Shown: piece by piece, positions 1-64,000 of the stretch
How the letters are laid out: each line of letters opens with the position of its first letter
How positions within the stretch are numbered: position 1 is the stretch's first letter
NCBI RefSeq assembly: GCF_045037415.1
Contig: NZ_CP173438.1
DNA length: 64,000 nucleotides
Strand: one strand, 5' to 3'
Origin: Escherichia coli
GTDB lineage: Bacteria; Pseudomonadota; Gammaproteobacteria; Enterobacterales; Enterobacteriaceae
Made by a program: the position numbers and the translations under genes
Notes under the pieces: generated by a model
Database searches by the model: none
Seen by the model: only the letters and a program-made list of their open reading frames with translations
What the model was told of the DNA's origin: nothing

Positions 1-274
1 CTGCGCGCAGGCTTGCCCCGAATCGCTATTTTCTCCGCGCCACACCAGGGCCTGGGATTTGCAGTTCACCATTGGGGACGCGTGCCTGGCGTATCAGTCA
101 GTTGAATGCCGCCGCTGTCAGGATAGCTGTGAGCCAATGGCAATTATCTTTCGCCCGACGCTCTCCGGGATCTACCAGCCGCAACTTAATAGCCAACTTT
201 GCAACGGATGTGGAGCATGTGCAGCCAGCTGTCCGGTATCAGCCATAACTGCGGAGTATCTCCATGCACACTAA
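1..274 (+). CDS. napF: Ferredoxin-type protein NapF, C-terminal part (5' end lies outside window)
   Basis: Frame continuous from window edge: ...ESLFSPRHTRAWDLQFTIGDACLAYQSVECRRCQDSCEP...CNGCGACAASCPVSAITAEYLHAH, with 4Fe-4S cysteine clusters; directly upstream of napD-napA. Confidence 0.9.
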   Translation, partial: CAQACPESLFSPRHTRAWDLQFTIGDACLAYQSVECRRCQDSCEPMAIIFRPTLSGIYQPQLNSQLCNGCGACAASCPVSAITAEYLHAH

Positions 275-527
275 CTGGCAAGTTTGCAGCCTGGTCGTGC
301 AGGCCAAAAGCGAACGAATTTCAGACATCAGCACCCAACTGAACGCCTTTACCGGCTGTGAAGTTGCTGTCAGCGACGCGCCGAGCGGTCAGTTGATTGT
401 GGTGGTGGAAGCAGAAGACAGCGAAACGCTGATCCAAACCATTGAGTCAGTACGCAACGTAGAGGGCGTGCTGGCGGTGTCGCTGGTTTATCACCAGCAG
501 GAAGAGCAAGGTGAGGAAACACCATGA
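264..527 (+). CDS. napD: NapD, chaperone for NapA Tat signal peptide
   Basis: 87-aa ORF MHTNWQVCSLVVQAK...; position between napF and napA; stop overlaps napA start (ATGA). Confidence 0.95.
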   Translation: MHTNWQVCSLVVQAKSERISDISTQLNAFTGCEVAVSDAPSGQLIVVVEAEDSETLIQTIESVRNVEGVLAVSLVYHQQEEQGEETP

Positions 528-3011
528 AACTCAGTCGTCGTAGCTTTATGAAAGCTAACGCCGTTGCGGCCGCTGCGGCGGCTGCCGGTTCTCAGCGTGC
601 CGGGCGTTGCCCGCGCCGTTGTTGGTCAGCAGGAAGCCATTAAATGGGATAAAGCGCCGTGCCGTTTCTGCGGTACGGGTTGCGGCGTTCTGGTCGGAAC
701 GCAGCAGGGGCGTGTGGTGGCTTGTCAGGGCGACCCGGACGCACCGGTTAACCGTGGCCTGAACTGCATTAAGGGCTATTTCCTGCCCAAAATCATGTAC
801 GGTAAAGACCGTTTGACGCAGCCGCTGCTGCGTATGAAAAACGGTAAATATGATAAAGAAGGCGAATTTACCCCAATCACCTGGGATCAGGCCTTCGATG
901 TGATGGAAGAGAAATTCAAAACCGCCCTGAAAGAAAAAGGGCCGGAATCGATCGGTATGTTCGGTTCTGGTCAGTGGACTATCTGGGAAGGTTATGCCGC
1001 GTCCAAGCTGTTTAAAGCGGGCTTCCGTTCGAACAACATCGACCCGAACGCGCGTCACTGTATGGCGTCGGCAGTAGTTGGCTTTATGCGTACCTTTGGT
1101 ATGGATGAGCCGATGGGCTGCTATGACGACATCGAGCAGGCTGACGCGTTTGTGCTGTGGGGCGCAAACATGGCGGAGATGCACCCGATCCTCTGGTCGC
1201 GCATCACTAACCGTCGTCTCTCTAACCAGAACGTTACCGTGGCGGTGCTTTCTACCTACCAGCATCGTAGCTTCGAGCTGGCGGATAACGGCATCATCTT
1301 TACGCCGCAATCTGACCTGGTGATCCTGAACTATATCGCCAACTATATCATTCAAAACAATGCGATAAATCAGGACTTCTTCAGCAAACACGTTAACCTG
1401 CGCAAAGGGGCGACGGACATCGGCTACGGTTTACGTCCGACCCATCCGCTGGAAAAAGCAGCGAAGAATCCGGGTTCTGACGCCTCCGAACCGATGAGCT
1501 TTGAAGATTACAAAGCCTTCGTTGCTGAATATACGCTGGAAAAAACCGCCGAAATGACCGGCGTGCCGAAAGACCAGTTAGAACAACTGGCGCAGCTGTA
1601 TGCCGATCCGAACAAGAAAGTCATCTCCTACTGGACGATGGGCTTCAACCAGCATACCCGTGGTGTGTGGGCCAACAACCTGGTCTACAACCTGCACCTG
1701 CTGACCGGCAAAATTTCCCAGCCGGGTTGCGGTCCGTTCTCCCTGACCGGGCAGCCTTCCGCGTGTGGTACTGCGCGTGAAGTGGGCACCTTTGCTCACC
1801 GTCTGCCTGCGGACATGGTGGTGACTAACGAGAAACATCGTGATATTTGCGAGAAGAAGTGGAATATCCCGAGTGGCACCATTCCGGCGAAAATCGGTCT
1901 GCACGCGGTGGCACAAGACCGTGCGCTGAAAGACGGCAAACTGAATGTTTACTGGACCATGTGTACCAATAACATGCAGGCCGGACCGAACATTAATGAA
2001 GAGCGTATGCCGGGCTGGCGCGATCCGCGCAACTTTATCATCGTTTCCGATCCATATCCGACGGTCAGTGCGCTGGCAGCGGACTTGATCCTGCCGACCG
2101 CAATGTGGGTAGAGAAAGAGGGGGCTTACGGTAATGCCGAACGCCGTACTCAGTTCTGGCGTCAGCAGGTACAGGCACCGGGTGAAGCAAAATCGGATCT
2201 CTGGCAGTTAGTTCAGTTCTCCCGTCGCTTCAAAACTGAAGAAGTGTGGCCGGAAGAGCTGCTGGCTAAGAAACCGGAACTGCGTGGCAAAACGCTGTAT
2301 GAGGTTCTGTATGCCACTCCGGAAGTGAGCAAATTCCCGGTATCCGAACTGGCGGAAGATCAGCTGAACGACGAATCTCGCGAGCTGGGCTTCTATCTGC
2401 AAAAAGGGTTGTTCGAAGAGTACGCATGGTTTGGTCGCGGTCACGGTCACGATCTCGCGCCGTTCGATGATTACCACAAAGCACGCGGTCTGCGCTGGCC
2501 GGTGGTGAACGGTAAAGAAACGCAGTGGCGTTACAGCGAAGGTAACGACCCGTACGTGAAAGCGGGCGAAGGCTACAAGTTCTACGGTAAACCGGATGGC
2601 AAAGCGGTGATCTTCGCGCTGCCGTTCGAACCTGCGGCGGAAGCGCCGGATGAAGAGTACGACCTGTGGCTCTCTACCGGACGCGTCCTGGAGCACTGGC
2701 ATACCGGCAGTATGACTCGCCGTGTACCGGAACTGCACCGCGCCTTCCCGGAAGCGGTTCTGTTTATTCACCCGCTGGATGCGAAAGCGCGCGATCTGCG
2801 CCGTGGCGACAAAGTGAAAGTGGTTTCTCGCCGTGGCGAAGTGATCTCGATTGTCGAAACGCGCGGTCGTAACCGTCCGCCGCAGGGCCTGGTGTACATG
2901 CCGTTCTTCGACGCCGCACAGCTGGTTAACAAACTGACGCTGGATGCGACCGATCCGCTCTCGAAAGAGACGGACTTCAAGAAGTGCGCGGTCAAACTGG
3001 AGAAGGTGTAA
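524..3011 (+). CDS. napA: Periplasmic nitrate reductase catalytic subunit NapA, disrupted by an apparent +1 frameshift at about 589-590 (pseudogene or sequence error)
   Basis: ATG at 524 encodes Tat leader [22 protein letters not shown], then frame stops at 641-643; the rest of NapA ([32 protein letters not shown]... to ...[10 protein letters not shown]) is in the +1 frame as the 815-aa ORF 564..3011. Confidence 0.9.
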
Positions 3012-3017
3012 GCCATT

Positions 3018-3713
3018 ATGTCCCGGTCAGCGAAACCTCAAAATGGTCGCCGCCGCTTTCTGCGCGATGTCGTTCGCACAGCAGGCGGGCTGGCTGCCGT
3101 GGGTGTGGCGCTGGGGTTACAACAGCAAACCGCACGCGCATCTGGTGTGCGGTTGCGCCCGCCCGGAGCCATAAACGAGAACGCCTTTGCCAGTGCCTGT
3201 GTGCGTTGCGGTCAGTGTGTTCAGGCTTGCCCTTACGACACCTTAAAACTGGCGACGCTGGCCTCTGGTCTGTCGGCGGGCACGCCATATTTTGTCGCAC
3301 GGGATATTCCTTGCGAAATGTGTGAGGACATTCCGTGCGCCAAAGTGTGCCCGAGCGGTGCGCTGGATCGTGAGATCGAATCGATCGACGACGCGCGGAT
3401 GGGGCTGGCGGTACTGGTGGACCAGGAAAACTGTCTCAACTTTCAGGGGCTGCGCTGCGATGTTTGTTATCGCGAATGCCCGAAAATTGATGAGGCCATC
3501 ACCCTGGAGCTGGAGCGCAACACGCGAACCGGTAAGCACGCCCGCTTTCTGCCGACGGTTCACAGCGACGCCTGTACCGGCTGCGGTAAGTGCGAAAAAG
3601 TGTGCGTGCTGGAACAACCGGCAATCAAGGTGTTACCGCTGTCACTGGCGAAAGGGGAGTTAGGTCACCATTACCGCTTCGGCTGGCTGGAGGGGAACAA
3701 TGGCAAATCGTAA
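3018..3713 (+). CDS. napG: Ferredoxin-type protein NapG (quinol dehydrogenase periplasmic component)
   Basis: 231-aa ORF with Tat-like leader ([23 protein letters not shown]) and multiple CxxCxxCxxxCP motifs. Confidence 0.93.
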
Positions 3714-4563
3714 ACGTGACGCCGGGCGCGAGGCGCTGGAGAAAAAAGGCTGGTGGCGCAGTCACCGTTGGTTAGTGTTACGTCGCCTTTGTCAGTTCTT
3801 CGTGCTGGGGATGTTTTTGAGCGGTCCGTGGTTTGGTGTGTGGATCTTGCACGGCAACTACAGCAGTAGCCTGTTATTCGACACCGTTCCACTGACCGAT
3901 CCGCTGATGACACTGCAAAGTCTTGCCAGCGGTCATCTGCCTGCCACGGTAGCGCTGACTGGTGCGGTGATTATCACCGTGCTCTACGCCCTGGCAGGAA
4001 AGCGATTATTTTGCAGCTGGGTCTGCCCGCTGAACCCGATTACCGACTTAGCAAATTGGTTACGCAGACGATTTGACCTCAATCAGTCTGCGACGATCCC
4101 TCGCCACATTCGCTACGTGCTGTTGGTGATCATTCTGGTGGGATCGGCCTTAACTGGCACGCTCATCTGGGAATGGATCAACCCCGTTTCCCTGATGGGG
4201 CGTAGCCTGGTAATGGGCTTCGGCAGCGGCGCGCTGCTTATTCTCGCGCTGTTTTTATTTGATCTACTGGTCGTTGAACACGGCTGGTGCGGGCACATTT
4301 GTCCGGTTGGTGCACTGTATGGCGTGCTGGGTAGCAAAGGTGTGATTACCGTTGCGGCCACCGATCGGCAGAAATGTAACCGCTGTATGGATTGTTTTCA
4401 TGTTTGCCCGGAACCGCATGTGCTACGTGCCCCGGTGCTGGATGAACAAAGCCCGGTGCAGGTCACCAGCCGCGATTGCATGACGTGCGGTCGCTGCGTG
4501 GATGTCTGTTCTGAGGATGTATTTACAATAACTACACGATGGAGTTCGGGAGCGAAATCATGA
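3700..4563 (+). CDS. napH: Ferredoxin-type membrane protein NapH
   Basis: 287-aa ORF with hydrophobic segments and C-terminal 4Fe-4S Cys motifs; overlaps napG end and napB start. Confidence 0.93.
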
Positions 4564-5009
4564 AAAGCCATGACCTGAAGAAAGCGCTGTGTCAATGGAC
4601 GGCGATGCTGGCCCTGGTGGTAAGCGGCGCGGTTTGGGCGGCTAATGGCGTCGATTTTAGCCAGTCGCCGGAAGTATCCGGGACGCAGGAAGGGGCCATT
4701 CGGATGCCAAAAGAGCAGGATCGGATGCCGCTGAACTATGTGAATCAGCCGCCAATGATCCCGCATAGCGTTGAAGGTTATCAGGTAACGACCAATACCA
4801 ACCGCTGCTTGCAGTGCCACGGTGTCGAAAGTTATCGCACCACTGGCGCGCCGCGCATTAGTCCTACTCACTTTATGGACAGCGACGGCAAAGTGGGCGC
4901 GGAAGTGGCTCCGCGTCGTTATTTCTGTCTGCAATGTCACGTACCGCAGGCCGATACCGCGCCAATCGTGGGGAATACCTTTACCCCGTCAAAAGGTTAC
5001 GGGAAATAA
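4560..5009 (+). CDS. napB: Diheme cytochrome c NapB
   Basis: [27 protein letters not shown] signal peptide; two CxxCH heme motifs (CLQCH, CLQCH); start taken at internal ATG 4560 (ATGA overlap with napH). Confidence 0.92.
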   Translation: MKSHDLKKALCQWTAMLALVVSGAVWAANGVDFSQSPEVSGTQEGAIRMPKEQDRMPLNYVNQPPMIPHSVEGYQVTTNTNRCLQCHGVESYRTTGAPRISPTHFMDSDGKVGAEVAPRRYFCLQCHVPQADTAPIVGNTFTPSKGYGK

Positions 5010-5018
5010 GAGGTTATT

Positions 5019-5621
5019 ATGGGAAATTCTGACCGTAAGCCTGGTCTGATTAAGCGCCTGTGGAAATGGTGGCGTACCCCCAGCCGTCTGGCGCTGGGGA
5101 CGCTGCTGTTGATCGGTTTTGTCGGTGGCATCGTCTTCTGGGGCGGCTTTAACACCGGGATGGAAAAAGCCAATACCGAAGAGTTCTGCATTAGCTGCCA
5201 CGAAATGCGTAACACGGTGTATCAGGAATACATGGATTCCGTGCACTACAACAACCGTAGCGGCGTCCGTGCGACCTGTCCGGATTGTCACGTTCCGCAC
5301 GAGTTTGTGCCAAAGATGATACGCAAGCTCAAAGCAAGTAAAGAGCTGTATGGTAAAATTTTTGGCGTTATTGACACGCCGCAGAAATTTGAAGCTCATC
5401 GCCTGACGATGGCACAGAATGAGTGGCGGCGCATGAAGGACAACAACTCGCAGGAGTGCCGTAACTGTCACAACTTCGAGTATATGGATACAACCGCCCA
5501 GAAATCGGTTGCCGCGAAGATGCATGACCAGGCGGTGAAAGATGGGCAAACCTGTATTGATTGCCATAAAGGGATAGCGCACAAGCTGCCCGACATGCGT
5601 GAAGTCGAGCCAGGTTTTTAA
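5019..5621 (+). CDS. napC: Tetraheme cytochrome c NapC (NapC/NirT family)
   Basis: 200-aa ORF; N-terminal membrane anchor; four CxxCH motifs (CISCH, CPDCH, CRNCH, CIDCH). Confidence 0.93.
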   Translation: MGNSDRKPGLIKRLWKWWRTPSRLALGTLLLIGFVGGIVFWGGFNTGMEKANTEEFCISCHEMRNTVYQEYMDSVHYNNRSGVRATCPDCHVPHEFVPKMIRKLKASKELYGKIFGVIDTPQKFEAHRLTMAQNEWRRMKDNNSQECRNCHNFEYMDTTAQKSVAAKMHDQAVKDGQTCIDCHKGIAHKLPDMREVEPGF

Positions 5622-5633
5622 CAGGGTTATTGC

Positions 5634-6257
5634 GTGAGTATGCTTGAAGCCAGAGAGTTACTTTGCGAGCGGGATGAACGAACCTTATTTAGTGGTTTAT
5701 CATTTACGCTGAACGCAGGAGAGTGGGTACAAATCACCGGTAGCAACGGCGCGGGGAAGACAACGCTTCTCCGTTTGCTGACGGGGTTGTCTCGCCCTGA
5801 TGCAGGCGAGGTTCTCTGGCAAGGGCAGCCCTTGCATCAGGTACGCGACAGCTACCATCAAAACCTGTTATGGATAGGCCATCAGCCGGGGATCAAAACC
5901 CGGCTGACGGCGTTAGAAAATCTGCACTTTTATCATCGCGATGGCGATACCGCACAATGTCTGGAAGCCCTGGCGCAGGCCGGGCTTGCCGGATTCGAAG
6001 ATATTCCGGTAAATCAACTTTCTGCCGGGCAACAACGCCGCGTCGCTTTAGCGCGTCTGTGGCTGACCCGTGCCACGTTATGGATCCTCGACGAGCCTTT
6101 TACCGCGATTGACGTTAATGGCGTCGATCGTCTGACCCAGCGTATGGCGCAGCATACGGAGCAGGGGGGGATTGTGATTCTGACTACCCACCAGCCGCTC
6201 AACGTTGCTGAAAGTAAAATTCGCCGCATTTCACTGACGCAAACGAGGGCCGCATGA
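5634..6257 (+). CDS. ccmA: Cytochrome c maturation ABC transporter ATPase CcmA
   Basis: 207-aa ORF with Walker [10 protein letters not shown] and ABC signature LSAGQQRR; first gene of ccm cluster. Confidence 0.93.
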
Positions 6258-6916
6258 TGTTCTGGCGCATTTTCCGTCTTGAGCTGCGCGTAGCGTTTCG
6301 CCACAGCGCCGAAATCGCCAACCCGCTGTGGTTCTTCCTGATTGTCATTACCCTTTTTCCGCTCAGTATCGGTCCGGAGCCGCAACTGCTGGCGCGTATT
6401 GCGCCGGGTATTATCTGGGTTGCCGCGCTGCTTTCATCCTTGCTGGCACTCGAGCGACTGTTCCGTGACGATTTGCAGGACGGCAGTCTTGAACAATTGA
6501 TGTTGTTGCCGTTACCCTTGCCCGCCGTTGTGCTGGCGAAGGTGATGGCGCACTGGATGGTAACCGGTCTGCCGTTACTCATCCTTTCGCCCCTGGTAGC
6601 AATGCTACTGGGAATGGATGTTTATGGCTGGCAAGTGATGGCGTTAACGCTACTGCTGGGAACCCCTACGCTTGGCTTTCTTGGTGCGCCGGGCGTGGCG
6701 CTGACAGTGGGACTTAAGCGCGGTGGTGTGCTGCTCAGCATACTGGTGTTACCGCTGACTATCCCATTACTCATCTTTGCCACCGCCGCGATGGACGCGG
6801 CTTCTATGCATTTGCCCGTTGATGGGTATCTGGCAATTTTAGGCGCGTTGCTGGCAGGCACCGCGACATTAAGTCCTTTTGCGACGGCGGCAGCGTTACG
6901 AATCAGCATTCAATAA
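6254..6916 (+). CDS. ccmB: Heme exporter membrane protein CcmB
   Basis: 220-aa polytopic membrane ORF; ATGA overlap with ccmA. Confidence 0.93.
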
Positions 6917-6957
6917 CGCTGGATTACTGATTTTTGTTCGAGTCTGGTATCGAAACT

Positions 6958-7695
6958 ATGTGGAAAACACTGCATCAACTGGCGATCCCACCACGGCTGT
7001 ATCAAATCTGTGGCTGGTTTATACCGTGGCTGGCAATTGCCAGTGTGGTCGTGCTTACCGTCGGCTGGATCTGGGGGTTCGGCTTTGCTCCGGCTGATTA
7101 TCAGCAGGGAAATAGCTACCGCATTATCTACCTGCATGTGCCTGCGGCGATCTGGTCGATGGGCATTTATGCATCAATGGCGGTGGCGGCGTTTATTGGC
7201 CTTGTCTGGCAGATGAAAATGGCCAACCTGGCGGTGGCGGCGATGGCCCCCATTGGTGCCGTGTTTACCTTTATTGCCCTGGTTACCGGCTCTGCATGGG
7301 GAAAACCGATGTGGGGCACCTGGTGGGTATGGGATGCACGTCTGACTTCTGAACTGGTGCTGCTGTTTCTGTATGTTGGTGTCATTGCCCTGTGGCACGC
7401 CTTCGACGACCGTCGTCTGGCTGGGCGTGCGGCAGGTATCCTGGTGCTGATTGGCGTGGTGAATCTGCCGATTATTCATTACTCCGTAGAGTGGTGGAAC
7501 ACCCTGCATCAGGGATCAACGCGAATGCAGCAAAGTATCGATCCGGCGATGCGTTCGCCGCTGCGCTGGTCGATTTTGGGCTTCCTGCTCCTGTCTGCCA
7601 CGCTGACGCTGATGCGGATGCGTAATTTGATTTTGCTGATGGAAAAACGCCGTCCGTGGGTGAGTGAACTGATACTGAAAAGAGGCCGTAAATGA
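6958..7695 (+). CDS. ccmC: Heme exporter protein CcmC
   Basis: MWKTLHQLAIPPRLYQ...; WGxxWxWD tryptophan-rich motif (WGTWWVWDARL); start chosen at internal ATG for a 245-aa product. Confidence 0.92.
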   Translation: MWKTLHQLAIPPRLYQICGWFIPWLAIASVVVLTVGWIWGFGFAPADYQQGNSYRIIYLHVPAAIWSMGIYASMAVAAFIGLVWQMKMANLAVAAMAPIGAVFTFIALVTGSAWGKPMWGTWWVWDARLTSELVLLFLYVGVIALWHAFDDRRLAGRAAGILVLIGVVNLPIIHYSVEWWNTLHQGSTRMQQSIDPAMRSPLRWSILGFLLLSATLTLMRMRNLILLMEKRRPWVSELILKRGRK

Positions 7696-7901
7696 CCCCT
7701 GCATTTGCTTCCTGGAATGAATTTTTCGCAATGGGCGGTTACGCCTTTTTTGTCTGGCTGGCGGTGGTGATGACCGTTATTCCGCTGGTGGTTTTAGTCG
7801 TGCACTCGGTGATGCAACATCGCGCAATTCTGCGTGGCGTGGCGCAACAGCGGGCGCGTGAGGCGCGTTTACGTGCTGCGCAACAGCAGGAGGCTGCATG
7901 A
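7692..7901 (+). CDS. ccmD: Heme exporter protein CcmD
   Basis: 69-aa small membrane protein; overlaps ccmC end and ccmE start. Confidence 0.9.
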
Positions 7902-8377
7902 ATATTCGCCGTAAAAACCGCTTGTGGATTGCCTGTGCCGTGCTGGCGGGGCTGGCGCTGACTATCGGTCTGGTGCTATATGCGCTGCGCTCGAATATCG
8001 ATCTCTTTTATACGCCGGGGGAGATTCTCTACGGCAAGCGTGAAACTCAGCAGATGCCGGAAGTCGGTCAGCGTCTGCGCGTTGGCGGGATGGTGATGCC
8101 GGGGAGTGTGCAGCGCGATCCCAATTCGCTAAAAGTAACTTTCACCATTTACGACGCTGAAGGTTCAGTAGATGTCTCTTACGAAGGCATTTTGCCGGAT
8201 CTGTTCCGTGAAGGGCAGGGCGTTGTGGTGCAGGGCGAACTGGAAAAAGGCAATCATATCCTCGCGAAAGAAGTGCTGGCGAAACACGATGAAAACTACA
8301 CGCCGCCAGAAGTTGAGAAAGCGATGGAAGCTAACCACCGTCGCCCGGCGAGTGTTTATAAGGACCCAGCATCATGA
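7898..8377 (+). CDS. ccmE: Heme chaperone CcmE
   Basis: 159-aa [21 protein letters not shown]..., membrane anchor plus periplasmic domain. Confidence 0.93.
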
Positions 8378-10317
8378 TGCCAGAAATTGGTAACGGGCTG
8401 CTGTGTCTGGCGCTAGGAATTGCGCTGCTGCTGTCTGTGTATCCGCTATGGGGCGTGGCGCGCGGGGACGCGCGCATGATGGCGTCTTCCCGCTTGTTTG
8501 CCTGGCTGCTGTTTATGTCTGTGGCTGGCGCATTTCTGGTGCTGGTCAATGCTTTCGTGGTCAACGACTTTACCGTCACCTATGTTGCCAGCAACTCCAA
8601 TACCCAGCTTCCGGTGTGGTATCGCGTGGCGGCTACCTGGGGCGCGCATGAAGGCTCGCTCCTGCTGTGGGTGCTACTGATGAGCGGCTGGACCTTTGCG
8701 GTAGCGATTTTTAGTCAGCGTATTCCGCTGGATATTGTTGCCCGCGTACTGGCGATAATGGGGATGGTCAGTGTCGGCTTTTTGCTGTTCATTCTCTTTA
8801 CCTCTAACCCGTTCTCACGCACGCTGCCGAATTTCCCGATTGAAGGGCGCGATCTTAACCCGTTGTTGCAGGATCCGGGGCTGATTTTCCACCCGCCTCT
8901 GCTCTATATGGGGTACGTCGGTTTCTCGGTGGCGTTTGCTTTTGCCATTGCATCTTTGTTGAGTGGGCGTCTGGACAGCACTTATGCGCGTTTTACTCGT
9001 CCGTGGACGCTGGCTGCGTGGATCTTCCTGACGCTCGGCATTGTGCTCGGTTCCGCATGGGCCTATTACGAACTCGGCTGGGGCGGCTGGTGGTTCTGGG
9101 ATCCGGTAGAAAACGCCTCGTTTATGCCGTGGCTGGTGGGGACTGCGCTGATGCACTCACTGGCGGTCACTGAACAACGCGCCAGCTTCAAAGCGTGGAC
9201 ATTACTGCTGGCAATCAGTGCCTTCTCGTTGTGTCTGCTGGGGACTTTCCTCGTGCGTTCCGGCGTGCTGGTATCGGTACACGCGTTTGCGTCTGATCCG
9301 GCGCGCGGTATGTTTATCCTCGCCTTTATGGTGCTGGTGATTGGCGGTTCGCTGCTGCTGTTTGCCGCGCGTGGACACAAAGTTCGCTCACGCGTAAACA
9401 ATGCGCTGTGGTCGCGGGAATCTTTGCTGTTAGCGAACAACGTTTTGCTGGTAGCCGCGATGCTGGTGGTGTTGCTGGGGACGTTGCTGCCGCTGGTGCA
9501 CAAGCAACTGGGACTGGGCAGTATTTCGATTGGCGAACCGTTCTTCAACACCATGTTTACCTGGCTGATGGTGCCGTTTGCGCTACTGCTTGGTGTCGGC
9601 CCTCTGGTGCGCTGGGGACGCGATCGCCCACGTAAAATCCGCAATTTGTTGATTATCGCCTTCATCTCTACGCTGGTGCTGTCGCTGCTGTTGCCGTGGC
9701 TGTTCGAAAGCAAAGTTGTGGCGATGACGGTGCTCGGCCTGGCAATGGCCTGCTGGATTGCGGTGCTGGCAATTGCGGAAGCTGCGCTGCGTATTTCACG
9801 CGGCACGAAAACCACCTTCAGTTATTGGGGGATGGTGGCAGCTCACCTGGGGCTGGCAGTGACAATTGTTGGCATTGCTTTTAGTCAGAACTATAGCGTT
9901 GAGCGTGATGTGCGCATGAAGTCCGGCGATAGCGTCGATATTCATGAATATCGCTTCACCTTCCGTGATGTCAAAGAAGTGACTGGTCCAAACTGGCGTG
10001 GCGGTGTGGCGACTATCGGCGTAACGCGAGATGGCAAGCCGGAAACAGTGCTGTATGCAGAAAAACGTTATTACAACACTGCCGGGTCGATGATGACCGA
10101 AGCGGCGATTGACGGTGGCATCACGCGTGACCTGTACGCGGCGCTCGGTGAAGAGCTGGAAAACGGCGCGTGGGCCGTGCGTCTTTACTACAAACCATTT
10201 GTTCGCTGGATTTGGGCGGGCGGGCTGATGATGGCGTTGGGCGGACTGCTGTGTCTGTTTGATCCTCGCTATCGTAAGCGCGTGAACCCGCAGAAAACTG
10301 CGCCGGAGGCTGCATGA
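8374..10317 (+). CDS. ccmF: Cytochrome c-type biogenesis protein CcmF (heme lyase component)
   Basis: 647-aa polytopic ORF with WWD-like motif ([12 protein letters not shown]). Confidence 0.93.
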
Positions 10318-10871
10318 AGCGCAAGGTATTGTTAATTCCGTTGATTATCTTCCTGGCGATTGCCGCGGCGCTGCTGTGGCAGCTGGCGCGTAATGCCGAA
10401 GGGGATGATCCGACCAATCTGGAATCGGCGCTCATTGGCAAGCCAGTGCCGAAGTTTCGCCTCGAATCACTGGACAATCCGGGGCAGTTTTATCAGGCGG
10501 ATGTGCTGACTCAGGGCAAACCAGTGCTGCTTAACGTCTGGGCGACCTGGTGTCCGACCTGCCGTGCGGAACATCAATATCTGAATCAGCTTTCTGCGCA
10601 GGGCATCCGCGTGGTCGGCATGAACTATAAAGACGATCGCCAGAAGGCAATCAGCTGGCTGAAAGAGCTGGGCAATCCTTACGCGCTAAGCCTGTTTGAT
10701 GGCGACGGCATGTTAGGGCTGGATCTCGGTGTCTATGGCGCGCCAGAAACGTTCCTTATTGACGGCAACGGCATCATTCGCTATCGCCATGCGGGCGATC
10801 TCAATCCTCGCGTCTGGGAAGAAGAGATCAAGCCACTGTGGGAGAAATACAGTAAGGAGGCCGCACAATGA
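10314..10871 (+). CDS. ccmG: Thiol:disulfide interchange protein CcmG/DsbE
   Basis: 185-aa ORF with thioredoxin motif WCPTC (LLNVWATWCPTCRAEH). Confidence 0.93.
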   Translation: MKRKVLLIPLIIFLAIAAALLWQLARNAEGDDPTNLESALIGKPVPKFRLESLDNPGQFYQADVLTQGKPVLLNVWATWCPTCRAEHQYLNQLSAQGIRVVGMNYKDDRQKAISWLKELGNPYALSLFDGDGMLGLDLGVYGAPETFLIDGNGIIRYRHAGDLNPRVWEEEIKPLWEKYSKEAAQ

Positions 10872-22375: not shown

Positions 22376-23965
22376 TCAGCTCAACGCCAGTAGCTGACGC
22401 GTATACTCCTGCTGCGGTGCGGCAAACACGCGCGCGCACGGTCCTTGTTCCACTACTTCCCCTTGTCGCAGTACGATAACCTGATGACATAACGCGCGGA
22501 CAACGTGCAAATCGTGGCTGATAAACAAATAGGCCAGTTGATGCTTTTGTTGCAATGATTTCAATAGCGTCAATATTTGCGCCTGCACCGTTTTGTCGAG
22601 TGATGATGTTGGTTCATCAAGAATGATCAGCGAGGGCTTAAGAATTAACGCCCTGGCAATCGCAATACGTTGCCGCTGACCACCAGAGAACTCCGCCGGA
22701 TAACGGTGGCGTGTTTCAGGATCTAATCCCACTTCATGCATCACGGCTATCACTTGTTGTTCGCGTTGTGCGGCAGAAAGCGTCGGCTGGTGAACCCGTA
22801 AGCCTTCCTCAATAATTTGCAAAACGTTGAGTCGTGGGTTGAGTGAGGAGTTTGGATCCTGAAATACCACCTGAATGCGATGACGAATAGGTAACAGCTG
22901 GCGGCGATTTAAATTTTGCAGTGGCTGACCGTCAAAGACGATGCTGCCATGAGAGTTAATCAGTCGCAGCAGCGCCAGTCCCGTCGTGCTTTTCCCGGAA
23001 CCGGACTCGCCCACTAAACCCAGTGTTTCACCCGCCCGTAGCGTAAAACTGATGTTTTTCACCACCACATTATGATCCACAATGCGCTTCAAAATCCCTT
23101 TGCGAATGGGGAAGGCAACCTGAAGTTGTTCAACATCCAGCAACGTTGAGGCAGGTTCTGGCAATGGCACCGGGTCGCCAGATGGTTCACTGTTGAGTAG
23201 CTTTTGTGTGTAAGGATGAGTGGGTGAGGCAAATAGCGTAGCGGCGTTATTTTTCTCGACACAGCGACCGTTTTGCATTACCGCCACGCGGTGGGCCAGT
23301 TTTCTAACAATGCTGAGGTTATGAGTAATAAACAGCATACCCATATTCAGCTCGCCTTGCAGTTCGCGCAACAGCTGTAAAATCTGCGCCTGGACAGAGA
23401 CGTCCAGCGCGGTGGTTGGTTCATCGGCAATTAATAATTCCGGTCGCGTTAACAGCGCCATCGCAATCATCACCCGCTGGCGTTCGCCGCCGGAGAGCTG
23501 ATGCGGATAATCTGTCAGCCGTTTTGCCGCCTGGCGGATACCGACGCGATCAAGGCAGTTAAGAATTTCGCCACGAGCCGCTTCCCGACGCATCCCGCGG
23601 TGGAGTGAAAGCACTTCATAAAGCTGTTTTTCCAGGGTATGTAATGGATTTAACGACACCATCGGCTCCTGAAAAATCATGGCGATCTTATTACCGCGTA
23701 CACCGCGCAACGTTTGATCGCTGGCATGAAGCAGCGATTCGCCATGAAAACGAATATCGCCGGAGAGATATTCAACCGGCGGGCAAGGGAGCAGGCGTAA
23801 AATTGACAGCGCGGTAACGCTCTTACCTGAACCAGACTCACCTACCAGCGCCAGCGTTTCGCCAGCCTCAATGTGTAGTGACACATCATTCACTACGGTA
23901 CGAACAGTTTGCTGATGGCGAAAACCCACCGACAAATTTTCAATCGCTAACAGAGTTTGCGTCAT
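22376..23965 (-). CDS. yejF: Peptide/microcin C ABC transporter ATPase YejF (duplicated ABC domains)
   Basis: [15 protein letters not shown]...; two Walker A motifs (GESGSGKS twice) and two LSGG signatures; 529 aa from internal ATG. Confidence 0.93.
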
Positions 23966-23966
23966 G

Positions 23967-24992
23967 CTACACCGCCTTATTAGGATCAAATGCGTCGCGG
24001 ACGGCTTCACCAATAAAGATCAGCAAAGACAACAATATCGCCACCGATAAGAAGGCGGTGATCCCAAGCCACGGGGCCTGAAGGTTATTTTTCCCTTGTA
24101 ACAGGAGTTCGCCGAGTGACGGTGAACCGAGCGGCAGACCGAAGCCGAGGAAATCGAGTGAGGTCAGGGTGGTTATCGAACTACATAAAATAAACGGTAA
24201 AAAAGTGAGGGTAGCGACCATGGCATTTGGCAACATATGACGCAGGATGATACTGCGATCGCTGACGCCAAGCGCCTGCGCCGCGCGGATGTAGTCGAAA
24301 TTACGGGTACGTAAAAACTCCGCCCGCACCACGCCGACCAGACTCATCCAGCCAAACAAGACAGTAATTGCCAGCAGCCACCAGAAGTTAGGCTGTACGA
24401 CGCTGGAAAGTAAAATAATCAAAAACAGCGTCGGCATCCCCGACCATACTTCAATAAAACGTTGCCCCCAGAGATCGACTTTACCACCGTAATAGCCTTG
24501 TAGCGCCCCCGCCAGCACACCCATCACGCTGGAGCAGAGGGTCAGCATCAGGCCAAACAGAACTGAGATCCGCGTGCCATAGAGAATGCGCGCCAGCACA
24601 TCGCCGCCATTGGCATCCGTTCCCAGCCAGTTTTGCCGGGAGGGTGGAGAAGGGAAGGGCTTATCGGTAGCAAAGTTGATACTGGTAGCACCAAAGCGAA
24701 TCGGTGCCCACAGTACCCAGCCGTTATTTTCCAGTCGTTGTTTCAGCCACGGGTCCTGATAATCAGCCTGACTTGCCAGCGGGCCGCCAAAATCGCTTTC
24801 GCTGTAGTTTTTCAACAACGGGAAATACCAACTGCCGTCATAACGCACCAGCAACGGTTTATCGTTGGCGATAAGTTCAGAACACAAACTCAAACCAAAC
24901 AAGAGGAGGAAAATCCATAACGACCAGTAGCCGCGACGGTTATGGCGAAAACGCGCCCAACGGGCCTGATTGACGGGGCTGAGTCGCGACAT
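23967..24992 (-). CDS. yejE: Peptide ABC transporter permease YejE
   Basis: 341-aa membrane [31 protein letters not shown]... Confidence 0.93.
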   Translation of the reverse strand: MSRLSPVNQARWARFRHNRRGYWSLWIFLLLFGLSLCSELIANDKPLLVRYDGSWYFPLLKNYSESDFGGPLASQADYQDPWLKQRLENNGWVLWAPIRFGATSINFATDKPFPSPPSRQNWLGTDANGGDVLARILYGTRISVLFGLMLTLCSSVMGVLAGALQGYYGGKVDLWGQRFIEVWSGMPTLFLIILLSSVVQPNFWWLLAITVLFGWMSLVGVVRAEFLRTRNFDYIRAAQALGVSDRSIILRHMLPNAMVATLTFLPFILCSSITTLTSLDFLGFGLPLGSPSLGELLLQGKNNLQAPWLGITAFLSVAILLSLLIFIGEAVRDAFDPNKAV

Positions 24993-26087
24993 TAACGTCC
25001 CTCAAAGTCTATACGCGGATCGACCAGCGTATAGCTGATATCACTGACAATATTCAGCAGCAGGCCAATCAGGGTGAAAATATACAAGGTACCAAACATT
25101 ACAGGATAATCGCGCGAGACGGTCGCTTCGTAGCCCAGTAAGCCAAGACCATTGAGTGAAAACATCACCTCAATCAGCAGCGAGCCGGTAAAAAACATGC
25201 TGATAAACGTCGCCGGAAAACCGGCAATCACCAGCAGCATGGCGTTGCGGAACACATGTTTCCAGAGAATATTTTTTTCACTTACCCCTTTCGCACGTGC
25301 CGTCACCACGTATTGCTTACGCACTTCATCAAGGAATGAGTTTTTTGTCAGCATGGTCAGAGCCGCAAAGCCGCCAATCACTGTCGCCAGCACCGGCAGC
25401 GTGATATGCCACAGATAATCGGTGATTTTCTGATACCACGGCAGCGAATCAAAGTTAGCGGAAACCAGGCCGCGCAGAGGGAACAGATCGAAATAGCTGC
25501 CGCCCGCGAAGAAGACAATCAGCAGGATGGCAAACAAAAAGGCCGGAATGGCGTAGCCGATGATGATAAATGCACTACTCCAGACGTCAAAACGGCTCCC
25601 ATTATAAACAGCTTTGCGAATGCCTAACGGAATCGACACCAGATAGATAATCAGCGTGCTCCACAATCCGAGGGTGATGGAGAACCGGCAGACTGTCTTT
25701 AATCAGCGTCAGCACCGAGGCGCTGCGAAAAAGGCTGTCGCCAAAATCAAAACGGATGTAGTCCCAGAGCATTTTGAAGTAACGTTCGTGGATCGGCTTA
25801 TCGAAACCGTAGCGATGAGTGATCTCGGCGATCACTTCTGGATCTAATCCGCGTCCGCCACGGTAATTACTGTCGCTGATATTGCCGACGCCCGTTTGCG
25901 CATGGCTGGCGCGAACACCTTCACCGCCTGCGCCGGGTAATACTCCGGCATTGCCAAACTCAATGGCGGCGATGGCCTGGTCGACCGGACCGCCAGGCGC
26001 AATTTGCACGATGAAAAAGTTGATAGTGATAATCGCCCATAGCGTTGGGATCACCAGCAACAGACGGCGGATCAGATAAGCGCCCAT
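24992..26087 (-). CDS. yejB: Peptide ABC transporter permease YejB, disrupted by an apparent +1 frameshift near 25683-25684 (pseudogene or sequence error)
   Basis: N-terminal part [28 protein letters not shown]...LIKDSLPV in ORF 25602..26087, C-terminal part ...[17 protein letters not shown]...DPRIDFEGR in ORF 24992..25666; the frames differ by one extra T. Confidence 0.9.
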
Positions 26088-27908
26088 CTACTCTCCCTGT
26101 TGTCTGGCTGACGGCAGTTTCGTCGCTTTATTAACGTCATACCACCAGGTATCAATACCCAGGCTGTAAACTGGGCGTACAGCGGGTTGGGAGAATTTAT
26201 CCCACCAGGCGAGACGGTCTTCCGCCATGTACCACATTGGCAGCATGTAATAATTCCACGTTAATACGCGATCCAGTGCTCGTCCCAACGGCAGTAATTT
26301 TTCTTTATTTCCCTGCGCGGCAATAATTTGGTTGATCAGCGAGTCGATAACCGGGCTTTGCACGCCGGGGGCATTATAAGTGGAATTGATATATTCCGAT
26401 GACCAGGAAATCTGTAAATCGGAACTGGGCCACGGCATCGCCCGCCATACGCGCGGCATCATGTCATAGTCGCGACTGCGCATGCGGTTGGTGATTTGCG
26501 AGTTATCCACCTTGCGAATGTCCATGTTGATACCCAGCCGTTGCAGGCTGTGCTGGAACGGCAATACCCACTGACTATTGCTGCTTGCGGGAAGCAATAA
26601 TTCAAAGCTGAGTGGCTGACCTGTTGTGGCATTAACGCGTTGCTGACCCTTCAGCACCCAGCCTGCTTCGTTGAGAAGTTTGTCGGCTTTTAACAGGTTG
26701 TCACGATCGTAGCCATCGCCTTTGGATACCGGCGGCTGGTAGATTTGCGTGAAGACTTCTGGCGGTAGATCTTTTTTCATTGGTGCCAGAAGCACCAGTT
26801 CCGCGGCGTCGGGGTAATTTCTGGCCGCATATTCGGTATTCTGAAAATAACTGTTCGTGCGACTCCAGGTATTGTAAAACAACGCCTTGTTCATCCATTC
26901 AAAGTCAAAGGCGAGAGTGATCGCTTCCCGCACCCGGCGATCGCTGAATACCGGACGTTGGATATTAAACGCCAGCCAGCGCGTATCCTGGGCTGATTCG
27001 TTCTTTTGCTCATCTTTGATGATGTATTTTTTATCGAAATTTTTACCGGTATAGCGCGTGGCCCAGTTTTTGGCGTCGTTTTCCATACGCAAATCAAAGG
27101 CTCCTGCTTTAAACGCTTCAAAGGCGACATTATCATCGAGGTAATAATCGTAGCGAATGGTGTCGAAATTCCAGCGTCCACGGTTTACCGGTAAGTTTGC
27201 TGCCCAGTAATCTTTCACGCGGGAATAGACAATATTTTGCCCCATTTTCCAGGACGTAATGCGGTACGGACCACTGGCAAGCGGAGGCGTGGCGAGCGGG
27301 TCGCTAATTTTGTGATCTTTCCAGTACTTTTCTGGAAATACCGGCAGCGAAAACAGACTCAGCATATCTTCTTTGCCGGGTTTAGCTAACTCAATGCGCA
27401 CGGTTAACGGCGCAATGGCTTTGACGGTGGTGCCTTTGTAGACCAGACGAAATTGCGGCACGCCTTCGGTCATAAATTTTTGAAAAGTAAACTCTACATC
27501 GCGGGCAGTAATGGGCGAACCATCATGAAAACGGGCGCGTGGATTAATAGCGACCTCCACCCAGGAATAATCGTCAGCATAGCGTGCGCTTTCAGCAATC
27601 AGCGGGTAATAACTGCCTGGTTCGTCATCGGAAGTCGTAAATAGCGTGTCGTACAGCTGCTCGGTGCGTGCGCCCGGATTGCCGCGCAGTGCATAGCGGT
27701 TGAAATTATCGAAGGTGCCGAGGGCAGACAACGTTATTTGCCCACCTTTTGGCGCGGCGGGGTTCACATAATCAAAATGGTTGAAATTAAATGCGTACCG
27801 GGGTTCGCCCAGTACTGCAAAGGCATAGCTTTCCTTGATAGCCTGCGCCTGCGCACCAAAGGTGAACAGAGCGATAAACAGCAGCAGTATGCGCACAATC
27901 ATCTGCAA
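26088..27908 (-). CDS. yejA: Peptide ABC transporter periplasmic substrate-binding protein YejA
   Basis: 606-aa ORF with signal peptide (LLLFIALFTFGAQAQA) and family 5 solute-binding fold. Confidence 0.92.
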   Translation of the reverse strand: MQMIVRILLLFIALFTFGAQAQAIKESYAFAVLGEPRYAFNFNHFDYVNPAAPKGGQITLSALGTFDNFNRYALRGNPGARTEQLYDTLFTTSDDEPGSYYPLIAESARYADDYSWVEVAINPRARFHDGSPITARDVEFTFQKFMTEGVPQFRLVYKGTTVKAIAPLTVRIELAKPGKEDMLSLFSLPVFPEKYWKDHKISDPLATPPLASGPYRITSWKMGQNIVYSRVKDYWAANLPVNRGRWNFDTIRYDYYLDDNVAFEAFKAGAFDLRMENDAKNWATRYTGKNFDKKYIIKDEQKNESAQDTRWLAFNIQRPVFSDRRVREAITLAFDFEWMNKALFYNTWSRTNSYFQNTEYAARNYPDAAELVLLAPMKKDLPPEVFTQIYQPPVSKGDGYDRDNLLKADKLLNEAGWVLKGQQRVNATTGQPLSFELLLPASSNSQWVLPFQHSLQRLGINMDIRKVDNSQITNRMRSRDYDMMPRVWRAMPWPSSDLQISWSSEYINSTYNAPGVQSPVIDSLINQIIAAQGNKEKLLPLGRALDRVLTWNYYMLPMWYMAEDRLAWWDKFSQPAVRPVYSLGIDTWWYDVNKATKLPSARQQGE

Positions 27909-27983
27909 CGGATTTCCTTTTACTCATCATTAGCCGCAATCCGGCATGCTTTCACTATGAATAATAAGGGACGTAAGCACACC

Positions 27984-29540
27984 TTACCACTGCGGCGTAT
28001 ACGGTTTCTTCAGCCAGCGAACAAAATCGTCCAGCGGTAACGGGCGACTAATCCAGTAGCCTTGCATGAAATTAACGCCGCGTTCGCTTAGCCATCGTGC
28101 CTGTTCTGGCGTTTCGACCCCTTCAGCAACTGTCAGCATATTGAGACGTTTCGCCAGCGTCAGCACCGCGTCAAGTACGGGTGAAGTGATCGTTTCCGTA
28201 CCGATGGCGTTGATAAATCCACGATCAATTTTCAGATAATCGAGCGTAAAACGCTCAAGATAGATAAGCGCGCTGTGCCCGGTGCCGAAGTCATCAATAG
28301 CGATTTCTACGCCGACCGAATGCAGCCAGGCGAAGAGTTGTGTGGCTTCTCGCTCTTTCAGCATATCGCGCTCGGTAATTTCCAGCACAATCTGGAAATG
28401 GTGTGCGGGCAGGGAAGTGAGCAGTTTCTGGATATCCGCTTTAAAGCTTTCGCTGTGCAAGTGGGCCGGCGCAATGTTAATGCCAAATTTGACGCCTACC
28501 GGCAGTACTTTTTCTAATTCTGCGGCATCGCGGGCAATCAACTCAAACAGGTGCTGAGTCAGTGGCACAATCATCTTTTGCGCTTCGGCAAAGTTAATGA
28601 AGGCATCCGGGGGTATTTCTCCTGCTACAGGATGCCGCCAGCGTAGCAGTACTTCCAGGCCCGTTACCCGCAAAGCTTGTGTATCAACCACCGGTTGATA
28701 TACCACGTAAAATTGTTCGCGCTTGATGGCGGTCATGATTTCTCTGCCTGGGCGCATACGCACACTCATCAGGTAATAGCAGAGAAGTCCAACGAAAGTT
28801 CCACTCATGCCACCCAGTAAAAATGCGTACCACACATCGTTCCATGTCCAGTCATCTGCATAAAGCCGAACGGTCAGAGGAATGCCCGCAATTTTAGTTT
28901 CACGGACCGGCATGTCGGTTAATTCATTAACGTTCATCAAACGTGAAGAAAAGGTAGATAGCGCAGTATTACCAATAATGAGGGCGAGGCCATCGTAATC
29001 TTCCTGCCGTGAACTATAAAAGAGTGAAGGCGTCAGGTTGAGATTCAGAGCGGCAAACACGCCGCTATTTTTCAGCAAAGGGTTGCGATACCAGATGACG
29101 ATTGCGGGTTTGTTCGGCACCATCGGCGTGCCGGGTAAGATCGCCATATCGACGTTTTTATTAATGTCGAGCGCCGGAATCAATTCATTGAGTGGAATGT
29201 CCATCTCACCAGTTGCAGATGAACAGAATGTTTTTTTATCTTTTACCAGCACAAACGTACGAACATTCATGCTAAACGCCGCGCGGGCGGTCAGTTCGGG
29301 GTTAGCCTGCTGGCAGGTATCTAAGGTCAGCGGCTGGAGCCGGTCAGTAGTGGATTTAAGGTCGGCAAAATAGGTATCGAGATACTTTTGTACGTCGGTA
29401 ATCAGTGTGTCGTATTTGACTTCGTGCTTATGCCAGGCCACTAAAAACTGAAGGCAGCTCACCAGTATCGCAATCATCACGCCTGCAACAATGCAGGTAA
29501 GCAGGAGCTTACGTCCAGAATTGGGAGCGCGTATAAACAT
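27984..29540 (-). CDS. pdeN: Cyclic di-GMP phosphodiesterase PdeN (Rtn), CSS-motif sensor plus EAL domain
   Basis: 518-aa ORF; N-terminal TM/periplasmic region then EAL domain (QPVVD..., EITERDM...). Confidence 0.92.
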   Translation of the reverse strand: MFIRAPNSGRKLLLTCIVAGVMIAILVSCLQFLVAWHKHEVKYDTLITDVQKYLDTYFADLKSTTDRLQPLTLDTCQQANPELTARAAFSMNVRTFVLVKDKKTFCSSATGEMDIPLNELIPALDINKNVDMAILPGTPMVPNKPAIVIWYRNPLLKNSGVFAALNLNLTPSLFYSSRQEDYDGLALIIGNTALSTFSSRLMNVNELTDMPVRETKIAGIPLTVRLYADDWTWNDVWYAFLLGGMSGTFVGLLCYYLMSVRMRPGREIMTAIKREQFYVVYQPVVDTQALRVTGLEVLLRWRHPVAGEIPPDAFINFAEAQKMIVPLTQHLFELIARDAAELEKVLPVGVKFGINIAPAHLHSESFKADIQKLLTSLPAHHFQIVLEITERDMLKEREATQLFAWLHSVGVEIAIDDFGTGHSALIYLERFTLDYLKIDRGFINAIGTETITSPVLDAVLTLAKRLNMLTVAEGVETPEQARWLSERGVNFMQGYWISRPLPLDDFVRWLKKPYTPQW

Positions 29541-29643
29541 GATTCCGTTAATTTCCTGAAATTACGACAACATTTAAAAGATAACAATGACCGGACTATA
29601 GCCTGGATCAAGACGCGGAAACATCATTTTCTCTGATGAATGA

Positions 29644-29675
29644 AAACAAAAAAGCACTGCCTAAGCAGTGCTTTC
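29644..29675 (-). terminator. Rho-independent terminator downstream of mepS
   Basis: minus-strand hairpin aaagcactgc-ttag-gcagtgcttt followed by ttttttgtttt. Confidence 0.8.
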
Positions 29676-29720
29676 AGTTAACTCGTCAGGATAGCCAAGG
29701 GATTGCATCCAAACGGTTTA

Positions 29721-30287
29721 TTAGCTGCGGCTGAGAACCCGGCGTGCTTCGTTGTAACGCTTCTTCCAGTATGGTTCATTCATGCTGGAAATAATAACAC
29801 CACTGCTGGTGGAAGCATGGACAAACTGGTTGTTGCCGATATAAATACCGACATGGCGTCCCGTTGAACCGGCACGGAACAGAACTAAATCACCCGTACG
29901 CAAATTACTGCGGGAAACAGATTTACCCATTTCCTGCTGTTCATAAGTCGAACGCGGAAGTTCTAAGCCAAATTGCTCACGGAATGTACGCTGTACGAAA
30001 CCAGAACAATCGATACCTTTTTTAGTGCTGCCGCCCAGACGATAGCGTACGCCTTTCCAGTCAGCATACTGATCCATAATTCGCGATTTTACGTCGACAT
30101 TACGAACCAGGTTTTCAAATTCATCCTGAGAAGCTTGCAGTGATGATGTTTCACTACCCACTGCACGTGTCTCAGGATGCATATTCTTTGCGGTGTTATT
30201 TGCACTACATGCAGAAAGCAGAACCGCTACTGCAATCGCGGGGATCCCGCGCAAGATATATCTCAAAATCGGTTGAGATTTGACCAT
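29721..30287 (-). CDS. mepS: Murein DD-endopeptidase MepS (Spr), NlpC/P60 lipoprotein
   Basis: 188-aa ORF; lipobox LLSAC; NlpC/P60 catalytic Cys (DCSGFV) and His. Confidence 0.93.
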
Positions 30288-30698
30288 GTTGTTTGTTTTC
30301 CCTTGAAGTCCTTAACGACAAATATCGTTATAAAAAAATGCCAAGCGACACGAGACTAATTACCTGGGCATGTTGAAACAATTCCTTAAGGCCAAATCTG
30401 TGGACTAACGCACAAAATTATATGCTGTGAGGATAATCTACCGCCGAGGCAAAACGAGTTCGAGATTACCCGATTGGTGCGGTCTTGGCGAGCGGTTTTA
30501 CATGATTTTTTATAAGAAAAAGTGATACAGAAAGTTAATCAGCGGGATTGGTCAATTAAAGTACGATTGAGTGAAACGCATGCAATCCATTCATTTACTT
30601 AGAGAATGATTTTTGCGCTCGATGGATGAAAGCAGGAGGCGCATCATCAGGATTATCCTCACTATAAAAATAAACCTGATGATGTTAATTACTGTGAG

Positions 30699-31412
30699 TT
30701 ATTTGTTTTGGAAATGTTTGTTTTTTCCAGGTAGTGATTTGTCAAAAAAGGTGATTAATCGATCACTTAATGGCGTCAGCAACACCCAGGGCAAACCGAT
30801 CAATATCACGGTCATGGAACCGACGATGATGTCAGTAAACCAGTGTGCGCCAATCATTACTCTGGGAAACGCAAAAACCACAAAAATAATAAGGGCGATA
30901 AGGCCAGCAACTTTGCCGAAATAACGCCACATGAATGCCGAAAAAATAAGCAGCATCATACCGTGATCGCCGGGAAAGCTATCTCGTGAGGCATCTTTCG
31001 TGGGAACAGAGAGCAGTTCGCTGACGCGGTTAATATTGGTAAAAGTCAACGTTGGACTGGCCCGTTTTACAGGAATTAATGCCTGACCCAGCTGGTTTAA
31101 TACCACTGCAGTTAATAGCATGACCAGACCAATAATCACGATACGTCGTCTGCCTGGGGCGTTTTCTTTCAGCCAGAAACTCAGCATCAACATTCCCATC
31201 GCCAGCAGTGAACAACCGTCGAAAGCGCGATTGTTGGTCAATGCAACCAGCCACAAAAAGGCCTTACTTTCGACCAGTTTCTGATTAAAGAAATAAAAAA
31301 TATCCGCATCAATCGGCAACCAGAATCCATGATTAATGGGAATATACCAGGAAAGAAACAGCGCGAGGCCGACAATATTCAACAACACTATTTGCGGCAA
31401 ATTTTTAATCAT
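30699..31412 (-). CDS. lpxT: Lipid A 1-diphosphate synthase LpxT (YeiU), PAP2 family
   Basis: MIKNLPQIVLLNIVGLALFLSWYIP...; 237 aa from internal ATG of 249-aa ORF. Confidence 0.9.
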   Translation of the reverse strand: MIKNLPQIVLLNIVGLALFLSWYIPINHGFWLPIDADIFYFFNQKLVESKAFLWLVALTNNRAFDGCSLLAMGMLMLSFWLKENAPGRRRIVIIGLVMLLTAVVLNQLGQALIPVKRASPTLTFTNINRVSELLSVPTKDASRDSFPGDHGMMLLIFSAFMWRYFGKVAGLIALIIFVVFAFPRVMIGAHWFTDIIVGSMTVILIGLPWVLLTPLSDRLITFFDKSLPGKNKHFQNK

Positions 31413-31450
31413 ATTTTCTCTAATTATCTTACTGAAAAACGCAGGCAACC

Positions 31451-32437
31451 TTACGCGGTAGTCGCTAAACGAAGCTTCAACAGCGCGCTCTGCAAGGCAT
31501 TCCAGTCAGCTTCGCTGCTGGAAATCAGCTCAATACGACTGTCCGGTGGCGCAACGTTTTGCGTTTCAATGTGCAGGTCATCGCCCTGACGGTTGATTCG
31601 CACCAGCCCTTCGGGAATACGCAGCACGCCTTTGACGCGTTCCACCGGTGCAAGTCGCGCCCATTCCAGAATACCAATGGTGTCGAATACCGTATCAGCG
31701 TCGAATATCCAGCCACAGGCCTGATGCCCTTGTCCGCTGTTCAGACTGCGACGCCAGCGTTGATGCTCTGGCAGGCTTAACGCTGCTAACCCTTTTTTCA
31801 CGCTATGCTGATGAGAATGCGCGGCGCTGGCGGGCAACTCGGCTAAATTGCGACGCGGCAAATCCAGAAGATGACCGTCAATTTTTCCATGCTCGCTGTG
31901 AATTAATTGCCGATCGCCACCATTTTGCTGCCACCAGCGCTCTAGCGCTTGCTCACTTTCGGGCGTCGCACGGTCGGATTTATTGGCGACAATAATGTCT
32001 GCGGCAGCCAGCTGGTCACGGAAGTTTTCATTGCTGGCGCTTTTTTCGTCCAGCAGCAGGCGTGGATCGAGAATGCACAACGTGGCGCGCAGATCTATCC
32101 ACGGTTCATAGACTGGCGCGGTTAAGAGATCGAGGATCTGTTTCGGATGGCCCAGCCCGGTCGGCTCTATCAACAAGCGGTCTGGTTTTCCCTGACGCAG
32201 TAAGGTATTCAACCCTACCTGCATGGGTAAACCATTAACGCAGCACATGCAACCGCCGGGGATCTCTTTCAGCAGTGCGCCGCTATCGGCGAGCAAAGCA
32301 CCATCAATTCCGACTTCCCCAAATTCATTAACCAGTACCGCCCATTTTTCGTTGGGATCTTTATGGGCTAACAGATGAAGAATCGACGTAGTTTTCCCGC
32401 TGCCGAGAAAACCGGTGATGAGGTTGGTTCTGGTCAC
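31451..32437 (-). CDS. yeiR: Zinc-binding GTPase YeiR (CobW/COG0523 family)
   Basis: 328-aa ORF; P-loop GFLGSGKTT; CxCC motif (GGCMCC). Confidence 0.92.
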   Translation of the reverse strand: MTRTNLITGFLGSGKTTSILHLLAHKDPNEKWAVLVNEFGEVGIDGALLADSGALLKEIPGGCMCCVNGLPMQVGLNTLLRQGKPDRLLIEPTGLGHPKQILDLLTAPVYEPWIDLRATLCILDPRLLLDEKSASNENFRDQLAAADIIVANKSDRATPESEQALERWWQQNGGDRQLIHSEHGKIDGHLLDLPRRNLAELPASAAHSHQHSVKKGLAALSLPEHQRWRRSLNSGQGHQACGWIFDADTVFDTIGILEWARLAPVERVKGVLRIPEGLVRINRQGDDLHIETQNVAPPDSRIELISSSEADWNALQSALLKLRLATTA

Positions 32438-32554
32438 AACGGCTCCGCAATACTCTGGTAAGTTAACTGAGCGTTAATCCTGGCTAAAAAAGGCAGAAAA
32501 GAGAAGGGGAGAGCGGACGAAGGCGAGCTTCATCCGCTTTAACCGCAGAAATCG

Positions 32555-34021
32555 TTAAATTTTGAGGGTGTTTAATAGCGCCTGATGCGCGCCGAATTGT
32601 GCGATTTGTTGCCAGGCTTGTTCGATGACCTGCACAAAATGCGGGTTATCTGGCAGATCATCACCGAAAATTTCACGCAGGGAAAGCAGGGCGGTTACGC
32701 GTTGTTCACTGCTGCTGCCTGCAACAAGTTCACGAATTTTATCGCTAAGCGGATCGCGAACATCAATGGCATTTCCGGCATCATCAACGCCGCTGACGTA
32801 ACGCATCCAGCCTGCAACGCCTAATGCCAGCAACGACCAGTCCGTTTCGCGCCCCAGATGTATGCGAATACCTGCCAACATGCGTTGCGGTAATTTCTGG
32901 CTGCCATCCATCGCGATTTGCCAGGTCTTATGTTTCAGTGCCGGATTAGCAAAACGTGCAATTAACTTATCCGCATATTGTGTTAAATCGACATCTTTAA
33001 TCCGCAGTGTCGGCGCTTGCTCATCCAGCATTAATGTTCTGGCGGCATGGCGAAATGCGCGATCCTGCATGCAATCACTGATATGGGCGAATCCTGAGAG
33101 GTAACCCAGATAAGCGAGAAAAGAGTGGCTGCCATTAAGCATCCGCAGTTTCATCTCTTCCCATGGCAGGACATCATTCACCATTTGTACACCTGCGACT
33201 TCCCAGGCAGGACGCCCAGCGACGAAGTTATCTTCAACCACCCACTGGATAAACGGTTCGCAGCTAATCGCGCAGGGATCATTCACCCCCAGATGCTGGC
33301 TTATTTCCGCCAGTGATTCGTTTGTTGCAGCCGGAACAATGCGGTCGACCATGGTTCCCGGAAAACTGACGTGTTCTTTTATCCACCCGGCGAGTTCTGG
33401 CGAACGTTTTTCTGCCATTCCCAGCACCGCGTTTTTCACCACATGGCCATTGTCGGGAATATTGTCGCAGGAGAGCACGGTAAACGGTGTATGGCCGCGC
33501 TCACGGCGGCGTTTCAGTGCTTCGACGAGAATACCTGGCGCGGAGTGAGGTTCTTCAGGGTTTTGTAGATCGTGAATAATACGCGGATTGCTGGTGTCGA
33601 GTGCACCGGTGGCCGGGTCAATACAATAGCCTTTTTCGGTAATTGTCAGGGAAACAATTGCCACCTGTGGCTCGCAAAATTTCTCAATAATTGCCGCTAA
33701 GGAATCCAGTTTTGCATTCAGACATTCGTGAACGGCACCGACAATTATCGCCTGATTGCCGTCCGCACCTTTCTCCAGCACGGTATATAAATGGTTCTGT
33801 GCGCGGAGCTGGCTCATCAGTTGATCGCCGCTGAACAAGCTGATTTCACAGATCCCCCAGTCGCCGCCCTGGGCATTCAGCACACGATCGGTCAGTAATG
33901 CCTGATGTGCGCGGTGAAAGGCTCCAAAGCCAAAATGAACGATACGTGATTGCAACTGCTGTCGATCGTAGCGTGGAGCGTGTACATGATGCGGGAGCGT
34001 AACGGAGGCGATTGTATTCAT
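32555..34021 (-). CDS. yeiQ: Mannitol dehydrogenase-family oxidoreductase YeiQ
   Basis: ORF track 491 aa; NAD-binding GFGAFHRAHQA motif; start set 3 codons in (488 aa). Confidence 0.9.
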   Translation of the reverse strand: MNTIASVTLPHHVHAPRYDRQQLQSRIVHFGFGAFHRAHQALLTDRVLNAQGGDWGICEISLFSGDQLMSQLRAQNHLYTVLEKGADGNQAIIVGAVHECLNAKLDSLAAIIEKFCEPQVAIVSLTITEKGYCIDPATGALDTSNPRIIHDLQNPEEPHSAPGILVEALKRRRERGHTPFTVLSCDNIPDNGHVVKNAVLGMAEKRSPELAGWIKEHVSFPGTMVDRIVPAATNESLAEISQHLGVNDPCAISCEPFIQWVVEDNFVAGRPAWEVAGVQMVNDVLPWEEMKLRMLNGSHSFLAYLGYLSGFAHISDCMQDRAFRHAARTLMLDEQAPTLRIKDVDLTQYADKLIARFANPALKHKTWQIAMDGSQKLPQRMLAGIRIHLGRETDWSLLALGVAGWMRYVSGVDDAGNAIDVRDPLSDKIRELVAGSSSEQRVTALLSLREIFGDDLPDNPHFVQVIEQAWQQIAQFGAHQALLNTLKI

Positions 34022-34243
34022 AGGAGTCACGTCTTAGTAACGATTAATTAACAATGACAGTGTAAAGTTATATGACAGCAATTGAAATTGGTCTGGATTG
34101 TTAATGCGATGAAGTGTGAGGGCGATCAATCAACGAGTGAAAATTGCGGGCGTAAGGTGTTCAGGAAGCGCAAAATAGAAGATTGGTATAATAAATTAAA
34201 AAAGGGACAGCCTGAGCTATCCCTTTTCTGCATGCGGCTGAAG

Positions 34244-34816
34244 TTAGTCAGCACGACCCATATAACGGCGTTCTTCGATATGGATACGAATTTTTTCGCC
34301 CGGGCTTAAGTATTCTGGTACCTGAATCACCAGACCAGTGCTCAATGTCGCCGGTTTGTTACGGGCGCTGGCAGATGCCCCTTTGATACCTGGTGCAGTT
34401 TCAACGATTTCCAGATCAACGGTCTGCGGCAGCTCAAGCGCCAGCAACTGACCGTCCCAGGTCAGCACCTGCATGTCCGGCATGCCGCCCTCAGGCATAA
34501 ACAGCAACTCTTCTTCAATCTGATCTTTGGTGAAGGTATACGGGGTATAGTCTTCTTTATCCATAAAGACATATTCGTTGCCATCGACATAGGAGAAGTC
34601 AACGTAACGGCGGGTCAGCGTCACGGTGTCAACGATATCATCACCTTTGAAACGCTCTTCTACTTTCAGCCCGGTACGGACATCAGAAAAACGCATTTTG
34701 TACAGCGTAGCGGCACCGCGGGCAGTGGGCGACTGAATATCAATGTCCTTAACCAGCAGCAGTTTGCCGTTGTAATTCAGTACCATACCTTTTTTAATTT
34801 CGTTCGCTCTTGGCAT
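34244..34816 (-). CDS. efpL: Elongation factor P-like protein EfpL (YeiP)
   Basis: [37 protein letters not shown]...; 190 aa from internal ATG of 275-aa ORF. Confidence 0.92.
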
Positions 34817-34970
34817 CGAAAAATTCCTGTAGTCAAAAATGTCAAAAATATCGCGACAAAGTACTCGCGACGGGCCTTTCGGGCAAGTGGTATTCGCACT
34901 TTTGCTGGTGCAAAAAAGGTGGTACTGTGCGCGCTCATCAATCCGGTGGTTAACCTTAAGAGAACAACGT

Positions 34971-35225
34971 ATGGAATGCCGTCCGGGTTGCGGGGCGTGT
35001 TGCACTGCCCCTTCAATTTCCAGCCCTATTCCCGGTATGCCAGATGGCAAGCCCGCCAATACTCCCTGCATTCAGCTTGATGAACAGCAACGCTGTAAAA
35101 TTTTCACCTCGCCACTGCGACCGAAAGTCTGTGCAGGCTTACAAGCCAGCGCTGAAATGTGCGGTAACTCGCGTCAGCAGGCCATGATCTGGCTTATCGA
35201 TCTGGAAATGTTGACCGCGCCTTAA
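34971..35225 (+). CDS. yeiW: UPF0153 cysteine-cluster protein YeiW
   Basis: [45 protein letters not shown]... 84 aa from internal ATG. Confidence 0.85.
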
Positions 35226-36403
35226 ACATCTTTAATTCGCAGTAAGCAAAACAGAGTGGCGATAATCATCACCATCGCAAACCAGAACACAGCGTGATAA
35301 TTCCAGATCTCGGCGACGATGCCCGCCACTGATCCTGCGATGATCCAGCCCACGCGCGAAGTGTTGGTATAGAGCGTGGTGGCTGAACCTGCCTGACCGG
35401 GCATCAAATCCTGAAAATAGAGCATCCCGATGCCGCCAAGAATGCCAATAAAAATAGCATTTAGCAGCTGCAAGCCCAACAGAATGACAGGTGAATGCGC
35501 CATCAGCATTCCTGCGTAAAAACAGACGCCACCCACGGCAGCAACGCGCATTAAGAAGCGCTTACCCAGACGTTTGGCAAAATATCCGGCGATCAACATG
35601 GTCGGGATTTCCAGCCCGGCGGCGGTCCCCATCATCACACCGGCCAGTTTCTCGGGAAGATGCAGTTCGTTGATAATAAATAGCGGCATGTTGATGATGT
35701 ACAGGCTGTTCGAGCCCCACATCAATGTACAAATGACAAACAGCAGCAACGTATCGCGACGGTTACGGCGCGGCGCTTCAACCGTGCCGGTCGCCAGCGG
35801 AAGCTCTTTTTGCATCGACGGCAAAAACAGCCACACCATCACGCCGCAAACAATAAACGCTACCGCTGCGCTCAGATACATTACCGTAAAGCTGAAACCC
35901 ATCGCTAAGGCATAAGCCAGCGGTGGGCCAATGACCCATGCCAGTGAAACCTGAGCGCGTAAAAAAGAGCTGAACATCACCGCCTCACGTCCGGTTTTGT
36001 CAGCATGTTCACGGGCAAGGGCAAACATTTGCGGGTTAGCGGTCGAGCCAAAGCTGCTAAGAAAGACGCCAACGAATAGCAAAACAAAGTAGTTGCGATT
36101 CCAGGCAAAAAGGGTGCAGGCCAGCACGCCTAACAGGCAGCAAAAGACAATCAGCGATTTGCGATCGCCGCGCTTATCAGAGCGCCCGGCGAGAAACTGA
36201 CTCACCAGAATCCCAATGACAGCGCTGCCGGTAAAGAAGAATCCCACCATCGCCGGACGGGCATGTACTTCATCAGTAAGAAAAATACTGAGTGTCGGGG
36301 TTTGCAGAGCGCCCGCAATACCGGTGAGAAAGGCAACGATTAAAAACGCCGTCGAGGTCAGGTCAAACGATTTCGCGCTGGTGACTGTGGGGGAGTTATG
36401 CAT
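35222..36403 (-). CDS. setB: Sugar efflux transporter SetB (MFS)
   Basis: 393-aa 12-[33 protein letters not shown]... Confidence 0.93.
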
Positions 36404-36639
36404 GCTGGTCGATCACTGGAAGAGGAAGACGCGGAGTTTACGCTGCTTGTCAGAAAATAAACAGACAGCGAAATCAAAAGCGCCACGAATAATCAAAATG
36501 CCATTTCACTGTTGCTGATTGGCTGCTGACACTGCTGAAATGAAATTGCTGATAACGGATTTTCCCATCAGCAATTAGGAAAAATGACAAAAAATTGTGC
36601 AGCACATCAAACTTTTGCTCATAACTTTACGGCTTTCCT

Positions 36640-36756
36640 TGCGCGCTGAAACAGAAGTATTATGCTTCCTTGAAACGTTTCAGCGCGATCTTGTCTTTAA
36701 CCCTAAGCCAGGTTGGCGCTTTTTTTCTCATAGAAGCTGAATCGTTTCAATTCAGC
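36640..36756. promoter_or_regulatory. fruBKA promoter region with Cra (FruR) operator palindromes
   Basis: Cra-box-like palindromes tgaaacgtttca (36671-36682) and gctgaatcgtttcaattcagc (36736-36756), plus gcgctgaaac (36641-36650), just upstream of fruB ATG. Confidence 0.75.
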
Positions 36757-36770
36757 AAGAGAGGAGAACT

Positions 36771-37901
36771 ATGTTCCAGTTATCTGTACAGGACATCCAT
36801 CCGGGCGAAAAGGCCGGAGACAAAGAAGAGGCGATTCGCCAGGTCGCTGCGGCGCTGGTGCAGGCCGGTAATGTAGCTGAAGGCTACGTCAATGGCATGC
36901 TGGCGCGCGAACAGCAAACCTCAACGTTCCTCGGCAATGGTATTGCTATTCCACACGGCACTACCGACACCCGCGATCAGGTGCTGAAAACCGGCGTTCA
37001 GGTATTTCAGTTCCCGGAAGGCGTCACCTGGGGGGACGGCCAGGTAGCGTACGTGGCGATCGGTATTGCTGCCAGCTCGGATGAACATCTGGGCCTGCTA
37101 CGCCAGCTGACCCACGTACTGAGCGATGATTCCGTTGCTGAACAACTGAAGTCAGCAACAACAGCAGAAGAACTTCGCGCATTGCTGATGGGCGAAAAGC
37201 AGAGTGAGCAGCTGAAGCTCGACAACGAAATGCTGACGCTGGATATCGTCGCCAGCGATCTGCTGACTCTTCAGGCGCTGAACGCTGCGCGTCTGAAAGA
37301 AGCGGGGGCAGTTGACGCCACTTTCGTCACCAAAGCCATCAATGAACAACCGCTGAACCTCGGACAGGGTATCTGGCTGAGCGATAGCGCCGAAGGCAAT
37401 CTGCGTAGCGCGATTGCGGTAAGCCGTGCGGCAAATGCTTTTGATGTGGACGGCGAAACGGCAGCCATGCTGGTGAGTGTGGCAATGAATGACGATCAGC
37501 CCATCGCGGTTCTTAAGCGTCTCGCTGATTTGTTGCTCGATAATAAAGCTGACCGCTTGCTGAAAGCGGATGCGGCAACGTTGCTGGCGCTGCTGACCAG
37601 CGATGATGCGCCGACCGACGACGTGTTAAGCGCGGAGTTTGTGGTGCGCAATGAACACGGCCTGCATGCTCGTCCAGGTACCATGCTGGTCAATACCATT
37701 AAACAATTTAACAGTGATATTACCGTGACAAACCTTGATGGCACCGGCAAACCGGCAAACGGACGTAGTCTGATGAAAGTTGTGGCACTTGGCGTTAAGA
37801 AAGGTCATCGCCTACGCTTTACCGCCCAGGGTGCAGATGCTGAACAGGCGCTGAAAGCCATTGGCGACGCTATCGCTGCTGGTCTTGGGGAGGGCGCATA
37901 A
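36771..37901 (+). CDS. fruB: Fructose PTS diphosphoryl transfer protein FruB (EIIA-FPr)
   Basis: 376-aa ORF; EIIA domain (GIAIPHG) and C-terminal HPr-like domain (GLHARPG). Confidence 0.95.
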
Positions 37902-38839
37902 TGAGCAGACGTGTTGCTACGATCACCCTTAATCCGGCTTATGACCTTGTTGGTTTCTGCCCGGAAATTGAACGCGGCGAAGTGAACCTGGTGAAAACCA
38001 CCGGTCTGCATGCGGCGGGTAAAGGCATCAACGTGGCCAAAGTATTAAAAGACCTGGGAATTGATGTCACCGTTGGCGGCTTCCTGGGTAAAGACAATCA
38101 GGATGGTTTTCAGCAACTGTTCAGCGAGCTGGGCATTGCCAACCGTTTCCAGGTTGTACAGGGGCGCACCCGAATTAACGTTAAGCTGACGGAAAAAGAC
38201 GGCGAAGTGACCGACTTCAACTTCTCGGGTTTTGAAGTTACCCCCGCCGACTGGGAACGCTTTGTGACTGATTCTCTGAGCTGGCTCGGTCAGTTCGATA
38301 TGGTCTGTGTCAGCGGAAGCTTACCGTCAGGCGTCAGCCCGGAAGCGTTCACCGACTGGATGACTCGCCTGCGTAGTCAGTGTCCTTGCATTATCTTTGA
38401 TAGTAGCCGTGAAGCGTTAGTAGCAGGTTTGAAAGCGGCACCGTGGCTGGTGAAACCTAACCGCCGCGAGCTGGAAATCTGGGCAGGCCGTAAACTGCCT
38501 GAAATGAAAGATGTGATTGAAGCTGCACATGCGCTACGTGAACAAGGTATTGCGCATGTTGTTATTTCACTGGGTGCCGAAGGCGCGCTTTGGGTTAATG
38601 CCTCCGGCGAATGGATCGCCAAACCACCGTCAGTCGATGTCGTAAGCACCGTTGGCGCAGGGGATTCTATGGTTGGTGGCCTGATTTATGGCTTGCTGAT
38701 GCGTGAATCCAGTGAACACACACTGCGTCTGGCGACAGCTGTTGCAGCCCTGGCGGTAAGTCAAAGCAATGTGGGTATTACCGATCGTCCGCAGTTGGCC
38801 GCAATGATGGCGCGCGTCGACTTACAACCTTTTAACTGA
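37901..38839 (+). CDS. fruK: 1-phosphofructokinase FruK
   Basis: 312-aa ORF; PfkB family; GAGDSMVGG motif. Confidence 0.95.
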   Translation: MSRRVATITLNPAYDLVGFCPEIERGEVNLVKTTGLHAAGKGINVAKVLKDLGIDVTVGGFLGKDNQDGFQQLFSELGIANRFQVVQGRTRINVKLTEKDGEVTDFNFSGFEVTPADWERFVTDSLSWLGQFDMVCVSGSLPSGVSPEAFTDWMTRLRSQCPCIIFDSSREALVAGLKAAPWLVKPNRRELEIWAGRKLPEMKDVIEAAHALREQGIAHVVISLGAEGALWVNASGEWIAKPPSVDVVSTVGAGDSMVGGLIYGLLMRESSEHTLRLATAVAALAVSQSNVGITDRPQLAAMMARVDLQPFN

Positions 38840-38855
38840 CAGCAGGAGAGGCATA

Positions 38856-40547
38856 ATGAAAACGCTGCTGATTATTGACGCTAATCTCGGTCAGGCACGC
38901 GCCTATATGGCGAAGACCCTGCTGGGCGCGGCGGCGCGAAAAGCAAAACTGGAAATCATCGACAATCCGAACGACGCAGAAATGGCGATTGTTCTCGGTG
39001 ATTTCATCCCGAATGACAGCGCGCTGAACGGTAAAAATGTCTGGCTGGGCGATATTTCCCGGGCAGTTGCGCACCCTGAGCTGTTCCTGAGTGAAGCCAA
39101 AGGCCATGCGAAACCTTACACTGCGCCGGTCGCTGCGACAGCACCGGTTGCTGCTAGCGGTCCGAAACGCGTAGTTGCGGTGACTGCTTGCCCGACTGGT
39201 GTAGCACACACCTTTATGGCGGCTGAAGCCATTGAAACCGAAGCGAAAAAACGTGGCTGGTGGGTGAAAGTTGAAACCCGTGGTTCTGTTGGCGCGGGTA
39301 ATGCAATCACACCTGAAGAAGTCGCAGCAGCGGATCTGGTGATTGTGGCGGCAGATATCGAAGTGGATCTGGCGAAATTTGCTGGTAAACCGATGTATCG
39401 CACCTCTACCGGTCTGGCGCTGAAGAAAACTGCGCAGGAACTGGATAAAGCGGTTGCTGAAGCAACGCCGTATGAACCAGCGGGCAAAGCTCAAACAGCG
39501 ACCACTGAAGGTAAGAAAGAGAGTGCAGGCGCTTACCGTCACTTGCTGACGGGCGTCTCTTACATGCTGCCGATGGTTGTTGCAGGTGGTCTGTGTATCG
39601 CGCTTTCTTTTGCTTTTGGTATCGAAGCGTTTAAAGAGCCGGGTACGTTGGCAGCGGCGCTGATGCAGATTGGTGGTGGTTCAGCCTTTGCGCTGATGGT
39701 GCCGGTACTGGCAGGTTATATTGCCTTCTCCATTGCCGATCGTCCGGGTCTCACGCCGGGTCTGATTGGCGGTATGCTGGCGGTTAGCACCGGTTCTGGC
39801 TTCATTGGCGGTATTATTGCGGGCTTCCTGGCGGGTTACATTGCGAAGTTAATCAGTACGCAACTGAAACTGCCACAGAGTATGGAGGCACTGAAACCGA
39901 TCCTGATCATTCCGCTAATTTCCAGTCTGGTGGTCGGTCTGGCGATGATCTACCTAATCGGTAAACCGGTTGCTGGCATTCTCGATGGGTTGACTCACTG
40001 GCTGCAGACCATGGGGACTGCGAATGCGGTTCTGCTGGGGGCGATCCTCGGTGGCATGATGTGTACTGACATGGGCGGTCCGGTAAACAAAGCAGCGTAC
40101 GCATTCGGTGTGGGTCTGCTGAGTACTCAAACCTATGGCCCGATGGCGGCGATTATGGCGGCAGGTATGGTGCCACCGCTGGCAATGGGTCTGGCAACAA
40201 TGGTGGCGCGTCGTAAATTCGATAAAGCGCAGCAGGAAGGTGGCAAAGCCGCTCTGGTACTTGGTCTGTGCTTTATTTCGGAAGGTGCAATTCCGTTTGC
40301 TGCTCGTGATCCGATGCGTGTGCTACCGTGCTGTATCGTTGGTGGGGCGCTGACTGGCGCAATCTCAATGGCGATTGGTGCGAAACTGATGGCTCCGCAC
40401 GGTGGTCTGTTTGTTCTGCTGATCCCTGGCGCTATTACGCCGGTATTGGGTTACCTGGTAGCAATTATTGCCGGTACGCTGGTGGCGGGTTTGGCCTATG
40501 CCTTCCTCAAACGCCCGGAAACACAAATAGTAGAAAAAAACGCATAA
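38856..40547 (+). CDS. fruA: Fructose PTS EIIB'BC component FruA
   Basis: 563-aa ORF; duplicated IIB domains (one with CPTGVAHT) and polytopic IIC domain. Confidence 0.95.
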   Translation: MKTLLIIDANLGQARAYMAKTLLGAAARKAKLEIIDNPNDAEMAIVLGDFIPNDSALNGKNVWLGDISRAVAHPELFLSEAKGHAKPYTAPVAATAPVAASGPKRVVAVTACPTGVAHTFMAAEAIETEAKKRGWWVKVETRGSVGAGNAITPEEVAAADLVIVAADIEVDLAKFAGKPMYRTSTGLALKKTAQELDKAVAEATPYEPAGKAQTATTEGKKESAGAYRHLLTGVSYMLPMVVAGGLCIALSFAFGIEAFKEPGTLAAALMQIGGGSAFALMVPVLAGYIAFSIADRPGLTPGLIGGMLAVSTGSGFIGGIIAGFLAGYIAKLISTQLKLPQSMEALKPILIIPLISSLVVGLAMIYLIGKPVAGILDGLTHWLQTMGTANAVLLGAILGGMMCTDMGGPVNKAAYAFGVGLLSTQTYGPMAAIMAAGMVPPLAMGLATMVARRKFDKAQQEGGKAALVLGLCFISEGAIPFAARDPMRVLPCCIVGGALTGAISMAIGAKLMAPHGGLFVLLIPGAITPVLGYLVAIIAGTLVAGLAYAFLKRPETQIVEKNA

Positions 40548-40556
40548 TTTCTCTTC

Positions 40557-40760
40557 ATCATCGGGGATGAGACATCTCTGCCCCGATGATGACAAACGCA
40601 AAATTGCCTGATGCGCTATGCTTATCAGACCTACATGAACCCTGCAATATATTGAATTTTTGCGCTTTTGTAGGTCGGATAAGGCGTTTACGCCACATCC
40701 AGCATGAACAAAGCGCGCATTGTCAACAATCTGAGGGCAGAAACATCTCTGCCCTTTTTC
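40557..40760. repeat. REP/BIME-like palindromic cluster downstream of fruA
   Basis: hairpin catcggggatgagacatctctgccccgatg (40557-40588); REP-like gcctgatgcg...cttatcagacctac and tgtaggtcggataaggcgtttacgccacatcc; second hairpin gggcagaaacatctctgccc + T-run (40735-40760). Confidence 0.7.
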
Positions 40761-41002
40761 TTGCCTGCCATATTGTGTGTTACACATCACAACTTTCTCT
40801 TTTGTTGCTGCATAAATAGACAAATTTTGTGACCGCCTTCATATCTGGCCGATTTCGTTTTTTCTGATCGATTTACATTACGTTAAACATGCTTATTATG
40901 AACATGTGTTTAAATCTGAACACATGCTCTAATAGTCTTATTGACTGTAATGACTATTTTACCCAATTTCTTCGTTGGCAATTTATTGCCAGGGGGCGTG
41001 CT

Positions 41003-41944
41003 ATGCGCGAAAAGGACTACATAGTAATTATTGGCTCGGCGAATATTGATGTGGCTGGGTATTCACATCATCCATTGAATTATGCGGATTCGAATCCCGG
41101 AAAAATTAAATTTACCCCAGGTGGCGTGGGAAGGAATATCGCTCATAATCTGGCGTTACTGGGGAAAAATGCCTGGCTTTTAAGTGCAGTAGGTGGTGAT
41201 TTTTATGGGCAATCATTACTGGCGCAAACTAATCAATCCGGTGTTTATGTCGATAAATGCTTAATTGTTCCGGGTGAGAATACATCCAGCTATTTATCAC
41301 TGCTCGATAATACAGGAGAAATGCTTGTCGCGATAAATGATATGAGTATTAGTGACTGTATTTCTGCAGAATTTCTTGCCCAGCATCAGGAGTTTATTCG
41401 CGGTGCAAAGGTTATTGTCGCGGATTGCAACCTTAGTGAAGAGGCGCTGGTCTGGGTTCTGGAAAATAGCGGGGAAACGCCTGTATTTATTGATCCGGTA
41501 TCGGCATGGAAATGCGTCAAAATCCGCGATCATCTGAGCAAAATCCATACGTTAAAACCTAACCGTCTTGAAGCCGAAACGTTGAGCGGAATTGCACTTT
41601 CCGGACGTGAAGATGTCGCAAAGGTCGCCGCCTGGTTTCATCAACACGGCCTGAACCGCCTGGTGCTGAGCATGGGAGGGGATGGCGTTTACTACAGTGA
41701 TATCAACGGTGAAAGTGGGTGGTCGGCCCCTATTAAAACGAATGTCATCAATGTTACTGGGGCAGGCGACGCCATGATGGCGGGGCTGGCCTCCTGTTGG
41801 GTAGACGGTATGCCGTTTATCGATTCTGTTCGATTTGCGCAGGGATGTTCGTCAATGGCACTTGCCTGTGAATATACCAACAACCCTGAATTATCAATTG
41901 CCAATGTTACATCGTTAGTGGAGAACACAGAATGTCTGAATTAA
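41003..41944 (+). CDS. psuK: Pseudouridine kinase PsuK (YeiC), PfkB family
   Basis: MREKDYIVIIGSANIDVAGYS...GVGRNIAHNLA...; 313 aa from internal ATG. Confidence 0.92.
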   Translation: MREKDYIVIIGSANIDVAGYSHHPLNYADSNPGKIKFTPGGVGRNIAHNLALLGKNAWLLSAVGGDFYGQSLLAQTNQSGVYVDKCLIVPGENTSSYLSLLDNTGEMLVAINDMSISDCISAEFLAQHQEFIRGAKVIVADCNLSEEALVWVLENSGETPVFIDPVSAWKCVKIRDHLSKIHTLKPNRLEAETLSGIALSGREDVAKVAAWFHQHGLNRLVLSMGGDGVYYSDINGESGWSAPIKTNVINVTGAGDAMMAGLASCWVDGMPFIDSVRFAQGCSSMALACEYTNNPELSIANVTSLVENTECLN

Positions 41945-42870
41945 CTCTGTCCCCTGAATTATTACAAATATCCGCTGAAGTACAGGATGCTTTAAAAAAT
42001 AAAAAACCGGTTGTTGCGCTGGAATCGACCATAATTTCTCACGGAATGCCATTCCCACAAAATGCCCAAACCGCAATTGAAGTAGAAGAAACAATTCGTA
42101 AACAGGGCGCAGTACCAGCCACTATCGCCATTATTGGCGGTGTGATGAAAGTGGGCTTAAGTAAAGAAGAAATCGAATTGCTGGGCCGTGAAGGACATAA
42201 CGTGACGAAAGTTAGTCGTCGTGATTTACCTTTTGTCGTTGCTGCAGGGAAAAATGGCGCGACTACCGTTGCATCAACCATGATTATTGCAGCACTGGCT
42301 GGGATTAAAGTTTTTGCAACCGGAGGTATTGGTGGTGTGCATCGCGGAGCGGAACATACCTTCGATATTTCTGCCGATTTACAGGAACTGGCAAATACCA
42401 ATGTCACTGTTGTTTGTGCGGGGGCAAAATCTATTCTCGATTTAGGATTAACAACAGAATATTTAGAAACCTTCGGTGTACCGTTAATTGGTTATCAGAC
42501 AAAAGCGCTGCCTGCGTTTTTCTGCCGAACCAGCCCATTTGATGTCAGCATTCGTCTCGACAGTGCCCGCGAAATTGCTCGCGCGATGGCAGTGAAGTGG
42601 CAAACCGGTTTGAACGGCGGCCTGGTGGTAGCGAACCCGATCCCGGAACAGTTTGCGATGCCAGAAGAAACCATCAATGCAGCAATTGATCAAGCCGTTG
42701 CTGAAGCCGAAGAACAGGGTGTTATTGGGAAAGAGAGTACACCGTTCCTGCTGGCGCGTGTTGCGGAGCTAACCGGCGGTGATAGCCTGAAATCCAATAT
42801 TCAACTGGTCTTTAATAACGCCATTCTGGCGAGCGAAATTGCCAAAGAATATCAGCGTCTCGTGGGTTAA
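41932..42870 (+). CDS. psuG: Pseudouridine-5'-phosphate glycosidase PsuG (YeiN)
   Basis: 312-aa ORF MSELTLSPELLQISAEVQDALKNKKPVVALESTIISHGMP... Confidence 0.93.
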   Translation: MSELTLSPELLQISAEVQDALKNKKPVVALESTIISHGMPFPQNAQTAIEVEETIRKQGAVPATIAIIGGVMKVGLSKEEIELLGREGHNVTKVSRRDLPFVVAAGKNGATTVASTMIIAALAGIKVFATGGIGGVHRGAEHTFDISADLQELANTNVTVVCAGAKSILDLGLTTEYLETFGVPLIGYQTKALPAFFCRTSPFDVSIRLDSAREIARAMAVKWQTGLNGGLVVANPIPEQFAMPEETINAAIDQAVAEAEEQGVIGKESTPFLLARVAELTGGDSLKSNIQLVFNNAILASEIAKEYQRLVG

Positions 42871-42963
42871 TTTCTGGTGGGCAGAAAGCCGTCGCCCGTA
42901 CTCATCAAACATACCAAAACCTGGCGCTGACGCCGGGTTTACTGGCATGAAGGGAAAATCATT

Positions 42964-44214
42964 ATGGATATAATGAGAAGTGTTGTGGGGATGGTGGTAT
43001 TGCTGGCAATTGCCTTTGTGTTGTCGGTAAATAAAAAGAGCATCAGCTTGCGCACGGTTGGGGCTGCGCTGCTGCTGCAAATTGCCATTGGTGGCATCAT
43101 GCTCTATTTTCCCCCGGGAAAATGGGCAGTAGAGCAGGCGGCATTAGGCGTCCATAAAGTGATGTCCTACAGTGACGCAGGAAGTGCCTTTATTTTTGGT
43201 TCGCTGGTCGGTCCCAAAATGGATGTTCTGTTTGACGGTGCGGGCTTTATCTTCGCCTTTCGCGTACTCCCGGCGATTATTTTCGTTACCGCGCTTATCA
43301 GCTTGCTGTACTACATTGGCGTAATGGGGCTGCTGATTCGTATTCTTGGCAGTATTTTTCAGAAAGCCCTCAACATCAGCAAAATCGAATCTTTTGTCGC
43401 AGTCACCACTATCTTCCTCGGGCAAAATGAGATCCCGGCGATCGTTAAACCTTTTATTGATCGCATGAATCGCAACGAGCTATTTACGGCTATTTGTAGC
43501 GGCATGGCGTCTATTGCGGGTTCGATGATGATTGGCTATGCCGGAATGGGCGTGCCGATTGACTATTTGTTAGCCGCTTCGCTGATGGCTATTCCTGGCG
43601 GTATCCTGTTTGCACGTATTCTTAGTCCGGCGACGGAACCTTCGCAAGTTACGTTTGAAAATCTGTCGTTTAGCGAAACACCGCCAAAAAGCATTATTGA
43701 AGCTGCGGCGAACGGTGCAATGACCGGGCTGAAAATCGCCGCCGGTGTGGCGACGGTGGTAATGGCATTTGTGGCGATCATTGCGCTGATCAACGGCATT
43801 ATTGGTGGAGTTGGCGGCTGGTTTGGTTTTGCCAATGTCTCTCTGGAAAGCATTTTCGGCTATGTGCTGGCCCCGTTGGCATGGATTATGGGGGTGGACT
43901 GGAGTGATGCAAATCTTGCCGGAAGTTTGATTGGGCAGAAATTGGCGATTAATGAGTTTGTTGCTTATCTCAATTTCTCGCCCTATCTGCAAACGAGCGG
44001 CACGCTGGATGTCAAGACCATTGCCATTATCTCGTTCGCCCTCTGTGGGTTTGCTAACTTTGGTTCTATCGGTGTTGTCGTTGGAGCGTTTTCGGCTATT
44101 TCGCCAAAACGCGCGCCGGAAATCGCCCAGCTTGGTTTACGGGCGCTGGCGGCGGCGACGCTTTCCAACCTGATGAGCGCGACCATTGCCGGGTTCTTTA
44201 TTGGTTTAGCTTGA
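42964..44214 (+). CDS. psuT: Putative pseudouridine/nucleoside transporter PsuT (YeiM), CNT family
   Basis: 416-aa membrane ORF MDIMRSVVGMVVLLAIAFVLSVNKK... ending ...SATIAGFFIGLA. Confidence 0.92.
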   Translation: MDIMRSVVGMVVLLAIAFVLSVNKKSISLRTVGAALLLQIAIGGIMLYFPPGKWAVEQAALGVHKVMSYSDAGSAFIFGSLVGPKMDVLFDGAGFIFAFRVLPAIIFVTALISLLYYIGVMGLLIRILGSIFQKALNISKIESFVAVTTIFLGQNEIPAIVKPFIDRMNRNELFTAICSGMASIAGSMMIGYAGMGVPIDYLLAASLMAIPGGILFARILSPATEPSQVTFENLSFSETPPKSIIEAAANGAMTGLKIAAGVATVVMAFVAIIALINGIIGGVGGWFGFANVSLESIFGYVLAPLAWIMGVDWSDANLAGSLIGQKLAINEFVAYLNFSPYLQTSGTLDVKTIAIISFALCGFANFGSIGVVVGAFSAISPKRAPEIAQLGLRALAAATLSNLMSATIAGFFIGLA

Positions 44215-44221
44215 GTTTCAT

Positions 44222-44262
44222 TGCCGGATGTACGCCTTATTAAGCGTTGCATCCGGCAATCG
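44222..44262. repeat. REP-like palindrome after psuT
   Basis: ttgccggatgtacgccttattaagcgttgcatccggcaa imperfect palindrome typical of REP. Confidence 0.65.
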
Positions 44263-44280
44263 CACTATTGCCAATAATTT

Positions 44281-44940
44281 TTACTGCATCATCCCGGAGA
44301 ATTTATTCTCCGGGTCCATCTCCAGCGCCAGTCCTGACAACTGCTTTCTGTTTTTAATGAGATACCCTTTCTTGCTTTTAATTAATAAACCGTCATTAAT
44401 GAATTGCGCGAGAACATATAAAAGATGTCGATAAGAAACGCCTAAATACTCTGCCGCTTGCGTATGCTTTTCGTGATAAAGATCACCTTCCTGCGAGAGT
44501 AATATAAAAGCTGCCAGGCGATTCACTAACGGAAATGATTGATTCTGAGTTAAAGAAACAATATTACGATAATTTTTATGACTTAAGGTGACGCAGAGTT
44601 TTCGTAAAAATAGCGTGTCGTTTAATAACAGCGGGCGGTAATGCTTCATAGGGAGCGCAAGGCACCAACACTCTTCAATAGCCTGCACTGCACGCGGTTC
44701 ATGGTCTTTGTCGATTAACTCAATCTCGCCAATAAAACAGGGCGCGGCAAAGAAATCGATCAGCGACACGCGACCATTAGCAAGCGTGACGTAAAGCCTG
44801 GCGCGGCCTCGCGTCAGGTAAAACAGCCAGGACGGCTGTTGCCCTTCCTGCACAATGTAGTCACGCGCTAAAAAATGAAACAGCCGCGTATCGGCTGAAA
44901 CATCCGTTGAAAAGCAATCCTTAAACGCAGATTCACTCAT
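44281..44940 (-). CDS. yeiL: CRP/FNR-family transcriptional regulator YeiL
   Basis: [23 protein letters not shown]...; cNMP-binding-like fold plus C-terminal HTH; 219 aa from internal ATG. Confidence 0.9.
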
Positions 44941-45108
44941 CAATTGCTGCTTAAGATCATTATTGTGGATTTCTTTCACGATGTTTATCCGCTATGAGAT
45001 TTCTCATATTTAGCATACGTACGCTGTTGTTAAGATTCAATCATCGGCCAGGTCGAATTTTCTTTGCTGTAGAAACAATAACGCAACTGGAAACAGAGGA
45101 AATAAACA

Positions 45109-64000: not shown

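Follow-up and report, generated by a model that had tools for sequence, protein, structure and literature searches.

The extra T in napA of this Escherichia coli chromosome is almost certainly a systematic base-calling or consensus error at a methylated GGTCTC site rather than a mutation. It lies in the window, the 64,000-nucleotide stretch of DNA analyzed here, where the gene order napFDAGHBC-ccmA-H-narP ... mgl-preA is that of an E. coli ST131-type chromosome segment. Judged from the sequence, the real gene most likely reads GGTCTC at this point and encodes a normal, Tat-exported NapA of 828 amino acids. The direct support is that the discrepancies are restricted to one motif, that methyltransferase genes are present, that the calls are inconsistent within a single clone and that the same call recurs across lineages.

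As assembled, napA spans positions 524-3011 on the + strand. Alignment of napF-napH with the wild-type ST131 strain SK1144 gave a single internal difference, an extra T at 589/590, and the apparent frameshift falls 65 bases into the gene. The twin-arginine leader of NapA reads in frame from the ATG at 524 up to AAAAAAAG and is followed by 17 altered residues. The extra base thereby produces an apparent leader ORF of 39 codons (524-643, + strand; stop codon at 641-643) and an apparent ORF in the +1 frame (564-3011, + strand) that holds the remainder of NapA without interruption; the TTG at 564 is only a mechanical ORF start. An earlier note on this DNA had described the same two frames, in agreement with the sequence, and had placed the lesion at 589-590, exactly where the SK1144 alignment puts it. 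Deletion of one T in silico restores the Tat leader and yields an 828-residue translation identical to SK1144 NapA (WP_000778067.1). The upstream gene napD, which encodes the NapA signal-peptide chaperone, is intact at 264-527 (+ strand) according to the annotation of an identical sequence. RefSeq (PGAP) labels the same allele 'napA, frameshifted' in strains ECKH-100, Esc10 and 98212. ECKH-100 also has a hipA 'frameshift', which lies away from any Eco31I-like site and is unrelated.

The leader ORF and the +1-frame ORF overlap at 564-640, which leaves room for programmed +1 ribosomal frameshifting of the prfB type that would rejoin the frames and allow full-length NapA to be made. The probability of this explanation is close to nil. 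In the inspected stretch 552-640, no shift-prone codon with a stop or hungry codon after it lies near the insertion, no Shine-Dalgarno-like stimulator precedes that point, and the sole in-frame stop is 50 nt downstream of it. A shift at any point away from the insertion would scramble the h and c regions of the signal peptide. The arrangement also lacks conservation, since 5,403 of the 5,420 genomes that hold the napA locus are missing the extra T. Initiation at TTG 564 was considered as well, because it would supply a substitute 18-residue leader that contains an RR pair and an AxA site. This TTG has no evident Shine-Dalgarno sequence ahead of it, and the proposal is moot once the insertion is recognized as spurious.

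The 39-residue product of the frameshifted leader was found on 15 public contigs, compared with at least 1000 for intact NapA, and megabase contigs accounted for 15 of the 29 index blocks with the 39-residue product, which indicates long-read assemblies. An exact look-up of the 815-residue product started at TTG returned no match because gene callers pick a GTG start, which gives 804 residues; the 804-residue product is not specific to the napA +T lesion.

The extra base converts an Eco31I site, GGTCTC, to GGTTCTC (587-593, + strand), and it disturbs the predicted target of M2.Eco31I, the cytosine in GGT(m5C)TC; the neighboring T is the base opposite the m6A. The window was aligned over 49,900 bases with the ST131 strain 4/1-1, whose genome is free of these anomalies. 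There are three differences in total, at napA 589, yejM 14697 and yejB 25683, and all three are at position 4 of a GGTCTC/GAGACC motif, the first C of GGTCTC or the complementary G. They take the form C>T or C>TC and affect three of the five copies of the motif in this stretch. The chance of three differences all landing on motif position 4 is about (5/49,900)^3, or roughly 1e-12. None of the three (positions 1-50,000) lies in napD, napGHBC or ccmA-H, and the statement in the earlier note that these genes are intact stands.

The yejM site at 14695-14700 (− strand) reads GAAACC in place of GAGACC, a C>T change on the motif strand that is synonymous. The yejB site at 25680-25686 (− strand) reads GAGAACC in place of GAGACC, the complement of the GGTTCTC in napA, and the predicted YejB departs from the normal protein at residue 136 and terminates at 161. 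This second apparent frameshift of the same type, missed in the first reading of the DNA, is taken from its sequence to be of the same origin as the napA +T. The napA and yejB sites, the two insertion-type sites of the window, share the flank CTGCCGGTCTC, and this fits a context-dependent effect of the base caller. Eco31I sites at 19632-19637 (context ATGGTCTCG), 39747-39752 and 61259-61264, all on the + strand, are read correctly as GGTCTC in the window; the position homologous to the second of these is GGTTTC in strain 98212.

The enzymes that modify this motif are known from ST131. Strain EC958 has a type IIS Eco31I restriction-modification system whose methyltransferases M1.EcoMI and M2.EcoMI are 100% identical to M1.Eco31I and M2.Eco31I; M2 is predicted to produce GGT(m5C)TC, M1 produces GAG(m6A)CC on the opposite strand, and 100% of the GAGACC sites in EC958 are adenine-methylated (Forde et al. 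2015, mBio, PMC4659465). The EC958 Eco31I locus was found in 634 of 5,426 genomes, including 4/1-1, Nissle 1917 and ATCC 25922. The locus lies outside the window, and the check for cognate methyltransferases covered Esc20 and ECKH-100. Esc20 and the window have the same sequence over positions 1-50,000, and a single base distinguishes them in the final 14 kb. The Esc20 genome has genes for all three Eco31I proteins, the endonuclease and the two methyltransferases (WP_001295727.1, WP_001295726.1 and WP_000781649.1), with accessions that match those of EC958. ECKH-100 encodes both methyltransferases under the same protein accessions as EC958 and has an ISEc23 element in the expected place of the endonuclease gene. 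The ST131 Eco31I system is the presumed cause of the napA artefact and is distinct from the feature itself.

The same restriction to the motif holds elsewhere in the chromosome. Comparison of Esc20 with EC958 over two other regions totaling 56.3 kb gave two differences, both at the motif-position-4 cytosine. One is a C>T that creates a transporter with a brand-new protein accession, and the other is a C deletion that gives the type I gene hsdM an apparent 'frameshift'. The discrepancies are therefore confined to a single methyltransferase motif in both comparisons, 3/3 for the window against 4/1-1 and 2/2 for Esc20 against EC958, and the forms seen at the predicted m5C or its complementary G are C>T, C>TC and C deletion.

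Near-identical genomes give different readings of these sites. Esc4, from the same project, matches the window at all but two positions over 25 kb. Its napA site is GGTTTC, which is neither wild type nor +T, stays in frame and encodes NapA L23F; its yejM site is GAGAACC, which gives a 'frameshifted' yejM. Among the Esc genomes, most of which are about 5,156,5xx bp, the napA site is GGTTCTC in 15 and GGTTTC in 11. Esc16 (+T) and Esc11 and Esc26 (both GGTTTC) have common assembly coordinates. The alignment of Esc16 with Esc11 contains two internal differences, both at motif sites, plus a single mismatch at its edge. The insertion in yejB was present in 19 genomes, which come from the same set of recent projects and form a different subset from the napA +T carriers. 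All four combinations of napA (+T or C>T) with yejB (+A or not) occur in the Esc clone, and the two states fail the four-gamete test in otherwise identical genomes. The Eco31I-site signature appears in varying combinations of sites in Esc16, Esc11, Esc4, ECKH-100, 439 and 447. Strain 447 has GGTTTC at napA, and its clone-mates 439 and 446 are in neither the +T nor the GGTTTC list; strain 439 was confirmed as wild type at napA. A site that toggles between two non-wild-type readings within one clone is unlike an inherited mutation.

The distribution of the extra T was determined with a 41-mer spanning the insertion, which was searched against 5,426 complete genomes. It was detected in 17: 15 'Esc' genomes, ECKH-100 (Taiwan) and 98212 (Egypt), all of which belong to a recent accession series. 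Around napA, strain 98212 and the window disagree at 103 of 4,610 positions (2.2%), a divergence that indicates a separate origin for its +T, and four of its five homologous Eco31I sites are altered. Transfer of the +T into 98212 on a short recombination tract was considered and rejected; flanking SNPs at 434 and 677 would limit the tract to <243 bp, and the presence of the +T in three further genetic backgrounds, one of which is an evidently noisy long-read metagenome contig, also disfavors it. The identical +T, at a position that is not a repeat, thus occurs in at least five unrelated backgrounds. Other run assemblies have different single-base insertions in the same napA hexamer (GGTGCTC, GGTCTTC and GGTCTCC). 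The GGTTTC allele at napA was found in 57 genomes, including ST73 strains, Esc genomes, strain 447 and strain 98215, which comes from the same project as 98212. Four older records were examined at the locus, and the +T is absent from the Eco31I-carrying strains 4/1-1, Nissle 1917 and ATCC 25922 and from ST131 strain SK1144.

A genuine recent +1 insertion could have inactivated napA in an ST131 sub-clone, with the leader alone being made and mature NapA neither translated nor exported. The allele is found in 16 near-identical genomes from two submitters, with the PGAP 'frameshifted' label, and the rest of the nap operon is intact, as would be expected of a very recent lesion. This explanation is nevertheless very unlikely. 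Clone-mates read GGTTTC, and the napA state is independent of the yejB and yejM sites, which points to non-clonal inheritance. The recurrence in unrelated backgrounds, the placement of every other difference from the reference genomes at the same motif position, and the small number of contigs with the frameshift product beside those with intact NapA also argue against it. From the intact state of the neighboring genes, the earlier note had proposed a recent lesion or an artifact in preference to long-term decay; the evidence favors the artifact and speaks against the recent lesion. Its further proposal that NapA cannot be made with its Tat leader is unsupported as a property of the organism, with the extra base on the Eco31I-methylated cytosine. 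Nor does the separation of leader from enzyme hold up, as the +T swaps with C>T among members of one clone, turns up again in unrelated lineages and is part of a motif-specific pattern that covers every difference between the window and the ST131 reference.

The Eco31I-modified sites could instead be truly hypermutable through deamination of m5C and local slippage, with napA, yejB, yejM and hsdM switching in the manner of contingency loci. C>T change at m5C is a real and established mutational mechanism. All the changes fall on the methylated cytosine, and the Eco31I-carrying ST73 strains are fixed for GGTTTC at napA in assemblies made over many years by many laboratories. However, insertions of T, G or C and deletions of C are not products of deamination. 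The rates required are implausible, with three of five sites changed in 50 kb compared with zero changes elsewhere and with states that differ in nearly every clone-mate, and the +T is absent from the four older assemblies, all of which are counted as Eco31I-carrying in this argument. Hypermutability is accordingly regarded as extremely improbable. A related idea, which is given a very slim chance, is that the adjacent m5C and m6A make GGTCTC a reversible hypermutable switch and create methylation-dependent contingency loci in ST131. If true, such a switch would constitute a new class of phase variation that operates without a repeat tract.

The preferred explanation is an error at the methylated site, and its steps may be as follows. 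The Eco31I methyltransferases would modify adjacent positions, the first C of GGTCTC as m5C and the complementary strand as m6A. In long reads of native DNA, presumably from Oxford Nanopore, the doubly modified dinucleotide would give an ambiguous signal at the level of the read. The consensus at the cytosine may then become T (C>T), TC (+1 insertion) or nothing (deletion), and the form of the error would be set by the flanking context and by chance between runs. At napA the consensus would have come out as TC, mimicking a +1 frameshift. Three things lead us to infer the nanopore platform: the pattern of the errors, the recency of the accession series and published work. Some observations count against the artefact. 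The +T is reproducible, occurring in 15 Esc assemblies and in ECKH-100, which comes from another submitter in another country, and several short-contig assemblies of SRA runs also have it. If any of these short-contig +T runs consists of Illumina data, the allele would be real in that isolate.

The extra T would have no biological consequence, and periplasmic nitrate reductase is most likely normal in this strain. The consequence is for the databases. Deposited 'complete' genomes of ST131, a major lineage of pathogens, and of other Eco31I-carrying E. coli (634/5,426) can hold motif-specific false substitutions and frameshifts, which then enter the annotation as pseudogenes (napA, yejB, yejM and hsdM) or as proteins with new accessions. 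The result can be an inflated number of pseudogenes, false SNP and indel differences when outbreaks are traced, and misleading inferences about metabolism. As a warning for curation, changes at position 4 of GGTCTC/GAGACC in Eco31I-carrying genomes should be masked or re-polished.

Two known situations produce superficially similar alleles. Genuine recent frameshift pseudogenes resemble the napA case: the lesion is a single-base indel, the rest of the operon is intact and the label is 'frameshifted'. A genuine pseudogene is coherent within a clone and independent of methylation motifs; the napA +T is neither, as the indel is not inherited coherently in the Esc clone. The ST73 NapA L23F allele of Nissle 1917 and ATCC 25922 has the same C>T at the same nucleotide in strains that also have Eco31I. 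In ST73 the GGTTTC is fixed, in frame and present in many independent assemblies over many years, and is most likely genuine, unlike the Esc clone and strain 447, where GGTTTC alternates with +T or wild type among near-identical genomes.

The closest parallel is with sequencing errors. Methylation-induced C/T and A/G ambiguity has been described in ONT Kit 14 assemblies at motifs that include the GGTY/RACC type (Lohde et al. 2024, Genome Res, PMC11610573), and nanopore sequencing of E. coli ATCC 25922 can detect the m5C of GGTCTC (PMC12679398). No report of consensus errors specifically at GGTCTC was found in the literature searched, where the motif is mentioned only in papers on methylation detection. 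The errors described by Lohde et al. (PMC11610573) are like the napA case in that they involve strain-specific motifs and pyrimidine/purine confusion at or beside the modified base, and they also vary among assemblies of one outbreak strain. They are substitutions or ambiguous positions, and no E. coli motif is named; the napA case differs in involving the Eco31I motif GGTCTC, in including one-base insertions and deletions, and in generating false pseudogenes in deposited 'complete' genomes. The napA +T belongs to this known class of artefact, and the analysis links it to one particular motif and enzyme.

A second apparent frameshift of the napA type lies in yejB (minus strand, window approximately 24992-26087), where GAGAACC replaces the GAGACC of an Eco31I site at 25680-25686. 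The frameshifted YejB departs from the normal sequence at residue 136 and reaches a stop at 161. The same GAGAACC call is found in 19 complete genomes, every one from recent projects. A third Eco31I site, in yejM (minus strand, window 14695-14700), reads GAAACC for GAGACC, a synonymous change. The yejM gene is essential, and in the near-identical clone genome Esc4 this same site reads GAGAACC and the gene is annotated as frameshifted.

The pattern extends to Esc20 loci outside the window (fetched loci L028 3628-5246 and L029 4597-5601). One GGTCTC lacks its C, which gives a type I hsdM its frameshift annotation, and a C>T change at another GGTCTC accounts for the novel accession of a transporter, WP_404998493.1. 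These two positions are the sole differences between Esc20 and the reference ST131 genome EC958 in the 56 kb compared. The napA hexamer itself is read in several ways. The assemblies of ERR10497948, ERR10499437, SRR30949441 and SRR12298856 (L024-L027) carry differing 1-base insertions within it (GGTGCTC, GGTCTCC and GGTCTTC), and a 39-aa leader ORF results from each.

Discrepancies were also found away from Eco31I sites. Strains 439 and 447, clone-mates of each other, have extra single-base indels annotated as frameshifts, in napG of strain 439 (L012, around 3660) and in ccmF of strain 447 (L011, around 8876). Neither is at an Eco31I site; one of the pair is a C gained ahead of AGGTCACC and the other is a G lost from a G4 run. 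These indels indicate that the 439 and 447 assemblies carry general indel noise. The base at 55956 is T in the window (GGGTACC) and C in Esc20 (GGGCACC). Over 50,001-64,000 the window sequence is shared exactly by at least 33 other records, and the Esc20 C may be another miscall. The truncated and frameshifted yejO-type autotransporter pseudogene at window 12921-13843 seems to be a real pseudogene of this lineage, because an identical copy is present in the reference ST131 genome 4/1-1 and yejO is full-length in the divergent strain 98212.

In ECKH-100, a further genome with the napA +T, an ISEc23 (IS66-family) element occupies the place of the Eco31I endonuclease gene of EC958 and Esc20 (L017 25584-30992), and the segment adjoining the element is inverted. 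Both Eco31I methyltransferases of this strain may therefore be orphaned. Nissle 1917, ATCC 25922 and other ST73 genomes, strains in which Eco31I is present, have a fixed GGTTTC at the napA site that encodes NapA L23F (codon 23, equivalent to window 590-592). It may reflect true deamination of m5C or the loss of a restriction site. The ST73 GGTTTC recurs across many independent assemblies, so that the reading GGTTTC most likely reflects a true base in one lineage and an artefact in another.

Follow-up and report, generated by a model that had tools for sequence, protein, structure and literature searches.

Surplus thymines in napA and yejB of an ST131-like Escherichia coli assembly as probable consensus errors at methylated Eco31I sites

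Frameshifted genes and Eco31I sites in the window

The stretch of DNA analysed here (the window; 64 kb in total) comes from an ST131-like E. coli and includes two genes annotated as frameshifted pseudogenes, i.e. napA on the plus strand (524–3011) and yejB on the minus strand (24992–26087). Both genes contain one surplus T compared to the intact reading, and translation showed that the frame is lost past Ala-Ala-Gly in napA and past Ser-Leu-Pro in yejB and is restored in both genes when one T is dropped; the intact napA gene has 2487 nt and encodes 829 aa. The same flags are found in related RefSeq records, in which napA is listed as frameshifted in Esc16, Esc10 and ECKH-100, and yejB in Esc20. 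By contrast, napA is intact as WP_000778067.1 in SK1144 and E1, and yejB is intact as WP_000501604.1 in SK1144, Esc10, ECKH-100 and E1.

The first-pass annotation had proposed that the two genes are broken by an extra T within one and the same 12-mer, and this proposal held. CTGCCGGTTCTC is present in exactly two copies in the window, one on the plus strand in napA (582–593) and one on the minus strand in yejB (25680–25691), while 0 copies were expected based on 100 dinucleotide-preserving shuffles of the window. The coordinates given earlier were exact for the yejB copy and one base off for the napA copy, which had been placed at 581–592. The 11-mer without the extra T has no copy in the window. 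At both loci, the intact form is CTGCCGGTCTC, which includes GGTCTC, the recognition site of Eco31I that is also cut by BsaI. Each 12-mer, hence, contains a corrupted Eco31I site reading GGTTCTC instead of GGTCTC, at 587–593 in napA and at 25680–25686 on the minus strand in yejB. In napA, the surplus base is either the T at 589 or that at 590, and in yejB it corresponds to an extra A at 25683–25684 on the plus strand. The sequence at the frameshift, CCGGTCTC, is without homopolymers or short tandem repeats, and a TT is present only once the T has been inserted.

A third lesion of the same kind, which was missed in the first-pass annotation, is located in yejM in an Eco31I site on the minus strand (14695–14700). 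Here, the plus strand reads GAAACC, with the A at 14697, in place of the true GAGACC; on the minus strand, GGTCTC is replaced by GGTTTC, i.e. C>T at the cytosine that is methylated in Eco31I sites. Because this change is synonymous in yejM, it could not be noticed from the reading frames. Six assemblies have the C>T change at the yejM site and another three have a +1 insertion there; 9/9 of these assemblies carry the gene for the m5C methyltransferase.

The three remaining Eco31I sites in the window are all on the plus strand. Those at 19632–19637 (context ATGGTCTCG) and 39747–39752 (context CGGGTCTCA) are correct and the same in all assemblies compared; the site at 61259–61264, which again has the context ATGGTCTCG and lies beyond the region compared with E1, equals the Esc20 record and is apparently correct. 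Thus, as written, the window has three copies of GGTCTC, compared to 16.7 expected, and the true count is six. We rejected the idea that the low count reflects many corrupted sites, because a true count of six per 64 kb fits 378 per 5.1 Mb.

The window contains a further annotated frameshifted pseudogene, the remnant of the autotransporter gene yejO (12921–13843); the earlier statement that only two genes are frameshifted and that the remaining genes have full length was, therefore, incorrect. The yejO remnant is old and common to the intact reference genomes and is, therefore, unrelated to the lesions at GGTCTC. The window also contains 269 GATC (Dam) sites and 160 CCWGG (Dcm) sites, and no Dam or Dcm site was found among the positions that differ between the assemblies compared over 50 kb.

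The parental strain E1 and its sibling clones

The window matches the Esc20 record (NZ_OZ369358.1) exactly over positions 1–3000 and, over positions 14001–64000, is identical to it save one base, 55956, which is not in an Eco31I site. Esc1–Esc31 are "escaper" transconjugants that were obtained after conjugating a CRISPR-carrying plasmid into clinical strains, and Esc1–24 are given as derived from strain E1 (PMC12774652, Table 2). The Esc genomes were sequenced by Nanopore and assembled using long-read assemblers and Autocycler, with no short-read polishing described, while the assemblies of the parental strains E1–E3 are hybrid (PMC12774652). According to these methods, the Esc series is Nanopore-only.

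We located E1 (strain CNR20191027; NZ_OZ369157.1) via the junction between the gene for the M2 methyltransferase of the Eco31I system and ISEcp1. In E1, napA as well as yejB is intact, and 5/5 Eco31I sites of the region read GGTCTC. We then compared the window, Esc16, Esc10 and Esc26 with E1 over 49,981 aligned bases. The window has three differences from E1, i.e. +T at 589, C>T on the minus strand at 14697, and +T at 25683. Esc16 has two differences (napA +T and yejB +T), Esc10 has one (napA +T), and Esc26 has two (napA C>T and yejB +T). Thus, every difference from E1 in these four assemblies sits at an Eco31I site. The site in napA reads CTGCCGGTCTC in E1 and SK1144; among the Esc assemblies, 15 have GGTTCTC here and 11 have GGTTTC, and the latter form, as present in Esc26, results in a false NapA L23F variant. 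The site in yejB reads GGTCTC in E1, SK1144, Esc10 and ECKH-100.

A genuine frameshift pseudogene is expected to be inherited clonally and to have its lesion in the ancestor or in a defined sub-clade. In the Esc series, all four combinations of the napA and yejB states are present among siblings with no coherent inheritance, and the ancestor E1 has neither lesion. Because a single overnight conjugation experiment separates E1 from the clones, this scattered pattern cannot be mutational. The intact parent together with the incoherent sibling states effectively excludes that the heterogeneity among the Esc clones is real. In total, we conclude that napA and yejB are intact in the strain.

The first-pass annotation had also considered a deliberate or site-directed lesion; this could be, e.g., the removal of a BsaI/Eco31I site in an engineered strain. 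GGTCTC serves as the cleavage site in Golden Gate cloning, and a synthetic-biology experiment gave rise to the Esc clones. Cas9 in that experiment, however, was aimed at blaCTX-M-15 and not at napA or yejB (PMC12774652). Moreover, the domestication of a site would employ silent substitutions rather than frameshifts, and the changes vary among siblings, with three forms at a single base, and are found again in clinical assemblies that are unrelated. We, therefore, consider the probability that the sites were altered on purpose to be negligible.

Eco31I methyltransferases and the distribution of the lesions

The ST131 reference strain EC958 has an Eco31I type IIS restriction-modification system (RM.EcoMI) on the genomic island GI-leuX, in which M2.Eco31I generates GGT(m5C)TC and M1.Eco31I generates GAG(m6A)CC on the opposite strand; 378/378 chromosomal sites in EC958 are m6A-modified (PMC4659465). 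The first part of the EC958 record, where the tags used in that paper (EC958_0008-0010) would place the genes for the system, does not contain them, and they were located on GI-leuX. In ATCC 25922, the Eco31I locus of which is 100% identical, Nanopore modified-base calling detected both 5mC and 6mA at the motif (PMC12679398). 

The first-pass annotation had suggested looking for a methyltransferase with a target overlapping the shared motif. GGTCTC lies within the 11-mer, and the genes for both Eco31I methyltransferases are present in the strain. In Esc16, both are intact (WP_001295726.1 and WP_001295727.1) and have the same accessions as those of EC958, and Esc20 carries a match to a segment of the M2 gene, as judged from the count of matching places in its record. 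The system in the E1/Esc16 lineage thus has the same recognition sequence and the same two methyltransferases as RM.EcoMI of ST131 (PMC4659465); it differs from that of EC958 in that the annotation no longer includes an endonuclease gene beside the methylase genes, and an ISEcp1-blaCTX-M-15 unit is present downstream of M2. Based on this gene content together with the data for EC958 and ATCC 25922, the napA, yejB and yejM sites are likely methylated in E1.

To relate the lesions to the methyltransferase, we used BLAST queries in which a variant site was linked by N spacers to part of the M2 gene against complete E. coli genomes. Both sites are embedded in 80-bp contexts that are conserved throughout E. 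coli, and the napA context is present in ~5,420 genomes; at both loci, the large majority of ~5,400 genomes have CTGCCGGTCTC. A +T at napA or yejB was detected in 27/5,424 complete genomes, and 27/27 of these carry M2, which overall is present in ~12% of the complete genomes (634–643 of 5,426). The ~600 remaining M2-positive genomes have neither +T. Outside the Esc series, the carriers of a +T include the separately deposited assemblies ECKH-100 (Taiwan), 98194 and 98212 (Egypt), A1.S1.126, 439 and 446; 447 and the UID series are likewise among the affected assemblies. 98212 is a non-ST131, M2-positive genome with the napA +T, while its 24 closest relatives at the locus have neither M2 nor the +T. 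At yejB, 98212 has GGTTTC and no insertion; this sequence is natural in 98212, and the site is, therefore, not an Eco31I site. We rejected that this GGTTTC is another error because the methylase-negative relative M217 shares the allele.

The errors extend beyond the window. In the fec region of GI-leuX, Esc16 and Esc26 have two differences in 25 kb, both of which are +T at GGT^CTC and which falsely frameshift fecB in Esc16 and fecA in Esc26. Two further sites on GI-leuX lack the methylated C compared to EC958 in both Esc16 and Esc26, and one of these two losses frameshifts a gene for a GTPase. Altogether, one or more assemblies had an error at 7/15 Eco31I sites examined, and 8/15 never varied; all affected sites examined (7–8) are changed at GGT^C by +T, -C or C>T.

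These data also bear on the possibility that the k-mer CCGGTCTC is hard to read for the basecaller or assembler independently of methylation. Context clearly has an influence: 5/5 sites with CCGG in front varied, compared to 2/10 in other contexts (Fisher p = 0.007). However, the 80-bp napA context is shared by the ~5,420 genomes, and the +T is confined to carriers of the m5C methyltransferase; 98212 is affected and its methylase-negative close relatives are not; and sites without CCGG fail too, i.e. those in fecB (CAGGTCTC) and yejM (GGGTCTC). An error that depends on context and not on methylation is, therefore, highly improbable. The first-pass annotation had regarded the 12-mer as the specific element; our data support instead that the error-prone unit is the 6-bp Eco31I site, with CCGG before it favoured. 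We also considered whether another methylase, with CCGG or RCCGGY as its target, causes this preference; because none is described for ST131, we rejected this and put the preference down to signal context. A preference is supported for CCGG only, and the CTG that the two 12-mers additionally share is either a mild coincidence, of about 1 in 64, or an additional context effect.

Alternatively, the lesions could be genuine recurrent mutations, with Eco31I-methylated sites acting as real hot spots for deamination or for damage and repair. Dcm-site C>T changes are classical hot spots of 5-methylcytosine deamination in E. coli, and C>T at 5-methylcytosine is a well-known class of real mutation. Moreover, GGTTTC in napA is the fixed allele of ST73 (Nissle 1917, ATCC 25922) in assemblies of all eras, and 58/58 genomes with GGTTTC in napA encode M2. 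However, three forms are observed here, of which C>T at the methylated cytosine makes up one, and deamination yields neither +T nor -C. Changes at real hot spots are passed on clonally and consist of C>T alone, whereas the changes described here are scattered among isogenic siblings: 26 Esc clones that are one conjugation away from E1 differ at the napA site in two ways, and all differences of Esc16, Esc10 and Esc26 from E1 are at Eco31I sites. The sites lack a repeat tract in which slippage could take place, and the many other M2-positive genomes lack either +T. Genuine mutation as the source of the lesions is, therefore, very improbable, if marginally less so than a purely contextual error. 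The on/off frameshifts between close isolates also resemble phase variation by slipped-strand mispairing at simple repeats; that mechanism differs in that the sites described here are without a homopolymer or tandem repeat and the parent is intact.

A separate question is whether Eco31I-methylated cytosines are genuine C>T hot spots in the long term that erode GGTCTC in carrier lineages. Because the C>T in napA is genuinely fixed in ST73 (NapA L23F), real erosion of methylated sites stays plausible, although we consider it rather unlikely.

Probable origin of the surplus thymines and its implications

The explanation that the first-pass annotation had put first, i.e. that basecalling or assembly errs systematically at a motif with modified bases, is supported by the presence of an Eco31I site, the methyltransferases, the position of the inserted T at the methylated base pairs, the intact parent and the siblings compared, which disagree at these sites alone. 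We conclude that the surplus Ts are, almost certainly, consensus errors of Nanopore long-read-only assembly at the strain's own methylated Eco31I sites, as judged from the sequence comparisons. 

In the true genome, both loci would contain CTGCCGGTCTC, with m5C introduced by M2 and m6A by M1. The m5C (top-strand position 4) adjoins the T that pairs with the m6A (top-strand position 3), and the surplus T falls exactly between the two modified base pairs. Because m5C and m6A are on adjacent base pairs, either read orientation would have a modified base at the error point. Basecalling models, which are trained mainly on common motifs, may take m5C for T, and the neighbouring m6A may disturb the opposite strand; with the opposite strand also perturbed, the error could not be outvoted by reads of a clean strand. 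Since the motif is strain-specific and probably poorly handled by the basecaller, calls would waver between C, T, TC and nothing, and the consensus of the assembly would settle randomly on C, T, TC or a deletion. A +T or -C would then break the frame, and a C>T would give a false SNP. Similarly, the identical 12-mers would result from the same context giving the same signal and, hence, the same miscall.

Errors at modified bases in Nanopore assemblies have been described previously. Errors at Dcm CCWGG sites were reported in R9.4.1 Nanopore assemblies of ST131 (PMC8235852), and strain-specific ambiguous positions that vary between repeat assemblies were reported in R10.4.1 Kit 14 Nanopore data (PMC11610573). 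As in these published cases, the errors described here are at or beside modified bases, are confined to methylase-bearing strains, differ between assemblies of the same strain, and inflate the differences between identical isolates. They differ from the published cases in that the motif is the type IIS site GGTCTC. Moreover, substitutions of a purine by a purine or a pyrimidine by a pyrimidine make up most of the published cases, whereas single-base indels are frequent here, and genes are, therefore, falsely annotated as frameshifted pseudogenes. We found no reports of Nanopore errors at GGTCTC/GAGACC in the searchable literature. The Eco31I system itself is, almost certainly, the cause of the artefact rather than the feature observed, and the position of the error is that of the m5C/m6A base pairs. 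In total, the lesions amount to a sequencing and assembly artefact of an established type, at a motif for which our searches of the available literature yielded no such errors.

The biological interest of the lesions themselves is low and there is nothing to follow up. However, few clinical E. coli clones have been sequenced as often as ST131, and Eco31I is carried by about one in eight complete E. coli genomes. Nanopore-only assemblies of such strains can err at a sizeable share of the ~380 GGTCTC sites, which gives rise to false pseudogenes (napA, yejB, fecA and fecB), false protein variants (NapA L23F in Esc26) and spurious differences between identical isolates. RefSeq records submitted by several laboratories already contain such errors; outbreak analyses based on cgMLST or SNPs, as well as pseudogene counts, would be distorted by them. 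For genome scans, the lesson is that when frameshifts have a short motif in common, the strain's own methyltransferases should be checked first.

False variants and true differences in the public records

The Nanopore-only consensus errors at methylated Eco31I sites (GGTCTC) have given rise to both a false protein variant and false pseudogenes in the records of the laboratory siblings of clinical strain E1. In the napA region of the Esc26 record, NapA L23F is a false variant caused by this artefact. In the fec regions of Esc16 and Esc26, the artefact frameshifts fecB in Esc16 and fecA in Esc26, and a GTPase-family gene is falsely frameshifted in both genomes.

For the remnant of the autotransporter gene yejO (window 12921-13843), the annotation records a frameshift, an internal stop and an incomplete gene. 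SK1144, E1 and the Esc genomes all have this remnant; the non-ST131 strain 98212, by contrast, has an intact yejO of 2592 nt. The yejO remnant is an old, real pseudogene that is unrelated to the Eco31I-site errors.

Separately, comparison of the window with the Esc20 RefSeq record revealed a T at position 55956 in folE where the record has C. This difference is synonymous and lies outside any Eco31I site; moreover, the T is the allele of several other E. coli genomes. None of the records in the collection thus agrees with the window at every base.

The Eco31I locus and the Esc20 chromosome

Directly downstream of the gene for the Eco31I m5C methyltransferase (M2), genomes of the E1/Esc16 lineage carry an ISEcp1-blaCTX-M-15 unit, as seen at positions 3983904-3986297 of the Esc16 chromosome NZ_OZ369465.1 (3905-6298 of the extracted locus L012). 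By contrast, the ST131 reference strain EC958 has the restriction endonuclease gene at this place. Because no endonuclease is annotated at the Eco31I locus in the E1/Esc16 lineage and ISEcp1-blaCTX-M-15 occupies its EC958 position, both Eco31I methylases appear to be orphaned in this lineage.

The M2-ISEcp1 junction was found in 39 complete genomes, and Esc20 is missing among them. The Esc20 chromosome (NZ_OZ369358.1) comprises 5,068,914 bp and is ~88 kb shorter than those of E1 and most siblings (~5,156,500 bp), while the recipient of Esc20 was reported to be E1 (PMC12774652). The shortfall and the missing junction could mean that a large segment around the Cas9 target has been deleted; alternatively, they could stem from a labelling issue.

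Eco31I methylation and its sites across E. coli

The M2 gene segment is missing from ~11 of the 51 listed ST131-like genomes in the ecoli_genomes collection, including SK1144, SA186 and AR_0089. This agrees with published work in which ST131 clade B and some clade C strains lack the Eco31I system.

GGTCTC is strongly under-represented in the window, with three copies as read (19632, 39747 and 61259) and six true copies compared to 16.7 expected from shuffles. This scarcity is consistent with the EC958 chromosome containing only 378 GGTCTC sites (PMC4659465).

When the napA site (window 587-593) is read as GGTTTC, the result is NapA L23F. GGTTTC at this site is also a genuine ST73 allele, present in Nissle 1917, ATCC 25922 and Seattle 1946, in genomes from all sequencing eras. 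The Eco31I m5C methylase is present in all genomes with GGTTTC at this site (58/58). These observations hint that the ST73 lineage has genuinely lost a methylated Eco31I site at napA through a C>T change.

Follow-up and report, generated by a model that had tools for sequence, protein, structure and literature searches.

An extra T in yejB of an Escherichia coli ST131 assembly: almost certainly a sequencing error rather than gene loss

The split yejB gene

Has this Escherichia coli lost the permease of a peptide importer, or does its assembled chromosome only read as though it had? The gene at issue, yejB, encodes the ABC permease of the YejABEF peptide/microcin C importer. It runs on the minus strand of the window (the whole 64-kb stretch of DNA that was analysed) from an ATG at 26087 to a stop at 24992, and it stands in the operon order expected of it, yejA-yejB-yejE-yejF; its length, 1096 nt, leaves a remainder of one on division by three, and its reading frame is disrupted by comparison with intact orthologues. 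An N-terminal ORF (25602..26087, minus strand) specifies residues 1-134 of YejB, up to ...LIKDSLPV, and then 27 residues out of frame before a stop. A C-terminal ORF (24992..25666, minus strand), which overlaps the first by 65 nt and opens at a TTG "start" that is purely mechanical, runs to the natural C-terminus of the protein. The original prediction, of a gene divided into two overlapping ORFs by a +1 frameshift, is thus borne out by the ORF coordinates and by alignment with the intact allele of ST131 relatives; the same alignment places the first mismatch at gene position 404/405, in codon 135, where CCGGTCTCC has become CCGGTTCTCC.

The lesion lies where it was said to lie, at the plus-strand AA of 25683-25684: the coding strand has TT at 25684-25683, in place of the single T of other E. 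coli, and codon 135 changes from GTC to GTT C. Taking away one T makes the gene identical to the yejB of SK1144, whose product is WP_000501604.1 (364 aa). The claim that the gene has one T more than its K-12 counterpart is equally sound: the single-T version, found as a 59-nt sequence when the 60-mer is matched with a one-base gap, is present in K-12, in O157:H7 and in ~5,040 genomes in total. The extra T is not within a homopolymer run. Once repaired, YejB has 100% identity to WP_000501604.1, and BPD_transp_1 (PF00528) matches its residues 152-359 with E = 3e-39; the entire domain falls downstream of the frameshift, inside the C-terminal ORF. The neighbouring genes, all on the minus strand, are intact, as had been stated, and have the same protein accessions as in EC958: yejA (26088..27902; by its relatives' annotation the WP_001554206.1 allele of ST131 clade C), yejE (23967..24992) and yejF (22376..23965), the last two by the ORF list and annotation. 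PGAP labels yejB a "frameshifted" pseudogene in every carrier record examined.

What would follow if the extra T were genuine? Translation would end at 161 residues and yield a protein that has TM1 and the periplasmic loop but neither TM2-TM6 nor the permease domain. The start of yejE and the stop of yejB overlap, so translation of yejE would lose its coupling as well. YejABEF imports microcin C, and a strain null for yejB would no longer take it up (PMC10924461, PMC4010828); loss of that uptake would follow from the known role of the importer. To this extent the reasoning of the original prediction, which went from the lesion to loss of the importer and possible microcin C resistance, holds. 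Its description of the sequence is exact; its biological reading is most probably wrong, since the extra T toggles among near-identical assemblies at Eco31I-methylated sites.

A motif shared with napA, and the Eco31I methyltransferases

The extra T of yejB has a twin. Only two SNPs (14697 and 55956) and two one-nt indels separate the 64-kb window from EC958, and both indels are a T added within the identical 11-mer CTGCCGG[T]CTC: the one in yejB, and another at 589-590 in napA (gene 524..3011; catalytic subunit of the periplasmic nitrate reductase). The window reads GCTGCCGGTTCTCAGC at the napA site and TCTGCCGGTTCTCCAT on the coding strand at the yejB site; in each of them the T of CTGCCGG-T-CTC is doubled. 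The resulting 12-mer, CTGCCGGTTCTC, occurs twice in the window (at 582..593 on the plus strand in napA, by comparison with EC958, and at 25680..25691 on the minus strand in yejB) against an expectation of 0, and no copy of the unmodified CCGGTCTC is left in the 64 kb. In napA the added T shifts the frame in the Tat signal-peptide region, and this gene too is flagged "frameshifted" in carrier annotations.

The core of both sites is GGTCTC, the recognition sequence of Eco31I/BsaI. The T of yejB is added inside it, at GGT|CTC, directly 5' of the methylated C and in the CTGCCGG context; neither a Dcm (CCWGG) nor a Dam (GATC) motif lies at this site. EC958, an ST131 strain, carries the type IIS restriction-modification system Eco31I (EcoMI) on its GI-leuX island (Forde et al. 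2015, PMC4659465). M1.EcoMI generates GAG(m6A)CC, and SMRT sequencing found 100% of these sites methylated; GGT(m5C)TC is the predicted product of M2.EcoMI; the endonuclease cleaves outside its recognition site; and the system is found in ST131 clades A and C, not in clade B (PMC4659465). By motif comparison with that system, the 12-mer in yejB is an Eco31I site, GGT-m5C-TC/GAG-m6A-CC, with an inserted T. Its genes are at 4,977,699-4,982,256 in EC958 (and not at 1-20 kb or 4.90-4.95 Mb of that chromosome). The recognition sequence described for ST131, GGTCTC/GAGACC, is the motif affected here. The system itself, on GI-leuX, is outside the window; it enters the argument as the proposed source of the disturbed signal and forms no part of the locus itself.

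All insertion carriers have the methyltransferase genes. They are present in 19 of the 19 genomes with the yejB insertion (98194 and Esc20 among them) and in ~635 of 5,425 genomes altogether; some ST131 genomes, such as LS4, are without them. One carrier of the napA insertion, 98212, is not ST131 (its identity to the window is 98.0%), and the hypothesis of an artefact predicted that Eco31I should nonetheless be found in it. It was found: a chimeric query, composed of the nap region of 98212 and the two EC958 methyltransferase genes, matches in two places in 98212 and in one place in each of its 24 nearest relatives, which have neither the napA insertion nor the Eco31I methyltransferase genes.

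The remaining Eco31I sites of the window can be accounted for individually. The 64 kb have six of them, and of the four positions at which the window departs from EC958, three are on these six, at the same T-C step. The third of the three is at 14697, in yejM on the minus strand: GAAACC (14695..14700, plus strand) stands in place of the Eco31I site GAGACC, a synonymous change in which the window has A and EC958, Esc10, Esc26, ECKH-100 and A1.S1.126 have G, equivalent to m5C read as T on the opposite strand. Either a further miscall due to methylation or a true mutation by deamination of m5C could explain it. (The A at 14697 is also found in Esc17, Esc20 and 439, the last two being identical to the window over 14000-38999.) At the GGTCTC sites of 19632, 39747 and 61259 the window agrees with EC958.

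(Two further observations belong here. Eco31I sites are strongly under-represented: dinucleotide shuffles lead one to expect 16.7 +/- 4.1, and the assembled window has 3 (the corresponding stretch of EC958 has 6); the next 50 kb of the chromosome, as seen in Esc26, has only one; this scarcity is consistent with restriction-site avoidance or with effects of codon usage. The second SNP, at 55956 in the folE region, where the window has T and EC958 and Esc26 have C (GGGTACC for GGGCACC), is to our knowledge in no methylation motif of ST131 and may be a real strain SNP.)

Distribution of the insertion among E. coli genomes

The yejB insertion was sought in 5,426 complete E. coli genomes by exact match to a 60-mer centred on it. 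Nineteen have it: 98194 (Egypt, urine), A1.S1.126 (Poland, urine), 439 and 446 (both Taiwan), and 15 "Esc" assemblies. The napA insertion is present in 17 of the 5,426, in a set of carriers that is only partly shared with the first. Just five submission batches (OZ3692-4xx, CP1735xx, CP1830xx, CP146588 and CM181230) account for all carriers of either insertion, and neither insertion was found among the many other Eco31I-positive ST131 genomes listed.

One can take the occurrence of the insertion in genomes from Egypt, Poland and Taiwan and in an unlabelled series, 19 complete public records in all, as the mark of a genuine inherited frameshift: an ST131 sublineage would then have lost YejB, and its importer would be inactive and its members resistant to microcin C. 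The pseudogene call made by PGAP, a site free of homopolymer runs and a permease domain lying wholly downstream all fit that reading, and the recurrence of one insertion in four or five independent submissions would, by itself, usually suggest a real variant. Inheritance requires that the carriers form a clade, and they do not.

The window is, by sequence comparison, E. coli ST131 clade C. Esc20 is the sole public genome that matches it at both SNPs and both indels relative to EC958, and a 25-kb stretch of the window is identical in Esc20 and in 439 from Taiwan. Esc17 equals the window over 50 kb except that its yejB is intact, and in the 50 kb over which ECKH-100 was compared its sole departures from the window are at two Eco31I sites, the one with the yejB insertion and the one at 14697. 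Esc10 and Esc26 both have chromosomes of 5,156,501 bp, with 5,113 annotated features each, and their sole differences over 100 kb are a reciprocal pair: the extra T is in napA in Esc10 and in yejB in Esc26. (An additional 50 kb of this comparison has zero differences and no CCGGTCTC site; it confirms that the two are clonal and supplies no further site.) Among the Esc assemblies of near-identical size (5,156,475-5,157,288 bp), eight have both insertions, four only that in yejB and five only that in napA. Conversely, the ST131 background of 98194, which also has the yejB insertion, is a different one: its ccm region has 61 SNPs, and in place of the yejA allele common to 366 genomes (the window, EC958 and JJ1886 included) it has another. 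A1.S1.126 has the insertion yet differs from the window at 14697. These linked markers conflict (in Esc17, 98194 and A1.S1.126), and descent of the yejB insertion from one origin cannot account for them.

(A side observation on ECKH-100: this isolate, from sputum in Taiwan, has a chromosome of 5,068,873 bp, within 41 bp of the 5,068,914 bp of Esc20. The two may be one strain sequenced twice, in which case the ECKH-100 assembly would be a direct resequencing that shows an intact yejB. As to markers, an ST131 subclade made up of the yejB carriers was considered and rejected, since 27308, 14697 and the ccm block give four-gamete conflicts; 14697 was in turn discarded as a phylogenetic marker, lying as it does within an Eco31I site.)

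An insertion that toggles between assemblies otherwise identical over 50-100 kb, that sits on at least two different ST131 backgrounds, that has its identical counterpart in the identical 11-mer of napA assorting independently of it, and that is seen in yejB in none of the remaining ~615 Eco31I-positive genomes has a distribution incompatible with descent, and a genuine inherited loss of YejB is very improbable.

Methylation, consensus errors and the state of YejABEF

The extra T in yejB is very probably a methylation-induced consensus error of long-read sequencing (Oxford Nanopore being the likeliest platform) at an Eco31I site methylated on both strands, and the real chromosome most probably has intact yejB and napA genes and a functional YejABEF. 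The present analysis establishes the motif and its recurrence, a distribution that does not follow descent, and methyltransferase genes in the carriers; a methylated motif, a methyltransferase in the carriers, recurrence in the same context and variation among near-identical assemblies are what one looks for in an error of this kind.

How might the error arise? Eco31I would give one strand of the site the form GGT(m5C)TC and its complement the form GAG(m6A)CC. The modified bases at CCGGT(m5C)TC/GAG(m6A)CCGG would distort the signal in such a way that "T-m5C" is called as "T-T-C"; with the miscalled fraction of reads large and near the consensus threshold, the consensus would flip between GGTCTC and GGTTCTC from one assembly to another. 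A further dependence on sequence context must be assumed because only some Eco31I sites are affected. We infer the sequencing platform, and the modified-base signal as the cause; for the platform the grounds are the error spectrum (homopolymers, GATC and Eco31I sites) and a length scatter of 1-70 bp among assemblies of the same clone.

One carrier assembly displays that spectrum on its own. At the equivalent of window position 37036, A1.S1.126 has a deletion in a G6 homopolymer in fruB, which is annotated as frameshifted; at the equivalent of 39749 it has a T added at CCGGG[T]CTC in fruA, also annotated as frameshifted, which is in no other genome searched and is private to that assembly; at the equivalent of 21696 it has a C->T change in a Dam GATC site. 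Homopolymer indels and changes at GATC sites are typical classes of long-read error, and their presence points to A1.S1.126 as a generally error-prone long-read assembly.

Methylation-induced, strand-specific nanopore errors vary between assemblies of one and the same isolate, and confusion of C with T and of G with A predominates on R10.4.1 flow cells (Lohde et al. 2024, PMC11610573; PMC11610603). The events described here resemble those errors in arising at the sites of strain-specific methyltransferases, in being context-dependent, strand-specific and variable from assembly to assembly, and in generating false allelic differences. They differ from them in kind: the errors that those papers describe at methylated motifs are mainly substitutions (C<->T, G<->A) and not one-nt insertions (PMC11610573, PMC11610603). 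The change at 14697 is of the described C->T/G->A type; the yejB and napA events are insertions of one T before m5C, and yield false frameshift pseudogenes, on what would be the same kind of platform. The literature on GGTCTC and nanopore errors yielded no description of this specific error, and no publication naming the carrier assemblies or their accessions was found.

If the toggling is not inherited, could it nevertheless be real? The Eco31I-methylated CCGGT(m5C)TC might be a reversible hotspot of T insertion, promoted by the Eco31I methyltransferase or endonuclease, so that yejB and napA are switched on and off within ST131 clones in a manner resembling phase variation. The events are strictly motif-specific and confined to Eco31I-positive genomes, and the extra T does come and go among near-identical genomes. 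The target sites of m5C methylation are hotspots of C->T mutation, which could explain 14697; we know of no mechanism that would add a T at a non-repetitive GT|C step. A rate of insertion sufficient to leave ~50% of sister isolates in each state should have left its mark on the older ST131 genomes, of which there are hundreds, and no such mark is seen there; Eco31I cuts outside its site (PMC4659465); and the carrier assemblies also have long-read errors of unrelated types. A real hotspot is for these reasons highly improbable. If it did exist, it would amount to methyltransferase-target-dependent phase variation of yejB (peptide and microcin uptake) and of napA (periplasmic nitrate reductase).

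That yejB functions as it is written, by programmed +1 ribosomal frameshifting, by transcriptional slippage or as a split permease, is barely conceivable, for all that the two ORFs overlap and the second holds the complete permease domain: there is no slippery or stall motif at GTT CTC CAT and no run of A or T on which transcription could slip; the mechanical TTG lacks a Shine-Dalgarno sequence and lies 64 nt short of the stop of the upstream ORF, so that no coupling is possible; and the arrangement, confined to 19 of 5,426 genomes, is not a conserved design because ~5,040 other E. coli genomes lack it.

What, then, does a consensus error at a methylated Eco31I site mean for the genes that appear to be broken? 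For quality control the meaning is modest and practical. On this reading "complete" genomes of ST131 and of other Eco31I-positive strains carry false frameshifted pseudogenes (yejB, napA, fruA), and these would corrupt counts of pseudogenes, cgMLST and SNP distances, and inference from genotype to phenotype. A simple flag for such errors is CCGG-TT-CTC where relatives have CCGG-T-CTC. (Not every broken gene in the window is of this class: the remnant of an autotransporter beta-barrel at ~12922-13844, between narP and tRNA-Pro, is frameshifted, has an internal stop and is incomplete. Because it is a pseudogene in EC958 and in all ST131 relatives examined, it looks like an old and genuine one, unlike yejB and napA.)

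For the biology of the strain the meaning is more direct. The extra T in yejB is best regarded as no real feature, and is almost certainly a sequencing error rather than a gene loss. It is one of a motif-specific class that toggles, and is therefore not to be read as an inactivation of the importer or as a predictor of microcin C resistance; in this the original prediction is not supported, the comparative evidence favouring an artefact. Reads with one T fewer, as in K-12, were named beforehand as the finding that would tell against a real lesion, and true DNA of just that form is what the comparison of genomes points to. There is, in contrast to the known loss-of-function mutants of YejABEF, no credible evidence that yejB is broken in this organism. 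Its gene order is that of the known importer and its permease, repaired by one base, is an ordinary YejB: no phenotype toward microcin C or antimicrobial peptides is to be predicted from this sequence, and the strain should have a working YejABEF.

Follow-up and report, generated by a model that had tools for sequence, protein, structure and literature searches.

Two convergent genes, yeiW and setB, meet tail to tail in the window (by which we mean the whole stretch of 64,000 nucleotides of Escherichia coli DNA that was analysed), and a third gene, yeiP/efpL, lies on the other side of yeiW. The locus is composed of the following features:

34244-34816, minus strand: yeiP/efpL coding sequence (TIGR02178), on the strand of setB and downstream of it across the antisense yeiW
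34817-34970, no strand: divergent yeiP-yeiW intergenic region with the vanillin-inducible yeiW promoter fragment (PMC5291986 supplement, alignment of 26 genomes)
34971-35225, plus strand: yeiW coding sequence, a YkgJ/CxxCxxCC cysteine-cluster protein of 84 aa (PF03692, 563 relatives confirmed by tblastn)
35222-35225, no strand: shared tetramer TTAA (general form YTAR) holding both stop codons, read from the sequence
35222-36403, minus strand: setB coding sequence, an MFS sugar efflux transporter of 393 aa (NF011587)

SetB scored 874 bits against the NCBIfam equivalog NF011587 (cut-off 693) and covered the model from 1 to 393 of 393, and YeiP/EfpL scored 340.7 bits against TIGR02178 (cut-off 264). 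YeiW had 33.2 bits against PF03692 (CxxCxxCC, cut-off 23) and no match among the NCBIfam models searched. Judging from these profile matches, we consider the identities of all three genes secure.

The yeiW gene starts at the annotated ATG at 34971, as opposed to a longer ORF of 128 aa starting from 34839, and ends with TAA at 35223-35225. On the minus strand, setB runs from 36403 to 35222 and its TAA is read from 35224 to 35222 (TTA on the plus strand). The TTAA at 35222-35225 is common to both genes, which gives a 4-nt overlap with zero intergenic bases; the plus-strand sequence at about 35213-35240 is ACC GCG CCT TAA ACA TCT TTA ATT CGC. The RefSeq annotation contains the identical overlap (yeiW at 3272-3526, plus, and setB at 3523-4704, minus, in locus L001), and it is annotated in every reference genome. 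The first-pass annotation had placed the two stops at 35223-35225 and 35222-35224 with a TTAA overlap, and both the ORFs and RefSeq agree with this exactly. For comparison with published data, window positions were obtained as 2300266 minus the MG1655 coordinate, which is consistent with the yeiW start at MG1655 2265295. The locus was found in 5413 of 5426 complete E. coli genomes. A megablast with the 62-nt junction matched 1118 E. coli genomes, a number limited by the word size and without bearing on variation of the tetramer.

Overlaps of this kind have been described before. Lillo and Krakauer (2007, PMC2174442) reported that the lengths of convergent overlaps jump at 4, the modal length, which results from CTAA, TTAA, CTAG and TTAG. 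Their set contains 1890 convergent overlaps across 58 genomes, 1218 of them at least 5 nt long. As the codon sequences make an overlap of two stop codons by 1-3 nt impossible, the whole remainder below 5 nt is of the 4-nt type, and from their tables we computed that this type makes up about 36 % of the convergent overlaps in the 58 genomes. In E. coli they found 58 convergent overlaps and a predicted rho-independent terminator for 23 of the 116 genes involved (20 %), while Huvet and Stumpf (PMC4161906) counted 75 convergent overlapping pairs in this species. The yeiW-setB pair has exactly this geometry: the genes are two genuine convergent protein genes, and both opposite-strand stops lie inside one YTAR tetramer. 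Neither has a clear rho-independent terminator, which is also true of most E. coli genes in such overlaps. The pair is an already known, and the commonest, kind of tail-to-tail overlap, and nothing essential sets it apart from the published class (PMC2174442); what is added here is that 42 of 52 species-level genomes retain its geometry, between them using all four tetramers. No p-value can be given for one TTAA, as the enrichment is known for the class. About nine convergent pairs are present within the 64-kb window, among them yejG (stop TAA at 22370-22372) and yejF (stop read 22378-22376), which are 3 nt apart and also appear on the ExcludonFinder excludon list (PMC12288877).

The conservation of the overlap was followed across relatives. 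Searches with tblastn confirmed 563 loci with YeiW relatives on genome contigs, and the comparative set consisted of 80 such loci, one genome per species (L002-L081). In 52 of these 80 species-level loci setB is the convergent neighbour of yeiW, and 42 of the 52 have an overlap of exactly 4 nt, formed by TTAA (24 loci), CTAA (15), CTAG (2) or TTAG (1). A second tally of the tetramers gave 41 loci, to which L006 was added from the locus survey to reach 42. The 4-nt overlaps of the 52-locus set span Escherichia, Citrobacter, Kluyvera, Kosakonia, Enterobacter, Raoultella, Pluralibacter, Franconibacter, Buttiauxella, Cedecea and Rahnella. In the aligned loci the C-termini are near-universal, YeiW ending with TAP and SetB with RIKD followed by Val or Ile. 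The TAP end of YeiW persists also at loci without an adjoining setB, such as those labelled Bordetella and Parapusillimonas. The tetramer fixes just two synonymous positions, those of the Pro codon CCY in YeiW and of the Val/Ile codon GTY/ATY in SetB. Third-codon positions adjoining the tetramer vary freely in the setB-adjacent loci. Apart from the two protein C-termini, the ungapped alignment showed nothing under constraint, for instance no conserved RNA structure.

The remaining ten of the 52 setB-adjacent genomes have a spacer or a longer overlap, so a different geometry is tolerated. L010, L033, L045, L058, L063 and L069 have spacers of 5-32 nt between the stops of yeiW and setB; one of these, in Citrobacter sp. 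MGH106, is 19 nt long and contains a hairpin. Longer overlaps are present in L040 and L043. In Entomohabitans teleogrylli (L040, 3228-3255) yeiW ends with TGA, SetB is 8 codons longer and the overlap measures 28 nt; because yeiW uses TGA here, the antisense triplet has ceased to be a stop, which lengthens SetB. Two Rahnella species (L066 and L067, 3252-3293) have an unrelated 12-residue SetB tail, which still ends on the YTAA of yeiW; the tetramer serves as a backstop for the antisense frame. In many Enterobacterales setB is missing beside yeiW-yeiP.

The other neighbour, yeiP/efpL, lies within 3 kb of yeiW in 68 of the 80 loci, and in most of these it is the immediate divergent neighbour. The 12 loci without it nearby are labelled as other lineages (e.g. 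Bordetella, Herbaspirillum, Undibacterium and Comamonas) or as unclassified MAGs. This adjacency could be inherited synteny or could reflect a functional link of the cysteine-cluster protein with the EF-P paralogue. We did not accept it as a sign of such a link, as synteny may suffice and none of the 12 loci from other lineages or MAGs has the arrangement.

The intergenic region between these two genes (34817-34970) carries the inducible promoter of yeiW. Vanillin raised yeiW 9-fold in RNA-seq and 4.3-fold in a promoter fusion (PMC5291986), and according to the supplement of that study the fusion carries essentially the 154-nt yeiP-yeiW intergenic region. The study gives the seven most strongly up-regulated genes only, yeiW among them, and setB is not mentioned (PMC5291986). 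The alignment of 26 genomes revealed a strongly conserved block in the region, AAAATATCGCG..AAA..TACTCGCG....TTCAGGCAAG. At 34845-34900, AAAATATCGCGnnAAAnTACTCGCG followed by TTCAGGCAAG is nearly invariant in the 26 enterobacterial genomes, and this part contains two CGCG-centred half-sites (TCGCGA...TCGCGA in E. coli), which also form a minus-strand hairpin at 34871-34850. The block at 34845-34900 is probably the promoter of yeiP/efpL and/or an operator common to the divergent pair.

Regarding the ends of the transcripts, we searched for terminators and stem-loops around the junction and inside yeiW, and the following elements come into consideration:

34992-35016, plus strand: hairpin GGGGCGTGTTGCACTGCCCC (34992-35011) followed by TTCAATTT, within the yeiW ORF (consensus scan and published Term-seq ends)
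35217-35240, no strand: weak AT-rich hairpin across the junction, GCGccTTAAAcatcTTTAAttCGC (minimum-free-energy folds of both strands)
35226-35363, plus strand: untranslated RNA past the yeiW stop, antisense to the 3′ end of setB (base composition)
35257-35278, minus strand: weak hairpin with T-rich tail, CACTCTGTTT, inside the last setB codons, with 8 pairs of which 3 are GC (consensus scan)

Between the yeiW stop and 36800 the consensus scan detected nothing terminator-like on the plus strand, and on the minus strand near the junction it recovered only weak hairpins, at 35278-35257 and 34871-34850. The first of these cannot end a complete setB mRNA, as it sits upstream of the setB stop. For yeiP, a terminator-like site was recognised at 34229-34198 on the minus strand. 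The Rfam scan of 33000-38000 gave no match at E≤1. The first-pass annotation was right that no intergenic terminator is present, as neither scan returned anything convincing near the junction. The hairpin across the junction had z-scores of -1.66 in a 181-nt context and -2.26 in a 201-nt context, and its arms are altered in other genera, e.g. TTAAACGTCCTTGAT. The junction lacks a G+C-rich stem-loop with A- and U-tracts, as would characterise a bidirectional intrinsic terminator. On the plus strand, C exceeds G over about 140 nt past the yeiW stop (C/G ratio 1.3-1.6), and this C-rich RNA (35226-35363) is a plausible Rho loading region, as far as base composition can suggest. On the minus strand, the RNA that follows the setB stop remains G-rich as far as about +200.

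The Term-seq tables of Adams et al. (2021) contain no 3′ end at the junction, with the limited sensitivity of such data, and the nearest end is at about 35015 inside yeiW. They contain no 3′ ends for full-length setB or yeiW either, but the terminator of yeiP is also absent from them, so this silence is weak. Since the stops overlap and no terminator lies between the genes, any mRNA with the full yeiW or setB ORF is antisense to the end of the partner. The claim of the first-pass annotation that the 3′ ends of the two transcripts must overlap holds in this form, i.e. for any mRNA carrying a complete ORF. As neither gene has its own terminator, the complete mRNAs run into the antisense strand of the partner and form a short 3′-3′ transcript overlap. 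The situation resembles the convergent genes studied by Wang et al. (2022, bioRxiv 10.1101/2022.10.23.513370) in its head-on traffic within a very short space. However, the sites of Wang et al. have a defined intergenic stem-loop, whereas yeiW and setB leave no bases between them and lack a convincing stem-loop or U-tract.

Adams et al. (2021) reported Term-seq ends at MG1655 2265251/2265250 (window about 35015/35016), 44 nt into yeiW, in two condition entries with a Rho score of 1.36 ('No') and an intrinsic terminator score of 6.97. The end directly follows the hairpin at 34992-35011, the only terminator-like site of the plus strand in the scan. Some yeiW transcripts therefore stop about 200 nt short of the overlap with setB. 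The stem is largely dictated by the Gly-Ala...Ala-Pro codons of the CGACCTAP cysteine-cluster motif, and the T-tract behind it is missing outside K-12-like E. coli. The minimum-free-energy fold of the 95-nt context does not contain the hairpin (z -0.97). We rejected the element as a conserved attenuator because the stem is forced by codons, the T-tract is not conserved and the 95-nt fold lacks the hairpin. We read it as a by-product, which yet removes some yeiW transcripts before they reach setB. A putative extended -10 element, TGGTACTGT, is located at 34920-34928; together with this 3′ end it would define an RNA about 80 nt long.

The concept of the convergent excludon was reportedly put forward by Sesto and colleagues in 2013. 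Antisense interference between yeiW and setB, as suggested in the first-pass annotation, is possible. The overlap of the setB and yeiW transcripts is already known from a 2025 paper, in which ExcludonFinder listed the pair as one of 165 convergent excludons that at least 50 % of 58 MG1655 transcriptomes contain (NAR 2025, PMC12288877). As in the other pairs of that list, the genes are opposite-strand neighbours with transcripts overlapping at their 3′ ends (PMC12288877). The tool requires overlapping coverage-defined transcript boundaries flanking each CDS (PMC12288877), and its call for setB-yeiW is near-automatic, because the CDSs themselves overlap. Characterised excludons have inverse expression or RNase III processing, whereas setB-yeiW is known only from the listing of its overlap. 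The pair resembles mscL-arfA, a convergent E. coli pair likewise on the excludon list, in which a small-protein gene and a membrane-protein gene have a 3′ antisense overlap (PMC10070815); an antisense regulatory effect is reported to have been demonstrated for mscL-arfA, unlike for setB-yeiW. Neither setB nor yeiW (b2170, b4502) is among the entries listed in the p19 dsRNA-capture supplements, where rtn and yejF are present; expression of the pair is low. The published direct RNA-seq coverage about the locus is likewise low (about 26-27 reads per 800 nt). A literature search found no evidence for antisense interference between yeiW and setB and no inverse-expression data for the pair. Together, the low expression, the lack of captured dsRNA, the natural spacers and the lack of extra constraint lean against a dedicated regulatory role.

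In our opinion, the 4-nt tail-to-tail overlap is quite probably a frozen and essentially neutral state of two real genes, whose mRNAs both lack a terminator and end diffusely within the partner. Opposite-strand TAA and TAG stops fit into YTAR, and convergent genes could thus be packed down to -4 nt with neither protein altered. All that this would require is that the last sense codon of either gene ends in a pyrimidine, as do CCY (Pro) in yeiW and GTY/ATY (Val/Ile) in setB. Once reached, this state would persist, since purifying selection acts on both C-termini and a mutation in the tetramer would in most cases make one of the proteins longer. The long conservation of the overlap would follow from the two conserved protein C-termini and from a tetramer that costs nothing to keep. 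Transcription would end diffusely, by Rho acting on the untranslated C-rich RNA past the yeiW stop together with RNA decay or polymerase collisions, and we infer that regulatory cross-talk between the two genes would be negligible in ordinary conditions. With the C-termini conserved, just two synonymous positions fixed, the neighbouring sites free and ten variant genomes, the conservation of the overlap looks like a cost-free frozen state and not a selected RNA element. Three considerations speak against neutrality: the retention across more than 10 genera might mean selection for coupled expression, the pair is called an excludon by ExcludonFinder in at least half of the 58 transcriptomes, and yeiW is inducible, so that one partner is strongly transcribed in some conditions.

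These considerations lead to the alternative of a functional convergent excludon, in which transcription of one gene represses the other by polymerase collision and/or RNase III cleavage of the 3′-3′ duplex, for instance when stress-induced yeiW lowers SetB efflux. The presence of the pair in the MG1655 excludome (PMC12288877), the strong inducibility of yeiW, the arrangement kept in 42 of 52 genomes and the lack of an insulating terminator for either gene are all consistent with it, and head-on RNAP collisions are a documented mechanism of termination and interference at convergent E. coli genes. We nevertheless consider such a role unlikely. The ExcludonFinder call is close to automatic for overlapping CDSs, the pair is absent among the p19 dsRNA entries listed and RNA coverage at the locus is low. 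The 3′ end 44 nt into yeiW means that at least some transcripts stop before the overlap. Moreover, the protein C-termini fully explain the conservation while the nearby synonymous sites vary freely, and natural relatives carry spacers of 5-32 nt, including the inserted hairpin of Citrobacter sp. MGH106. A more elaborate version would be a conditional switch: the intrinsic hairpin 44 nt into yeiW would normally stop most transcription, and under aldehyde or oxidative stress read-through would invade setB head-on and lower SetB efflux, the zero spacer being kept to guarantee the cross-talk. We regard this switch as very unlikely.

That the junction hairpin at 35217-35240 serves as a cryptic bidirectional terminator, ending both transcripts a few bases past their stops, has in our view only a slight chance of being true. 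It does appear in the minimum-free-energy fold of both strands, and stem-loops position collisions at convergent gene boundaries. However, the stem consists mainly of A-U pairs and is interrupted by an internal loop, a U-tract is present on neither strand, the z-scores are weak (about -1.7 and -2.3) and the consensus scan did not pick it up; its arms are unconserved in other genera and no Term-seq 3′ end was reported at the site. We rejected it as a terminator for these properties. It is extremely improbable that setB transcription crosses the antisense yeiW into yeiP/efpL as a noncontiguous operon, co-expressing both and silencing yeiW. The gene order setB(-) yeiW(+) yeiP(-) would fit, the G-rich RNA for about 200 nt past the setB stop is poor for Rho loading and the sole minus-strand hairpin before yeiP (34871-34850) is weak. 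But ExcludonFinder gives just three noncontiguous operons in MG1655 and setB-yeiP is not among them (PMC12288877), the strongly conserved block upstream of yeiP resembles a promoter of its own, and many Enterobacterales do not have setB beside yeiW-yeiP at all. The suspicion that the overlap is an artefact of annotation, with a wrong ORF end or an unreal yeiW, comes from the small size of yeiW (84 aa), which has no known function and no NCBIfam model. It is effectively refuted and we give it next to no weight, as the YeiW protein is conserved in 563 loci with the same start and TAP end, including loci labelled Bordetella, Undibacterium, Comamonas and further non-enterobacterial genera, and scores above the Pfam cut-off, while SetB aligns end to end with NF011587.

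Taken as a frozen by-product of two conserved C-termini, the overlap is real, already known and matters little, being a clean and well-conserved textbook case of the commonest convergent overlap. It can be used as a natural test case for interference in convergent pairs with zero spacer, with spacer variants available in Klebsiella, namely K. oxytoca and K. indica, and in one Citrobacter. It also illustrates how a gene is lengthened when the stop of its partner changes from TAA to TGA.

Several minor observations concern the surroundings of the pair. A peak of the sigma-28 (FliA) holoenzyme inside setB presumably falls at about 35835 of the window, after an approximate shift from older MG1655 coordinates. 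This binding peak, as well as a sigma-32 peak in the fruB-setB spacer, was obtained by genomic SELEX (PMC5493296). The 5′ UTR of fruB contains a strong published 'orphan' Term-seq 3′ end at MG1655 2263539, located after GCCAGGTTGGCGCTTTTTTT (window 36707-36727, plus strand) and 44 nt upstream of the fruB ATG (36771). With an intrinsic terminator score of 9.61 and a Rho score of 0.26, it has no regulatory element entered for it in the Term-seq table; for the fructose PTS operon, it could represent an attenuator in the leader or a short RNA. Elsewhere in the window, an autotransporter beta-barrel gene at about 12920-13845 (within about 2 nt), located beside narP and tRNA-Pro, is a pseudogene, frameshifted and truncated, according to the RefSeq annotation of a near-identical strain.

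What the first reader, a model, noticed from the sequence alone, without database searches (positions are those of the whole stretch)
40548..41002. fruA-psuK intergenic region has two copies of an atctctgccc hairpin flanking REP elements
Immediately after fruA, catcggggatgagacatctctgccccgatg (40557-40588) and, 150 bp later, gggcagaaacatctctgccc followed by a T-run (40735-40760) share the core acatctctgccc, with two REP-like palindromes between them. This looks like a composite BIME-type element with duplicated terminal hairpins. It could act as terminator and insulator between the fru operon and the psu operon.
Basis: seen in the sequence. Interest (0 to 1): 0.25.

Follow-up and report, generated by a model that had tools for sequence, protein, structure and literature searches.

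The report
Duplicated fruA terminator hairpin around BIME-1
The two similar hairpins after fruA are two copies of that gene's own transcription terminator, split apart by a 148-bp repeat element (BIME-1), and three other E. coli loci show the same pattern, which hints at how these common repeats insert.

Summary
hp1 (40555-40592) and hp2 (40733-40756, followed by a T-run) share 12 exact bases (17 of 20). They bracket a Z1 REP, an IHF-like linker and a Y REP.

The interpretation needs correcting. The hairpins are not ends of the repeat element. Citrobacter, Enterobacter and Klebsiella with the same fruA-psuK order have one terminator, GGGCAGAGAtttTCTCTGCCC-T6, about 20 nt after the fruA stop. 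It aligns with hp2 and is 16-17/20 identical to both window copies. Escherichia carries an extra 130-190 bp that begins with hp1.

The insert here is a 148-bp multicopy BIME-1 unit (40587-40734). The same unit at ridA-mgtA, uspB-pitA and yjbR-uvrA is flanked by direct repeats of a different, locus-specific terminator hairpin. The last two sites are filled or empty among E. coli genomes. Empty alleles are about 174 bp shorter and have a single hairpin.

So hp1 and hp2 look like a 20-26 nt target duplication of the fruA terminator. hp2 keeps the T-tract and is the predicted terminator. hp1 has none and, with the BIME, forms a structured 3'UTR.

Only 22% of E. coli genomes carry this allele. K-12-type genomes have both hairpins around an unrelated unique spacer, which remains unexplained. 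I could not confirm whether the flank duplication is already published.

The parts
38856..40547 (+). fruA coding sequence (PTS fructose IIBC). Its last 27 nt already belong to the divergent allele block.
   Evidence: ORF list. RefSeq annotation of an identical region in strain SK1144. Identity to K-12 drops from 97% to 52% in the last 27 nt.
40555..40592 (+). hp1: the upstream copy of the fruA terminator hairpin. It has no T-tract. Its stem is lengthened by pairing of TCATCA with the BIME's TGATGA end.
   Evidence: Inverted repeat I1. Fold -25.1 kcal/mol, z -5.8. 16/20 identical to the Citrobacter-type terminator. It sits at the ancestral distance from the stop codon.
40564..40583 (+). Direct-repeat copy 1 (GGGATGAGACATCTCTGCCC)
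   Evidence: Family D1, 17/20 to copy 2. Flank alignment score 14, against a cross-site maximum of 8.
40587..40734 (+). BIME-1 unit (TGATGACAAACGCAAAATT ... CAATCTGA). It is a multicopy dispersed repeat.
   Evidence: 22-53 places per E. coli genome. 82% identical to the ridA-mgtA copy, with similarity ending exactly at these borders. Seven unit copies (six distinct sites, one sampled in two versions) aligned.
40606..40634 (+). Short-type (Z1) REP palindrome, GCCTGATGCGCTATGCTTATCAGACCTAC
   Evidence: Pattern match. It is 7 nt shorter than the Z2 REPs seen in K-12 BIME-2 hits. BIME-1 is defined as z1 + L + y (PMC3333891).
40645..40657 (-). IHF-consensus-like site in the L linker (ATTCAATATATTG, 12/13 to WATCAANNNNTTR)
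   Evidence: Consensus scan. [quoted passage not shown] Binding was not tested.
40669..40704 (-). Y-type REP palindrome in inverted orientation
   Evidence: Inverted repeat I4 with the Z1 REP flank. Rfam naRNA4 sub-threshold hit at 40673-40709.
40733..40762 (+). hp2: the downstream copy of the terminator hairpin plus T-tract. It is the predicted Rho-independent terminator of fruBKA. The direct-repeat copy 2 is 40735-40754.
   Evidence: Terminator scan. Fold -15.7 kcal/mol. It contains all the invariant columns of the 14-sequence alignment, and the downstream flank is homologous to that of the single Citrobacter/Enterobacter terminator.
40872..40899 (+). psuK promoter-like site (TTTACA-16-TATTAT)
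   Evidence: Promoter scan, 10/12. The K-12 equivalent, TTTACT, is where a recurrent mouse-gut adaptive SNP makes TTGACT.
40900..40929 (+). Operator-like repeat GAACATGTGTT-N8-AACACATGCTC immediately after the -10 hexamer
   Evidence: Inverted repeat I5. Conserved from Escherichia to Citrobacter and Enterobacter. The binding protein is unknown.
41003..41944 (+). psuK coding sequence (pseudouridine kinase), divergent allele
   Evidence: Translation and tblastn: 88.5% amino-acid identity to K-12 PsuK. Annotation.

Best explanation
hp1 and hp2 are two copies of the single Rho-independent terminator hairpin that ancestrally followed fruA. A roughly 150-bp BIME-1 (also called RIP or RIB: short Z1 REP, IHF-type linker, inverted Y REP, with conserved outer ends TGATGACAAACGC... 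and ...AATCTGA) lies at the 3' base of that stem. The whole hairpin (about 20 nt) is present on both sides of it, like an unusually long target-site duplication. The upstream copy (hp1) lost the T-tract. It abuts the BIME's left end, which extends its stem, so it is not expected to terminate efficiently. The downstream copy (hp2) kept the T-tract and the original downstream flank. It is the predicted functional terminator of fruBKA, now about 210 nt past the stop codon. fruBKA transcripts are therefore predicted to carry hp1 plus the BIME-1 in their 3'UTR. By analogy with studied REPs, that region would protect the upstream message from 3' exonucleases and reduce read-through into psuK, which has its own promoter further downstream. 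Shown here: the anatomy, the single-copy outgroup state, the multicopy nature and borders of the unit, and the same architecture with filled and empty alleles at other loci. Inferred: that the duplication arose at insertion, that hp2 terminates, and the 3'UTR effects.
For: (1) Outgroups. In 14 aligned fruA-psuK intergenic regions, Citrobacter and Enterobacter have one hairpin, GGGCAGAGAtttTCTCTGCCC followed by T6, about 20 nt after the stop. It aligns with hp2 and its downstream flank. Escherichia has 130-190 extra nt that start with hp1. (2) Both window copies are 16-17/20 identical to that terminator, and the E. albertii copies are 18/20. (3) Window 40587-40734 is a dispersed repeat with 22-53 places per genome. 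Its similarity to the ridA-mgtA copy stops exactly at the hairpins. (4) A metagenome scan with a 25-mer internal to the unit gave 7 distinct sites. At 4 of them the left and right flanks share a direct repeat scoring 14-19, against a cross-site maximum of 8. The right copy always starts 0-2 nt after ...AATCTGA, and the left copy ends 7-9 nt before GACAAACGC. (5) Filled and empty alleles occur within E. coli. At uspB-pitA and yjbR-uvrA the empty alleles have one hairpin directly followed by its tail. The filled alleles have hairpin, BIME-1, hairpin, tail and are 173-174 bp longer. (6) In 300 kb of K-12 sequence, two of the three best-conserved full-length copies carry the repeat (uspB-pitA and ridA-mgtA). 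Neither the third (cueO-gcd) nor any older copy or BIME-2 carries it. (7) hp2 meets the terminator consensus and is the most conserved element of the region. (8) REPs stabilise upstream genes and attenuate downstream genes (bioRxiv 10.64898/2026.03.23.713779). BIME-1 is defined in PMC3333891.
Against: K-12-type E. coli, E. whittamii and two other Escherichia species have both hairpin copies around a 116-120-nt unique spacer. That spacer has no detectable similarity to BIME-1 and no other copy in any genome. In those alleles hp2 keeps an ancestral-looking 5' flank (ATTTCCTCAA, as in C. sedlakii). The duplication can therefore exist without a recognisable BIME, and may have arisen separately or by another route. 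Three sites of the same subfamily have only the left hairpin: cueO-gcd and L102, and L103 is doubtful. The direction of change (insertion versus deletion between the repeats) is not resolved for the polymorphic sites. No transcript 3'-end data were found. fruA is absent from the supplementary files held as text for the one E. coli 3'-end-mapping study I searched. Covariation support for hp1 as an RNA structure is weak: one double change, not significant.
Confidence: 0.78

Rival explanations
1. One reading: the two hairpins are the intrinsic terminal hairpins of one composite BIME-type mobile element.
For: The hairpins directly abut the unit at both ends, and the arrangement recurs at other loci.
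Against: The hairpin sequence differs at each locus and equals the resident terminator of the empty allele or outgroup. Similarity between unit copies ends at TGATGAC... and ...AATCTGA. K-12-type alleles have the hairpins without REPs.
Confidence: 0.03
2. The terminator hairpin was duplicated first by a process unrelated to BIMEs, such as replication slippage, template switching at the palindrome, or insertion of unrelated DNA. The BIME-1 later landed in, or replaced, the spacer in the lineage of the window and E. albertii.
For: K-12-type Escherichia alleles have duplicated hairpins around a unique non-REP spacer. The hp2 5' flank in those alleles looks ancestral.
Against: At uspB-pitA and yjbR-uvrA the hairpin copy number changes together with BIME presence, and no allele with two hairpins and no BIME was seen in the sampled rows. 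Four independent loci share the same junction geometry. The window-type allele is as old as the E. coli / E. albertii split, with 91% identity in the intergenic region and 92% in fruA.
Confidence: 0.15
3. The similarity of hp1 and hp2 is convergent or due to chance. They are two independent GC-rich stem-loops in a 3'UTR.
For: An exact 12-mer repeat arises in 1.4% of shuffles. Terminator stems are compositionally similar.
Against: The match is 17/20 in register. Both copies match the single outgroup terminator. The same duplication is seen in both allele classes and at three other loci with their own hairpins.
Confidence: 0.02
4. The hp1-to-hp2 interval encodes a functional RNA of its own, such as a 3'UTR-derived sRNA ending at hp2. 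On this reading the hairpins are conserved for that reason rather than as relics.
For: The whole 229-nt 3' region folds far better than shuffles, z -6.2. hp2 would give such an RNA a terminator. Both allele classes keep hp1, about 120-140 nt, then hp2.
Against: The interval is non-homologous between allele classes. Only sub-threshold REP-related Rfam hits were found. RefSeq annotates no sRNA here in MG1655. The low fold energy is explained by REP palindromes.
Confidence: 0.05

Closest known systems
BIME-1 (also RIP / RIB: repetitive IHF-binding palindromic elements) of E. coli
   Same: It has two inverted REPs of the short (Z1) and Y types, separated by a long conserved linker with an IHF-consensus-like site. 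It is a single unit per locus, extragenic, at the 3' end of a transcription unit, with tens of copies per genome.
   Different: None of the papers I could read mentions a flanking duplication of the resident terminator hairpin (PMC3333891, PMC3184786, PMC3733652, PMC3337134).
REPIN / RAYT (TnpA-REP) system and IS200/IS605 single-strand transposition
   Same: It is a REP doublet plausibly mobilised in trans by a Y1 HUH transposase. Both unit ends carry CTGA(T), which is compatible with the C|T cleavage requirement of TnpA-REP (PMC3333891).
   Different: IS200/IS605 elements make no target duplication (PMC3333891). Here a 20-26 nt palindromic target is duplicated. No transposase dependence was tested.
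MITEs and classical IS elements with target-site duplications
   Same: A non-autonomous short repeat is flanked by direct repeats of target sequence. Filled and empty alleles differ by unit plus one repeat.
   Different: The duplication is much longer than the short target duplications described for MITEs (a 5-bp example in PMC3184786). It coincides with a whole hairpin. The unit has REPs rather than terminal inverted repeats.
REP 3'UTR stabiliser/attenuator elements (e.g. REP325 between yjdM and yjdN)
   Same: Position in a 3'UTR between co-directional genes. The expected effect is protection of the upstream mRNA and lower downstream read-through.
   Different: Here a canonical intrinsic terminator (hp2) follows the REPs, and a tail-less strong hairpin (hp1) precedes them. 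No expression data exist for this locus.

Membership tests
BIME-1 / RIP | Two REP palindromes of different types (z1 and y) in inverted orientation | tested here: met
   REPs at 40606-40634 and 40669-40704, with flanks complementary (I4). The pattern matches. The first REP is the short type, in contrast to the 36-nt Z2 REPs of K-12 BIME-2 hits.
BIME-1 / RIP | Long conserved L linker carrying an IHF site | tested here: inconclusive
   The 34-nt linker has a 12/13 match to WATCAANNNNTTR. The motif TGCAATATATTGAATTT is conserved among copies. Protein binding cannot be tested here.
BIME-1 / RIP | Dispersed, extragenic, many copies per genome, one unit per locus | tested here: met
   22-53 places per genome in 5425 of 5426 genomes. 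There is a single unit in the window.
Rho-independent terminator (hp2) | GC-rich stem, short loop, then a U-tract directly after the stem | tested here: met
   9-bp stem, 6-nt loop, TTTTTCTT tail. -15.7 kcal/mol. Stem and T-tract are invariant across 14 sequences.
Rho-independent terminator (hp2) | Transcript 3' ends map to the U-tract | not testable with these tools
   fruA is absent from the supplementary files held as text for the one 3'-end-mapping study I searched.
Rho-independent terminator (hp1) | U-tract after the stem | tested here: not met
   hp1 is followed by CAAACGCAAAATT and was not called by the terminator scan.
Insertion with target-site duplication | Direct repeats of target sequence abut the unit, and the empty site has one copy | tested here: met
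   fruA: the outgroup has a single copy. uspB-pitA and yjbR-uvrA: filled versus empty alleles. Flank statistics.
Insertion with target-site duplication | The duplication is generated by the insertion event itself | not testable with these tools
   This needs an observed transposition event. K-12-type alleles with duplicated hairpins but no BIME leave it open.
RAYT-mobilised REPIN | Dependence on TnpA-REP, with cleavage at C|T next to REPs | not tested
   There is only a sequence compatibility: CTGA(T) at both unit ends.
   The hairpins differ at every locus and match the local empty site.

The most novel reading that the evidence does not exclude
BIME-1 elements enter, or are lost from, intrinsic terminators at the 3' base of the stem, with duplication of the entire hairpin (20-26 nt). 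In a bidirectional terminator this leaves the A-tract with the left copy and the T-tract with the right copy. Each convergent transcript then reads through a tail-less hairpin and the BIME before stopping at the distal copy. This footprint would be a concrete clue to the unknown mechanism of REP/BIME dissemination. One possibility is cuts at the C|T step that a GC stem followed by a T-tract presents on both strands, giving a stagger as long as the palindrome. Another is template switching at the folded hairpin. The footprint may not have been described before.
Probability: 0.4. Interest if true: 0.7.

Novelty: new variant of a known kind. Interest (0 to 1): 0.5.

Why it matters
REP/BIME repeats make up about 1% of the E. 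coli genome, yet how they spread is still stated to be unknown (PMC3333891). A reproducible insertion footprint would turn that question into testable predictions: a whole terminator hairpin duplicated, the unit placed between stem and T-tract, and filled and empty alleles inside one species. Such predictions concern in vitro TnpA-REP cleavage at terminator bases and pangenome censuses of filled/empty pairs.

It would also explain why BIME-1 elements sit at the 3' ends of transcription units without destroying termination, because the duplicated copy restores a complete terminator.

For this locus, fruBKA mRNAs in B2-type E. coli and in K-12-type E. coli are predicted to carry entirely different 3'UTRs. 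These lie next to a psuK promoter that is a recurrent target of selection in the mouse gut (PMC7518454, PMC9509342). If the footprint turns out to be known already, the finding is an ordinary BIME-1 next to a terminator.

Tried and rejected
(1) Homology between the K-12-type spacer and the BIME-1. Local and global alignments against shuffles gave z of 2 or less. The left-end motif TGATGAgCGCAAA was not significant. nhmmer with the unit profile found nothing in the K-12 intergenic region. I rejected this as evidence, so the origin of that spacer stays unknown.

(2) Other copies of the K-12 spacer. There are none in the 83 loci then fetched (L001-L083) or the window, nor in 5426 genomes in near or distant mode.

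(3) Covariation support for hp1. Five Escherichia sequences gave one compensatory A-U to U-G change, not above the controls.

(4) Rfam gave only sub-threshold REP-derived hits.

(5) Transcript 3'-end data. fruA and psuK are absent from the supplementary files held as text for Adams et al. 2021. A text search for fruA with Term-seq found nothing useful.

(6) Checking whether the flank duplication is published. The accessible REP/BIME/REPIN papers do not mention it. Bachellier 1997 and Boccard & Prentki 1993 are not held. Further text searches were unproductive.

(7) An empty ridA-mgtA site within E. coli. None was seen, only IS-disrupted variants.

(8) REP/RIP annotation in MG1655. This copy of the record lists no repeat features.

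(9) The open reading frames overlapping the region (for example 40586-40819, 77 aa) were not pursued. RefSeq annotates no gene here, and they run through REP palindromes.

Full report
**1. What is in the sequence**

fruA ends at 40547 and psuK starts at 41003. Eight bases after the stop codon lies hp1 (40555-40592): TCATCATCGGGG / loop / CCCCGATGATGA. It is predicted at -25.1 kcal/mol (z -5.8) and has no T-run after it.

At 40733-40756 lies hp2: GAGGGCAGA-AACATC-TCTGCCCTT, followed by TTTCTT. The consensus scan calls it terminator-like, and it folds at -15.7 kcal/mol.

The two hairpins share ACATCTCTGCCC exactly, and 17 of 20 bases in register (family D1). That 12-mer occurs nowhere else in the window. 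Between them are a short REP (40606-40634), a 34-nt linker with a 12/13 match to the IHF consensus, and an inverted Y-type REP (40669-40704).

**2. The region is dimorphic in E. coli**

Only 1193 of 5426 complete genomes carry this intergenic region. Nissle 1917 is among the genomes carrying the identical BIME unit. Another 4214 genomes carry a K-12-type region.

The two types diverge abruptly 27 nt before the fruA stop. Window-to-K-12 identity falls from 97% to 52% there. They stay about 10% apart through psuK, psuG, psuT, yeiL and rihB, up to 46216, while the flanks are 96-98% identical.

The K-12 type has no REP. It nevertheless has a hairpin directly after the stop (GTTACAGGGCAG-aaatttc-CTGTCCTGTAAC, -21.3 kcal/mol) and a second one with a T-tract 116 nt later (GGGCAGA-ttattt-TCTGCCC-T6). 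The hairpins therefore do not depend on the REPs.

**3. Outgroups show the ancestral state**

A scan of one genome per species with the FruA C-terminus returned 80 loci. In most Citrobacter and Klebsiella and some Enterobacter, fruA is followed about 20 nt later by a single terminator, (G)GGGCAGAGAtttTCTCTGCCC(C) followed by T6.

Where psuK is also downstream, the intergenic region is 277-327 nt, against 410-455 nt in Escherichia. This applies to the C. amalonaticus group, C. sedlakii, E. soli, E. asburiae, the K. oxytoca group and Leclercia.

In the 14-sequence alignment the single terminator and its downstream flank align with hp2. Every invariant column of the whole alignment falls within hp2 and its T-tract. 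All Escherichia sequences carry extra DNA that starts with hp1. hp1 and hp2 of the window are 16 and 17 of 20 identical to the Citrobacter terminator. Those of E. albertii are 18 of 20. Both hairpins are thus copies of the fruA terminator.

**4. What lies between them is a mobile-type repeat with sharp borders**

Window 40587-40734 has 22-53 places in every E. coli genome. Its best other copy lies between ridA and mgtA. It aligns from TGATGACAAACGC to CAATCTGA and no further.

The architecture is a short REP, a long linker with an IHF-type motif and a Y REP, as a single unit. That matches the definition of BIME-1 (PMC3333891).

**5. The same architecture recurs, each time with the local hairpin**

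At ridA-mgtA the unit is flanked by ATCCGGGCTATCATGCCCGGATTA and ATCGGGGCTATCGTGCCCAGTTTA (20/24).

A metagenome scan with a 25-mer from inside the unit, which is blind to the flanks, gave 70 contigs from 7 distinct sites. At four sites the left and right flanks share a direct repeat:

| Site | Flank alignment score |
|---|---|
| fruA-psuK | 14 |
| ridA-mgtA | 16 |
| yjbR-uvrA | 14 |
| uspB-pitA | 19 |
| Mismatched site pairs (control) | 8 at most |

At most 4 of 2000 shuffles reached the observed score at any of these sites. The geometry is constant. The right copy begins 0-2 nt after ...AATCTGA, and the left copy ends 7-9 nt before GACAAACGC.

All seven sites have a GC-rich hairpin just left of the unit. 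Two lack a right copy: cueO-gcd, where the gcd stop codon follows at once, and L102. One site (L103) is doubtful.

One contig has hairpin-BIME-hairpin-BIME-hairpin (L129). This is what unequal exchange between such repeats would produce.

**6. Filled and empty alleles**

At uspB-pitA, about 60% of the sampled E. coli rows are 173-175 bp shorter. At yjbR-uvrA nearly all rows, including K-12, are 174 bp shorter. The alignments are unambiguous:

- uspB-pitA, empty: ...AAAAAAAGCGGGCCAGTAAACTGACCCGCTCG|TTTTGG
- uspB-pitA, filled: the same hairpin |AGACTGAT-BIME-1-AATCTGA| AGCGGGCCAG..CTGACCCGCTCG|TTTTGG
- yjbR-uvrA, empty: AAAAGGCCGCTCAGAAAGCGGCCTTAA|CGATTAC
- yjbR-uvrA, filled: AAAAGACCGTTCAGAAAGCGGCCT|GAGAATGAT-BIME-1-AATCTGA|GGCCGCTCTGAAAGCGGCCTTAA|CGATTAC

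The unit therefore sits between the stem and the tail of a resident terminator, and the stem-loop is present on both sides. In these bidirectional terminators the left copy keeps the A-tract and the right copy keeps the T-tract.

In 300 kb of MG1655, two of the three best-conserved full-length copies have the repeat (uspB-pitA and ridA-mgtA). The third (cueO-gcd) does not. The older paeA-msrA copy, the decayed copies and the BIME-2 copies also lack it.

**7. Interpretation for the window**

fruA-psuK fits the series. The Citrobacter state is the empty site. The window and E. albertii are the filled site.

The window and E. albertii differ by 8-9% in both fruA and the intergenic region, including the BIME (200/219 identical). 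The arrangement therefore predates the split of the two species.

hp1 has since drifted. The window has GGGGATGAGA where E. albertii has GGGGCAGAGA. Many metagenome contigs have GGGGCTGAGA. Its outer stem is still perfect, partly because TCATCA pairs with the BIME's TGATGA end.

hp2 has the full anatomy of an intrinsic terminator and is the most conserved element. I infer that it terminates fruBKA, and that hp1 and the BIME-1 form a structured 3'UTR (229 nt, z -6.2). Published work on REPs would then predict stabilisation of the upstream message and attenuation of read-through. None of this has been measured for this locus.

**8. What remains unexplained**

The K-12-type alleles have both hairpin copies around a unique spacer. 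These alleles include E. whittamii and two unnamed Escherichia species. The spacer shows no significant similarity to BIME-1 and has no other copy anywhere. In these alleles the 5' flank of hp2 (ATTTCCTCAA) resembles the ancestral flank seen in C. sedlakii.

There are two possibilities. A BIME-1 may have been replaced or eroded beyond recognition. Alternatively, the same terminator may have been duplicated by a separate event. This is the main reason I do not put the insertion-duplication explanation higher than about 0.6, and the overall explanation at 0.78.

**9. Mechanism**

How the duplication arises is inference. IS200/IS605-type single-strand transposition, the usual model for REP mobilisation, makes no target duplication. 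TnpA-REP needs only a C|T step in single-stranded DNA.

A GC stem followed by a T-tract presents C|T at its 3' base, and a bidirectional terminator does so on both strands. This holds for fruA, for yjbR-uvrA, and for the bottom strand at uspB-pitA, read directly. Cuts at these steps would give a stagger of one palindrome length. Template switching at a folded hairpin is an alternative. Both are speculative.

**10. Novelty**

The element is a known kind (BIME-1), and REPs next to terminators are ordinary. The hairpin-length flank duplication with filled and empty alleles is not mentioned in any paper I could read. The older primary papers were not available. From memory of its abstract, Bachellier 1997 reports 'excisions of a whole BIME-1', so partial prior knowledge is likely. 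I therefore rate this a new variant of a known kind, of moderate interest.

Noticed in passing
window 40520-46216: A block of about 5.7 kb, from the last 27 nt of fruA through psuK, psuG, psuT, yeiL and rihB, is about 10% divergent from K-12, while the flanks are 96-98% identical. PsuK is 88.5% identical to K-12 PsuK and 88.8% to a Citrobacter amalonaticus PsuK. In the part that could be compared, the window type is orthologous to E. albertii at normal species divergence. The K-12 type may therefore be the imported or replaced allele, or this may be an old trans-species polymorphism.
   Followed up: partly
window 46216-46269: The nucleoside transporter gene nupX, present in K-12 between rihB and yeiI, is almost entirely missing here. 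About 1.24 kb of K-12 sequence is replaced by about 50 bp.
   Followed up: partly
window 40872-40899 (K-12: NC_000913.2 position 2257444): The recurrent adaptive A->C substitution in the psuK/fruA intergenic region, found in mouse-gut evolution experiments, falls on the third base of the psuK -35 hexamer. It changes TTTACT to TTGACT (PMC7518454, PMC9509342). This assumes version-2 MG1655 coordinates, which fit the sequence. The window allele has TTTACA-16-TATTAT at the same place.
   Followed up: partly
window 40900-40929: Immediately after the psuK -10 hexamer there is an inverted/tandem repeat, GAACATGTGTT-N8-AACACATGCTC. In K-12 it is two tandem copies of ATGARCACATGTTTAAA. It is conserved from Escherichia to Citrobacter and Enterobacter and looks like an operator for an unidentified regulator.
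   Followed up: no
L129:2201-2560 (metagenome contig, yjbR-uvrA site): A tandem array of hairpin-BIME-1-hairpin-BIME-1-hairpin. The unit and the local terminator hairpin have been amplified together.
   Followed up: partly
L006:3750-4180 (Escherichia sp. MOD1-EC7003): This species has hp1 and the first 71 nt of the K-12-type spacer. The sequence then continues with no homology to the rest of the intergenic region, and tblastn found no psuK in the locus. hp2 and psuK appear to be deleted.
   Followed up: no
H41, NZ_CP039298.1 4647114-4648590: An IS1 element is inserted in the fruA-psuK intergenic region of a pig isolate with the K-12-type allele.
   Followed up: no
H118-H120, ridA-mgtA intergenic region: In some genomes part of the ridA-mgtA BIME region is interrupted by an annotated transposase. 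The place is about 360 bp longer, and only 68-69% of the query is covered. It may be a BIME-targeting IS.
   Followed up: no
L160:38900-39070 and L160:48390-48543 (MG1655 rraB-yjgM and lptG-yjgR): Older, decayed BIME-1-like copies sit directly next to a strong terminator hairpin on one side only. This may be the eroded form of the same arrangement.
   Followed up: no
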